A stretch of DNA of 64,000 nt from Zootoca vivipara. Lineage: Eukaryota. The notes under the pieces were generated by a model that saw only the letters and a program-made list of their open reading frames with translations, was not told where the DNA came from and searched no databases. How positions within the stretch are numbered: position 1 is the stretch's first letter; every line of letters starts with the position of its first letter. Below, in pieces: positions 1 to 64,000 of this stretch. Made by a program: the position numbers and the translations under genes. The stretch lies in NCBI RefSeq assembly GCF_963506605.1, contig NC_083282.1, positions 45,136,001 to 45,200,000 on the forward strand, in the 5' to 3' direction.

Positions 1-116
1 GCAGAGTTTGGACTTCTTCATACAAGGCCTTGATTAGTGCCTTTTCAAGACTTACACGACTTGATGACTTTTCTTGTGAGAAAATAGGATCTGGTTTCTT
101 CTCTGAGGTGTTCAAG
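1..116 (+). CDS. TESK2: TESK2 coding exon, 5' truncated by window; kinase subdomain I
   Basis: Translates [38 protein letters not shown] (GxGxF loop); donor GTGAGT at 117. Confidence 0.96.
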
Positions 117-466
117 GTGAGTAGACTGACCTTAATTCTCCTCTTTCCCTATTTTTCATATAGTAATCAAGCAAATTATGAATGAATATTCTCTTGTTGT
201 TGGTCTTTTGACTGTGCTTTGCCTAAGATCACCGAGTAACAGGGACTTTAATTGCCTTGGAGTATTTAGCATCTATGAGTATTTCTGGGAAGCTTAAAGT
301 ACAGTGAGATGAGACACTTGGTTGGCAGCTGAGTAACGTATCTATACTAAATACATGAATACATTTTAATTTTTTAAGTTGGAAAACTTGCAGAAATGTG
401 TATTTTTTATTTAAATATCTAGCTCTATTTTTTAGACTGAAGCAAGGTGACTTGCAGGACCAAAAT

Positions 467-677
467 TAAAAGTCATGAAACTGTAAAAACAGGAGAGAGA
501 AAAGATGTTAAAAATAAAACCTCATCAGTTGGCAATCCAAAAGAACAACATATATTCTCCTTCAATATTTGGGATCAGAATGAATTGGCAGCTAAGCATA
601 AGCATAAGATCTTGCCCAATGAATCATGATCTTCAAGTCTTTTTCCTACCTCAAAGAATAGTTTAGTAATATCTTGT
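467..677 (+). repeat. 211-bp direct repeat, copy 1 (apparent long target-site duplication of the L1)
   Basis: Matches 2736-2946 with 5 substitutions by eye and no indels; starts at TT/AAAA. Confidence 0.9.
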
Positions 678-2735
678 AGACCCGCTACAAGACCCGGTAG
701 TTTCGGTACAGGAGACCCTAAAGGTGATAGAGGAGTTTGGTGAACTGGCAGGATTTAAGCTAAACAGAAACAAGACCAAAATGATGCTCAAAAATGTAAA
801 AAGTGAACAAATAGAGAAAATACATGGCCAAACAGGAATATCAGTGGTAAACAAAGTGAAATATTTGGCATATGGCTGACAGAAAGGAATGCAAACCTGT
901 ATAAAGACAACTACAAAACAGTATGGAAAGATTTGACAATTAAGATGGAGACGTGGAACCAACTAAAATTGTCCTGGTGGGGAAGCATAGCGGCAGTTAA
1001 AATGTCAATACTCCCTAAGATGTTATTTTTGTTTCAATCAATCCCGATCATTTCTGGGCAAAACCAATTTCAAGAGTGGCAAAGAACAATATCAAAATTT
1101 GTATGGGAGGGCAAGAAACCCAGAACAAAATTGAAAATCTTAACTGATAAAAAAGAAAGGGGAGGTCTTGCTCTGCTGGATCTTAGACTATACTACGACT
1201 CTGCTTGTATTGTTTGGCTAAAAGAGTGGTTTAAATTGGAAAACGGGGAAATATTAGATCTGGAAGGTTTTCAAAACCGTTTTGGTTGGCACGTGTATCT
1301 CTGGCAAGATAAGGTTAAGGCGCATAAGGACTTCCTGAACCACTGTATTAAAAAACCATTATATGAAGTATGGTCTAGACATAAAGAGTGGCTAGAACGG
1401 AAAACCCCAGGATGGCTGTCCATGCAAGAGGCCCTATCGGTTAAAAAACTAAATATGAAAACAAAATGGCTAACTTACAGAGATATTATAAAAGAACAAG
1501 ACAATGCCTTTTGTATGAAACCATATGAAGACCTTAAAGAGAACTTACAAGGTTGGTGGGAATATCAACAACTATATAGTGTTTTTACAAAGGACAGGAA
1601 AGTAAAAGGGTTTGAGAAAACAGAAACAATATTGGAAAAAACAGTATTGAAGAGTAATATAAAAACCCTGTCCAAAATATATGATTTCCTACTTGAATGG
1701 AACACGAAAGATGAGCTCACTAAAAACACTATGATTAAATGGGCAATCGATTTAGGCCACAACATTGACTTTGCGGATTGGTACAAACTATGGAACTCAG
1801 GAGTCAAATTTACAGCATGCACAATGCTAAAAGAAAATGCATATAAAATGATTTTCCGATGGTATATCACTCCAATTAAGTTATATAAAATGTACAAGTC
1901 TGGGGACAAAAAATGCTGGAAATGTGGCATCAAAGAAGGTGATTTCATTCACATGTGGTGGTTTTGTGACCGGGTAAAGAAATATTGGGAAGACATATAT
2001 AATGAAATAAAAAATATTTTGGGCTACACAATAAAAAAGAAACCGGAAGCCTTCCTCTTGGGAATGGTTGGAAAGGATGTACAGAAGTATGATGTTAAAG
2101 CGTTCTTGTACGCAACCACAGGTGCTAGAATAACCTTAGCACAAGTGTGGAAGCAAGATACAAGACTGGCGCAGGAGAATGATGGAGTATATGGGAATTG
2201 TGGAATTGACATCTAGACTGAGACAGCATGGTAGCGAGTTGTTTGAGAAAGAATGGAGAAAGGTTAAGATATATACGGATAAGTCAATTGGGTAATGAAA
2301 ATATTGACTAGCGAATACACCTCATAGTTGGAAATAAAAACTCTTTATTGGGTTAATTCCAGGAAAAGACAAAATACAATGTATATATAATAAAGAAAAT
2401 AAGGACATATATTTACAAATTAGAACATAGTACACAAAATATGAAAGGGACTACAGTATTGTAACAATGAAGAGTAACAAACTGCATAAAACTTAAAAAT
2501 TCCTTTAAAAAACAGCAAAAGGTAGTGTGGAAGTCCAATATTTGTTGTTGTCCTTTTTTCCTTTTTTTTTTGTATGTGTGTTCCCCCCCCCTTTTCCTCT
2601 CCTAAGCAGCTATGGACATGTTGGAAATTTATATATGTATATTATGTGAAAAAGTGATATAATATTGCGGAAATTGTAAAAATGGCTATTTTTTTTAAAT
2701 GTGGAAAATGAATAAAAATTATTGACAAAAAATAA
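678..2735 (+). mobile_element. 5'-truncated L1-clade LINE (ORF2 RT C-terminal half, CCHC domain, 3' UTR)
   Basis: LQDPVVSVQETLKVIEEFGELAGFKLNRNKTK at the 5' end; ORF 933-2216 with KMSILPKMLFLFQSIP, GGLALLDLRLYY and CWKC-x8-H-x4-C; frameshifts near 865 and near the ORF end; AATAAA at 2711 and A-rich tail. Confidence 0.92.
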
Positions 2736-2946
2736 TAAAAGTCATAAAACTGTAAAAACAGGAGAGAGAAAAGATGTTAAAATTAAAACCTCATCAGTTG
2801 GCAATCCAAAAGAACAACCTATATTCTCCTTCAATACTTGGGATCAGAATGAATTGGCAGCTAAGCATAAGCATAAGATCTTGCCCAATGAATCATGATC
2901 TTCAAGTCTTTTTCCTACCTCAAAGAATTGTTTAGTAATATCTTGT
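2736..2946 (+). repeat. 211-bp direct repeat, copy 2
   Basis: See 467-677. Confidence 0.9.
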
Positions 2947-3998
2947 TACTGGACCACTCCATGAGACAGACAATTCAAATTTCCCTTGCAAGTTTAAGTT
3001 GCAAGACAAAAACCGTACTTCCTGACCATATTACATTTTATAGACAAAACATTACAAGTCTGAGGAGATAAGACTGCCTCAGGAAATCAGCCAATCTTGC
3101 AACCTTCCCTTTTTACTGACTGGATTAGTTTCTCATGCACCTTTAGTTCTGGTCAATAAGAAGAATTGAACTGTGTCCCTTGCCACTTTTTAATTACAAG
3201 GATTAAGGCTGCAGGACCTTGGTCTATGGTATGAGTAACCCATTAATGTCACTGAACTCTTACTTTCTCACTCTCACTCTCACTCTTTCTCTTATCTTGT
3301 CCAATGGCATAGCAATACATATTACTTGGAGCAGATGTGGGAGTGGCATAAGCTAAGTTCTCTATCTACATGGTCCACTGTTAATTGAGGTGAAGAAGTT
3401 TAACAAGTTTTCTGCATGGCCGTTTTACCTACTCAAATTTTGATTTGCTGCAGACATTCTATATTTAATGTCTGAATACATTGTTCTAATTGCATTCCAG
3501 TTTGTGTTGAAGCTTTACATAGTATCTAGCTATTGTAAAAATTACTTCATAAAGCTAAAACCCTGGCCTAGGCTTGTGTACTATGCAGTCCTTGGTCATG
3601 CAAAATTGTGATGTTATGCTTCCTCTGGAGAAAAAAGAATAATCCTCAACTGGATTTTGCCCATATATAGAATTTATTGTGTACTCCAGTTATCTTGTTG
3701 CATTTAGTAATGACAATAATATTTAAAGCAAACTGCAGTTGAGGAGGTGTAAATAATATGGGTATTTGGGGAGAACTTACCGTAGAGGTTTCAGCTTCCA
3801 CAACAAAAGCCTTTAATGCTTGAGCTTAAGGAGAGCTGCCATATGCCCAGTTCCTTTTTCAAAGAAAAACAGAAATGTTCAGAACAAGCAATGCTTTTCC
3901 ATGTGTTTTTGATTCTGGATGTTCTGGGTCATACCCATGACAATGTAGGCCATCTGGGAAGTGCAGCTTGTGCTGAGCATGTTATTCAGCAACACATA

Positions 3999-5624
3999 CC
4001 GTGTTTCTCATATTTTAAGGCATCCCCAAAAAATAAGCCATGACAGGATTTCTAAGGGTTGGTGAAAAATAAGACATACCCCGAAAATAAGCCATGTCGT
4101 GTAGCCCCGACCGAGCGAGAGGCGAAGGCGCGGGACCCAGCAGGAGCTCCCTGCCTGCTTCCCCGAGCCGTCGCGTATCGGGGGACAGAGCCGAAGATCG
4201 GCGGGCGCTCCTTGCTGGGCTTGACAAGCCCGGGAAACAGCGCCCGCCGATCTTCGGACCTGTCCTGTGTGACAGGCGGGGGTGGGGGGGGAAGCGGAGA
4301 TCGTTCTCCGCTCTCCCCCCACCCCCGCCTGTCACCAAAGATCGGCGGGCGCTCCTTGCTGGGCTTGACAAGCCCGGCAAACAGCGCCCGCCAATCTTCG
4401 GACCTGTCCTGTGTGACAGGCGGGGGTGGGGGGGGAAGCGGAGATCGTTCTCCGCTCTCCCCCCACCCCCGCCTGTCACCGAAGATCGGCGGGCGCTGTT
4501 TGCTGGGCTTGACAAGCCCGGCAAACAGCGCCCGCCGATCTTCGGACCTGTCCTGTGTGACAGGCGGGGGGGGAAGCGGAGATCGTTCTCCGCTCTCCCC
4601 CCACCCCTGCCTGTCACCAAAGATCGGCGGGCGCTCCTTGCTGGGCTTGACAAGCCCGGCAAACAGCGCCCGCCGATCTTCGGACCTGTCCTGTGTGACA
4701 GGCGGGGGGGGGAAGCGGAGATCGTTCTCCGCTCTCCCCCCACCCCCGCCTGTCACCAAAGATCGGCGGGCGCTCCTTGCTGGGCTTGACAAGCCCGGCA
4801 AACAGCGCCCGCCGATCTTCGGACCTGTCCTGTGTGACAGGCGGGGGTGGGGGGGAAGCGGAGATCGTGCTCCGCTCTCCCCCCACCCCCGCCTGTCACC
4901 AAAGATCGGCGGGCGCTCCTTGCTGGGCTTGACAAGCCCGGCAAACAGCGCCCGCCGATCTTCGGACCTGTCCTGTGTGACAGGCGGGGGTGGGGGGGGA
5001 AGCGGAGATCGTTCTCCGCTCTCCCCCCACCCCCGCCTGTCACCAAAGATCGGCGGGCGCTCCTTGCTGGGCTTGACAAGCCCGGCAAACAGCGCCCGCC
5101 GATCTTCGGCCCTGTGCTGTGTGACAGGCGGGGGTGGGGGGGAAGCGGAGATCGTTCTCCGCTCTCCCCCCACCCCCGCCTGTCACCAACGATCGGCGGG
5201 CGCTCCTTGCTGGGCTTGACAAGCCCGGCAAACAGCGCCCGCCGATCTTCGGCCCTGTGCTGTGTGACAGGCGGGGGTGGGGGAGAAGCGGAGATCGTTC
5301 TCCGCTCTCCCCCCATCCCCGCCTGTCACCGAAGATCGGCGGGCGCTCCTAGCTGGGCTTGACAAGCCCGGCAAACAGCGCCCGCCGACCTGTGCTGTGT
5401 GACAGGCGGGGGTGGGGGGGAAGCGGAGATCGTTCTCCGCTCTCCGCCCACCCCCGCCTGTCACCGAAGATCGGCGGGCGCTGTTTGCCGGGCTTGACAA
5501 GCCCGGCAAACAGCGCCCGCGTGCACTTTATTAAAAAATAAGACATCCCTCAAAAATAAGCCATGTCGTGTTTTTTTGAAGAAAAAATTAATATAAGACA
5601 TGACTTATAATATGAGAAACACGG
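3999..5624. mobile_element. Non-autonomous Tc1/mariner-superfamily (Tc2/pogo-like) element carrying an internal tandem array
   Basis: TA|CCGTGTTTCTCATATT ... AATATGAGAAACACGG|TA (16-bp perfect TIR, TA duplication); repeated subterminal AAAATAAGMCAT motifs at both ends. Confidence 0.88.
4191..5520. repeat. GC/CpG-rich minisatellite, ~143-bp unit x 9.5, each unit made of two palindromes
   Basis: Unit starts at 4191, 4335, 4479, 4617, 4756, 4899, 5043, 5186, 5329, 5464 (periods 135-144). Confidence 0.97.
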
Positions 5625-6542
5625 TACTTCTATGGGAGGCTGCTTCTGCCTTCAGGTCTGTTTCAATGTCTTTTTTTGTTAAAATAAACCATGCTAGGAA
5701 TTCATAACGCAGATACATGACTGCATACATTTGCCAGGTCTTAGCACTAATCTTCCCACCTCCCTGTGTGTCTGGAAAAGCACACTTGTGCATGTTGGGG
5801 AAAGAAAATGCTGCTTTTCAGCAGCAGCTGCTCATGTCTTATATGTGAGTTGGTGTTCCAGAGTGTCCTCCAGTCCTGAAAGGTTTTGAGGGAGGTGGGA
5901 ATGGGAGCAGAAAATCACCTGAGTTCAAGAATACTGTATATGTCATTTTCGATCTCTGCTGTTGCATTTTGCATTTGTTTTACTTCATTTATTGGTCAAA
6001 GGAATTGCTACCAATATCTCAGAAGAGAACCACATTATCTTCAGAGTTTTCATTGTTTAATGAAGGTCTGAACTGCTTCTACATCTTAGAGCTATTTTTT
6101 TTCTTTTTAAAAAATTGCCAAATCATCCATTTGAATAGGAACTTCCACTTATGACCTATTCCAATCCACTGAAGAACAAAAACAACATATTTGAACATTG
6201 CCTACTTGCTCAAAATAACTGAGGAAAGAGTTACTAGAACAGGAGTAGATAACTTGTGGCCTTCCACGTGTTGTTGGACCTGAACTCTCAACAGCTGCAG
6301 CTGGCATAACCAGTTGTGGGTGGTGGGAGATGTTATGCAGGGTTTGAATAGTGGTGCAGTTTCCACTCCTTTTAAAATCTTCTTTATTGGGTCTTTTCTT
6401 TCATATATTAATTATGTATTTTCCTTATGTATTCTGCCCTGACAGTTCATGGAGAAGAGTCATTGTTTGAGCAGCCTAGTTTTGGATTTTAGTGTAGTCT
6501 ACTCTGAAACAGTAGACTTTATACATTTCTTGTCCAGTCATA

Positions 6543-6776
6543 CCCTGTTTCTCCAAAAATAAGATGAAGCCGTAAAATAAGACGTAGCAGGATTTTTAAG
6601 CATTCAAGGAATATAAGCCATACCCCGAAAATAAGACATAGTGATAGGCACAGCAGCAATGCCGGCCATAGCAGGAGGAGGAGAAAAATAAGACATCCCC
6701 TGAAAATAAGCCATAGTGGGGGGTTTTTTGAGGAAAAATAAATATAAGATGGTGTCTTATTTTTGGAGAAACACGG
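6543..6776. mobile_element. Short MITE related to 3999-5624, without the array
   Basis: TA|CCCTGTTTCTCCAAAAATAAGA ... TCTTATTTTTGGAGAAACACGG|TA; same AAAATAAGACAT/GCCAT subterminal motifs. Confidence 0.85.
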
Positions 6777-7028
6777 TATATGTGGTGTGTGTGTGTGTGT
6801 GTTTAGATTAACTTTGGGAAGCACTTGTAGATTTTCTGATTTTCATGAACTACCGTTTGGTCTTCTGTGCATGAGAATGGGGGAGGGGGAACACTGAATT
6901 AATAACTGAGATAGCCAAAGATGAGGTGGGGGAAGAAATATGGGAACAAATTAAAATAAATGACAAAGCAGCGACTGCTGAATTACTACTGCATGGTGTA
7001 CAGCATAATATGCACATTACATAATATG

Positions 7029-7575
7029 CACGTTGCTGTAGCTCAGTCTGTTAAATGGAGCCTCAGAGTCCCCCTTCAGACTCCCCTCACCTTCAGAGTC
7101 CCCTTGTTTTATATCCCGGCCCCTCCTCCCCCCCACCTCCTGGCTCATCCCTGTGATTGCCCCCACCCTGTCCTGACCCATGACCTATCCTGCCCCCTCC
7201 TCCCCCCATCCCCCACCCAGGCGAGCCCCCACCTCCACTCGGCCCAGTCTGGAAAGCCAAGCCAAGATGGTGTGGAGATTGAACTTTTCCTAGGTGCAGT
7301 ACCAGTGTAGTCGTCACTAGAGGGCGCTATTTTGCATCCTCTCCTATGCTCCCAACATGCAGTTTTGTCTGATTTGTGAGTTCTGGAACACGTGGTTTTG
7401 GGGGTTTTACGTTGCACAGGTCTGACATCTGTCTTTGAAAACGGTATGGGCTTGCTCTAGTAGTCACATTTGACTTCGTGCCCAAATTTGAACGCAAACG
7501 GTCAAGCGGTTTCCTTGAACATTGGAGACGAACACACATGCCCAGTTTATATTTTTATATATTATATATATAGAT
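7029..7575 (+). mobile_element. Possible non-autonomous Helitron/Helentron (HINE/DINE-1-like) element
   Basis: 5' CACGTTGCTGTAGCTCAGTCTG, subterminal CCAAATTTGAACGCAAACGGTCAAGCGGTTT and 3' TTTTATATATTATATATATAGAT resemble HINE-type ends as I recall them. Confidence 0.45.
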
Positions 7576-8913
7576 GAAGTAACTGCCTTAAAGAAAAGCG
7601 TCTTCCTGCAATCAAAGTGAAGAACACTATACATGTATTATTTAGGAAATGTGGTGCAAGTTTAAAATGACTGGAAAAATGCCAAGTATTTTCTTATACA
7701 ATGTGATTTTAAGAAGAAAAGGCACTATTTTAAAAACTTGGAATGCAGTGAGACTTAATGGGGTAAAATTATTATTTGAACTCAGCCTAATAATTGTGAA
7801 ATCTATTGTGTTTGCTATTCTCCACGTTTTGCTTACATTCTAAAAAGCAGAGTGGGTAGTACTGTAATTTGTATATGTACATGTTATGTTTTGGATAAGA
7901 GTTGCTAATACAGTATGGGAAGAAGAGGTTGACAGTTGGAATATGAGGTTTGCTGATGTAAACATCCTGCAGCCACGGTTTGTTCCTTTTTGCTTGTGCA
8001 AGTTCATGTGAATTGGTTCCAGAATTTGAAGAGAAGAGTTTTCCTCTTAAATCTAACTGAAAGGTACAGTCTTCTGAGGACTATTTGGGTGTGTGCGTGT
8101 GTGCGTGCGTGCTTTCTGTTTTCCTTTTCAGACATTTTTTATTTTTAAAAAGAAAGTTATTTCCCCTTTTGTTGCTGTGGAAACCTCTGTTGGTGTGATT
8201 TACAAGTTATGCACTTATCTTTAGTTATAAAAGTATTTATATACCTCCTTCTCATAAATCATCAGGTCCAGCAACATAAAAACATTTAAAAGCAAACAAA
8301 GCAATCCTTTAAATGACTGGCAACTCAAGGAACATTTTATCTTTTTATCCTTATTGACTTGTCTAAGTGTAAATCTTCTAAATCAATTCAGTTTAGTGTT
8401 AAAAAAATGAGCAAGTGCTTAATTGTGGCTTTTGTGACCATAATAGAGATGCTTTACTGTGGTCACCAGGATAAATTACTTTAATAAGCATTGATCTTGG
8501 GAATTCCCTGAGGGGAATGGCTCCATAACTGCATGTTTATGTTGTGTACCATCAATTACAGTTAAATGTCTTATTTTACCACTTAAAAACCACTGGAAAA
8601 TGAAATTAAATATTTAGTAGGCTTCCAATTGAAATTCCTTCTCTAATAATGCAGCTTGTAAGTTTCCTAGTTCAATGCATCAGTTCAGTTATGTGTCATG
8701 CTTCACAGCAGAGTTTGTGGAAACAAAATATGCTAATACTGTGAAAAAGGAAGAAATTTTAGTAGCCTGGTATACACACTGTCCAACATAATTTCTATCT
8801 AGCTGCATTCGTAGTTTTGTGAGCAGAAGCTCGCTAAGCTAGTACAGTACAAATTTGCCCAACCTTTTCCTGAGAGGTCTACAGCCTTCAAAGGTCTTCA
8901 ACCTTTAAAAACT

Positions 8914-9062
8914 AAATTAAAAAATTCCTTCCAGTAGCACCTTAGAGATCAACTAAGTTTGTCATTGATATGAGCACACAAAAGCTAAGGTGCAACTGGA
9001 AGGAATTTTTTTATTTTGTTTCGACTACGGCAGACCAACACGGCTACCTACCTGTAACTAGG
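8914..9062. mobile_element. Penelope-like fold-back insertion, copy 1
   Basis: Inverted arms TTCCTTCCAGTAGCACCTTAG / CTAAGGTGCAACTGGAAGGAA, shared tail GGCAGACCAACACGGCTACCTACCTGTAACTAG; flanking TTTAAAAACT at 8904-8913 and 9063-9072. Confidence 0.75.
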
Positions 9063-10247
9063 TTTAAAAACTTTCTGTGAAGGGTTTTCCCTTGCCATAT
9101 CTTGTGGGCTGTTCCAAGGCTCATTCTGACTGTGTGATTTTGCCTTTATGCCCAACCCCTGGTAACATAACCCTTATGTAAGTTGCAATTGCCCTGTAAT
9201 ACTTAATGCACAGCAATAGGCATTTGTAACCAGCTACCCCTACCACTAGTTTGTGCAGCTCAAATACTTTCCTCTTTTTAATTCTTGTGAAGAAAAACTC
9301 CTGTGAAGTTTTTGTATTCTTTAGGCTGGAGAGATGTAAAGTAGCTCAAAGACAGTTTTTGTCTTTAATACTGTATTTTTCTTTTGGGTTTCCTTGGCAT
9401 CCTCTCTTTACATGTCAGTCTGATGGGGTGTCTTTTTTATATTTATCCTTTCAATATGTCTGGGATATAACTAAGAGGAAAGGGTTCTAAATTGGAGGTG
9501 AATATTCCTTCCTTGCTCATCTGATTACCTAGTGTAAACAAGAATTCTCAAATTGCTTAACTATGAGATATACTAAAAGGATTGTAAATTGAATTTCCTT
9601 TTTTTAATAACCAACATATAAATGGTTTCTGCTTTAGAGACCAATATTTTTCTCCTGTTTTCTGAAAAGAACAAAAGTTGTTGATATAATGCTTATTTGT
9701 TTTTTCTAGTTTCTGCAGATGTGTTTGGCAGGAGCTATTTTATATATTGATGAACTTTTGAAGGAGTGAGGGTACTCTGTGTGCTGTTTTTTCTCCTCAG
9801 CATTTCACTTGACAGTGCTGTTATTTGTTGAAATAACCCAGAAACATTGAGGGGAAAGTGAACACTGTGCAAATTAATCCGAAGTCAATAACTTAAATTC
9901 CTTTCTTTTCCCATGATTGCAGAACATAGGGATTATATTCAGCATTTTATATGTGATATGTCTTAACAAATACTGACAGATGTATTTCTAATATAAAAGC
10001 ATGCTCTTTTCTGTACATGTTATAGAAAGCATTTACATTTATCACAAAGTTAAAAGCAGAGATCCCCCCACCCCACTCTCCAGGCAGCCCAGTATCAACG
10101 TACTGATTTCTTCTCAAGAAGTCATTTCACAAATACTGTAATGCTATTGCTAATATGCATGTGCTTTTCATTAGTCTACTCCAGCACTAGTTGCCAGTAT
10201 CCTACTGATGAATGACTTGCACTCCATCTTCAGATTTGGGGGGGGGG

Positions 10248-11030
10248 TATTTTATTTTATTTTATTTTATTTTATTATGTACAGTCCTTTCAACAGAAGA
10301 CTTTACATCCAAAATAAACCAGAATACAAGGAAAAACATGACTCACATATTTTCATTTTTACCAAATTCTTCTCATATTCCCTTGTTTTTCTGTTCTTTA
10401 ATGTTAGTCTTCTTCTTTTAACTCCTTGTTCTTAGCCTTTTAAATCACCTATGTATCCTTAACAATTTTCCAAATATTCCCCCATGCCTCCCTCCCCCGA
10501 CCCATTGCTTCCCTTCACTCATGTGCGATCTTCTGTACATACCTAATGCTTGTTTCTCGTTGTGTTAATTAAAGTTGTATTTATTGTTTCGTATATATTA
10601 TGATATCATATTGTATCCTTGCGCACTTTAGCTATTGCATATTAAATTTGAGCTCCAATTCCAGTTCTTTCCATATATTCATTTACGCACTCCCACTCTT
10701 TGTAAAAAAAAATTATTAGAACAGCCTCTAATTGTTGCCGTTAATTTTGCCATCTCAGCAAATTCACAAAATTTAGGTCGCCATTCTGATAGTTCTGGTA
10801 TTTTTTCTGTTTTCCAATTTTTTGCCACTAGTAATATAGCCGCTGTTGTTGCGTATAGGAATACATTCCTTTTGTCCTTGGGGTTGTCACTGGATATCAA
10901 GCCCAGCAAATATGCTTCTGGCTTTTTAGAGATTGAACTCTTAAATATCTTTTTAAGCTCTTCATATACCACTATTCAAAATTGTTAACCACCTTGCACC
11001 CCCACCACATGTGATACATTTTCCTACCTC
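10248..11030 (-). mobile_element. L1-clade LINE 3' fragment
   Basis: ORF 10679-10972(-) KKPEAYLLG..FLYATTAA is homologous to the C-terminus of the 933-2216 ORF; HMWWGC remnant; (TATTT)n tail at the left end. Confidence 0.8.
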
Positions 11031-12240
11031 TGTCCCTGGCTCAAATGGGAAATATGTATTGTGGGAAATATAGTGTGGGACTACAGGATCTTAAAAACCT
11101 GCACAATATATTTGACCAGATATGAAAGTAGGACAAAATAAATGTATGTACACACCATGGAAACAATCAAGGATTTTACTGCAGAAATAGAGTAACAAAT
11201 GTTCAGTTAATTGATTATAAACAAACTTGGAAACAGTAATGTAATCAGTATGCTTGTGAAAAAACCAACCAGCTATGGATCTAAAGTACCCATGACACAA
11301 GAGGAGAATAGGTATCGGGCAGGTTTTTCAAGGCTCTACATAAATCAGGGTGGGTTAGAACGGTCTTGTTCAGTGTAAATACCAATAACAAAATATGCAG
11401 AAAAGCCTTCCCTTTCACTATGGCCAGCATTGCAGTGCTGAAAACCAATTTGATTTGATTCAGTTTTATCTTATTTGGTTATGACTTAATGCTCAGTTTT
11501 AGATTACTATACTGTACAGTATGCTTATTGTTGCACTTTTTACTTTTATTGCTCAGACAATTTTTGTTTTTCAGTCCTATAAATAACATAAATAAATGAC
11601 TTAATTTGGTAACTCTGATATGAGAACTTTGTTCTTTGCAGGATTGATTCAAGCCTGTGGGTTATTTACAATGTGTAGCAGAAACTGAAAATTCTTCCAC
11701 TTATTGGTTGCTATGCTCAAGAGTCTGAAAGTGACTAAAAATAGTAGCGAAATACCCTATACTACGGGGGGGGGGGGACACACAAAATAATTAAAAGTAA
11801 AGCACAATAAAAGGCAATCAAACCATAAAAGCTATCCTTCTATCCCCTAACATAAGTCTAACCACCACAAACAGCCCCCAAAGAGGGAAGAGAACACAAT
11901 GAACTGCTGCAAATGAAAACAACAACAACACTAAATTATCTTGAAGATGAGAAACATTCCCTCATCTCCACGCTTCAGACAACTTTTGGAGAAGGCACTC
12001 ATAGAAAGGCTTCTGATGCTTTTCTCGGGGCATAGTTGTCCCTGAGACTTCATGGGATAAAAATAGCACCTTGAATTAGAACCATTGAAATGAATGGGCA
12101 TGACTAATTTAGGTCCACTAATTTCATTGAGTGAAACTTACTTGGATGCAACCCCAACCTGCCTTAAACACTTCTGACCACTGGCAAAATTGGAATAGAG
12201 AAGAGTAAGTTAACTTAAAGGGCTATTTATGTGGAGTCTT

Positions 12241-12598
12241 AGGGTGTTGGCAGTACTCCCCCCCAACTGCAGAGGAAGCCACTCAGGCGCCTGGGGCAGC
12301 ATGCCCAGGGGCGGGGTGAGCTGCCCATAGGAGTGCTGTGCACTGTGGGGCCTCTGGAGTCTGCTTGCCTCCTCCCACTCAGTCACCCTACAGCTGGGGG
12401 GGGGGAGGCAGCGGGCGGACCGTTTGGTCAGCATGGAGCCTGTGTGCGTGCGCCCAAGCCACCGTGTCTCTCCCAGGAGAGACGCGTGGCACGGGAGTGC
12501 TGCAGGCCCCACGGTAAGTGCCACCTGGCATTTTGGCACACCCCTCCATTGACACCCAGGGTGGCCTGCCCCCACCGCACCCCCTTCCTCTGTCCCTG
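12241..12598. mobile_element. GC-rich degenerate non-autonomous DNA element (family uncertain)
   Basis: Abrupt GC-rich island ending CCGCACCCCCTTCCTCTGTCCCTG; no clean TSD. Confidence 0.3.
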
Positions 12599-12860
12599 AC
12601 TCCCTGTACTCAGCTATATTATAAATTAACATAGCCTACTTGAAAGCGGAAGAGAGCCAGCGAGGAATCCATTGTTACATAAGCACATCTCTGAAGTTTT
12701 AGAAATGTTTTTCAATATCTGTAGAAGGGGATTAATTACTATTCCCCATTTCATATTAGAGAACGTAATTTTAACTTCTTGAGATGTACTAGGCCCATTA
12801 CTGTTTCCATTCATTTTCACTGTGTGACTCATAGCTTCTTTTTCGGGGGTTGTCTTTTAG

Positions 12861-12982
12861 GTGCGGCACAAAGTATCTGATCAGGTTATGGCTTTGAAGA
12901 TGAACACGCTAAGCAGCAACAGAGCAAATATGCTGAAAGAAGTCCAGCTCATGAATAGACTTTCACATCCAAACATATTAAA
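12861..12982 (+). CDS. TESK2: TESK2 coding exon (122 bp), subdomains II-IV
   Basis: ttttag|[40 protein letters not shown]|gtaag. Confidence 0.97.
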
Positions 12983-14546
12983 GTAAGAAAGGTGGGGTGT
13001 ATTTTTGTATGTGGGAATGCAAATCAAGTTTCATGTACCACCTCTTATGGTCCTTTGTGTTTGTGGAGGTAAAGTTGAATATTCAGGTACTGTCTCTCAA
13101 AACTTTGGAGCTAAGTTTTGGATCAGTGTTTAGACTCTTGTTTATGCCATTATTCCCAGAGTCATCCTGATTCTAAATACATTTCTATTGTCTTATACCA
13201 TAATTTTGACTAGCTTTCTTCTGGCCTTCTGCATTCTGCATTAAATATTATGTGTTGTATTCCTCTAACTTTTACTCAGAGTAGACCTTTTGAAATTAAT
13301 GACCATAACTGTAACTTAATTTTACAAATATTAGTTATTTAAATCTTAATTTGCATTGTGCCTGTGTGAAGTAGTGATTAGAGCATTGGACAAAGCTCAT
13401 AGACTTTGAGGTGGGTGAGACATGGCAGTGTGCAGTTATACAACGTGGTTGTAAATTTAAATGAAACCCCCCTGAAATTATATTTGAGGTGGTCCTTGTT
13501 GTGGAATATTTGTTACAGAACAATGCAAGTATTTGCACAAATAGAGCATTGCAAAACATAGTATTACTATATGTGTTGTGGTGATGACTGGCACTTTGAG
13601 CAGAAATACTCATGCAAATGATTAGTACTCCACTGTCATGTTTTAAATCAGTATTCTTTTTCTAGAAAGATTAAACAACTGCTTTAATAGTGACAAGCTC
13701 CTGAAGTATCTAAGTATCTTGCTTATAGCATATCATTTCCATAGGAAATATTTTATGCAGATCCATTTAAACCTGTATTTAAATAAGAAAATGGGGAAAA
13801 TATATTCGTACAAATGAATTTATAAAATGGGATTACAATAGCATCTGTATGCTTTAAGCTTTATGACTTCTGTTAACTAAAACTGTTCATATGAAAGAAG
13901 TGCAATTTGTCTAATTTCCTCATTTCCAATGGCCAACTGTACAATGCTACTCAAGCGCTTAGCACCGCACTTTTGGGAACTAGGAACATAGGGTACTGCC
14001 TTAACGCTGAGTCAGACCTGATAGTGGCTCTTCAGGATTTCAGCCTGGGCCCTTCTGCATGCAGATACTTATAACTGAACCACAGCTCTTCTGGAAAAAT
14101 GTGAGGCTAGGTTTCCAGTTCCATGTTTGTTTGTTAATGCAAATGGACAGAGGCATCTGCAGAGGGGAATGGGTAAATATAAATTTCCATCTTACATAAA
14201 CATATTTTCATAGTCCTGCCTCAAGATTGTCCCCCTCCCCACTTGGCACATTGTTGCATAGGTATGTGTATGAGCATAAATACTTGGATAGATGACTGCC
14301 TGGAAACCACATGTATGCTACCTTGAGTTCCTTGAAGAAGGGAGGGTAGAAATGCAAGAAAATAAATAATAAATAAATGGGTGTGTGAAATGTTGGAGTG
14401 GTGCTTTTTTTTTTAAAGGGGAGGATACAAGACTTTTTTTCCCCAAGAAGAGGAAGTATGTATGCATAGGAAATGCACAAAAATTAGTGGGACAACAGCA
14501 GTGAAAGGCAACAAGTTTCAAAGGAAACCTCATTTCCTTTGAAATA

Positions 14547-14772
14547 CAGTGGTCCCTCGGGTTACAAACGCTTCAGGTTACAAACTCCGCTAACCCAGAA
14601 ATAGTACCTCAGGTTAAGAACTTTGCTTCAGGAGGAGAACAGAAATCGTGCTCCAGCGGCGCGGCAGCAACAGGAGGCCCCATTAGCTAAAGTGGTGCTT
14701 CAGGTTAAGAACAGTTTCAGGTTAAGAACGGACCTCCGTAACGAATTAACTTCTTAACCAGAGGTACTACTG
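14547..14772 (+). mobile_element. Tigger/pogo-like MITE
   Basis: TA|CAGTGGTCCCTCGGGTT ... AACCAGAGGTACTACTG|TA; same family in reverse orientation at 59960-60183. Confidence 0.85.
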
Positions 14773-15948
14773 TACTCTGATATGCCTTCAGGTAGGTGCA
14801 TAGTTGCCATACAGTCAGTTTGGTGGTTAGTTTTCATGTGTGATTCCATATGCTATAATGTCCGAAGCAGCTTCATTCTTTATGCTTTATTTTATTTTAA
14901 GGCAGAACGTTATATATTGGATAAGATAAAAATGAGCTTATTTAATTGTTCTATTAACGCAAACAGATTTTCATAGCTGAAGGCTTATTTGCCTGTTTTC
15001 CTTCACTCTTAATGAAGTTATCCCCATACCCCCCCCACACTTAATAGATAAGAATACTGAAAGTTTACTCAAAAGCAGCTTGCGTTCTACTGCATGTTTC
15101 TTGTATCATACAGAACTTTTAAAAATATATAAAGGAACACTTTCCATAAGTCAGTTTCACAGTATTCCTTTTGTCAGGCGTCTTGTGGTCTTTTTTTTTT
15201 TTTGAAATTGTGCATTTTCACTTCTGCTTATGCTAAATAAAGTCCCAGAATTGCCCCATACTAAAAATTAAACTTATTGTTCAATTTTTCAGTTATTACA
15301 TAGCTCAATGTCATGACATAGCTCAAAGGTACTTTCATAAAAGTCATATTTAGAACTGATAACATTTTGCAGTTGTGAGATGAACTGAAAATAATTGGAT
15401 TCCTAAGCCTTAAAGTTTATGGCATGTATAATCTATATTTTAACTGAATAGAAAACTTAGCAGTTTATTTGTTGGTCTTTTCTGGCAGTGTGATCACATT
15501 TGGTGGTATCTTCATTGCTGTTCTAATAATCCACATTTTATATACCAATACTAATGTCCGGGTAGATATAAAATCTAGCTAGACAATTGCTAAGGCCAGG
15601 TCAAACATACACTTTAAGATGTCCATTTCTACATTAAGACACAGCATTGATTTCTCTACACCAAACTTTTTCTGTATGTATGAAAGTAAAAGGTTGTGTT
15701 TGTTAGTATTGTCCTAACCCCAAACCTTACAAATGTTTAGGAATAGGCAGAATTTAGAAATCTACTCCCCATCTTCAACAACATTGGTTCAGTATACTAG
15801 TGCTAGAAACTAATATACTTAGTGATTTGTATTTTTAAAGCAGCAGCTATTAACATAATGATTCAGATGCACTGGTAACTTGTTTTAAAGTTGACAAAAT
15901 GCACTGTCTGTTTCCCATTTTAAGAAGCTGTTTACTCCTGTTTTATAG

Positions 15949-15997
15949 GTTTATGGGCGTCTGTGTACATCAAGGACAACTGCATGCCCTTACTGAG
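15949..15997 (+). CDS. TESK2: TESK2 coding exon (49 bp)
   Basis: ttatag|(K)FMGVCVHQGQLHALTE|gtatga; phase matches neighbours. Confidence 0.96.
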
Positions 15998-16084
15998 GTA
16001 TGACTGTATAAAGTACCAAGCTATTTATCATATGTACTTCCCTTGAACTAGTTGGGTTATCTGTAATTGTCCCTAGAAACATAG

Positions 16085-16210
16085 TTTCCTTGGAGGTTTT
16101 AAAGCAGAGGCTGGGAGGCCACCTGTCATGTATGATGTAGTTGAGAATCCTGCATTGCAGGGGGCTGGACTAGTTGACATTCGGGGTCCTTTCCAAATCT
16201 ATGATTCTGT
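16085..16210 (+). mobile_element. CR1 LINE 3' end fragment
   Basis: GGAGGTTTTAAAGCAGAGGCTGG...GGACTAG...GGTCCTTTCCAAATCTATGATTCTGTG terminal motif. Confidence 0.75.
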
Positions 16211-16492
16211 GTTTACCCAAGCATTCCAATATAATTGAATGCAAGTCTTAATTGTAAGGGTTCTATAATCAGTCCTCTTAATTTTCACTGACACATTCCT
16301 TATTAGAATTAAGTAGGAGACCAAGTCATTACTTAAATCATTGCAAACTATGCTACTACCACACCTATAGAACTTCTAATATACTCTAGTTCACATTTTA
16401 ATATTATTGCAGTTTATATTTAAATTTCACAGCCCTTCCTTGCCAAAGTAGAATATAAGAAAGGATGTGTTAAGAGCATCTCCAGTGTTCAA

Positions 16493-16634
16493 ACGAAATA
16501 AAAAAAAAGTCCTTCCAGTAGCACCTTAGAGACCAGCTAAGTTTGCCATTGGTATGAGCTTTCGTGTGCATGCACTGGAAGGAATTTTTTATTTTCTTTC
16601 AACTATGTCAGACCAACACGGCTACCTACCTGTA
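16493..16634. mobile_element. Penelope-like fold-back insertion, copy 2
   Basis: Same arms and tail as 8914 and 39582; 12-bp TSD TCCAGTGTTCAA at 16481-16492 and 16635-16646. Confidence 0.78.
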
Positions 16635-19600
16635 TCCAGTGTTCAAGTAATTTAATTCCTATGCTGCTTTATAAATTTGGGTGGCATGTCATTTCTGAGC
16701 ACAATGGAATTAAAAGGGAGATGGAAAACAACATATTGGTTTCTAAAGAGCAAGCTTGGTTACAAACTGCAGATTTTAATCTAAAAGGACATTCTCCAGA
16801 AGTCACAACACACTTGTAGTTTGTTCATCTTGTGCCGCATCTAATGCTATTTGCATGAAAGCAACTGTCATTAATTCACCTACTTGCCTTCAATAATTCA
16901 GAGCAGGAAAATTATTCATAAGTGTGTGTAAACTCAGATATTGCAACAGCACTGGTTGTTTTTATGTTGCTAGTTAAGAAACATCTTGGATTAAAAATTG
17001 TGCTCATACAAGTTCCGTGCATGCAACAGAACTTCCCCTCCCGCTCCTCTGCCTGCCCCCTCACATCACCTCCAGTTCTGCACTGGAAGGTTGAGAAAAC
17101 CCTCAGAGCAGATATGGGGTGTGTGCGGCAGGAGGAAAGGGAGAGGAAGTTCTTATGAACCAGTGAAGCTGTCCCACACGCACAAGTATTTAGTTGGATA
17201 CAACCCAAGATAATTAAAGGAATGCTATATCTTTTCTTCCTTTCAATTCCTGTTTAGGTGAAACACAGATTCATTCTGAATGAATTTTGAATGCAAAACT
17301 AGAGATCTAAAAGGGTTAGATCTAACATCTAGCATAAGATTAGCACATGAACATAGTTTCAAGTGTCCAAGATTTCTCATCTGTTCTTTGAGCTGGAGTC
17401 TTCTGGAAAATATTATATGTCCATTCTGTTGATGCCCTTCACTCAAGCAGCAAAAATATCAAGGAAGTGTAGCAAACTTGCTAGAGGAATTCTGAAACTG
17501 AATAATGCATCTTTGGGCTGTTGCAGATTTGTGTTCTGTAGAAGCGCAGAATGGCTATACATCAAGTATTACAGTTTTTTTTCTCACATGTCTGCTTGAG
17601 AGTCTGTACACATTAAAGATTTTGAGGTTATGTGCTTATGTTTGAAGGAAGTTAGCACATCTGGTTCTTTAAGGAAAGGGAGGGAGGACTGACACCAGTC
17701 AGCCTTATTTTGAATTGCTTGCTTCAGAAATTTGTTTTCTAGCAAACCAATCACATATGTTGCTATCCTGCACTACTACAGAGCACCAAATCCTCAGCTG
17801 GATGTAGAGCAACTACAGTAATACGTTTCCAAAAACATTAATGTGGAATTAGTTGAATGCAAGCCTGAATGAAAGACAGGTGAGGGAGAGGCTTTTTCTT
17901 TCAGTTATTTTTCTGATCAGTATGAACACACACACCCTCCCAGGCTGCTTGTTTAAACCTGGAGCCACAGTATTACACAGTGAATAGAGACTGGTTTTAA
18001 CAGAAGAGGGGTATGTGGGTGAAGAATATAGATCTCTCCCTTCCCCCTTTCCCACTTAATATTGTCCTTCTTCCCAAGCCTTTCCAACAGCTGAGTTCAG
18101 ATTGCAGGAAGGGTCAAACAGCTTTTGCATGCATGCCATCTGCTCATAGGATCATATACCTCCCCTCACTCCCTCTTCCTAAATGATTGGGACAAATCTG
18201 GATTAAACACTGATCTACTGTTACCATGTCTAGTTTATCACTTAGTTTGGCACCACTAGAGACTGAAAACTACAAAAGCTATGTTTGAACCATTGAACCA
18301 TCAATACCACTTCCTAAGTGCATGCTCTATTGAGCTGAAAATCCCACTTGTCTCAGTGGTTATAGAACTTCTGCAAAATCAGAAATTAGAGAAGGGTGCT
18401 AAGACAGTAAGGATAGTCACATCCCACTGATTCTGTAAACTATATTGCACCTGGAGGCATTGAAGTGTGATTGCAATGGATTCTGTGGTATTGTTATGAG
18501 TGGACTCCATCCCCTGTGGTTAACCAGTCTCCCATTTGATCTTTTGTTCTTAATGATGCTTTACAGATGTTACGCTTTGAGAATATTCAGTAGGAGATGC
18601 TTCCTATGCCCTCCAAATCCAGCAGTTGTTTTCTGTCTATAGGCCTTGCGGATAATTGTGCAAGGAGGGTAGGGCACTTAATGCAAATATACAAACTAGA
18701 AGCAAATGTGTAACTTATTGGGACAGAGTGCACATGCTTCTGGAGAGAAGCTTGCACCTGCTTTGCTTTTCCCTGAGATTTTTAGCACACTGCAATAGCT
18801 AAGCCAAGCTTTTACTTGGCATCCAAACCAGGATTGTGGTTAAGGTCTTAGCTTCCTCACCAAGCTAAAAAGTCCAGGGAGGAGCAATGTAGATTCCCCA
18901 GTGGGGAATGTTGTCATTTTCATGTGCTTGAAAAATTGGTAGAATTTCTTTGGCTGTAGTTTGCTTTTGTTAGGTGTGGGGAATGGTGAAATTAAGGAGA
19001 CTCTTTGCTTTTCACCTAGAGATTGTCTTCCTATAGTTTGAAGGCCAAAGAGAAAGTCAACGTTGATAATTTTTGTCAATTTTTTTGCTCTCCATAGAAC
19101 ACCACAATGGTGGCTCAGGAACTCAGATGACTCAGGAGTTCTAGCTTAGGGTTGAGCTAGAAAAGTTTATATCTGTAGGAGTAGGGTATGGGGGTATGGG
19201 TGGTGAAAGTGATCCACTGACGGGTGGTGATTTCAAGCTACATTCTGCAAGGGTAAGCTGCGCAGTTGAGTTCCCCATGGGGAACTATGTTGTGCATCTA
19301 ATTGAACTGTGACTCTACCTGCTCCACATGTAACATCAGATGTGGATTAGATAGGTGTGATTTGGGGGAAACGACCTCACAGACCAACTGTGACCCATGC
19401 TGGGCCAAATTTGGTCCTTAGGCCAGAGGTTCCCGTCCTTGTAGACAGGGGTAGGTACTCTTGTTAAGGGGAGAGTGACTCTTCCTCTAGTTGGAAACAA
19501 GAGGTGCCCATTACAGGGAAAGGGTTGGCTCCTTTAAATTTCACCAGCAATTTCTTTAGTAAAGGTGTGAATGAAGTTTATCCTAAGCATAGTTATCCCT

Positions 19601-21648
19601 TCTGAATAAAGTCTATTCTGTGACAGCTGCATATTACTTAATTCACACTGCATATTGCTTAATTAGCTAGAGCTTGCATAGTATCTGCAAAAGTAAATAA
19701 AAGAACGCTTATTGTTGTATGGAAGCACTTTTTGATACAAATAAGTCATGTTGCAGTAAGCCATGTGGCTGTACTTTGGCATGAAATCAGTCTTTGGCTT
19801 GGAAGCTGTTCTTCAGCAATTCAAGTATTCACTTGTAAACTCTCTTGAGGTCTTAATGCATTTTTCATGTAGTTATTTTTAGTAACTGCCAAGGCCTTTG
19901 AGAAACTTGAACTGAGTTTGGCACTTAGTCTGCACAAATAAAAGATATTTTGTTACTTTATAAGCGTAACTTTTTCTTGTATTTTATACAAAGAATAATT
20001 TGCCTTGACATTTCATAATACTCTCCAATTTAAATACATTAATTTTTAATTATAACAAAATCAAATTGAAGCTATTTTCATTTTTAAAAAGCATTGCTAA
20101 AATATTAATTTCTCATATTAAATATTTGGAACTTAATCTGACTGAGGAACCATAATTCTCAGTGAAATTTTAAAATTTCAGGCCATCTCTGCATCGTATT
20201 TCCACAGGTAGACGATAGACTGAAATGGCTTAATTCACATGTTGCATTAAACTGGTTTAACGTGAATGTACAGGGTGCTAGTGCATCCTGTTTAAAAGTT
20301 ATTGCTCCTCCCCTGCTCCTCCTGCACCAGCAGGAAACAAGGCAGAATCTGGCTTATCATGACTCAGGGGCTCATGACTTGTTTCCCTTAAACAAACCAT
20401 GTGCAGGAAGCCAAGGACAAACCAGTTAAATGTTTTTAAGTACAGTCCTTGAGTTTGTGTGCTTCCTCCTTTCCTCTTCTTCCCTTCACACATAGCAGTT
20501 GAATACTTCATTTTATCCCATGCTTAATGAAGGTGGATGATTATTTTGTTGCAGTGAGAAATAGCCATGCTACTGTTTGTCCCACCCTCCTTTTTCAAAG
20601 CTAGGTTTCTGGCTGTTAAGCCTTATAATGAAAATTTGCAGAGGAACTGAAACTGATTACACTCAGGATTTATGTGTGGAAGCCTCTGGTTCATTTTACT
20701 TCCACTGGTGGTTGAGTTGAGACAAGTTGTGGTTTGGTAACTGGGAGTACCCAGTCACCCAGCAGGCTTCCCTTTCTATTCCTACGTCACAGAAATGATG
20801 GCAAACTATGGCTAGCAAATATGAAGTGGAGGAGGGAGTTGCATGTGAGAAGGAGGGGTGGAGAAGGCATACAAACATTTGGGTGACTTGTCTCCCCCAC
20901 TGTGGCATGTGCTTTTAGTTTAATTTTCTGAAATTCTTTATGGTCATCAGGTGCTAATCTTAAGTCCCAGTTCACTGATCCAATTGTTACTGTTCAGCCT
21001 AGGAAACTGAGTTCTATTGCACTTTTGCAGACTTGATTACTAGTCACTAAACTCACTGTTCCCCAATATCAGATTGCACAGAATAACCTCAGTATAAATT
21101 GGATGGTATGAGGATGTAGCTCATGGTGCTCAGCATCCATTTCTTGTAGTTGCAAAAGTGTTCCTTCTTCTGTGGAAATCACAGAGGCTTTTCCACATAC
21201 ATAGGAGGGATCATATGGAAAGAATTAAGTGACCAGGTCCTTCACAGCCCTTAGTGTTGCTGTCCTTCTTGCTGTGCTAGAACTGTTTCTCCAACTGGAG
21301 CCGCATCTTATTGCACAAGGATACAGCATACAGATTTATAAATTCATCATCTGTTCTATTTCTTTCTTTCTCTTACCTGAATATTAAAATATATACCTGA
21401 ATATATTAAAAGAGATGTTATGGTGGAATTCACTTTAAGAATGCAGTAAAGCTTTTGTAGCAATAAAACCTCAAACATTTCTATGAGTAGGTTTGTACAG
21501 GCTTTATTTTACAACTAAATATAAGTTCCAAGTACTGCTTCTCTGCTGTATAGGGGAAAGGCCTATACAGTAGTTAGTTGCCTGCAAACTTAAGATCAGA
21601 TTGTTTGAAGAAATTTGTGAAGCTCAGGACAAAAATAATTGCAGAATA

Positions 21649-21843
21649 TGGTGTTTCCGTGGGCTCTGGCTTCCATCACAGGTGTTTTGTTGCCACAGAA
21701 GCGATTTAGTCATGCTGGCCACATACCCGGAAGGCTGTCTGTGGACAAACACTGGCTCCCTCGGCCTGAAAGCAAGATGAGCACCGCACCCCATAGTCGT
21801 CTTTGACTGGACTTAACCGTCCAGGGGTCCTTTACTTTTACCT
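21649..21843 (+). mobile_element. Sauria SINE, 3' part
   Basis: TAGTCATGCTGGCCACAT..CCCGGAAG..GGCTCCCTCGGCC..GATGAGCACC..GACTGGACTTAAC..CAGGGGTCCTTTACTTTTACC tail. Confidence 0.8.
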
Positions 21844-23559
21844 ACAAATTTCTCTAATCCTGAATTCTCTAATATTTTCCTACAACCCACAATTTCACAG
21901 GACCATACAACAACTTTGCAAACACTCAGAAGTAAAAACATCAGAATCAAGAATTTAGATCTACAGTACATGAATTTGTATTGCTGCTTAAAGTATATTC
22001 TATCAAGGATTGTGAAGAAAGGAAACAGCATTCAGCTGAGTTCCAGCAGCACACCCAGTAGGCCTTTCCTTCCCATCTAGCTCTTCAAGGGCATACTTGT
22101 ATTTTTAATGGAATTTGAATTGTTGGCATACTTGGAGCACAAGTATTCCTAGCCTTCAGTCCTGAGCTGCCACTTTTTATGTACTTAACCCTTGTTCCAG
22201 TTGGAAAAAGTCCTCTGTTACTTGCAAAGCTGCGTTTGTTTTGTACATAATGGGAGCAAGAGCTGTCACATCTTTTTTACTTTACTCCCCCCCCTTGCTT
22301 AGAAGGCTATCCCAAATATATAATTAGGTGGAGCCTTATCCCTATTTTGAAGAGTTGGATTAATTTGGTTTTAAGTACGGTATTGTAGAATTATAATTGC
22401 ATTTGTACACACAATGAACTTTTAGGCCCAACTGTTAAAGCAGTGCTTATATTGTAGCATCAGCTGGAGCAAGGCCCCAATGGATAGTTAATTTATCTGA
22501 AATGGCAGATATTCACAGCATGCTTATTTGAAATCGCAAAGACCACATATTCCAGTACTTGCATTGGGACTGATAACTTGTTGGGAGGAGGAGGGTGGAA
22601 TAGCTTGGTAACAGAGATCCTTTCACCTGAGATTCTTGACTATGGAAGCCTGTGGGGCTGTTGAAATGAGCAGTAGTCCTACTATGCAAAGAGAAATGAG
22701 CAAAGTGTTATAATTTCTCCTGGGGAAGATTTATTCAGATCTATGGTACTAAGTATTTGAGCAGACTGGATCTTGCCTTTTTATGTGCTAACTGCATCAA
22801 CAGATAAGATTAAGTTACAGTTACAATAGACAAAGTACTCTGAAGCCAAACAGGCAATCAGCATGAAATTCGACACATTGGCACTACTATAGCCCTTTCA
22901 CTATTAAAGGTCTTTCTTAATTAAACCTTCATTATTGATTTGCAGTCAAATATTTCCAGTATCTGCATGCTTTACATGCCGAGCGCATTTTGCTGTGGCG
23001 ACATAGCATTCAATAAACAAGAGGGTGATATCCACTGGTCCACCAGTGGCACATTCCAGTTTGTGGAATGATTCCTGCTCCCATTGCAGCCCTCTGTACA
23101 TGCTGCAACTCTGTTATGGTGGCTAAGCTGTGGGAGGTGTAGGGGGTTGGAAAGAGGAAGTCCAGTTGCATGAGTGGAGGTCTAATTCTGTGACGTTGAC
23201 TATCACTCATACAGAAGAAAAAAGAGTGATTGTGGTCAAAATGCAATGTGCTAATATATTTGTAAGCTGAATTCAAAAATGGGTAATACTAAAATACTTG
23301 GTAAACCCAGTTTAATTATTGGCTGCAGTATAGACACAGCAAACAAATCATCGGTTTGTTCCAAATCAATTTATGAATTGCTTCATGCAGGAAAAAGTCC
23401 CACAGTGATTTACAACACTAGGCAGTATATACACAATAAAAAGCCATTGGAACAAAACAAGTATGAAAAGTCTAAATTCACAAAAACCACCCCACAATAT
23501 AAAAATAATCAGCCCACATTCATAGGAATGAACACTAAAAATAAACAATCAAAAGTCAG

Positions 23560-24420
23560 ACTATTGGAACTCTGTCCAAATGCTTGTGAGAATAAAAATC
23601 TTTTTGGCTGGCACTGTGAAGGTGACAAAGTCAGTGCCAAGGAAGCATCTCTGGGAAGGACAATCCATTATTTGTGGGTAGCTTCTCTTGTTGACACCCT
23701 CTGAATATCTGTTGGAGGGGGCACACAGAAGGACCTCAGATATTGATTTCACCTTCATGTGAGGAAAAGCAGTCCTTGAAGTGCTAGCCACCCAAGACTT
23801 TATATGTCAAGATTAGCACTTTGAATTGGGCTCAGGAAAAAATATTGACAGTCAGTACAAGCTAGCCAGAACTGAAGTTATATGTTCAAGCCAGTTAGTC
23901 CTTGTCAGTCTGGCCACCACATTCTGCAGTAGCTGCAGTTACTGAATAGTCTTCAAAGGTATTTCAACATAAAACACAATGCAGTAATCTATCCTATAAA
24001 TTACCAGGTCACTCAAGCCAGGCTATCTGTATCCAGATAGGAAGGCTGCTGGACCACCAGCCAAAGCTGTTAAAAGGCATTTGGCAGCATGGAGCCCACT
24101 TGTTCCTTCATTGGCAATGGAGCATACAGGAGTACCCCCCAGGCTTGCACACCTGTTTCTTCAAGGGGATTCTGACCGCATTTAGAGCAGATTCCACCTC
24201 ATCCATCTGGACAGGAAACTACCTACTGACTGTGCATATCTCTTGCCTGAGTTGAGCTTCAGTTTGTTGTCGCTCACCAAATCTATTATCAAGGCCAGGC
24301 ACTGGTTCAGCACATCTGCCACAACACCTCTCAGTCCTTCAAACAATGATATGCAGGAGACAAAACAATACTGAACTGTAAAGGACAATATGTTCTGAGA
24401 AAAATATGAAGGAAGTACTG
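23560..24420 (-). mobile_element. Degenerate LINE (L2-like) remnant; boundaries approximate
   Basis: Decayed minus-strand RT-like segment (..NKLKLNSGK..) and L2-like 3' motifs. Confidence 0.5.
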
Positions 24421-24715
24421 CTAGTGCAAAGCAGGCTCTTTGAGAATGACGGTTGGACATTATGTAGCAGGACGGTGATATCCTGCAGCTTAGTACCATG
24501 TAAAGGAGGTGTGGTGCATTGCAAGAAGACCTGATCTCAGTATCGCTCCAAAACTGCAGATTCTGGCAGAGCAATCACACCAGGGAATCTGGGATCAACT
24601 GTTATTTGCAATGTAGATACTGTGGCTCAGTTGTTTTAACTGTCAAAAAAGTATGCCCACTATTTTCTTCCCAAAACATTTGCATGGTTCCATAGAGTGC
24701 TGGATGAAGCAAGCA

Positions 24716-24848
24716 GGAGAGCCATAGCTCAGTAACAGAGCATCTGCTTTGCATGCAGAAGGTCCCAAGTTCAATCTCTGGCATTTCCGGATAGGACTGG
24801 GAATGCCCCTGTCTGAAATCCTGGAGTGCTACTGCCAGTCAGTGTAGA
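24716..24848 (+). mobile_element. tRNA-derived SINE
   Basis: A box TAGCTCAGT, TTTGCATGCAGAAGGTCCCAA, B box GTTCAATC, body CCTGGAGTGCTACTGCCAGTCAGTGTAGA. Confidence 0.75.
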
Positions 24849-25023
24849 ACATGGTGGGGAACCTCATGGCCTGGAGGCCAAATCTGAACCTCCAAAGCCT
24901 TTTCTAGTCAGCCATTGAGATTTTCCCAAGGTCACACCCCTCACTGTAGTGCTTCACAGCCTCCTCAAGTGCTCTTGCCTGGCACAAATCTGTCCTTGAA
25001 CTATGACAATGATTCTTGGTTTC

Positions 25024-25173
25024 NNNNNNNNNNNNNNNNNNNNNNNNNNNNNNNNNNNNNNNNNNNNNNNNNNNNNNNNNNNNNNNNNNNNNNNNNNNNN
25101 NNNNNNNNNNNNNNNNNNNNNNNNNNNNNNNNNNNNNNNNNNNNNNNNNNNNNNNNNNNNNNNNNNNNNNNNN
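25024..25173. other. Assembly gap (150 N)
   Basis: Run of N. Confidence 1.
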
Positions 25174-26160
25174 GGTTGAACAAAGGTAAAAATTCACATC
25201 CGTTGCCGCACCCAGTTCTTGCCACTGGCCCTATGCACCACTATCATGTGGCCCACAGAAGGTTGTCTGTGAGAGTATCTGACCCTCAGACTGGCGAATG
25301 TTCTAGATGGGCTGATGGGTCTCCCTTAATAAAATGTGGCTTCCTTTGTTCCTAAGCAAGTTGCTGCATTACTGGATAACTGCTGGAAGACTCATTTTTG
25401 CTGCATCAGGAACTTATTTTTTGTCTGGGGCAGATAACTGTTGCTTCCAAAGGGCAATCTGCATTAATATGCACAATTAATTTGCTTGTAGTGGAAATTG
25501 CTGTATAACATAGTCCTGGTCCACAAGTGGTAAACAACTGCACTTTTTTGTGAGGTGGCCTTGAACTCTCCTGGCATAATACGTTGAGAAACTTGAGCTG
25601 GCTCCTAAAATCTGGGCCAAGTAGTTTGGCATCTAGCCAAGGAACACTTCGTTTTGATCCTCTTTAGATCCTCAAGTATTCTGGACAGCTAGAAATTAAC
25701 AGTTCTTTGATTTGTAGCTCAGTGGCTGATACAGTTGCTGGGTCACTGGTTTGTGTTAAAGTAATCCCACTTGGATATAAATTTTTGGTCTCATTGTATT
25801 TAAAGAGGGGTGCAAATATAGAAAGAATTTTGTATGTTTATTCTTTGTGCACTTGCAGTTTAACAAGTGGGACTTATTTGATAGTACTTCTCTACAAGCC
25901 TGAAGTCTGGGCTGACTTGCAGAAATATTGTGCTACAGTGTGTGGTGTTTAGCAGTTAGAAATCTACTACATGAGAACTCTTTTTGTAGTAGAAATACAG
26001 GGAGAGAGGAGAATCTTGAATAACTTCAAGCCACCACCTGCTGCTAAAAACTAACCATGTTAATTGAAATCTAGGATGATTTCTCAGTTATCAGTTGTTT
26101 TGTCTGCACTACCTCTATCCAGTTGTCATTTCCTCCTCTTTTGGTGTATGCTGTGCTTTA

Positions 26161-26748
26161 GGGAAGGGTCATACCTCAGTATCAGAGCACGTGTGTTGCA
26201 TGCTAAAGGGCCCAGGTTCAATCCCTGGCTTGTCTAGGGAGGGCTGAGAATGTCCCTTGACTGAAACCCTGGAGAGTCACTGACAGTCAGTGTTAACAGT
26301 ATTGAGCTAGATCAGGGGTCCCCAGACTTACCTGGCTTTGGGCCGGTGCCCGCCGCGCCGATCGTGTGGCGGGCCGGAGGGTGGGGGAGTGCGCGCCCGT
26401 GCGCATGCGCACACACACTTACTGGCGCGGTGGCGCGCTTCCAGGTCGGAAAAAGCGCCGGAAATCGTTTGTGCACATGCGTATGGGCCTCCCCCGACCC
26501 AGAAGTGCACCGGAAATGACCTCTTCTGGGTCGGGAGAGGCCCATACGCATGCGCACAAATGATTTTCGGCGCTTTTTTCCGACCTGGAAGAGCGCCGCC
26601 GCACTGTGCGCCATAAAAGCGGGCAAGGGGGTTGTCGCGGGCCGGATTGGGAGGCCAATTGGGCCGCATCTGACCCGCGGGCTGTAGTCTGGGGACCCCT
26701 GATCTAGATGGACCAAAGGTCTGACTCAGCCTTGACAGCTTCTTGTGC
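26161..26748 (+). mobile_element. tRNA-derived SINE split by a nested hAT MITE
   Basis: Head ...CCAGGTTCAATCCCTGGC, body ...ATTGAGCTAGAT[insert]...GGACCAAAGGTCTGACTCAG..ACAGCTTC. Confidence 0.75.
26313..26701. mobile_element. hAT-family MITE, CpG-rich, with a long internal palindrome
   Basis: 16-bp TIR CAGGGGTCCCCAGACT / AGTCTGGGGACCCCTG; 8-bp TSD AGCTAGAT / ATCTAGAT. Confidence 0.9.
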
Positions 26749-27288
26749 ATTCATGAAAAAGGGGTCAAGAAGGTGGTTTCTAAACATATCCTGAGTGGGG
26801 TCCCTAAGACTGTTGGATGGCACCCTGTATGCCTCCTACCAGCAACTCAGGCAGTATAGCTTGTGCCAAACATATTGCTCTGCTTTCCTATGGACCACAT
26901 CAGTGAGGCCAAGAGGCCTTGTCCATCTGGGCAGCTCAGGACCTCCATACACACTGGGAAATTATTTCAGTGCTGCTAACACAGCAGTTTGACTTCACCC
27001 CTGGACGCACACTCCATTGTCTCTCGAGATAGATGAATGCCAACAAGGAGGAGGTCCAGGAGTTATTGGGGATGCATTCACCTACCGATCTTAAAGTTTA
27101 TAGATTGTTTACTTTTATGATTGTTTGGTTTGAGTTAGTACGGTATATCATTAGTACAGTTGGAGGAACTTAACATTTGCCCCACTAAATTCAAGAAGAA
27201 ATTCCTCACCTGTCTGTACTTTGAAGTACAGACAGTTTAACTGTGGTTCTTTTCTTTTCTTTTTAATTGGTTTTTTTAATATTTTCAG

Positions 27289-27435
27289 TATATCAACTGT
27301 GGTAACCTAGAACAGCTGTTGGATGGTAATCAACATCTGCCCTGGACAGTAAGGGTGAAGCTGGCACTGGACATTGCTCTGGGACTCACTTACCTTCACT
27401 ATAAAGGCATTTTCCATCGGGATCTGACATCCAAG
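27289..27435 (+). CDS. TESK2: TESK2 coding exon (147 bp), catalytic loop
   Basis: tttcag|[49 protein letters not shown]|gtacc; TESK-type DLTSKN motif. Confidence 0.97.
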
Positions 27436-27480
27436 GTACCATGCGTCCCTATCAAATGAAAACATTTGGCAATAAATGTG

Positions 27481-27642
27481 CAGGGCCAGCTCTAGGTGTA
27501 GGCTGGGTGGCGCGGGGGCGCAGTGCGGCAAAGCCGCGCTGCGCCCTGCGCCCGCCCACCAGCCACGCCAAGAAACGGGGCGGAGCGGGGGCACCGGAGA
27601 GATCACGGCGCCAGGGAGCGCGACACGCTTGAGACGGCCCTG
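27481..27642. mobile_element. Small CpG-rich hAT-like MITE
   Basis: CAGGGCC ... GGCCCTG termini; 8-bp TSD TAAATGTG / TAGATGTG. Confidence 0.75.
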
Positions 27643-29449
27643 TAGATGTGTATTACTTAACGGACGACAAACAATCTTGCGTAGTTTTATTTTTCTCCAG
27701 CCCCACTCAGTGCCTCAAACTGTAAAACTGTTATGTAAAATGTCACTTTAAAGATTGCAAGAAAACACTGAAAACATAGTTTAGTGGATTAAACTTTCCC
27801 AGAACAACTCACGTTGTGTAGATGTCTGAGAAGAAACTAACCTGAAGTAGAGGTCACAAATAAATGAGTTAGGATTATGTTCCTGGGAAGGTGGTTGCAC
27901 AACTTCTTTAATTTGTTCACAGCAAGTTATTCAGACTTCTAGTTCCCAAAGCCTAGAGATCCAGCTGCTACACATTTTATAATATAAAACTACAAAAAGA
28001 TGCAGGCATACAGATTGGCTCTGTGTCCCACCCTACTTTCCTAAAGGCTTATTGCTGTATATGTTCCCCATCACTTCAGATACATTCAACATTGTTCTAC
28101 AGGTGACCTAAACTGCTACAGAGCAACACTGAGCTGGTAGTAGTTTTACTCCAGAAACTGTTTAACTGATGGATAAAACAGCAATTATGCTACAAATAAT
28201 TGCATAAACTTTGCTTTTCAAGATGCCTTGTCATTACGACTATTTAACATTGTAGCTAGTAATATGAAAATAATTTCTTTCCTTATAAATGTCACATTGT
28301 AATTGCAAACTGGTGAGGAAAGCAATCAGAAATCTATCACCTTGACGATTATCTGTTGTTTTGGCACTAATTCATAAACAACACTATTATAAACCACTAA
28401 TGATTAAAAAAAAGTGATAGTGATTTTTTAAATGTGCCATAGGTAAAATGCAGAGTTACTATGAAGGTTCTCATGCCAAAACTGCAAATGACCAGCTGGG
28501 ATGCACTTTAATAGTCTGCCAACTCTGGGGAGATAGGACAGAATGGAATAAAGAGTTACTGTCTCTGTTCTTGAGAAGCAAAGCATCCCAAATGCCACCT
28601 CTTCTGTTTATAGGAGTATTTCCAGACTTCAGTATACTGATTTTTGTAACTGAACTGTGGTCTTTTTGAAATTAATTCAAATGGAAGGCAAATATTAACA
28701 GGTGGTATACTTATGGCTGAAGAGTTGTGTGAGCCTTGAAAGTAATTAGGTCATGCCTGAAACACTAAGATGAGAAGCTTTAGTACAATAGCACTTGGGC
28801 TGCATTGATACCACTTAATAGTGTAAAATTGTTTGGTGTTACAATATTGGTGAGCAAATCATAATTCCTGTTAGTGTTGTCTGTGGTTTCACTCTATCTT
28901 GCTGTTTAAGTGATTGAGATGAATTCTGTTTGAATCAATTAATTCTCCTGTTTGAATCAGCCCTGAACTCACTAGGTGGTCTTTAAAAAGCCACACCCTC
29001 TCAATATCGACCCCTCTCCCCATTTGTACTATGATGATATCTACCTTTATAGATAGTTAGAATTACAACGGTATAATGTACTCGTATGTGCAATCTTTTT
29101 TAACCCTTTAAATCGGGAGCAGGGAACCTTTGGCAGCCAGTGGGCCATTTTGGAAGCTCCCCCATCCCCTGCAGACCAATTTGACAGCTGGGCGGAGCTG
29201 TGCACTCAAATTACCTGACTTCAACATGACATCAGATGACGCAAAGTAATTATTTTCCAATGTCACCCTGGCTCGAGCCATGCCAGTAGATTAAGATCAT
29301 TTGAATCACCAGCTTGAATTCAAGCTGAGAATACAAAGTAATTGGTGCTTTCAGCAGCACCAGTCCTCGCTTGCCAAGGAACAACTGGGAGCACACTTTA
29401 AGTCTCCAAATCTCTACCTGTTGCATACCTGACATCACAGGTATGGGGT

Positions 29450-29522
29450 AGAATCATAGAACTGTAGATTTAGAAGGGACCCCATGGGCCATCTAGTCCA
29501 ACCCTCTGAGAGGTAGGAATCT
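29450..29522 (-). mobile_element. CR1 3' end fragment
   Basis: AGAATCATAGAACTGTAGA..GAAGGGACC..CATCTAGTCCAACCC. Confidence 0.65.
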
Positions 29523-31317
29523 CACCTTGCAATCCCCCATCCACTTTGAAACCAAAGCAGGCCTGCTTAGCTTTGCAAATGTATTAGCAGTTCTATTCCC
29601 TGGCAGAAAGCCCCATTTAATTCAATAGGATTTTCTTCTGGGTAGGCGTGGTTAGGATTGCACTGCAAACCTCCTTCCCCAATATCTATCTGATATGTTT
29701 GTGTTTTGCAGGTAGGATCCCAAGAGGTTTTATATTTAAGCCCAGCAAAGCCCCTAATGGTTGTAGAACAGCTAAAATATTTTGCATTTCTCACCATTTC
29801 TTCTTTGCTTTTAAACACAGCCAGGGAGGCATTCTGTGAAGTGCAGAAGCTCTGGGCTGAGGATCCAGTTCTTTTCCTCATTTGAAAAATACTGTAGTAG
29901 CATTTTTACTCATATGCTTTCCAACCAGATGCACATGCATGAAGCTTACAAAGAGAGATGGACAGCTCAGGGGTTTTTTTGAGAAAAATGTCCTTGTGGA
30001 CCTTTTTGGGATCCTTATCAGACTAACGAACAAAGGTTCTTCCCTGCACCTCGGTCTAAATGCAAAATATATTGAGAACACTATGGAGAATGTGGAGTAG
30101 ATTTCCATGTTGCCATTATGCTTCTTGAAAAGTTTTCAAGATTGACAAGCCAGAGTAGTACAAAAGCTCCATAATCCTAAAATTAAAAATCCTAAAATAG
30201 AAATACCAATGTTACTTAAGTGGTAATAAATCTACTCAGCATATTTTTTATGCTAGCCTTTTCCCTACCTTCCTTTGATTTATGGAATTGCTATTTAAGC
30301 TAGTGAACTTCAAAATCAAATGAGGTAATTAAATTTGGATTTAGATAATTTCCTTGTAAAACCTTCAAGTTGCCAGAAAGCAATAATGAAAGAGGATGAG
30401 AAGCAGAAGACAATGAGTTATTGTGAGGATGCATTTCTTACCTGTTTATGTTTTTATATAAATCTGATTGTCTGAGACAAATTTTTACAGTGCAAAATTG
30501 TGTGAACTCTCTCTTGTTTACACACACACTATATATATAGAGAGAGAGAGCGAGAGAGAGAGTTTATATCACACTTTTCAGCATAAATTGCTTCTCTTAA
30601 ATGACTTCATTTAGCATTTAGCAGAAATGGATTTCTTTAGCAATATTGTAAAACATTGTATGTAACCAGGAATATATTGTTGTGTATTAGCACTGTGCCT
30701 GTTCACTTTCATACTTCATAGTAAGGGCTGTGATACATTTCATTAGAAAGATGTGGTTTGAAATTGAGGGATTATACGTTTGCCTTTACTCTCCTCATCC
30801 ATCATTGGCAGTGATGATGACAGAACAAGTAGCAGTTAATATTGTCCCATTTGGCTGTTTGGCATTTTAGCTAATGTGAAGGAAACTGTGGTAACATGCC
30901 TGAATATAAAGCAATCCTTCTTTGCTTTCCGTAGCACAAAGAAATTAATGGAAACTGCATTGGGCCTGAACAAGCTATTGCTAGTGGATCTCTTTTTCTT
31001 ATGTGAGAAGAAAATAAATGTTGAACTTCCTTAGCAGGATTACACTGTGCAAAGCAGATGTTAAGCTCTCTCAACACACAAAAGGAGCTTTATGTTCCCT
31101 CACATCTGTTTATGTATAAACATTTGTTAACTCTTTGGAGTTCAGTTTCAGCTTCTTTAAGTGAAGATTTCAGCCTAAGGCATAACTCAGGTTGTATAAA
31201 CTTCCAGAATTGTATCTCTGGGGAAGTCTCCACAGAGAGATTTGATCATGTATTGTTGGACTTTTTTTATACATGCAGTGTATCAATACATTCCACAGAA
31301 TTTGAATCTGCATAATG

Positions 31318-31455
31318 AGGGGCCGTAGCTCAGTGGTGGAGTGCAATATTTGCATACAGAATATTCCATGTTCAATCCTTGGAACCACCAGCCTGTGAGA
31401 AGCCTCTGTGCGAGATCAGTCAGGGTAGACGGTAGAGGGTACTGGGCTAGATAAA
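31318..31455 (+). mobile_element. Degenerate tRNA-derived SINE
   Basis: GGGGCCGTAGCTCAGTGGTGGAG..TTTGCA..GTTCAATCC head. Confidence 0.65.
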
Positions 31456-32147
31456 CAGAGCAGTGCTAGTCCCACCCACCATGTTTCAGATGGTGATGAG
31501 TTATTGGACATACAAAAAGCGCCTCTCTCATTGACCTCAGTGGATGGGCAAGATTAAAGTAGGGCAGATGGCAGTCCTTTAAATATCCTGTACTGAAACA
31601 TATAGGGTTTTTAGACAATGACTTTGAATTTTGCCTGAAAACAGGCAAAGGGGAATACAATTCCATCCAAAACCTGTTGCAACACTGTCACTCCTCAGTA
31701 ACCAAGAACACTCCCGATTGTCTGGATTAAATTCATTCTAAATACTTATTTTCAGGGATAGTATAGTGACAGTAAGTATTTCAACTAAATGTAACCATTG
31801 GTTCCCAGTCTGATTGCCTTCTCTTTATCAAAATTAATATAATGAAACAGTTTCCCACAGACCTTCTGTAATGCTCAATCCAGGGACGTATCTATAATAA
31901 GTGCCCACAGTTGCCTTGTAGAGCACAGCTTGGCTAATCAGTGATGTGGGTTTTCTGGAATACAGTAATTTTATGATGTCCTTGTAGTGTAATCTGATTC
32001 AGCAGATTGCCCATGTAAATCCGGTGTCTCAATACATATTAGTATTTGAAATGAAATTGGATTAGAGAAGAAACTAAATAAAGCACAATTAATATGGCTT
32101 AAAGTGGTTTTAAAAAAAATCTATATGGGACTACATTTGTACACATA

Positions 32148-32380
32148 AAATCATAGAACTGTAGAGTTGAAAGAGACCCAAAGGATCACCTAGTCCTGCA
32201 AATGCAGGAATTCCAGCTGAAGAATAGCTGACAGGTAGATGTAAACATTTCCAATGAAGGAGAGTCCACCACCTTCCAATGTAGTCCCTTTCCACTGTTG
32301 AACAGCTATTACTGTCAGAAAGTTCTTCCTGGTGTTTAGTTGGAATCTCATTTCTTGTAATTTGAATCCATTGGTTCAGG
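32148..32380 (-). mobile_element. CR1 3' fragment
   Basis: AATCATAGAACTGTAGAGTTG..., GGAGAGTCCACCACC, AGAAAGTTCTTCCT. Confidence 0.7.
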
Positions 32381-35043
32381 TAAAACACGATGCTTTACAA
32401 ATAGCATTCTAAAATAAACACATGAAAAACAGAGGAAGTGGGAGGGAAATGGAGGCAGAGAAGAACATGGTGTTTTCAATTACAGACACTTTGACTTGGT
32501 TACAGTAAGGTATAGTTATTGGAGTGAAGGGGCAGCAATTTCAGAGAGAACAGGAAAAGGGAAGTTTTGAGGGAGATAATGAATAGGAATGAGATTAGGA
32601 GACAAACTGTGGGTGGGTGCCATAATGATTGAAAAGGGTATTATCTCAAGCAGAGTTTGACATGAAGTTATGGTCAAACAAATTCAAAGCAGTTATTCTT
32701 ACTGGAATACTTGTAAAAGTTTGGACAATAAGATGTGCCTCCCATGCATTGTTTACATTTAAGGAAAAAATATTGAAGGCTAATGCAGGAAAGCAAATGA
32801 ATAGCAACCACTCACTGATCAGCAACATTATTTTTTTTTGGAGAAATACAACTCTGTATTCAGGGCATATAGTTTGAAAGTTCATAAACTGTAAGAGAAA
32901 GCTTGATTTCATTGTATTATACTAAAAGCTTCTTAAGTAGGTAGAAAAATTACTTGCCATATGAAGCACCCAAAATGAACCCTAGCATTATCAAATGGCT
33001 GCTGCCCAGCATATGGTTACTTCTACACCAACTGCTGAATTTTCATCGTGGTTTTAACATTGCTGTATGATTAATGTTATCCCTCTAGGATTTAGCTGCA
33101 TTTTGCAGTGAACAAATAGTTTACCACAAGCAAGCTGAATGAATGCATTCTTTGACGAGAGATAACAAAGGCCATAATTGAGAAGCTTTAGTGTGTGTTG
33201 GGTTGGCCTGATTCAGTTGACCTTGTGCAATTTTTCAAATCTCAAAGTGAACTGTGGGTGCTATAACTGATCCAGGTTAAAATAAAATAAATATTAATTG
33301 GGACCTAGGCATCAAACAGGAATCTATGTGTGTCCATTAGAGAAGTACAATGAAGACCTGAGCCTGATGTGTCTACCCTCTCCCTTCCTCCCCCTCTCCT
33401 TTCCCATCTGCTCTTTTTATGAGCAGGCAAGTACCTGAATTTATTTGCTGATTTTGCAGTTTACAACTCAAGAGAAGTCCATAAAGTCACTGCTGCCTGC
33501 TGTTAACATGGATGTGTGTGTTACAGTGGGCAATGCAGTTGTGCAAGAAATTAAACTGTACAAAACTAAGAACAGAACTTTACTATACTTTCATATACTT
33601 CAATGAAAGGCTAACAATTGCCAGTGCCAGAGGCATCAGTACATTAGAGAGAACAGTACACAGACCAGAATGCTTAATTTCCCCATCTGCTCCTTGTCTT
33701 TGACAGTTAAGTATCATTGTAATGATGTGGCCATTGGTCTCCAAATCCAGTAAAGACTACAGTTCACAGTCCTAGTTTACCTACAAGATTTTGGCTAAGT
33801 GAGACTTGACAGTGGCTTGCAGACATTGCAAGCAAGTTATTTTTTAATTTTAAAATAGATTAAATGTATGTAGTGATCTATTTTAAAAAGCAAAATCCCA
33901 AAAAATGTTCTGAATGGAAATATCAAATTAATGTTCTACCTGAGATATTAAAATCAGCAAAAGGCAAAAAAAATTGAAATTAATACTGTGCTTAAACTAC
34001 AGCCTAAATGCAGTGTAAACCTAGAAATTATAATTCATAGTAATAATCCATGAACTGAATCTAGCAAAGTGATTTCACTTAAAGATATCAAACAGCACAA
34101 GTGCCCAATATATCATATTTGTTCCTTGTTCTGTTTGCAACTCATTCCTATACTGGTATGTGTTAGCTCAGAAGTCTTGCTGGGTTCAGTATGATTTGCT
34201 CCCAAATGTAAATAGAATTTCCAGCCTTATGGTGCAGTCGTACACTTGTTGAGAATTCCTACTGTGTTCAAGGGGGATTGCTCCCTCATAAGCATGTTTA
34301 GGAGTAGAGCCTTAGGCTGCAATCCAATACATACTTAGCTGGGAGTAAGCCTTCTGACTCAGCAAGCATAGAATTACACTACTAGTTTCTCTAGCCTCCC
34401 AAATGTTCCTGTGCTATTGGGTAATTATTCAGGTAACTGTTGCATATTTAGAATTGGGGTGGACATTCTTTTTCCCAGTCAAACTGTATAGTAAACTTGA
34501 ACAGATTGCTAAAAAAGGAGCAGTAGCTTTGGCTGATCTTCAGATCAGTCATATCTGGAGATTGCAGAAGCCAGAGTTTTAGTAGGTATATTTGCCTAAG
34601 ACTGTATAACTAGTCTTCAAATACACGCACTGGCACACAAAGCCCTAAATGGCACAATAGAGGCCTGATTATCTGAAGAAACACATCATATTGTTCTGGC
34701 CAGGCTTTGAGGTTGTAGGCTCTTCTGGCAGTGCTATGGCTGACTGAAGTCACAAAATGACTCACCAGAGGGTCTTGGCAAGAGCACCCCAGTTGAGGTA
34801 CATTCACTCCCCTCAGAGCTTCACCTGGTGCATACTTGTCTATATTTATGCACCAGCTAATGACTTTCCTCTTCTGCCAGGCCTCTTAAATTTGTGGTGC
34901 ATGTGCCTACATTACAATGAGAGGTGTTCCTTGTAATACTTGACAGATGGATTAGTTACTATGATTAATGGTTTGTTAGTTGATTGTATATTTAATTTTG
35001 TGAGCTATCTCGGGATTACTTCTGATGAAGGGTGGGATACTAT

Positions 35044-35047
<4 letters not shown>

Positions 35048-35079
<32 letters not shown>
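35048..35079. repeat. (AC)n microsatellite
   Basis: Visible dinucleotide run. Confidence 0.95.
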
Positions 35080-35082
<3 letters not shown>

Positions 35083-35157
35083 TGCTTCCTATTTTTAAGT
35101 TTTTAATGGTGGGATTCAAATGTGGACCACACTAATTCCCCTCTTCTTTTCATTCAG

Positions 35158-35240
35158 AACTGTTTGATAAAGCTTGATGAGAATGGATATTCTGCTATAG
35201 TTGGTGACTTTGGCTTAGCAGAGAAAATCCCCGAATTCAG
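35158..35240 (+). CDS. TESK2: TESK2 coding exon (83 bp), DFG motif
   Basis: attcag|NCLIKLDENGYSAIVGDFGLAEKIPEF(S)|gtaagt. Confidence 0.97.
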
Positions 35241-35770
35241 GTAAGTAGCATTGTCAGCATGAATCAAAATGAGGAATATTACTGCAAACATAAACTATGG
35301 GGGAAATCCTCAGCCGTGGGAATAAAATGGCAAAGAAATTTAAAGGTACAGTCTGAGAATTCAGTAAATATTTTAATCTGTCAAACAAGTAGTGACCATT
35401 CACAGCAGCAGGTATTGGTTATGAGTTATTTAACAGAATCAACTTCTCATCGCTAATACCTGTAGTGGGAGAGAGAACCATTTTGTATATTCAAACAGAA
35501 TTAAACTTGCCAAACAAGGCAAACAAAATCAAATATGGTTATTAGTTCTAGTTCTTCTATTTCATGCTAGATTTCCCTTTGACATTCTTCTAATAGAGAA
35601 TGGCAGCTTTCAGATCAGCAGAAACCTGCAAAACCAAAGCTGAAGAAGAACAGGACTGTATTCCACCTATTTGCAATTATTGGCTTTTTTTAGCCCACCT
35701 ATTTATATTTTCTCTCTTGTATGCCCCAGTGTGTATATGTATCTGTCAAGTGAGGATAACAGTCCCAGCA

Positions 35771-35872
35771 GCAACTTATGAAATGGACTCCAGACCATGA
35801 AAGCTTATGCCATAATAAATTGGTTAGACTTTAAGGTGCTTTCAGACTATTTGTTTTAGCTGCAATAGACTA
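35771..35872 (+). mobile_element. Old Penelope-like pLTR remnant with a degenerate hammerhead
   Basis: CTTATGA-AATGG..CCAT-GAAAGCTTATGC..AATAAA..GTTAGACTTTAAGGTGC..AGACT. Confidence 0.55.
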
Positions 35873-36011
35873 AGACTGAAGTTGCTCTGGGAGTTTTTAC
35901 CATGAGTTTGCATAGTGGCTAAATGAGGTCATCTCCTAAAAAAGATAGATGTTGGTGCTCACCTTGACATGCACCTTTTGATCCTCAGTGTTTGCAGCAG
36001 TGTATGTTTGC

Positions 36012-39000
36012 CCCTTCATGGATCAATGCCTTGTCGTGGCGAAGGGGCTTGAATAACTCAGAGAAGCTATGAGCTATGCCATGCAGGGCCACCCAAGATG
36101 GACAGGTCATAGTGGAGAGTTTTGACTAAACGTGATCCACCTGGAGAAGGAACTGGCAAGCCACTCCAGTATCCCTGCCAAGAAAACTCCATGGACAAAG
36201 ACAACAGGCATATAAAAGTTATGACGCTGGAAGATGAGCCCCTCAGGTCGGAAGGCGTCCAACATGCTACTGAGGAAGAGCGGAGGACAAGTACAAGTAG
36301 ATTCAGAGCTGATGAAGCGGCTGGGCCAAAGCCGAAAGGACGCTCAGTTGCGGATATGCCTGGAAGCGAAAGGAAAGTCCGATGCTGTAAAGAAAAATAT
36401 TGCATAGGAACCTGGAATGTAAGAACCATGAGTGGAGGTAAGCTGGATGTGGTCAAAAATGAGATGACAAGAATAAATATCAACATCCTGGGCATCAGTG
36501 AACTAAAATGGAAGGGAATGGGCGAATTCAGTTCGGATGACTATCATATCTACTACTGTGGGCAAGAATCCTGTAGCAGAAATGGAGTGGCCCTCATAGT
36601 CAACAAAAGAGTGGCAAAAGCTGTAATGGGATGCAATCTCAAAAATGACAGAATGATCTCGATACGAATCCAAGGCAGACCTTTTAACATCACAGTAATC
36701 CAAGTTTATGCACCAACTACCGGTGCTGAAGAAAGTGAAATTGACCAATTCTATGAAGACCTACAACACCTTCTAGAAATGACACCAAAGAAGGATGTTC
36801 TTCTCATTACAGGGGATAATAAGAGATAAAAGGAACAACTGGCAAGTTTGGCCTTGGAGTTCAAAATGAAGCAGGGCAAAGGCTAATAGAGTTCTGTCAA
36901 GAGAACAAGCTGGTCATCACAAACACTCTCTTCCAACAACACAAGAGACGACTCTACACATGGATATCACCAAATGGGCAGCATCGAAATCAGATTGATT
37001 ATATTCTCTGCAGCCAAAGATGGAGAAGCTCTATACAGTCAGCAAAAACAAGACCTGGAGCTGACTGTAACTCAGATCATCAGCTTCTTAAAGCAAAATT
37101 CCAGCTTAAACTGAAGAAAGTAGGAAAAACCACTGGGCCAGTAAGATACAATCTGAATCAAATCCCTTATGAATACACAGTGGAAGTGAGGAACAGGTTT
37201 AAGGATTTAGATTTGGTGGACAGAGTGCCTGAAGAACTATGGATGGAGGCTCGTAACATTATACAGGAGGCAGCAATGAAAACCATCCCAAGGAAAAGGA
37301 AATGCAAGAAAGCAAAATGGCTGTCCAACGAGGCCTTACAAATAGCGGAGGAGAGGAGGCAAGCAAAATGCAAGGGAGATAGGGAAAGATACAGGAAACT
37401 GAATGCAGATTTCCAAAAAACAGCAAGGAGAGACAAGAGGGTCTTCTTAAATGAGCAATGCAAAGAAATAGAGGAAAACAATAGAATGGGGAAAACCAGA
37501 GATCTGTTCAAGAAAATTGGAGATATGAAAGGAACATTTCGTACAAAGATTACCATAATCAAGGACAAAAGTGGTAAGGACCTAACAGAAGCAGAAGACA
37601 TCAAGAAGAGGTGGCAAGAATACACAGAGGAATTATACCAGAAAGATATGGAGGTCTCGTACACCTCTGGTAGTGTGGTTGCTGACCTTGAGCCAGACAT
37701 CTTGGAGAGTGAAGTCAAATGGGCCTTAGAAAGCATTGCTAATAACAAGGCCAGTGGAAGTGATGATATTCCAGCTGAACTGTTTAAAATTTTAAAAGAT
37801 GATGCTGTTAAGGTGCTACACCCAATATGCCAGCAAGTTTGGAAAACTCAGCAATGGCCAGAGGATTGGAGAAGATCAGTCTACATCCCAATTCCAAAGA
37901 AGGGCAGTGCCAAAGAATGCTGCAACTACCGCACAATTGCGCTCATTTCACACGCTAGCAAGGTTATGCTTAAAATTCTACAAGGCAGGCTTAGGCAGTA
38001 TGTGGACCGAGAACTCCCAGAAGTGCAAGCTGGATTTCGAAAGGGCAGAGGAACCAGAGACCAAATAGCAAACATGCGCTGGATTATGGAGAAAGCTAGA
38101 GAGTTCCAGAAAAACGTCTACTTCTGCTTCATTGACTATGCAAAAGCCTTTGACTGTGTCGACCACAGCAAACTATGGCAAGTTCTTAAAGAAATGGGAG
38201 TGCCTGATCACCTCATCTGTCTCCTGAGAAATCTCTATGTGGGACAAGAAGCTACAGTTAGAACTGGATATGGAACAACTGATTGGTTCAAAATTGGGAA
38301 AGGAGTACGACAAGGTTGTATATTGTCTCCCTGCTTATTTAACTTATATGCAGAATTCATCATGCGAAAGGCTGGACTAGATGAATCCCAAGCCGGAATT
38401 AAGATTGCTGGAAGAAATATCAACAACCTCAGATATGCAGATGACACAACCTTGATGGCAGAAAGCGAGGAGGAATTAAAGAACCTTTTAATGAGGGTGA
38501 AAGAGGAGAGCGCAAAATATGGTCTGAAGCTCAACATCAAAAAAACCAAGATCATGGCCACTGGTCCCATCACCTCCTGGCAAATAGAAGGGGAAGAAAT
38601 GGAGGCAGTGAGAGATTTTACTTTCTTGGGCTCCTTGATCACTGCAGATGGTGACAGCAGTCACGAAATTAAAAGACGCCTGCTTCTTGGGAGAAAAGCA
38701 ATGACAAACCTAGACAGCATCTTAAAAAGCAGAGACATCACCTTGCCGACAAAGGTCCGTATAGTTAAAGCTATGGTTTTCCCAGTAGTGATGTATGGAA
38801 GTGAGAGTTGGACCATAAAGAAGGCTGATCGCCGAAGAATTGATGCTTTTGAATTATGGTGCTGGAGGAGACTCTTGAGAGTCCCATGGACTGCAAGAAG
38901 ATCAAACCTATCCATTCTTAAGGAAATCAGCCCTGAGTGCTCCCTGGAAGGACAGATCGTGAAGCTGAGGCTCCAATACTTTGGCCACCTCATGAGAAGA

Positions 39001-39218
39001 GAAGAATCCTTGGAAAAGACCCTGATGTTGGGAAAGATTGAGGGCACTAGGAGAAGGGGACGACAGAGGGCAAGATGGTTGGACAGTGTTCTCGAAGCTA
39101 CGAACATGAGTTTGACCAAACTGCGGGAGGCAGTGCAAGACAGGAGTGCCTGGCGTGCTCTGGTCCATGGGGTCACGAAGAGTCGGACACGACTAAACGA
39201 CTAAACAACAAACAACAA
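36012..39218 (+). mobile_element. Full-length BovB (RTE clade) LINE
   Basis: 5' GCCTTGTCGTGGCGAAGGGGCTTG; APE endonuclease (IGTWNVRTM, LGISELKW, QVYAPT, IDYIL, SDH); RT (QGCILSP, YADD); 3' CACGAAGAGTCGGACACGACT followed by (CAA)n-like tail; TSD ATGTTTGC at 36004-36011 and 39219-39226. Confidence 0.97.
36122..39204 (+). pseudogene. BovB endonuclease/reverse transcriptase ORF broken by one small deletion/frameshift at ~36818
   Basis: First frame is open to ..VLLITGD; second frame is open 36823-39204; the expected WNAKVGSQ after GD is missing. Confidence 0.88.
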
Positions 39219-39581
39219 ATGTTTGCTCAGTGAGGAATATAAATACTTTGCACATGCTCAAGTATATCTTTCTTCACACGATTCACATTTGAGTTCTCAC
39301 ACTAAAATCAGTTCTTGAAAGTTTCATACAGTTCTTTCAGATATCATCACGCCACTTAGAAAGCCTTCTCCTTGCCTTCCTGTTTTTCATATATTTTTTT
39401 AAAAGATATCCAAATGGTTTAACTGCTGTGTAAAGTACCATGAATACTAATGAGTGGGGTTCTGTAAAATTACTATTTTAGTGACTATGTTGACCCTGAA
39501 CATGGTTCAAGCAGTTATGCAAATCAGTATTGTCATATTCTTCCCATTGGATAAGTGATCCATTAATGAACTGAACTAGAA

Positions 39582-39766
39582 GAAAATTAAAAAATTCCTT
39601 CCAGTAGCACCTTAGAGACCAACTAAGTTTGTCATTGGTATAAGCTTTCATGTGCATGCACATTTCTTCAGATACCAAACTTAGTTGGTCTTTAAGGTGT
39701 TACTGGAAAGATTTTTTATTTTTATTTTGTTTTAACTACGGCAGACCAACACGGCTACCTACCTGT
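39582..39766. mobile_element. Penelope-like fold-back insertion, copy 3
   Basis: ~33-bp inverted arms TTCCAGTAGCACCTTAGAGACCAACTAAGTTTG / CAAACTTAGTTGGTCTTTAAGGTGTTACTGGAA; shared tail; AACTAGAA on both flanks. Confidence 0.8.
39637..39676 (-). ncRNA. Minimal type I hammerhead ribozyme motif (Penelope-associated)
   Basis: Minus strand GGUAU-CUGAAGA-A-AUGUGCAUGCACAU-GAAA-GC-UU-AUACC: stem I GGUAU/AUACC, core CUGANGA..GAAA..UH, palindromic stem II, AGCU loop III. Confidence 0.7.
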
Positions 39767-40287
39767 AACTAGAACAGTTTGGGTGAAACAAAATTAAACT
39801 AAAAAATGTACTGACTCGACGCAGCTGCTCTATAAATATGGAAATGAATTATTTCAATTTCCAGGAAGCTTCCTATTATGCTTCCTAAGTAGAATGCTTT
39901 TCTGAATTGTTTAGGGATAAACTTCTGAATAGTCTGATTTGTCATGGGATATTTTGTTCAAGATAAGGGTTATCTGCTACTGAATGGTGTTCTGAAGTGT
40001 CAACTGTTGCCTGTTAATGATATCTGAAGACTTGCTCTAAAGAGCCTAGAACTATGAAGAGGCCTTTCAGGAGAAAGGACAGAAGCTCTTTTGGCTTGCA
40101 GTGGCACTCTGGGCACTTCACACTTCACCTCTGCTCTCTCCATCACCTTCTGTTGTCCAGACAAATAGAATTAATATGAATGGCAAGAGAACAGCTTGTA
40201 CTTGTTCCCATGCTGAAAGTGAAAGGAGTTGCAAAGAAATGCTTAATTTGCCAGCTTCTAACCACCTCTCTCTTCAAATGTTTAAAG

Positions 40288-40363
40288 TGAGAAACTGCCA
40301 GTGGTGGGCTCTCCTTACTGGATGGCACCTGAAGTGCTGAGAGATGAGCCATATAATGAAAAG
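40288..40363 (+). CDS. TESK2: TESK2 coding exon (76 bp), activation segment/APE
   Basis: ttaaag|(S)EKLPVVGSPYWMAPEVLRDEPYNEK|gttggt; phase consistent. Confidence 0.92.
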
Positions 40364-41593
40364 GTTGGTCTTCTTTAATTATACATCAGTTAATAGATAT
40401 TGGGATGCTGGTTGCCTGGCATAGGTGGGGGTGGGGAATTTGTGAGCATCTGTAGCTTTAAAGCTGTTCTAACATGATAGTAATTAATAAGTTTAGCTGA
40501 ATGGGTCCTACTTGGAAAATTCTGCTCCTTCCTGAACGTGATTTCAGAGTTCTGTGGATTACTATAGATCTCATTTGAATGGAATGACAGCACTTTTTAT
40601 TTCATTAAGTGGAATAAATATCCAAGGTTTCTGTTTTTCTTAATTTTCAGAGTAGCAAAAAATGGGTTTCTCAACCTTGACAGTTTTATTATGACAATAA
40701 ATGCTTCCAGATAAGCAAGTAAAAAGCAGCACAGCATAAATCATATGAAGCCCTGTGCCTGCAGGTACCTAGCTGAATTATCTCATATGATAGGTATGAT
40801 ATGCTATAGGGGAAGTTGTTTCCTCTAGTCATACACATGCTGTTTTGTTTTTAATATTGCACAGCAATATGCTATGTACTTTCTCTTTCCTGTGAGTAGT
40901 ACCAGTATTTTTTATAGCTCTAAATACATTTGGTAACTGTTTTGATGAGCTCTCTCTCCCAGTTAATACTGCAACATTTTCTGATTTTCCTTGTTCGGAG
41001 TGGGCAGTGGGATACATGTACATTAGATGTACATTATTTTTAGCACATCACATTTTTGTCCAGGCTCTGCCAGACTGAGCTTAAATATGTTCTTCTGGTT
41101 TGCAACAGAAGCCAGTTTTGCACAGTTCTGATTAGCTGGCCGCAACCACAGTCATGTCTTCTCAGAGCAGTTTTAAGAGTGAATAAAGGCTAGCCATTAA
41201 AAAAAGTGTAGTAAACACACACTTGATCATATAACAATACAAATTGGGCAGCCCACCTGAAGCATGGAAGGGGAAGGGGAACAGGCAATTGGACCTTGAT
41301 TTGGGGGCTTGCACACATGCGTTGAGCAGCAGAGATGGGGAAGTGGAGATCACCTCAAAGTTGAAAAGTCCACATTGAGCCCTGTTTACAGGTACATCTC
41401 TGGGTCCTAAGATACCTGTTCAATGAATGTGCTTTTATGCATTATCCCTTAGGAGAAGGAAGTGAGACTGCCAGTCTGCAGGCCTAGGTTTTAATTGCTT
41501 GACCTAGAACTTTGGCAAATGTTGGAAAGTAAAAAACGTGAACACCATAGAGGACACTTTTGTCATGTGAATGGGGAAGGGAGACCCTACTAG

Positions 41594-41764
<171 letters not shown>

Positions 41765-42204
41765 TAACAAGGACTGGAAAGGGAAGAATCCTAAAGAATT
41801 TTGCTGAATCATTAATGTTTGCAGAGTTGCTGAACACATGATGAATGACCACTGTATAAGTCTTCTAATAAAGCATTCATCCTCTGCTACAGTTGCATGC
41901 AGAGACTGGCACTAACCCCTTCTCTCCACTCCTTCCCCATTTAAAGCACATAATTATACTTTGCAGGTGAATGTTACATCAGCAATTAGCCATGAGCTTC
42001 TATAATATCTGACTGGTATAACCCAAAGCAGGTTATTGATGGTACCTTATTCACTGAAAGAGGACTATCTGCATAGGAATCCTTCTCTTCTAAATTAGAA
42101 CTACATTTTGGTATCGGTGAGTTGCCTCACTACCTCAGATGCACTTCTGCCTTTTCACAGGAGAGCAGGGTAAGAGGGAAGCTGTCATGTCCTATCCTAC
42201 CTAT

Positions 42205-42370
42205 GCAGAAAGTTCCAGATTCAACCCCAGGCATCTCCATTTAAAAAGACTAGGTAGGCACTGATGTGATAGACCTCTACAGGAGACACTTGAGAATTAC
42301 TGCTAGCTGAAGTAGATGATGCTAGGCCAAATTGCAAGTAGCCTGACCTGGCATAAGACAGCTTCCTATG
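42205..42370 (+). mobile_element. Degenerate tRNA-derived SINE
   Basis: ATGCAGAAAGTTCCAGATTCAACCCCAGGCATCTCCA ... CTGACCTGGCATAAGACAGCTTCCTATG. Confidence 0.6.
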
Positions 42371-43011
42371 AAATGTTCTCAAACTGAAAATGTAGAAAAT
42401 GTCTTCTCCTTGCAAGAGAAGGGGGGATTTTAAGGCAGTCATCTCTCCTTGGAGAGAACTTATGAAATCACCAACTCTTAAAGTAGTCCATGCCAAAGTT
42501 ATTGCAAAACTAGATGGATTATGATGCAAGTTGAACGTTTTCTTACTTCATCACAGATACGTTATGGAGTTTATGCATTTTAAGCTGTAGATGGCTAAAC
42601 ATTGTACAGTTAGGAATGTCAGGTTATATGAACTGTGCTTCAAGTAAGTTCACCTCATATGGCAGAATGTTTAGGAGATAGTAGGTGTACCTCAGTGTCC
42701 ATACAAGATCAAGGCACAAACTGAGACAAGAATAAATTACCCTTTCTCCTTGCCATTGCTCATATCTACATAGGAACCTTGTGTTTTTGTTAGAGCACTA
42801 ATAGATGTGATTTGGTGTGTTGCTTGTATGAGGAATAACCTATATATGTAATTCATTGTATTGCTTAAGTAGAGAATTATTATCTCTAATTCCCTTTCAT
42901 GCTTTGCCTTGTAACACTGTCTTCATGATTTCCTCATTTCCTCCCCACTCCTCTCTTGTGCCTCAATTGTTAACTTTTACCTTCCTTTTCTTTTTCCACC
43001 TCTACTTGCAG

Positions 43012-43098
43012 AATTTTGGGTTGGATTATGATGCTTTCCAGCACATGGTGGGAGATTGTCCCCCTAACTTCCTCCAGTTGGCCTTCAACTGCTGCAAT
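43012..43098 (+). CDS. TESK2: TESK2 coding exon (87 bp)
   Basis: ttgcag|NFGLDYDAFQHMVGDCPPNFLQLAFNCCN|gtgagt. Confidence 0.97.
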
Positions 43099-43605
43099 GT
43101 GAGTATATTTAATTGATTCAAAAGCCTCCCTGTTTGTGAGACAATAATCAACGGTGCTGATTATTTAAAGGAAAAGAATGGAATGAGCATATTTCCTAAA
43201 ACAAACATCAGTACACTGAGGCCTCTGGTAACTTTGATAAATGGTTCATGAGGGACTTGGAGGAGAGGGCATCTCTACAATCTAATGTTAGATTTCTGGA
43301 ATGCAAATAGGATATTTTAAAGCAAAGAGGATATTTTAAAAGTTATAGTTCCTCTGCTCTACATTGCTTTAGATGTATGACTTTGTCAAAATGAAACATC
43401 AGTTAATCTTTCTTCCATGTAACATAACAATATACCTGTAGGTATACATGTGTTAAAGATGATGCCTGTGAGAAAAAACCAAGAAAATCATGTAAAATTT
43501 GTAAAAAAAACCAAGAAAATCACGTTTTTGTAACATAGTGCTATGTGTACAGATTTTTCTTCATAACTAAGCTCTTTTGTATCTTGTCACATATTTTGTT
43601 AATAG

Positions 43606-43753
43606 ATGGACCCAAAATTACGTCCTTCATTTGCTGACATTGTCAAGACACTGGAGGAAATTCTAGGGAATTTGAAAAGTGAGGAGGCTGAAAGAGAAAG
43701 AAAGCTCCTAAATCTGGACAGCACAGATCGAAAACCCATCTCAGTTTCCAAAG
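43606..43753 (+). CDS. TESK2: TESK2 coding exon (148 bp), end of kinase domain
   Basis: taatag|MDPKLRPSFADIVKTLEEILGNLKSEEAERERKLLNLDSTDRKPISVSK(G)|gtaggg. Confidence 0.95.
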
Positions 43754-45654
43754 GTAGGGATCAAGGGGAATGAGCACAAAGCTGCTCTGATTACTAAGCA
43801 AGAATAACAAAAATTGTATTATAATGAGGGTTCCTTTCTTGAATTTTTGATGGAGAATGTGAACCAGAAATAATACCTTTATTTCTAAATAAGAAAACAT
43901 GACTTGAGCTACATTATCATGAAATTGAATATTGATGTTACACTGGGGAAACAAGGTGTGTGCCAAAGCCCCTTTTCCCCAGACAGGCCCATGGAAAAGG
44001 TGCAACTCTGTGCCAGCCCTGTCAGTTGGGGAGAGAAAAGGAAGCTGCTCTGTTCTCAGTGGCAGTAGCAGGACAGTTGATGTGATGGACACTCTGCAAG
44101 TGGATCTCCAGGATGTTGTCTTGTCTTCTCTCTGCCACGCCCCATGTGTAAATATGAATTAGAATTGCTCTGCATTAAGGATCATCTTGACTAGTGGAGT
44201 AAAATAATCCTTTGATGTCTTAATTAATCCTTGCAGGATCAGAGCAGGTGCCACTTTGAGAACAAACTTTCCCTAATATCATTTCTGAAACACCCATTTT
44301 TTAATGCATCATAGGCTATGACAGATGAAGACCAGTTCTCACAAACGCTTTTTTGCTTGACATTAGTACTCTTATTTTATTTTTCAAAGGGAACATTTTA
44401 TTTGCATATGATGTAAACTTTGGATCGTTCATCTTTTTTATTCTTATTTCTCACTTTTTCTAAAGCCCAGCTCCATAGGTACCCAAATTCTAACTATATA
44501 GACCTCAAAAGGAAACTGTTACTTAAGTAACTACTAGCTGTTAGTAGCTTTTTCTGTAGCTTGCACTTTTGGAGTTTAAATATCTAATTTTAGAAGCAAA
44601 CAAGGCTCCTGGTGTCTGCTGTGCCCTTCTGAAACGGATTCCAGGAACTTCATCCAAATTAAGCTCTTCCTTGTTGGCTTGGGATGTCTGACCTTTAACC
44701 AGAGGCTGACTTACTGCAAAGTATTTCCTAGAGACTATATCAGATCAGTTTGAATTATTGCAGCTTTGAAGACTACTGCTGCAAGTTTGTTTGTGGAAAC
44801 TGCGAGTGAAATGAATCTAGGGACTGAATACATTGTTTTGGGCCATAGGTGTCATTACCCCACACAATAAGGATTGAGGACTGTACGGAAAAGTGCCTTT
44901 ATTTGAACAGCAATAGCTGTTCAGCTTGATCCAGAGTACACTGGGTTCTTCATTCTTTGCAATATTAAGGGCACTGGAGACATGTGAGAAGAGATTCACT
45001 TGGCATTGCACAAATGAGGAAGCACTTTCATATGTGGGAGATACATGTGGACCCTGAAACTTGTTCAAAAGGTTTTTGTATCAGTGCTGGTTAATTGCAA
45101 ATCCTTTAATGTACCCAGAAATATGTACGTTTAACATAATAAAACATAGGAAGCATTGGTGTTAGGATTGGATTGTACCTTCTTGTAAAGCATCACACTG
45201 CCCCCTGGTGTGCTTAGAGAAATTGCAGCCAAAATTTGGGTATCTGTTCTCAATTTTGAGAGGAACCTGTTACATGGCTGGGACAGCTACTTTCCACTTG
45301 ACCTTAATATTTGCAGTTGCTCTATTTAGTGATGCATTATTTACATGTATTTAACAGATTTTACCCCCAAGCCCAACTGCTGTGTGTCATAGTTTCTCCA
45401 CTGGACAATGTGCTGTTTCAAAGCTGATGTGGAATATAACCTCTTCACTTCCAGAGGGAGGTATTATTGTTTGCCTTCACCTTCCAAAGCACAGGGGTGT
45501 CTTTGCTTTAAGGAAACCTCACGTTGAAAACATCAGCCTTTAGTAGCATGGATTTGTCTTATAGTCTCATGAAATGGTGGCTGTCCTCCTCAACCCTTGT
45601 TCTTGGGAACATTCTGCTAGTGCACAGAGCACAATAATAGAATGGGAAGGCTGT

Positions 45655-45929
45655 TGTTGTTGTTTAGTCATTTAGTCGTGTCCGACTCTTTGTGACCCCA
45701 TGGCCCAGAGCACGCCAGGCACTCCTGTCTTCTACTGCCTCCCACAATTTGGTCAGACTCATGTTGGTAGCTTCAAGAACACTGTCCAACTATCTAGTCC
45801 TCTGTCGTCCCCTTCTCCTTGTGCCCTCAATCTTTCCCAACATCAGGGTCTTTTCCAGGGAGTCTTCTCTTCTCATGAGGTGGCCAAAGTATTGGAGCCT
45901 TAGCTTCAGGATCTGTCCTTCCAGTGAGC
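45655..45929 (-). mobile_element. 5'-truncated BovB 3' fragment
   Basis: Reverse complement of ~38939-39212; (TTG)n tail; 14-bp TSD AATGGGAAGGCTGT at 45641-45654 and 45930-45943. Confidence 0.93.
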
Positions 45930-46396
45930 AATGGGAAGGCTGTATCTCCTGTTATATTGGCCTTTGAAAATACTTGTCCACATATAATAGAGATAAGATT
46001 GTTATTCTGTCTTCAGTCTTTAACAATTGGTACTGCATTCCCCTCTAATGGTCTATGCAGAATGCAGCTCAAAGCAGTAAAATGTTGACTTAGAGAAAAG
46101 ATTTTGGATGAACATGAGGAGTTAGAGATCATATCAATCCTTAGATTACTGTAAACACAATTTATTGGTACTAATATTCTATACTAGACCTTTACTTCCT
46201 ACTTATGTTGCATAAAAAATATTTGGATCTCAATTGATACAGAATTCCATGTGAGTTCATACATTTCCAAAGTGTGGGGTTTTGTGGAAGACTGAACAGA
46301 ATGTCATATGTACATTGGTGATCTTTTTCTGTATCATTCTAATCCTGTCACTAGCAACATTCTTTAAGTCTGATTTTCTTTTTCTCTCCATTTTAG

Positions 46397-47403
46397 GTTT
46401 ACTAGAGAGGGGACAAGGATTAAAAAGGCTAAGTTCACTGGATGACAAGATTCCACCTAAATCACCCCGTCCACGGCGCAATATCTGGCTATCACGCAGT
46501 CAGTCAGACATATTCTCTCGCAAACCTTGCTGCAAGATAAATGTTCAGGACCCCTACTATACACCAAGCAAAGGGGCAAATCGGAAAGTCAATCCTTTCA
46601 ATTCTAGGGAAGACTTGAAAGGTGGGAAGGTCAAATTTTTTGATTTGCCAAGCAAATCTGTTATATCACTTGTATTTGACTTGCACTCGCCGGAGGCAGA
46701 AGGATGTCTGAAGATGAACCAGACCCCATTCCGGCAGACTTCTAACACTGACTGGCTGGACTCCTCTTTTCTTCCTGCAAGACGGAGCAGATCACTTCCA
46801 GGATCTCTTGAATTTGTGCATAAAGATTATAGAACATTTGGGGATCTCTCTTCAACCATTGGTAGATGTGATCCCAGCCAGCTGGGGGCTGAAATGCGGC
46901 AGAAGCTACTGAGCAGCAGTCAGTATGGAGTGTCTGAGATTCCTCCTTTTCAGGCCAAACATCATAGGCAGGACTTGCCTTCTCCTCCTCTGCAAGAGGA
47001 GGAGATGGACTATTCTGATGGACTGGAGCCCCAAGATGAAAATGGGTACTGCCCTGTAAATTTTGCTAAGGAAGCAGAACTCGGAAAGCCCAGGGGGCAA
47101 GTTGCCCAGAATGTAGATGGTATCTTGGCACATAATTTAGACCATTCAGAAAATAGATCCTCAGAGATGTTTATGAGCTGCATCTCCTCTGAAGATATGG
47201 AAGTTGAAGATGAAACTCAAAGGAACATGCCTTCCACTAGGTCGGAGTCTTCCAAACTATTGTTCAGTGTTAACCCTTCCCCACAGTCTGGCAGAGAAGC
47301 CTCTCTTTTTGAGGCAGTGGATAGTGACATCTCAAATCTTGTTTCTCTGCCATCTTCAAATGCACCAGCATCAGTATGCGAGCAATCAAAATGTGACATT
47401 TAA
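46397..47403 (+). CDS. TESK2: TESK2 last coding exon (C-terminal regulatory tail)
   Basis: ttttag|(G)LLERGQGLKRLSSLDDKIPPKSPRPRRNIWLSRSQSDIFS..KVNPF..REDLKGGKVKFFDLPSKSVISLVFDL..RRSRSLP; stop TAA at 47401. Confidence 0.96.
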
Positions 47404-50395
47404 AGTTCAGCCATGATACCATGGTGGCATATTCCTCCCAACTCTTTGCTTTTTTAATTTTCTATGTCAGAATACTCTAGCAAAGTGTAGCAACCAGACC
47501 AGTCCATTTGGAGAGAGAGCATGTATGTCAGTGTGTGAGAGATAATAATCCCTTACTGTACCTCAGGAGGCAGCTACTGCAGGTGGAAGGGGAGAACGAT
47601 ATCTCCATGGAACGCCTGGATCAATGCAAGGCCATAAATATGGGATCCTAGGCTTGCCTCTACTTAGAAGCCATTTTCTGTCTGTGTACACAGCTTAGAT
47701 CCCATTTAAGAAATTCTTCCAAACTTGGCAGCATCCTTTAAAAAAAATCTATAACTCTCTTTTTGTGTCCCTTCTTGGGAGCTGCTGTGCAGGTATAAAG
47801 GACCTCTTATTGAGTATAACAAGATGGAAATTGGCAATGCTGGGACAACATAGATAAGGTGGTAGCATCCTGTACCTCTGTTGTAATGACAGGTTCATAG
47901 TGCTGGCTTGAAACCCAAAGTTCCACTGAAGAAAGTCAGACTTCACTGCTGGAGCTAAATTTCCTACCTCTTCCAATCCAGTTTCAAATACTGGAAGCAA
48001 ACAGCTCAGATTCCTACTTCAAGCATTCCTTGTCCAATTATTACTTGCTTTGGTCACCTTAAGAAAGAGGTCGATCCCATTTTCCTTAAGCAATAATAGG
48101 TGCTGTGCAACCAAATGCCTATTCAGTAAATTTGAAGTGCACAAAGAGGATGAACAGCTGTGTGTTTGTAACTCTTCAGTATCTCCAATTCTATATTGTA
48201 GAAGAAATTAAGTGTATAACCACCCAAGTGTTTGACATGGGAGCTCTTAAAAGTAAGCCAACCCTTCCGCAGCAGCATTCTCTTAAAATCCAGCTCTGTC
48301 CAGCTCTTTGTGCAACTCTTCAATCAGCCTCTCCATGTAGGTCAGTCACACACTCTGAACAGATGTGTGCACATATGGAAACTTGGTCTGTATTTACATT
48401 ATGTATAACTTACAAGTACCTCACTTGAGATTCCTCCATTGGAAGAGGGATGCTTGTTCACTAGACTCTGACTGTAGCTGCAGAAATAGTACTTCCAGTC
48501 CTCACTAATCTCTCTCTGAGTATCAAGTCCAGCACAATGCTCAATGTAGAGAGAAGTTAGTATGTGCTGAATAAGAGGGATTGGGGTCCCAAGTCTTGAC
48601 TCTAGTCCCTTATTTTAATATAATAGGCTAATGAGAACTCCCCTGTGGGGAAGAAATAAAAAAGCAGTGCTGCTTCCTGATGTGTGTAGCTGTCCTCTCT
48701 TATTAACCCCTCAAAAAGGAACCATAAAAACGGTGAAAGTCCACAAAAAGTATCAAGCAATAACTTGGGGATCACAGATATGGAAATATTTGAAAAACAG
48801 GTAACAATATCTTGCCTAAGAGTTGCTTGTTGCAACCTTGACAGCAGAAAAGTCTTTTTGCAATCTATGCTTATCTATAAAGGAGCCCTTAACAATGTCA
48901 AGTTCCTTCCGGAGAACTCCCCACAGCTATTTTTTGCATGCATTTTTTTAAGACAGTGAAAAATAAATGTGTTACCATCTCACTGCACACTTAGGATATA
49001 GTAACATTTTGTTTCTCCAAGGAAGATGCATTTACTCTTGATCAGTGCATGGATACTGAAAGAACTGAGCACTGGAGTCTGCTTTAGAGGCCATGAAAGG
49101 AGTCCACACTTCTGTAGTTGATGTGTGAGCTCCTAGAACCCTGTAGCCTTTAGATGTTTGACTTGTACTCTTACTGTTTTGTGAAGATTTAAACAAGTGG
49201 CCTCTCTGATTTTGCTTCATCTATGTTTTTCCTGCTTTCATGCAGTTTTTCTGCAAACAACCTATCAGATGTGGTATTCTTTCTTGAGCTGGGGGAGAGG
49301 GTCGTTTATATGGCTGCTCTGCAATCTTATCAGAATGCTAGTGCAATGCTTTAGTCTCTTATCCTGGTACAGAAAGCATGACATTTCTCCAGCCCACACT
49401 GTAATGGAGTTCTTTTTGAAGGAGCTTGGTAGAAGCCAATTCCTTGGTCATTGTGTGGCTAAAAATTAATGTATACTGTCCACTTTTACAACCTGTAAGA
49501 GTCCCTGGCCCCATGGCCTTCTGGGTATGCAGTCTAGAGCCAGTATTGCACAGCAGCTGTTGGCCATTAGCTGTAATGAATACAGATTGTGGCAAGACAT
49601 TGGCAGTGCTTTGTACAAATACAATAGTGAATTTTGCTTTTATCATGTTTTTGATTTGCTGACAGATGCATCTTGCTTTCTTACAAGCGACCTGCAGACC
49701 CATCTAAGATCCCCAATCTGTTTTTAATTCACTCAATCTTTCTATGTTACATTTATTAAACACGTAATAGCAGCAATACTTGTAACTGATTGGTGAAAGA
49801 TGACTGTGTATAATTGTATGTAACAAATTGCTACCCCAGCAGAAGACAGGAGTATGATAGGTTTATTCTTGGTTGCTGTATCTTGTCCAAGAACACTGGT
49901 GTTTCTTGCCAGTTTAACTACAGACACTTGAATAATTCCTCTTTGCACTTAATGCTGCTGTTTATACTGCATGTCACTACATTTCTATGCAAAAATAACT
50001 TTTGGGGCAGCCAAATATTTGATTAAGGTTTAAAGATCTTTGCAAGATCTATTTTCATATTTATGAAGGAATTTTATGTCTTAATATTTGCAGTCTGTAA
50101 ATAGCTAAACTTTGTCATTAAATCTTAGGAAAAAAAGTCTGTAGCCTGTGTATAATTTAACACTGCCAGAAAAGAATCTTTATGAAACATTTTTCTAATA
50201 CTGCAGATATTTATGGATGTGTAAAGAAGGCAAATATTGGTTTTTATGTTTTACTTGGTCTGACTTTTTTTCCTGAACTACAGCAGCAGTATGTTTTACT
50301 GGAACTGAAATAAGTAACCAAAGATGAATCTAGTTTAAAGTATTTGAATGTTTTCTTTGTCAGTTTTTGTAAACTGTTTCCCAATTTGCTTTCAG

Positions 50396-50411
50396 AATAA
50401 AAACAAATAAA
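50396..50411 (+). terminator. Candidate TESK2 polyadenylation signals (two AATAAA)
   Basis: AATAAA at 50396 and 50406 after a long AU-rich tract, followed by a T/GT-rich element; other AATAAA exist upstream. Confidence 0.5.
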
Positions 50412-51503
50412 TCTACTTTTGTGGTTGAAAAGAGAGCTAAGAAAGAAAGCTCTACCCTGGATTCAGCATTCTCTGACCACCAGAGCAAGAGCTGCTGTGC
50501 TAGCATAAGGGCGAGAATAATGGAGTATGAAATAATAATGCAGTATGAAATCCAATGAAACAGTTGCATTTCTTGTGCAACTTTTAAGGGATGTGATAGT
50601 CTGCTTCTTTGGTAAATGTCTGATTTCACAGAGGTTCCTTTTATAGTATTTTATGATTCCTTTTTTTCAAGCTACAAAGAGACAGTTACTATTTATTTGT
50701 TGTGTGGAATTCAGATTTCCCCCCCCCAAAAAAGGTGGTGTTTCTATTTCCAACTACCCAACAGTATGCGGCTTAGAAAATACACCCCCCACTTTCATTC
50801 TGATCTTTCATCAAAGCTATGCTTTGAACTAAAGTGTCATCATTCTGTTTCCCACAGTGGTCAAGTCACGTTTCCATAAAGTCAGGAAGGAATGCATAAA
50901 CAGTATCCTCCCCAACAACAGGTATTCAGACGCATACTGCTTCTGGCCTATTTCATTTGTATTTGGCATAATCTTTTTTTTAGTCGTTTAACCCAGTAGT
51001 CATCACAACATCTTATGTCAACAAATCAAGTTACTGTATATTAAATACTTTTATAGTTTTATTGAATCAACTTTGAATGCTTGGCTCCTAAGCATCTTGT
51101 GCTACTTATGTGAACAGGACTTCTGAGGACTAGCAGCTATAACAACCTCTTGTAACACATGCAGGGCTAGCCCAAAAGGATATTGTACACTAGTGTTGGC
51201 AGTGGGCGTTATGGCACCAGTTCAGGCAAAAGTGATAGATTAATATGTTCCCTGTATTTTCCCCGTACAACTCCTTTGTATCTGAAACCCACAGATCACC
51301 ATCAATTAGGAATATTAGCAATAAGTGGCAACCAGTGAATTAAAATGTACCATTAGTGTTAGAAGCAGAAAACAAAAGTTAGAAAAGCAAAATAAATTTA
51401 AGCGGAAGGAAAAGAGAGAGAAGCTTAATGTATAAATACATTTGGGTAGGGGGAAGAGTAAGAAATACTGGATAGATTTAGAACTTATGGCTGATTTGTA
51501 CTG

Positions 51504-51628
51504 CAGGTGTGGGAAGCCTTTGGCTCTTCAGATGTTGATGAACTCCTATCATCACTGGCCACACTTGTGGGGGCTGATGGGAGTTGTAGTTCAGTAACAT
51601 CTAGAGAGCGACAGGTTTCCCACACCTG
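51504..51628. mobile_element. hAT-like MITE
   Basis: TIR CAGGTGTGGGAA / TTCCCACACCTG; TSD TTGTACTG / CTGTACTG; internal TGATGGGAGTTGTAGT. Confidence 0.8.
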
Positions 51629-53247
51629 CTGTACTGATTTAGTTGTATACCAAGTTTACTTGATAATTGTGCTATGACCATCAATTCTAAGCTGCAATAT
51701 ACAGGAGTGTCAGGCACCCACACATGGAAGCTTTGCTCCTCCCTTTTTGTGAGCTGTGAAACAAGCCAGGAAATCCCAGTTAAGCATGGTTTCCTGTTCC
51801 CACTATGAACAGATGGTTAATAGCTGCCAAACAAGCTAAGATATATAAGCAAACCTAAAACCTTAACTCCATATTTTGGCTTGTTTGGAAGCCATTTGGG
51901 CATAACCAAGCACTATGATCAACCAAGGCTTTCTGCTTGTTCACAAAAAGGAAGTTTGTGCACAGCTAATACTTGTGCATACTACTTCTACTGAGATTAG
52001 ATTGCCCAAACTAGATTGGTCAGAGGGCCAAACTACCACAGCATGGGGAGGCCACTGTCTTTGCAACTAATTGGTGGGAGGATCATTTGGCCTGAGAAGG
52101 AGAGTACTAACAAAACAGACTGTTTTCTTTCCCTGCTAAAGCTAGTGGTTACAAAGCTGAGTAAGATTAAAAGCCTTTTATAAGTAAAGGCAGCCAGCAA
52201 GAGATTAAATCTCTGCTGTAACAGCATTAGTTGGCTGGGCACATTTCCCCTCTACTAATGCCAAACCTGACTTTAAAGGTAGCATTGGTGAATCGATTTT
52301 TGACCCTTTTTTGTTTCCAGTAGGTTTTACCTAAAGTACACTCCAAATCTTGAGCAGTTGTTTGATTTAGTTTGAGAACAACAGAATGCAGAGTATGCTG
52401 CAGATATCTTCCTCTGCCCTTTGCAAACTAAGGTTCACAGAAGCTTCTTACTCATTTATTCTGCAGCAAACTTACCATCGAACAGGCAAGTGGTATGGGT
52501 AGAAGAAAAGCATGAAACCTATTTCTGAAATTCTCTTGCATCTTCAAGCTCTTGTGCCATCCTCTGTGTCTCACACATAGCTGCAGTTTTTTACCTCCTG
52601 CGCCAAATGTTTCAACATTATTGTTACAGAAAAGAATAGGCCGTATCTAACCAAATCATTGCACACACTGCCAGGTTGCAGAAATGTCAAGAGTATATGG
52701 GGGGGCATGCAGTGGGAGGAAAGGGAACACTGTTGCACTTATGGAAGTCATTCAGTGCACACAATTATTTAGTTGGATACAATGCAATATTTCATAAAGG
52801 GTGATAAACATGAGCAACAGCTAGACTACTGCAAGAGACATGTTGTCGCACTGTTCGTGCCTTGTTCAAAACAGACCTGCTGGACCTCAAGAATGTCTTT
52901 AAGCAGCAGAGTCTTGTACTAGGTTTTCTGCACATGCCTTGTACTAGGCACTGATGAGGCCCATAGAACTTTGGGTGGGTTGGAAAAGTAGTTAACTAAA
53001 GACCCAATCATCAAAACATGAGCTTAGTTATATGGCTACCATGCACTTTTAAAATATGCAAATACTGGGCACAAGCAGCAGGGTGGGATGAAAGCACCCC
53101 CACTGCCACATACCCTGAAGTCTGAATGTTGTTCCTTCTCCCCTCCCTCCCTCTGCGATTTGAATCTTTTTGAATACGCACTTTAACTGAATTTACACAA
53201 TATTGTATCTAGTTTGGTAAGTACGCTGGTGCATACTTACCAATATA

Positions 53248-53456
53248 CAGTGCTACCTCTACTTACGAATGCGATCCATTTCGGAGTACCATTTGCATCC
53301 CCAAAAGTCCGTAAGTAGAGCACCGCTACTGCACATGTATGAAGCGCACAGATCGCTTCTGTGTGTGGCAAACCCGGAAGTAAACACTTCCGGGTTTGAC
53401 ATATTCATAACCTGAAAAGCAGCAACGTGAAGCAAACATAACACGAGGTATGACTG
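53248..53456. mobile_element. Tigger/pogo-like MITE
   Basis: TA|CAGTGCTACCTC ... GAGGTATGACTG|TA. Confidence 0.75.
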
Positions 53457-53901
53457 TAATCCCCAACAGGCTCTGATCTGAAATTTAAATTGCACAAATA
53501 CTGCATAAATACAAGGTTTTATACTACTATAAATATTGTTACTTATATATGGAAGCTGTTTGGTCTTTGTATGCAAGAGAAGAAGTGGTCTCCATGGTTG
53601 TTACAAAAATAAGCTTCTGGTTCTCATGCTGTTGGGTTTGAATGAGTGGATTAAATTAATATGCTATAAATTAGGGCTCCTCATAGCTCTCCCATGTTTA
53701 AGACAGTTGCCTGGTCCTGTGTACATAAGGCTCTACCTTTAACAAGAAAGGAAATTCTAGTACTATACAGAGTAATTTAATTGTGCAGATGTTTAAAAAT
53801 AAAAGTTACAGTCTGCTGCTTTTGTTTGAGGACTGTGGGTAGAAGCTGCTGCTGTTTTCAACAGCTCTTATATAAAGTCCCAAGTAGGAGGGTTCCCAGC
53901 T

Positions 53902-54678
53902 CTACTTACTAGCCCAAGCCAATTTCATCTTCTGGCTGTGAGCTTTGGAGGATTTAGAAAACAAACTTTTCACTATCTGAAGGGGGACAGACTTCCCACT
54001 GAGGTACACTTTGTTATGGCAGTCCGGCAACCAAGGCCCTTCACTTGAGTCTTTGTGTTCATCATTTTTGAGCATATGAACGTAGGCAATAATGTAACCT
54101 GTCATGAAGGCATCAAAGCCAGCCCGGTGAATACCACCCTCTGAACAGCCAGGCACTGGTGCCACTGGGTTCTGGGTGCCAGACAAAGCTGTTACTACAG
54201 AAGCACACTCTATCTGGACTTTTGGTCCTGATCCTTCAGTCCCTGCTGCCCTTTGTTGTGGCCCATCTTTGGATGGTGATAAAGTGATGCCCTCATTGTC
54301 TGTGGCACTGGCTTGTTCTTCATCCATCTTGGTATCAGATGCCGTGTCAGAGCCTAGTTCTCGTTCCACGTCCATTGAACTCTCCTCATTACTGGATACA
54401 GCTTCTGTGCCTGCAGAATCTACAGTAGGAGCAACCATGTTGCTTAAACAAGACTGCTTGGATGGGGGACCATCCTCCATATTGCAAGCCGCCTCTCCTT
54501 CCTTCTCAGGTTTTCTTAACGCAGGTTCCTTTGAAGGCTCTACAAAATTCTTCCGATGCTTCCACTTCTGCTTTCTTTTCTTCCGCTTGTCCTCTTTGTG
54601 GTTCTCATCTTCATTAATTATTAGGTCAATGTTGTGAGACTGTGAACACTTCAATCCATCTGGGCACCAGCCATAGGC
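53902..54678 (-). CDS. TOE1: TOE1 last coding exon (777 bp): CCCH finger end, basic NLS, final DEDDh motif
   Basis: ctgcag|AYGWCPDGLKCSQSHNIDLII..KRKKRKQKWKHRK..GIHRAGFDAFMTGY..HNKVYLSGKSVPL..stop. Confidence 0.96.
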   Translation of the reverse strand, partial: AYGWCPDGLKCSQSHNIDLIINEDENHKEDKRKKRKQKWKHRKNFVEPSKEPALRKPEKEGEAACNMEDGPPSKQSCLSNMVAPTVDSAGTEAVSSNEESSMDVERELGSDTASDTKMDEEQASATDNEGITLSPSKDGPQQRAAGTEGSGPKVQIECASVVTALSGTQNPVAPVPGCSEGGIHRAGFDAFMTGYIIAYVHMLKNDEHKDSSEGPWLPDCHNKVYLSGKSVPLQIVKSLFSKSSKAHSQKMKLAWASK

Positions 54679-54745
54679 CTGCAGGGGGGAGAGAGAATCA
54701 TTAGAACACTTGAGAAAATATCACTGGATCTTAGATACCCTACAG

Positions 54746-54880
54746 CAGTGATTCTCAAACTTGGGTCTCCAGGGTCTCCAGCTGTTGCTGGACTACAGCT
54801 CCCATCATCCCTAGCTAGCAGAACCAGTGGTCAGGGATGATGGGAGTTGTAGTCTAACAGCTGGGGACCCAAGTTTGAGA
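54746..54880. mobile_element. Palindromic hAT-like MITE
   Basis: TCTCAAACTTGGGTC / GACCCAAGTTTGAGA; GACTACAGCTCCCATCATCCCT / AGGGATGATGGGAGTTGTAGTC. Confidence 0.7.
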
Positions 54881-55332
54881 CTTTCAACATTAACTTCTGG
54901 ATATTTACCACATTTGTGAGATTATGCCATGCTAATTAACTAGAAAATAGCAATGTTAAAGACTATTCTGGATCACCCAAATCAAATATACTGGACTAAT
55001 TGGGCCTTTAGCCTGATCTAGCAGGTCTCCTGTGTTCCCTAGTAAGCTCCCAGATACCCTCATTATTAAAAGGTAGCACATCTCCATTTTTATCAGAAAG
55101 CTGCAGAAAGAGGTACCATGCTTTAAAATTCACCATAATGCCAGGAGAAGCATTTGCCTCCCACTGCTGCGCACACACCCAGCCCAAGAGCCTCTCTCTC
55201 ATCCTACCGGTAGACATATTGTCCTCACAGTCCCTATCTGAGAATATCCACCACACTGAATGAACTATTTACAATTTACTATTGTAAATGTCAAATTCTA
55301 TTTGACAGAAGGTAGAGAGAAGTAATACTTAC

Positions 55333-55507
55333 AGAAAACGTTTGACAGATGGTGACTTTGTTTGCAGGGTCAAGCCCAGATTGGCTGGCATCTGACAGGG
55401 AACAGAAACGATAATCGATGTAGGAAGCTATGCTGTCTGGGTAGTTGCAGAACTCTATGCTGAGGTGCTGCTTTTCTGAATTCTTCAACCTGTAGTTGTC
55501 TCGCTTG
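55333..55507 (-). CDS. TOE1: TOE1 coding exon (175 bp)
   Basis: ttccag|(C)KRDNYRLKNSEKQHLSIEFCNYP..IDYRFC..ICQTFS|gtaagt. Confidence 0.94.
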
Positions 55508-56365
55508 CTGGAAGGCAAGAATAGCATTAGAACCTGGAACAGAGGCTGTGTCAGAGCAAGGAGATCAACTGCCCTTCGGGACAGGCTCCTCTATGTATTC
55601 ATAGAAAAGCCCCCTGCATGTAGAAAAATGAGCTAAAGCGGAAATAAGAATATAAAAGATACATAGCATTGCCTTTTAGAAGAGAAGCACAGACACATGA
55701 AAATGCTATCAGCACAACTGCTTGTTTCCCTGACTGGCAGCGATACCTGGAACACCATAACAGGGTATGAGCATCTTCCCAAACTAGTATTTTTCTCTAA
55801 GCAGAAGGCAAACCTCTCATTTGATTATTAGAATCAGGGAGTGAGGAAACAGAAAAGGGAAGAGAAAAACCTGAGGAGTTGTTTAGTCAGTTCTGCACAT
55901 TTCTACTAGTTTCTTCTGCTAGTAGCCAAGGACAACATGAAAAACCCTACCCCTTCATTCTGCTGCCACAGAGAACTTAGTCAGGAGCCACCCTCTATTG
56001 CATTAGACAGACGAGACTGTTGCAGTCTCTTTTTCAATATATTTTCTGATATACTGTATGCAAAGAACTTTTGCTTCATGCCACATTTTGAAGATACCGA
56101 AAATTGAGTGACAATCCTCCTTGCTGTATTTTAGTGTTTTAAAGGCACAACATGGAATGCGACTGACCCTTCATCTCTTGGGTCCTCTGGATGTGCCAAA
56201 GGAGTAGAGTTCGTGGAGACCATAAATTATGGCTAACTGCCAAGGCCAGTCAAAATTTTGTAGACTGGAATTAAGTAAAATGCATTACTCAGAATCCAGG
56301 CTCTAGTATCAAATAGGAGATTTCAGTCTCCTAAGCAGTACAAAGAAATGCAACTCATCTTCATT

Positions 56366-56590
56366 ATACATCTTTAGGCACCAGGTGAAAACGTTCCTCT
56401 TCAGCCAGGCCTTTGTCTGATTGACATCCGATGCCCTTTAATATGGGTTGTGGAAGGGGCGCTTATTGGTTTGTTTTTGTTCATATTTCTATCATGTATT
56501 TTGTGTTTTTTATATTGAATTTTTATGTTGTGAACCACCCTAAGATCTACAGGTATAGGGCAGAATACAAATTTAGTAACAAGAATAATT
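56366..56590 (+). mobile_element. L2-like LINE 3' end remnant
   Basis: TTTAGGCACCAGGTGAAAACGTTCCTCTTCAGCCAGGCCTTTG ... GTGAACCACCCT..GGGCAG..AAAT tail. Confidence 0.55.
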
Positions 56591-57209
56591 TAAACTCAAA
56601 GAATTTCTGCTGAAAGCTGTAGCAAGAGAACAACCTGAGACAAATGGCAGGCAAGTACATGCATGTGTTTGTACATGAGTTTGTAGTGGAGCCTGGGGTT
56701 TAATTGAATCACAATTAAGATTTAACTGAATCACAGTATTTGCCCAAAATGCACATAAATAGAATAACCTATATGGAAAGTAATGGAAGTCACTAACTGG
56801 ATATGGTATTCATACTTCTTGTCCTCTACCTACTCATTCATACCCAAATCAGACCTGTTCCAGTAAAAATAGAAGAGCAGCAGCCTTGGACCCAGCAGTT
56901 GTATTCTCCTTACTTAAAGCCCAGGAGCAGCATTCAATGATGTATGCCTGCTTACCCAACAGAAATCAGCCTGTGCAATGGAACTTCCAAATTCTATTCT
57001 ACCTCCCACACCCATGTGCTCCCAAAACCTGGTCCCTCAAATCTCCAGAGTAGATTTTGGGAGTACATGGGGAGGTGAAAGGGGGAGGGGAGGAAGGAAA
57101 AGCTTTGTTATGTGAGCAGGCAAATAAATGTCCACTTGTGCTATGATGGATCTCAGCCCAAGAATCCTCGTCAGGGTGCTTACAGCTTGATCTGGCAAGA
57201 GATACCTAC

Positions 57210-57469
57210 CATTTCTTGTAGGCATACTCTAGGTAAGAAGCCACAAAACGTGCCTCAAATTCGGAAGCATACTTGGTGTCATAGATGCCAGCTGGGAACA
57301 TCTCTGAAAGATCAGCAGTGAAGGTGCCCAAATTGTCAGGAAGGTGAGCATAAAAGCACTGGTACAGGAAAACCAAATCAATTAGGCCATTATGCAGAAT
57401 GAGTGGCTTTCTGGCTCGGATCAGTTCCAGGAAAAAAGTACGGACAGTCTGGCTGTGGTTTTCATTTCC
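57210..57469 (-). CDS. TOE1: TOE1 coding exon (260 bp)
   Basis: caacag|[57 protein letters not shown]|gtaggt. Confidence 0.97.
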
Positions 57470-58311
57470 CTGTTGAAAGAGCAGAGAGGGGGTAAGGTTA
57501 GCTAGCCTCATTTCCAAAGCCTGCACTAGTTTCTCTGATATGGGAACAGCCTAGATGAAGATGAGCCTCAGCAGTGTTGGGCGGTCACTGCAGGCAAAGG
57601 CAGCAGAAGTAAATGCAAAAGGAAAGAGGATGGCATTGATTACCTGGAGTTCCCTTCACCTGTTATGATGGTACAGGTCTACAGGCCAAATTCTGCCACT
57701 GCTTATGGATTCATGACCCAGGTCCTAGGGCAGAAGCACCACACCTAGTTTTCGCTGAAGTACAACCTAGAAAAGGCAGGATGCCCACCACCACTCTCTC
57801 CTGTACTCTAAGCAGAGATGGTGCTTTATTCATCTACCAGAACTGTCAGATGAAAGTACGGGACATTTACCACCCCACCAGCTCAGGCCCTGGTTTGTGT
57901 TCCCATGCTTATTTCTGCAAGGCCAGTTCTCCTCCAGCTCAGTGGTGAAAACAGCTCTGCCTGGCTCCCAGGCTTGTTTTAGCAACAGGCAAATCCCAGG
58001 TGCTTCCTTTCTGTGGCTGCTAGCAGACTGACTCTTCCACAGAAGCTCCACAGAACTACTTTGACTAGGTGGTGGCCATGTTGGTGCAACACCAATTCAG
58101 CCCCATGACACTGAAGTGTAAAATGGATTGTGGGTTGTTAATTTATGTTAATGGTGTTAATAAAGGTTTTTAAAATATACATGTGGATAATTTTGATTAG
58201 CAAAAGAAGTGTGAAATGCAAATGAAGCCAAGCAGGTATTTAGAAAGAAACAAGTTGCTTTCTCATTGTGGTCTCACCTCAATTATACCTTACAGTAAAG
58301 AGTCCCCATAC

Positions 58312-58470
58312 CTTGTCATTGCCTCTGTGATAAGGAATGCCCTGAGAATACTGCTTGTTGAAGTCAAAGCCATGTTGCACCAGGAACTGAACTGACTGTG
58401 GTTCAATGATATAATCCTCCATACAGAGCAAGGTCAGGTTGTAGATCTGGGAGAGGTACGTGTTCTCTGA
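58312..58470 (-). CDS. TOE1: TOE1 coding exon (159 bp)
   Basis: ttgcag|[53 protein letters not shown]|gtatgg. Confidence 0.97.
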
Positions 58471-58701
58471 CTGCAAATACAGGCCAGTTCATAGAAATTG
58501 AGAGCAGCACAGAAAAAGTGCAAACAGTAACATCCTAGAAATCAGCAACTACTTCCTTTATTGTCTAGAGTCAATGCTGGTCACTTTATGCATCACTCTA
58601 TGCATTGAAGACTGAACCTTCAATATACAATCCTCTTATAAGCCACACATTCTTAACTCAGCAGTAGAATTAGGGTGAAAGCCAGACAATGAGCACTATA
58701 C

Positions 58702-58798
58702 CTTATCAGGAAGATGTTTGAAACAAGCAATTCCTAGAGACAAAATGGAGCGTGTTCTGGCAGCACCGCAAACAGATTTGTATCGTTCTTCAATACAC
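58702..58798 (-). CDS. TOE1: TOE1 coding exon (97 bp)
   Basis: ccacag|(Q)[32 protein letters not shown]|gtatag. Confidence 0.96.
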
Positions 58799-59229
58799 CT
58801 GTGGGGAGAAGCCTCAGGCAGCTTAGTAAGAAATTTAGACCACTGAACCATAGCTTCCCTATTGACATGACAAATTTCACCTTCCCATTCAAGATTGAGA
58901 CCAGCCTGAGTTTTGAAGCATATTAATAGCATGTGGGCCTGTTCCCCGCAGCTTGCATATTTCCTGCCCTCAAATAACCGATTACTCCAAATGGGCAAGC
59001 ACATCTTAAACCATCCACACCCACACAGAGTCAATGAACTGCTTCCACTGTGAATCCCAATAGGTCCAACTAGTATCTGGTATTGAGTCAGGGGGAAACA
59101 AAGACTCCTGAAAGTATTGGCAGACACTTCACCATGCTGTCCATACTCTAGGACCTAATAGTTCAGAACAACAAGAATGAGAACATCATGCTTCAGAAAG
59201 GACTCATACAGAAGCAGCACATTACTTAC

Positions 59230-59270
59230 TGATTCAACAAACTCTTCCTTGCTCCAAGCCCACTAAGCTC
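59230..59270 (-). CDS. TOE1: TOE1 coding exon (41 bp)
   Basis: ccatag|ELSGLGARKSLLN(Q)|gtaagt; completes the DTE catalytic motif. Confidence 0.95.
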
Positions 59271-59575
59271 CTATGGACAAAGATAACAATTAGATTTCCA
59301 CTCCATGGTAGAATAAGTTATGTAAAATAAGTTGTAGCTCAGTGTTGCAGTTTTACATGTACAATGTTTAATCCCTGATATCATCCATGCAGAGCTGGAA
59401 AACTCCTGTCTGAAACCATGGAAAGCAGTATAAAGAATAGGTAGATAGACCAATGGAAAAATTAAAGAAAATGGTGTCAGCTTTCCCTAGCAAAGACAGC
59501 AACCCAGTTACTATCAAAGTTAACAGTCCCCCACACCCTTTTTGAGAAATCACAAAGAAGGGCAACTCTACCCAC

Positions 59576-59686
59576 CGTGTCAATAGCTATGAAGCTAGAT
59601 GTTTTGATGGCCAAGAGCATGGATGGCCAGAGCTCCTTGAAATTATCATTCTGGACATCGATGACTGGCACTTTCAAGGAAGTCAT
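59576..59686 (-). CDS. TOE1: TOE1 first coding exon (CAF1/PARN-family DEDDh deadenylase)
   Basis: Acceptor cccaacag with exon start at 59696, ATG at 59686: [37 protein letters not shown]|gtgggt. Confidence 0.93.
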
Positions 59687-59959
59687 CCTTATGCAGCTGT
59701 TGGGACACAAGAGATGAGACATGCATAACTTTTACAATCAAATGATTAATTTTGCTTTGGGGATACCAATGACTAATTTAAAAAAACCAATGCACAGATT
59801 GCTCCCTGCACATATTAAATAACAACACCTCAGAAAAAAAGAGAACAGGAACCCCTGCTTTATATGGCAAAAAACCCAAGAGTCCCAGATATAGTAAATG
59901 CTTCATCTCGTTAAAGCTCAAACCAGAACTAGAACGGGAACAGTAAAAAGTCATCAGTA

Positions 59960-60183
59960 CAGTGGTACCTCTGGTTAAGAACTTAATTCGTTCCGGAGGT
60001 CCGTTCTTAACCTGAAACTGTTCTTAACCTGAGACACCACTTTAGCTAATGAGGCCTCCTGCTGCCGCTGCGCTGCCAGAGCACGATTTCTGTTCTCAAC
60101 CTGAGGTAAATTTCTTAACCTGAGGTACTATTTCTGGGTTAGCGGAGTCTAACCTGAAGCATTTGTAACCCGAGGTACCACTG
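59960..60183 (-). mobile_element. Tigger/pogo-like MITE in TOE1 intron 1
   Basis: TA|CAGTGGTACCTC ... GAGGTACCACTG|TA; reverse complement of the 14547-14772 family. Confidence 0.88.
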
Positions 60184-60354
60184 TACATGATCCATAACGT
60201 GCACGTTATAGGTGAGATCAAGTTTAAACCTCCGCTCCGCCACCATTTCCTGGTCTCTGCCAACTAACTCGTTTAGGAGAATGCACATCGTCTGCACAAG
60301 AAACCGCTGAGCACAATACATCCTCCCGGAAGGTGCTTTCGAAAGACCTCTTAC

Positions 60355-60420
60355 CTTCGAGAAGTGACACCTGAGAGTTAGTTACACCGTCGCCATGTTC
60401 AACTCGCCAGCTTCCGGCGC
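60355..60420 (-). other. TOE1: Probable TOE1 non-coding exon 1 containing a uORF (5' limit approximate)
   Basis: Strong donor AAG|GTAAGA at 60355/60354; CpG-rich; CCGGAAG and AACATGGCG motifs. Confidence 0.65.
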
Positions 60421-61230
60421 GTCCTGCTCTCTGGGGTCCTTCCTCTAAGGGTGGCGCGTAGGCCTAGCTGTCTTTGCAAGTGCCTTTCGCCGGATCCAAA
60501 CCCACTCATTCTTCCCAGGCCCACAATCTCCTTAGCTCACCCAGCTGTTCACCAGCCCATCTTTGCATGGCGAAAATGTGTGCTTGTACTCTGAAAATGC
60601 TTTATGGGCTTGGGTAGGGTAGGGTGTGTTTTACTGCACCAAAGTAAAATTCGCATTCATTGCTCTCTGCCCACGATTTGTATGTGCGTCCGGAAGGCAG
60701 AAGGATAGCAATACAGTACTAGGGGCTGGAATCCTAACCCTACGTATCAGGGAGTGAGGCTTATTGAATTATGCAGGACTTACTTCTGAGTAGACATAGT
60801 TGCAGTGTGCTGTAAACTACCCCCTTGTTGTTCCCTACTGTATTCATTCTCACTCACTCGCTTTTGACGTCACAGTCTCACTTCTAACTTGCAACATCCG
60901 CGGTGCGCTACATTGCAGGGATGTTGTGAATGGTTGTTGAAACTGCGCATTTTCTACATGAAATGTTAGGAACAGCACGGGCTGATTTTTTACTGCCCAA
61001 TCACAGTTAACGCTAAAATCCTAGCTTTTCTGCATTGCCCCTATTTCACTTCAACCCTGGGCGAAAAAGAAACTAGGAAGTTGGTCGTTATGACTCAGTT
61101 TTTGTTCCGTCTTTGACGCCGATTGGTTTGATGCTGTCGGCCCTTTTCTTTGCGAGCCTTCCGCTTGCCGGGCTGAGGTTGTGCTTCGGTTTGATTGGCT
61201 CCACGCTAGTCGGAAGGAGGTTCTGAGTCG
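60400..61230. promoter_or_regulatory. Bidirectional TOE1/MUTYH promoter
   Basis: CpG enrichment at both ends; ETS CGGAAG/CTTCCG at ~60411, 60690, 61138, 61211; CCAAT boxes at ~60997, 61122, 61194; CRE TGACGTCA 60865-60872; head-to-head arrangement known from mammals. Confidence 0.7.
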
Positions 61231-61263
61231 GACGCGCGGAAAGAAATCAACAAAGAGACGAAG
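61200..61263 (+). other. MUTYH: Probable MUTYH non-coding exon 1 (5' limit approximate)
   Basis: CpG-rich segment downstream of CCAAT boxes, ending AAG|GTAGGG. Confidence 0.5.
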
Positions 61264-61937
61264 GTAGGGATGTTACTTGAGTCGTGACCTGTCTCTCTAA
61301 TAACGCCGTTGTGCGTGTGAAAGTGCATAGAACACTCCCTATTGTGCATATTCCTTCGGGCATGTGATATGAGGAGCCGAGCTTTTGGTTTTACTGCCCA
61401 CGCAGCGGATGAGGTTACAGAAACTTGAGGTGGTAGAATGGACCATACCAGTTCAGGCTACGGATGACGGTTCTGCAATTATCCCCTATTAGGGAGCTCA
61501 GCTGGGAGCTTCCAGCAAGTAGAAAACTAGCACAACAAGGGAGTGACCCGTGTAGAACTTTTCTCTCTGATATGTTAAATTTTGTACTTTAAAAGAGTTT
61601 TGCATAGGAGATGTTTTTTAAAAAAAATCCTAGTGATGCAATCTATTCCAGGAACTCAGGATTCATTATCTGTCTTCTCTTGTATATGTAGACTACCGGT
61701 ACATCTATTAAGGAGTAATAAAGGCAGGCCTCTTATATCACTCTTCAGTTCCCCCATAGTTCTGTACTGTATATCCATATTGTCAGCATTTATATTCATA
61801 GTTCTTATTCACATCTTGCCACCTTGGTGGAATACAGGGTATTGTATATAGAGTGTTGCACATATTGCTAATTTTGGATCTGGAGATGGTGAAAAGAAAT
61901 ATAATTTGACAGTGGTACATTTTTTTCTAGGCTGGCA

Positions 61938-62046
61938 ATGAGCAAACTCCAGTTGGCAACACGCAGCAAGCTAGGAATACAAAGGAACACTGGGAAACAA
62001 CAGAAATCGCTGAAGAAATGTGAAGGAAATACCACACTATACAAAG
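61938..62046 (+). CDS. MUTYH: MUTYH first coding exon (nuclear-type start)
   Basis: Acceptor ttttctag| with exon start at 61931, GCAATG start, basic MSKLQLATRSKLGIQRNTGKQQKSLKK..; phase-1 donor matches next exon. Confidence 0.75.
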
Positions 62047-63150
62047 GTGCTTGGGTTACAAAAAGATATTTTCATCAGCGTAGGATGAAAGAAAATTGAA
62101 AGGAATTGTTTGAACCTGTTTTCAGGATCAGTTACTTTGTGGTAACAGCTATTGAACTCCCCTCAACTTTTTAGCTGGCTATGCATTCAAAGACTGAATC
62201 AGAAGCTAAAGTTACAAATATCTCAGATTTAATGCATCACTGATTCCTCAAACTGTCTTTGGGATAGATGGGGTATTCCTTATGAAGGAATTAGAAAATG
62301 TCTAGAGATGCTTGGCCAACAACACATAATCTGAAAACTTGTACCTTCCTTGCCTTCATTCTTGTAGCATTCTTCGACCCAAATTTATTTGGTGACCTTT
62401 TTTTAAAGTTTTAATTGAAACTTGTGGAGTCAGAAAGTATTCTGTTTTAGGATAGTGTGACATAAGCAGACACAGTGCTTGTTGTCTAGTTTGCCGTCAT
62501 AGGAGCTCATCTTCCTACTTTGAATTTGTGTGATACAGGGAAGTGGAACTTCCAGGCTGGGGTCCAAATATGATCCTCCAAGAATCTCTGTCTAGCCCAT
62601 AGGACCCTCCCCAGGCCACACAACCTTCTGAGCCCCGCTGCTCATCAACCCTGCTTTGCATCCTTCTTAAGTGTTTTTGCTGGCTAGAATGTGTCCTGAA
62701 AAGGCTTCTTGCTTGAGTTAGATGGAACATAGAGAAGAATGCTTGAGTGTGTAAAAAAAGTAGCCTACTGCACAAAAGCAAAAATCCACATTTATTGCTC
62801 TCTGCCCACATTTGGCTCTAGCCCTGCCCACCATTGGCATGTGGCCCCAAGAAGGTTGCCTAGAAGGGAATGCGGCCCTTGGGTTGAAAAAGGTTTCCCC
62901 AGCCCTGGAAGAATGACGTGGACAAAGGAGATAACTGCTGAGGACTTCTATTTCTGAGGTTAACATAAAGAGCAGATCTTTGGGAAATATTTGTAGAGGG
63001 GTATGCCAGTAGGACTGCTGTTCTTCAACTGTCTATCAAACACGTATTCCCCTCTGGCCCAGCGCAGGTTTATCCACTGGCATGTATTTTTTTACAACTT
63101 GATAGAAATTCCCACTCCAAAAATTTATAACTGGCCTCTCTTTGTTGCAG

Positions 63151-63272
63151 GAGTGCCCAGCCAACAGTCTTCATTCCACACCTTCAGCAATGTAGCTGAA
63201 ATCAAAGAGTTTCGGAAGAGGCTGCTCACTTGGTACAACAAATGCAAACGAGATCTTCCTTGGAGGAAATTG
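63151..63272 (+). CDS. MUTYH: MUTYH coding exon (122 bp)
   Basis: ttgcag|(G)VPSQQSSFHTFSNVAEIKEFRKRLLTWYNKCKRDLPWRKL|gtatgg; MutY RDLPWR motif. Confidence 0.95.
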
Positions 63273-63382
63273 GTATGGCATATTGAGCTGGGCTTCTAGG
63301 ATGCTCAGAAATATCTCAGAAGAGAGAGACAATTGTTTTGCTGTGTCCTGTTCCCTGAAGTCCCCTGTTCACTCTTTTACAG

Positions 63383-63422
63383 GCTGCAAGTGAAGATGAT
63401 GCTGACAGACGAGCATATGCTG
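63383..63422 (+). CDS. MUTYH: MUTYH coding exon (40 bp)
   Basis: ttacag|AASEDDADRRAYA|gtgaga. Confidence 0.94.
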
Positions 63423-63864
63423 GTGAGAGCAAGAACCCTCAGGAATTCTGCTGGGGATTCCGGACATCTACCTGCATTCAGGGGTGCTCTAGAGATAAAT
63501 GCCACTGTCCTAGTGGCAGCTGCAATGTGGTGGTATCAATTTTACTGCTGAGAAAAATACTTCGAATTGTGGCACCTTATTCCAAAAAAGGACATTGGTG
63601 TTCGGCTTTGCTAGAGATCCCCTAGTCAGATCATGGCACTTGACTTTTGGCAGCAGTATAATATTTAAGGGGCAAGATAGACCCGCATGCAGAACTAGTT
63701 ATCTCCAACTAAACAGTCCCCCTGGGATACAAAAAGGTTGCTTAACCTCTTACAGTTGCCTTTAAAGTATATTGAGCAGCACATCCTCTCCCACGTGCCA
63801 TGCAGAACAAGGAAGGTACAGTATCAGAATCCCTGATGCACCTGCTTTCTCTTTGTGCCTGCAG

Positions 63865-63938
63865 TGTGGGTATCGGAGATAATGCTCCAGCAGACCCAGG
63901 TGGTTTCAGTGATCAACTACTACAATCGCTGGATGCAG
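63865..63938 (+). CDS. MUTYH: MUTYH coding exon (74 bp); gene continues beyond window
   Basis: ctgcag|(V)[24 protein letters not shown]|gtgatg; catalytic Glu motif SEIMLQQT. Confidence 0.96.
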
Positions 63939-64000
63939 GTGATGCTGAGATCCTTTTATCTCTGTGGCATGCTCTGTTGTGCATTAGCTCCTGAATTCTG

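What the first reader, a model, noticed from the sequence alone, without database searches (positions are those of the whole stretch)
3999..5624. DNA-transposon shell carrying a tandem array of double-hairpin ~143-bp units
Seen: perfect 16-bp TIRs with TA duplication enclose 9.5 units. Each unit has hairpin A (CCGAAGATCGGCGGGCGCT..GGGCTTG-A-CAAGCCC..AGCGCCCGCCGATCTTCGG), a short linker, and hairpin B (TGACAGGCGGGGGTGGGGGG..AGCGGAGA-TCGT-TCTCCGCT..CCCCCCACCCCCGCCTGTCA), giving about 19 consecutive stem-loops. CpGs are almost undecayed in an otherwise CpG-poor intron, and unit length is close to one nucleosome wrap. Known: some MITEs and Helitrons carry internal tandem arrays and seed satellites. 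Inference: this is a young mobile satellite seed or portable CpG island. Inside TESK2 pre-mRNA it could form serial ~65-nt hairpins of pre-miRNA size, and in DNA it could form cruciforms or G4. It is the best candidate here for an undescribed element.
Basis: partly seen in the sequence, partly recalled or inferred. Interest (0 to 1): 0.75.

Follow-up and report, generated by a model that had tools for sequence, protein, structure and literature searches.

The report
Transposon carrying a captured hairpin array
A gene-less jumping element in a lizard intron is one of over 200 recent copies that carry a variable run of double-hairpin repeats, which it most likely took over from another transposon family that had once jumped into it; it is a clear case of how repeat arrays arise and spread, with no sign that the hairpins serve the host.

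Summary
In detail: 3999-5624, TA on both sides, 9 full 135-144-bp units plus a partial tenth. The genome has 247 exact left ends, 201 exact array/right-end junctions and 3,157 hairpin-A cores; 82 array-bearing copies read carry 2-38 hairpins A, and 17 of 81 share long unit orders with one copy, so the array moves as cargo. Intact 431-aa DD35D pogo (Passer-type) transposase genes have the same ends. The site is empty, with one TA, in two related species and probably in some conspecifics. New here is the origin: the unit sits in 0-4 copies inside an older Tigger-type element; one locus keeps that element's end at a TA inside a Passer shell; four intermediates and a tree link it to today's family. 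MITEs with internal arrays are known (miDNA4, DTC84); this scan noted a similar hairpin-array transposon in another genome. Dfam/Repbase could not be checked.

The parts
3997..3998 (.). Left TA of the target-site duplication
   Evidence: the empty site in organisms B and C has one TA
3999..4023 (+). Left terminal inverted repeat (16 bp perfect, 23 of 25), Passer-type
   Evidence: first 28 bases equal the left end of the intact transposase element L131
4024..4093 (+). Left subterminal region with three AAAATAAG(A/C)C motifs (4030, 4066, 4084), likely transposase-binding sites
   Evidence: Motifs; 86% to L131 over 93 bp; binding role inferred
4094..4147 (+). Remnant of the Passer 5' interior
   Evidence: Element bases 1-151 are 90-92% identical to transposase-bearing L129 and L130
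4148..4190 (+). Tigger-derived piece: right half of a third hairpin (C) plus leader, joined to the Passer part by a deletion
   Evidence: junction compared with L192
4191..5520 (+). Tandem array: 9 full units (hairpin A, 11-nt linker, hairpin B) and a partial hairpin A; Tigger-derived
5521..5599 (+). Passer right subterminal region with two AAAATAAG motifs (5535, 5553)
   Evidence: (last 100 bp 92% to L131)
5600..5624 (-). Right terminal inverted repeat
5625..5626 (.). Right TA of the target-site duplication

Best explanation
This is a recent copy of a gene-less, TA-flanked DNA transposon family of over 200 copies whose ends match intact pogo (Passer-type) transposase genes in the same genome, which likely move it by cut-and-paste, and whose hairpin array was most likely inherited from a Tigger-type element that once inserted inside it. 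Shown: family, ends, empty sites, cargo-like movement of whole arrays, and the intermediates. Inferred order: (1) a Tigger-type element with a chain of GC-rich hairpins (D, C, leader, A-B repeated up to four times) inserted at a TA in the 5' interior of a Passer element; (2) a deletion removed the Tigger left end; (3) a second deletion joined hairpin A to the Passer right end; (4) a third removed the Passer 5' repeats, D and half of C, giving today's leader; (5) the A-B unit then gained and lost whole units, probably by slippage during replication or repair of the excision gap, where the hairpins would stall and misalign synthesis; (6) several long versions were copied many times by the Passer transposase in trans. 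The hairpins behave as neutral passengers.
For: Family: 247 exact left ends, 201 exact right junctions; 83 of 83 leader-bearing elements have TA on both sides. Cargo: 17 of 81 other array-bearing elements share 7-23 consecutive identical units with L052, on several contigs; three pairs of whole elements are identical. Partner: of five transposase elements fetched whole, three have a 431-aa ORF; L131 and L133 are 99.97% identical over 3,473 bp; D174-D278-D314, spacing 35; DDE_1 and HTH_Tnp_Tc5. Empty site: contigs of organisms B and C run from the left flank through one TA into the right flank. Origin: of 30 loci found with the hairpin-C query, 5 have Passer ends and most others CAGTGG-type ends; CAGTGG-type ends also flank transposase genes of the CENP-B_N + HTH_Tnp_Tc5 + DDE_1 kind. 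L225 holds Passer left end, the same chimeric junction, Tigger interior, the Tigger right end, TA, then 56 bases 55/56 identical to the Passer interior of L130. Tree of 25 cassettes: four Passer intermediates sit inside the Tigger-I group beside L195 (96/98); cassette identity 97% among intermediates, 91% among Tigger-I. The junction pattern occurs 4 times in the genome.
Against: No transposition assay; the 431-aa protein's activity on these ends is inferred. The left end beyond base 95 is closer to L129/L130 (L129 internally deleted, L130's longest ORF 328 aa) than to the intact L131 group, so the mobiliser need not be the direct parent. No locus with a complete Tigger element inside a Passer was found. 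No intact transposase with exactly the Tigger-I ends was seen in the 10 loci checked. The tree rests on 288 columns, left out 5 of 30 loci and has no outside root beyond the Tigger-II group; the clade of four intermediates has 93/88 only. The window's own array shares at most 2 consecutive units with any other copy, so its direct donor was not found. The mechanism of unit gain is not shown.
Confidence: 0.85

Rival explanations
1. Same family and mobility, but the cassette passed from Tigger to Passer by template switching or ectopic recombination between two separate elements, not by nested insertion and deletions.
For: The left junction has only about 2 bp of shared sequence with a shared GCTGG nearby, as repair-time switches would leave.
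Against: L225 keeps the whole Tigger right end followed by TA and by Passer interior that in L130 follows a TA: the mark of an ordinary insertion.
Confidence: 0.08
2. The array is kept because it works: as a source of hairpin or small RNAs, or as an unmethylated CpG island that changes nearby genes.
For: Hairpins of 65-67 nt are very stable. One RNA run has reads over the unit (depth about 15-20) and across unit-unit joints, with a strand bias of 16:3 and 17:2. The rarest variant classes show no CpG excess (ratios 0.97 and 0.53).
Against: 0 compensatory double changes against 1,162 one-sided changes; paired and unpaired sites change alike, 1.65 and 1.5 per site. CpG sites carry recurrent C>T/G>A variants, 20 of 26 against 6 of 48. 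No Rfam family reaches its gathering score among the 150 of 180 matches shown. No RNA read lay on this locus's flanks in either run (6% of each run read), so the reads come from unknown copies. The site is empty in relatives.
Confidence: 0.04
3. The family has already seeded a free satellite, collapsed or missing in the assembly.
For: Arrays reach 38 hairpins A, 5.6 kb; one copy read has lost its left end and one the start of its left repeat; this route is described for miDNA4 and Tetris.
Against: 3,157 hairpin-A cores and 3,119 hairpin-B cores with up to 2 mismatches against about 3,400 expected from the complete set of 28 exact left ends on contig C1, 26 with arrays.
Confidence: 0.03

Closest known systems
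miDNA4 (Tc1/mariner MITE of Xenopus tropicalis with an internal satellite motif)
   Same: Non-autonomous ITm-group element whose internal motif occurs as one monomer or as a variable array (passages of PMC12628747 and PMC9659126 read; the original paper not read).
   Different: The model there has the MITE capture a pre-existing tandem repeat and later lose its ends; here the donor is another transposon family, the intermediates are present, the unit is two long hairpins, and no free satellite is seen.
DTC84 (Donax trunculus tandem-repeat MITE, PMC3879986, abstract read)
   Same: Ordered array of unit variants, copy number varying between copies, a palindrome in each unit proposed as hotspot for length change.
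   Different: Up to five units, AA putative duplication and a microsatellite; here up to about 37 units, TA duplication, a pogo partner with matching ends.
Passer (PS) family of the pogo superfamily (PMC7386202 and PMC9976928, passages read)
   Same: The partner has DD35D, TA duplication, ends under 30 bp, 431 aa, 3.5-3.9 kb; database relatives occur in bats, frogs, a spider and a leech, groups named for Passer in those papers.
   Different: The window's element encodes nothing; the word 'tandem' does not occur in PMC9976928.
Tetris (Drosophila virilis foldback, PMC4079207, abstract read) and Xmix/Xstir (Xenopus, passages in the two reviews)
   Same: Internal tandem repeats of a non-autonomous DNA transposon as building blocks of arrays.
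   Different: Tetris repeats lie in the terminal repeats and did yield kb-size satellite arrays; here the array is central and stays inside shells.

Membership tests
Non-autonomous TIR transposon (MITE-like) | Terminal inverted repeats | tested here: met
   16 bp perfect, 23 of 25
Non-autonomous TIR transposon (MITE-like) | Target-site duplication shown by an empty site | tested here: met
   One TA in organisms B and C; TA both sides in 83 of 83
Non-autonomous TIR transposon (MITE-like) | No transposase gene; many dispersed near-identical copies | tested here: met
   Only stop-poor frames across the repeat; 247 exact left ends
MITE in the strict sense | Short (about 400 bp in PMC9659126) and uniform length | tested here: not met
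   213-5,598 bp, median 16 hairpins A
Passer (pogo), for the partner element | DD35D catalytic triad | tested here: met
   D174, D278, D314 (triad assigned by motif)
Passer (pogo), for the partner element | TA duplication, short ends, 400-500 aa, 1.6-4.0 kb | tested here: met
   (3,473-3,898 bp; L132 is 4,992 bp with an insertion)
Passer (pogo), for the partner element | BrkDBD plus HTH_Tnp_Tc5, or HTH_Tnp_Tc5 alone | tested here: met
   HTH_Tnp_Tc5 found, BrkDBD not found up to E 10; PMC7386202 allows the single form
Passer (pogo), for the partner element | Placement in the Passer clade of a DDE tree with reference sequences | not tested
   No labelled reference set in hand; nearest named hit 'pogo transposable element with KRAB domain', 86%
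Tigger (pogo), for the donor element | Ends shared with a Tigger transposase element | tested here: inconclusive
   CAGTGG-type ends flank transposase ORFs in L232, L235, L236, L239 and the related L231 protein has CENP-B_N + HTH_Tnp_Tc5 + DDE_1, but none has the exact Tigger-I ends; pogoR shares that domain set; the label Tigger is partly recalled
Satellite DNA | Long arrays free of transposon ends | tested here: not met
   Counts match shells; assembly only
miRNA precursor cluster | Defined 21-23-nt products with a star strand | not testable with these tools
   No small-RNA run listed; no Rfam match at gathering score among those shown
CpG island (functional) | Unmethylated in germ line | tested here: inconclusive
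   Indirect only: recurrent CpG decay 20 of 26 vs 6 of 48 sites, ratio 2.95 at one threshold but 0.97 and 0.53 for rarer classes; no CpG deamination among 19 differences in the youngest subfamily

The most novel reading that the evidence does not exclude
Lizard pogo-type elements share a travelling pool of GC-rich hairpin modules that pass between transposon families by nesting and trimming; when one shell ages, the cassette survives by moving into a shell whose transposase is still active, and the hairpins themselves drive array growth at each excision, so longer arrays are being made in the living population.
Probability: 0.3. Interest if true: 0.62.

Novelty: new variant of a known kind. 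Interest (0 to 1): 0.42.

Why it matters
Models for the birth of satellites inside transposons usually lack the first steps. Here donor, nested intermediate, trimmed intermediates, short and long arrays and a candidate active transposase lie in one genome, and insertions appear to segregate, so the rate and mechanism of unit gain per transposition can be measured, also in cell culture, since Passer transposases from fish are active in human cells (PMC9976928). The copies are also presence/absence and length markers. It does not point to a host function.

Tried and rejected
Assembly artefact: rejected, since identical unit orders recur on different contigs and RNA reads cross unit-unit joints. 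Rfam: only generic hairpin matches below gathering scores. A-to-I editing: no excess of A>G in run X21 (2 of 20 places); not informative without matched DNA. No RNA holder was listed among indexed runs. Run X18 (organism D) ends at 3992 and says nothing about the site. L053 first looked like a long array-free copy; it is a 213-bp deletion derivative followed by a sister element. My first idea, that hairpin A arose from the Passer 5' repeats, was dropped when the Tigger-type donor appeared. One search miscounted (sister elements overwrote two rows); one search replaces it. One search failed and was rerun. Literature: five searches on the kind, lizards or composite origin listed no description of this family; two narrower ones returned nothing; PMC10058329 has no passage on Tigger, TIRs or tandem repeats. 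Dfam, Repbase and subscription papers were not searchable, so 'undescribed' is unproven. Supplements of the Passer and pogo papers were not read and may list this transposase. Look-up by sequence in the scan's notes found nothing.

Full report
Observation. The element spans 3999-5624 with TA on both sides. Its ends are inverted repeats, 16 bases perfect and 23 of 25, with five AAAATAAG(A/C)C motifs further in. The array 4191-5520 has period 143 and 9.4 copies: nine full units and a partial hairpin A. One unit folds into two stem-loops with z -13.6. CpG observed/expected is 0.85 against 0.22 elsewhere in the window. Kinase exons at about 93 and 12891 on the + strand bracket it; the gene name TESK2 rests on recalled motifs. 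The host is a lizard, probably lacertid, judged from the nearest database protein of the partner transposase.

Family. The 1.44-Gb genome has 247 exact matches to the left 31 bases and 201 to the array/right-end junction. I read 85 distinct regions. With the window they gave 83 elements with both ends and the leader, 82 with an array; five regions were set aside: two sister elements without the array, one with an altered leader, two with a damaged left end. All 83 have TA on both sides; hairpin-A number runs from 2 to 38 (median 16) and length from 213 to 5,598 bp. The first 40 regions were the best BLAST hits and lean to the youngest copies; the 28 exact left ends of contig C1 are a complete set, 26 with arrays. 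Seventeen of 81 other elements share 7-23 consecutive identical units with L052, and three pairs are identical end to end. Whole arrays therefore move with the shell and then gain or lose whole units. In that subfamily 16 of 367 units depart from the common types, by 19 substitutions: it is very young.

Age at this site. Contigs of organisms B and C, about 96.6% identical in the flank, run through a single TA into the sequence that follows 5627: an empty site, which confirms the duplication. No contig of B, C or D lay on 4125-4334 at 88% likeness (a hole in contigs proves little). Among three conspecific runs laid on the right flank, the flank contig of X8 goes on for 1,098 letters before the TA without fitting the element's end, that of X9 for 10, and that of X3 stops exactly at the TA. 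I read these as empty, empty and probably heterozygous; this is inferred from record coordinates, since the loose letters of those records were not shown.

Partner. A DDE_1 search gave 96 matches. Among 50 loci examined, five have our right end; fetched whole, they are TA-flanked elements of 3.5-5.0 kb, three with a 431-aa ORF, one with 416 aa and one interrupted; L131 and L133 differ at one base in 3,473. Their ends match the window's element at 86% over 93 bp (left) and 92% over 100 bp (right). The protein has HTH_Tnp_Tc5 and DDE_1 and D174-D278-D314, the DD35D pattern that PMC7386202 and PMC9976928 give for Passer (passages read). Relatives L129 and L130 match the first 151 bp at 90-92%. 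These elements carry their own tandem arrays: 88 and 79 bp in L131, about 101-105 bp in L141 and L145, 158 bp in L121, so a 143-bp unit is no sign of nucleosome fitting.

Origin of the unit. One short copy (L179) has a third hairpin, C, of which today's leader keeps half. Searching with it gave 30 loci. Five have Passer ends; four of them read Passer left end, Passer 5' repeats, hairpins D and C, leader, (A-B)n, Passer right end. Most others have different ends beginning CAGTGG and hold the same order with few units; one such family (Tigger-I here) has 20 matches to its end pattern, with 0-4 units in those mapped. CAGTGG-type ends also flank transposase ORFs of another kind, hence the label Tigger-type; no ORF with exactly these ends was seen in 10 loci. 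In a tree of 25 cassettes (five left out as rearranged or truncated) the four intermediates lie inside Tigger-I beside L195, support 96/98, and are 97% alike against 91% for Tigger-I. L225 completes the series: Passer left part with the same chimeric junction (514 of 527 bases equal to L192), Tigger interior, the Tigger right end, TA, then 56 bases matching the Passer interior of L130 at 55, where L130 has a single TA. That is what a nested insertion followed by deletions leaves. The chimeric junction occurs four times in the genome with at most one mismatch.

Function tests. Satellite: 3,157 exact hairpin-A cores and 3,119 hairpin-B cores with up to two mismatches against about 3,400 expected from shells; no surplus. 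Structure: in 1,121 units no compensatory change and 1,162 one-sided changes outside the G/C tracts; paired and unpaired sites change at 1.65 and 1.5 per site. CpG: variants seen at five or more loci hit 20 of 26 CpG sites and 6 of 48 other C/G sites; the event ratio is 2.95 for variants under 1% but 0.97 and 0.53 for the rarest classes, and the youngest subfamily shows no CpG deamination. This fits methylated DNA too young to have decayed, but methylation was not measured. RNA: run X21 (6% read) has depth about 15-20 over the unit, reads across joints with strand bias 16:3 and 17:2, and none on the flank; X22 has at most a few reads on the last unit. Some copies are transcribed at low level; which, and why, is open. 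Rfam gives only sub-threshold hairpin matches. The best fold of the whole array is a long-range foldback, not a row of hairpins.

Comparison. Non-autonomous DNA transposons with internal arrays are known: miDNA4 and Xmix/Xstir in Xenopus (review passages), DTC84 with ordered variants and palindromes (abstract), Tetris (abstract). The element works like these. It fails the strict size mark of a MITE and the free-array mark of a satellite. What differs is a traceable hand-over of the repeat from one pogo-type family to another, with intermediates, and a unit made of two long hairpins. Composite transposons formed by nesting are known in general (recalled, no call). Searches listed no description of this family; Dfam and Repbase were not available.

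Verdict. Real, young, probably still segregating; mechanism of movement well supported, origin by nested insertion likely, host function unsupported. New variant of a known kind; interest 0.42.

Noticed in passing
window 6543-6776: A short sister element with the same kind of ends and no array, 0.9 kb downstream; similar 230-bp elements lie in L053 and L143.
   Followed up: partly
window 26313-26701: GC-rich, internally palindromic element with CAGGGGTCCCCA ends and a near 8-bp duplication (7 of 8), hAT-like by recall, in another intron of the same gene.
   Followed up: partly
window 36113-39204 and 807-2216: An RTE/BovB-like LINE with long open frames (238 and 793 aa) and an L1-like fragment; family names recalled.
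   Followed up: no
L158 and L169: Pairs of family copies in opposite orientation 2.3 kb and 1.1 kb apart; the L158 pair is identical over 3,031 bp, suggesting local hops and possible large inverted-repeat structures.
   Followed up: partly
unit positions 20-21: A linked two-base switch CC/GT (655 and 460 of 1,121 units; 2 true intermediates); GT makes the left arm of hairpin A match the right arm, as template switching would do.
   Followed up: partly
L204-L220 (Tigger-II group): An older family with other CAGTGG-type ends holds modules D, C, leader, A and B-like in both orientations and varied order: a shared pool of hairpin modules.
   Followed up: partly
L131, L133, L135; L115-L123: Two groups of apparently intact, near-identical 431-aa Passer-type transposase elements, candidates for current activity.
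   Followed up: partly
P0002-P0015: Close relatives of the transposase (70-79%) in bats, frogs and a snake, patchy enough to suggest horizontal transfer; several are fused to host gene models.
   Followed up: no
window 46255-47403 (+), 53902-59154 (-), 62997-63299 (+): Last exon of the kinase gene, a CAF1-domain gene on the opposite strand and an exon resembling MUTYH, the TESK2-TOE1-MUTYH order by recall.
   Followed up: partly
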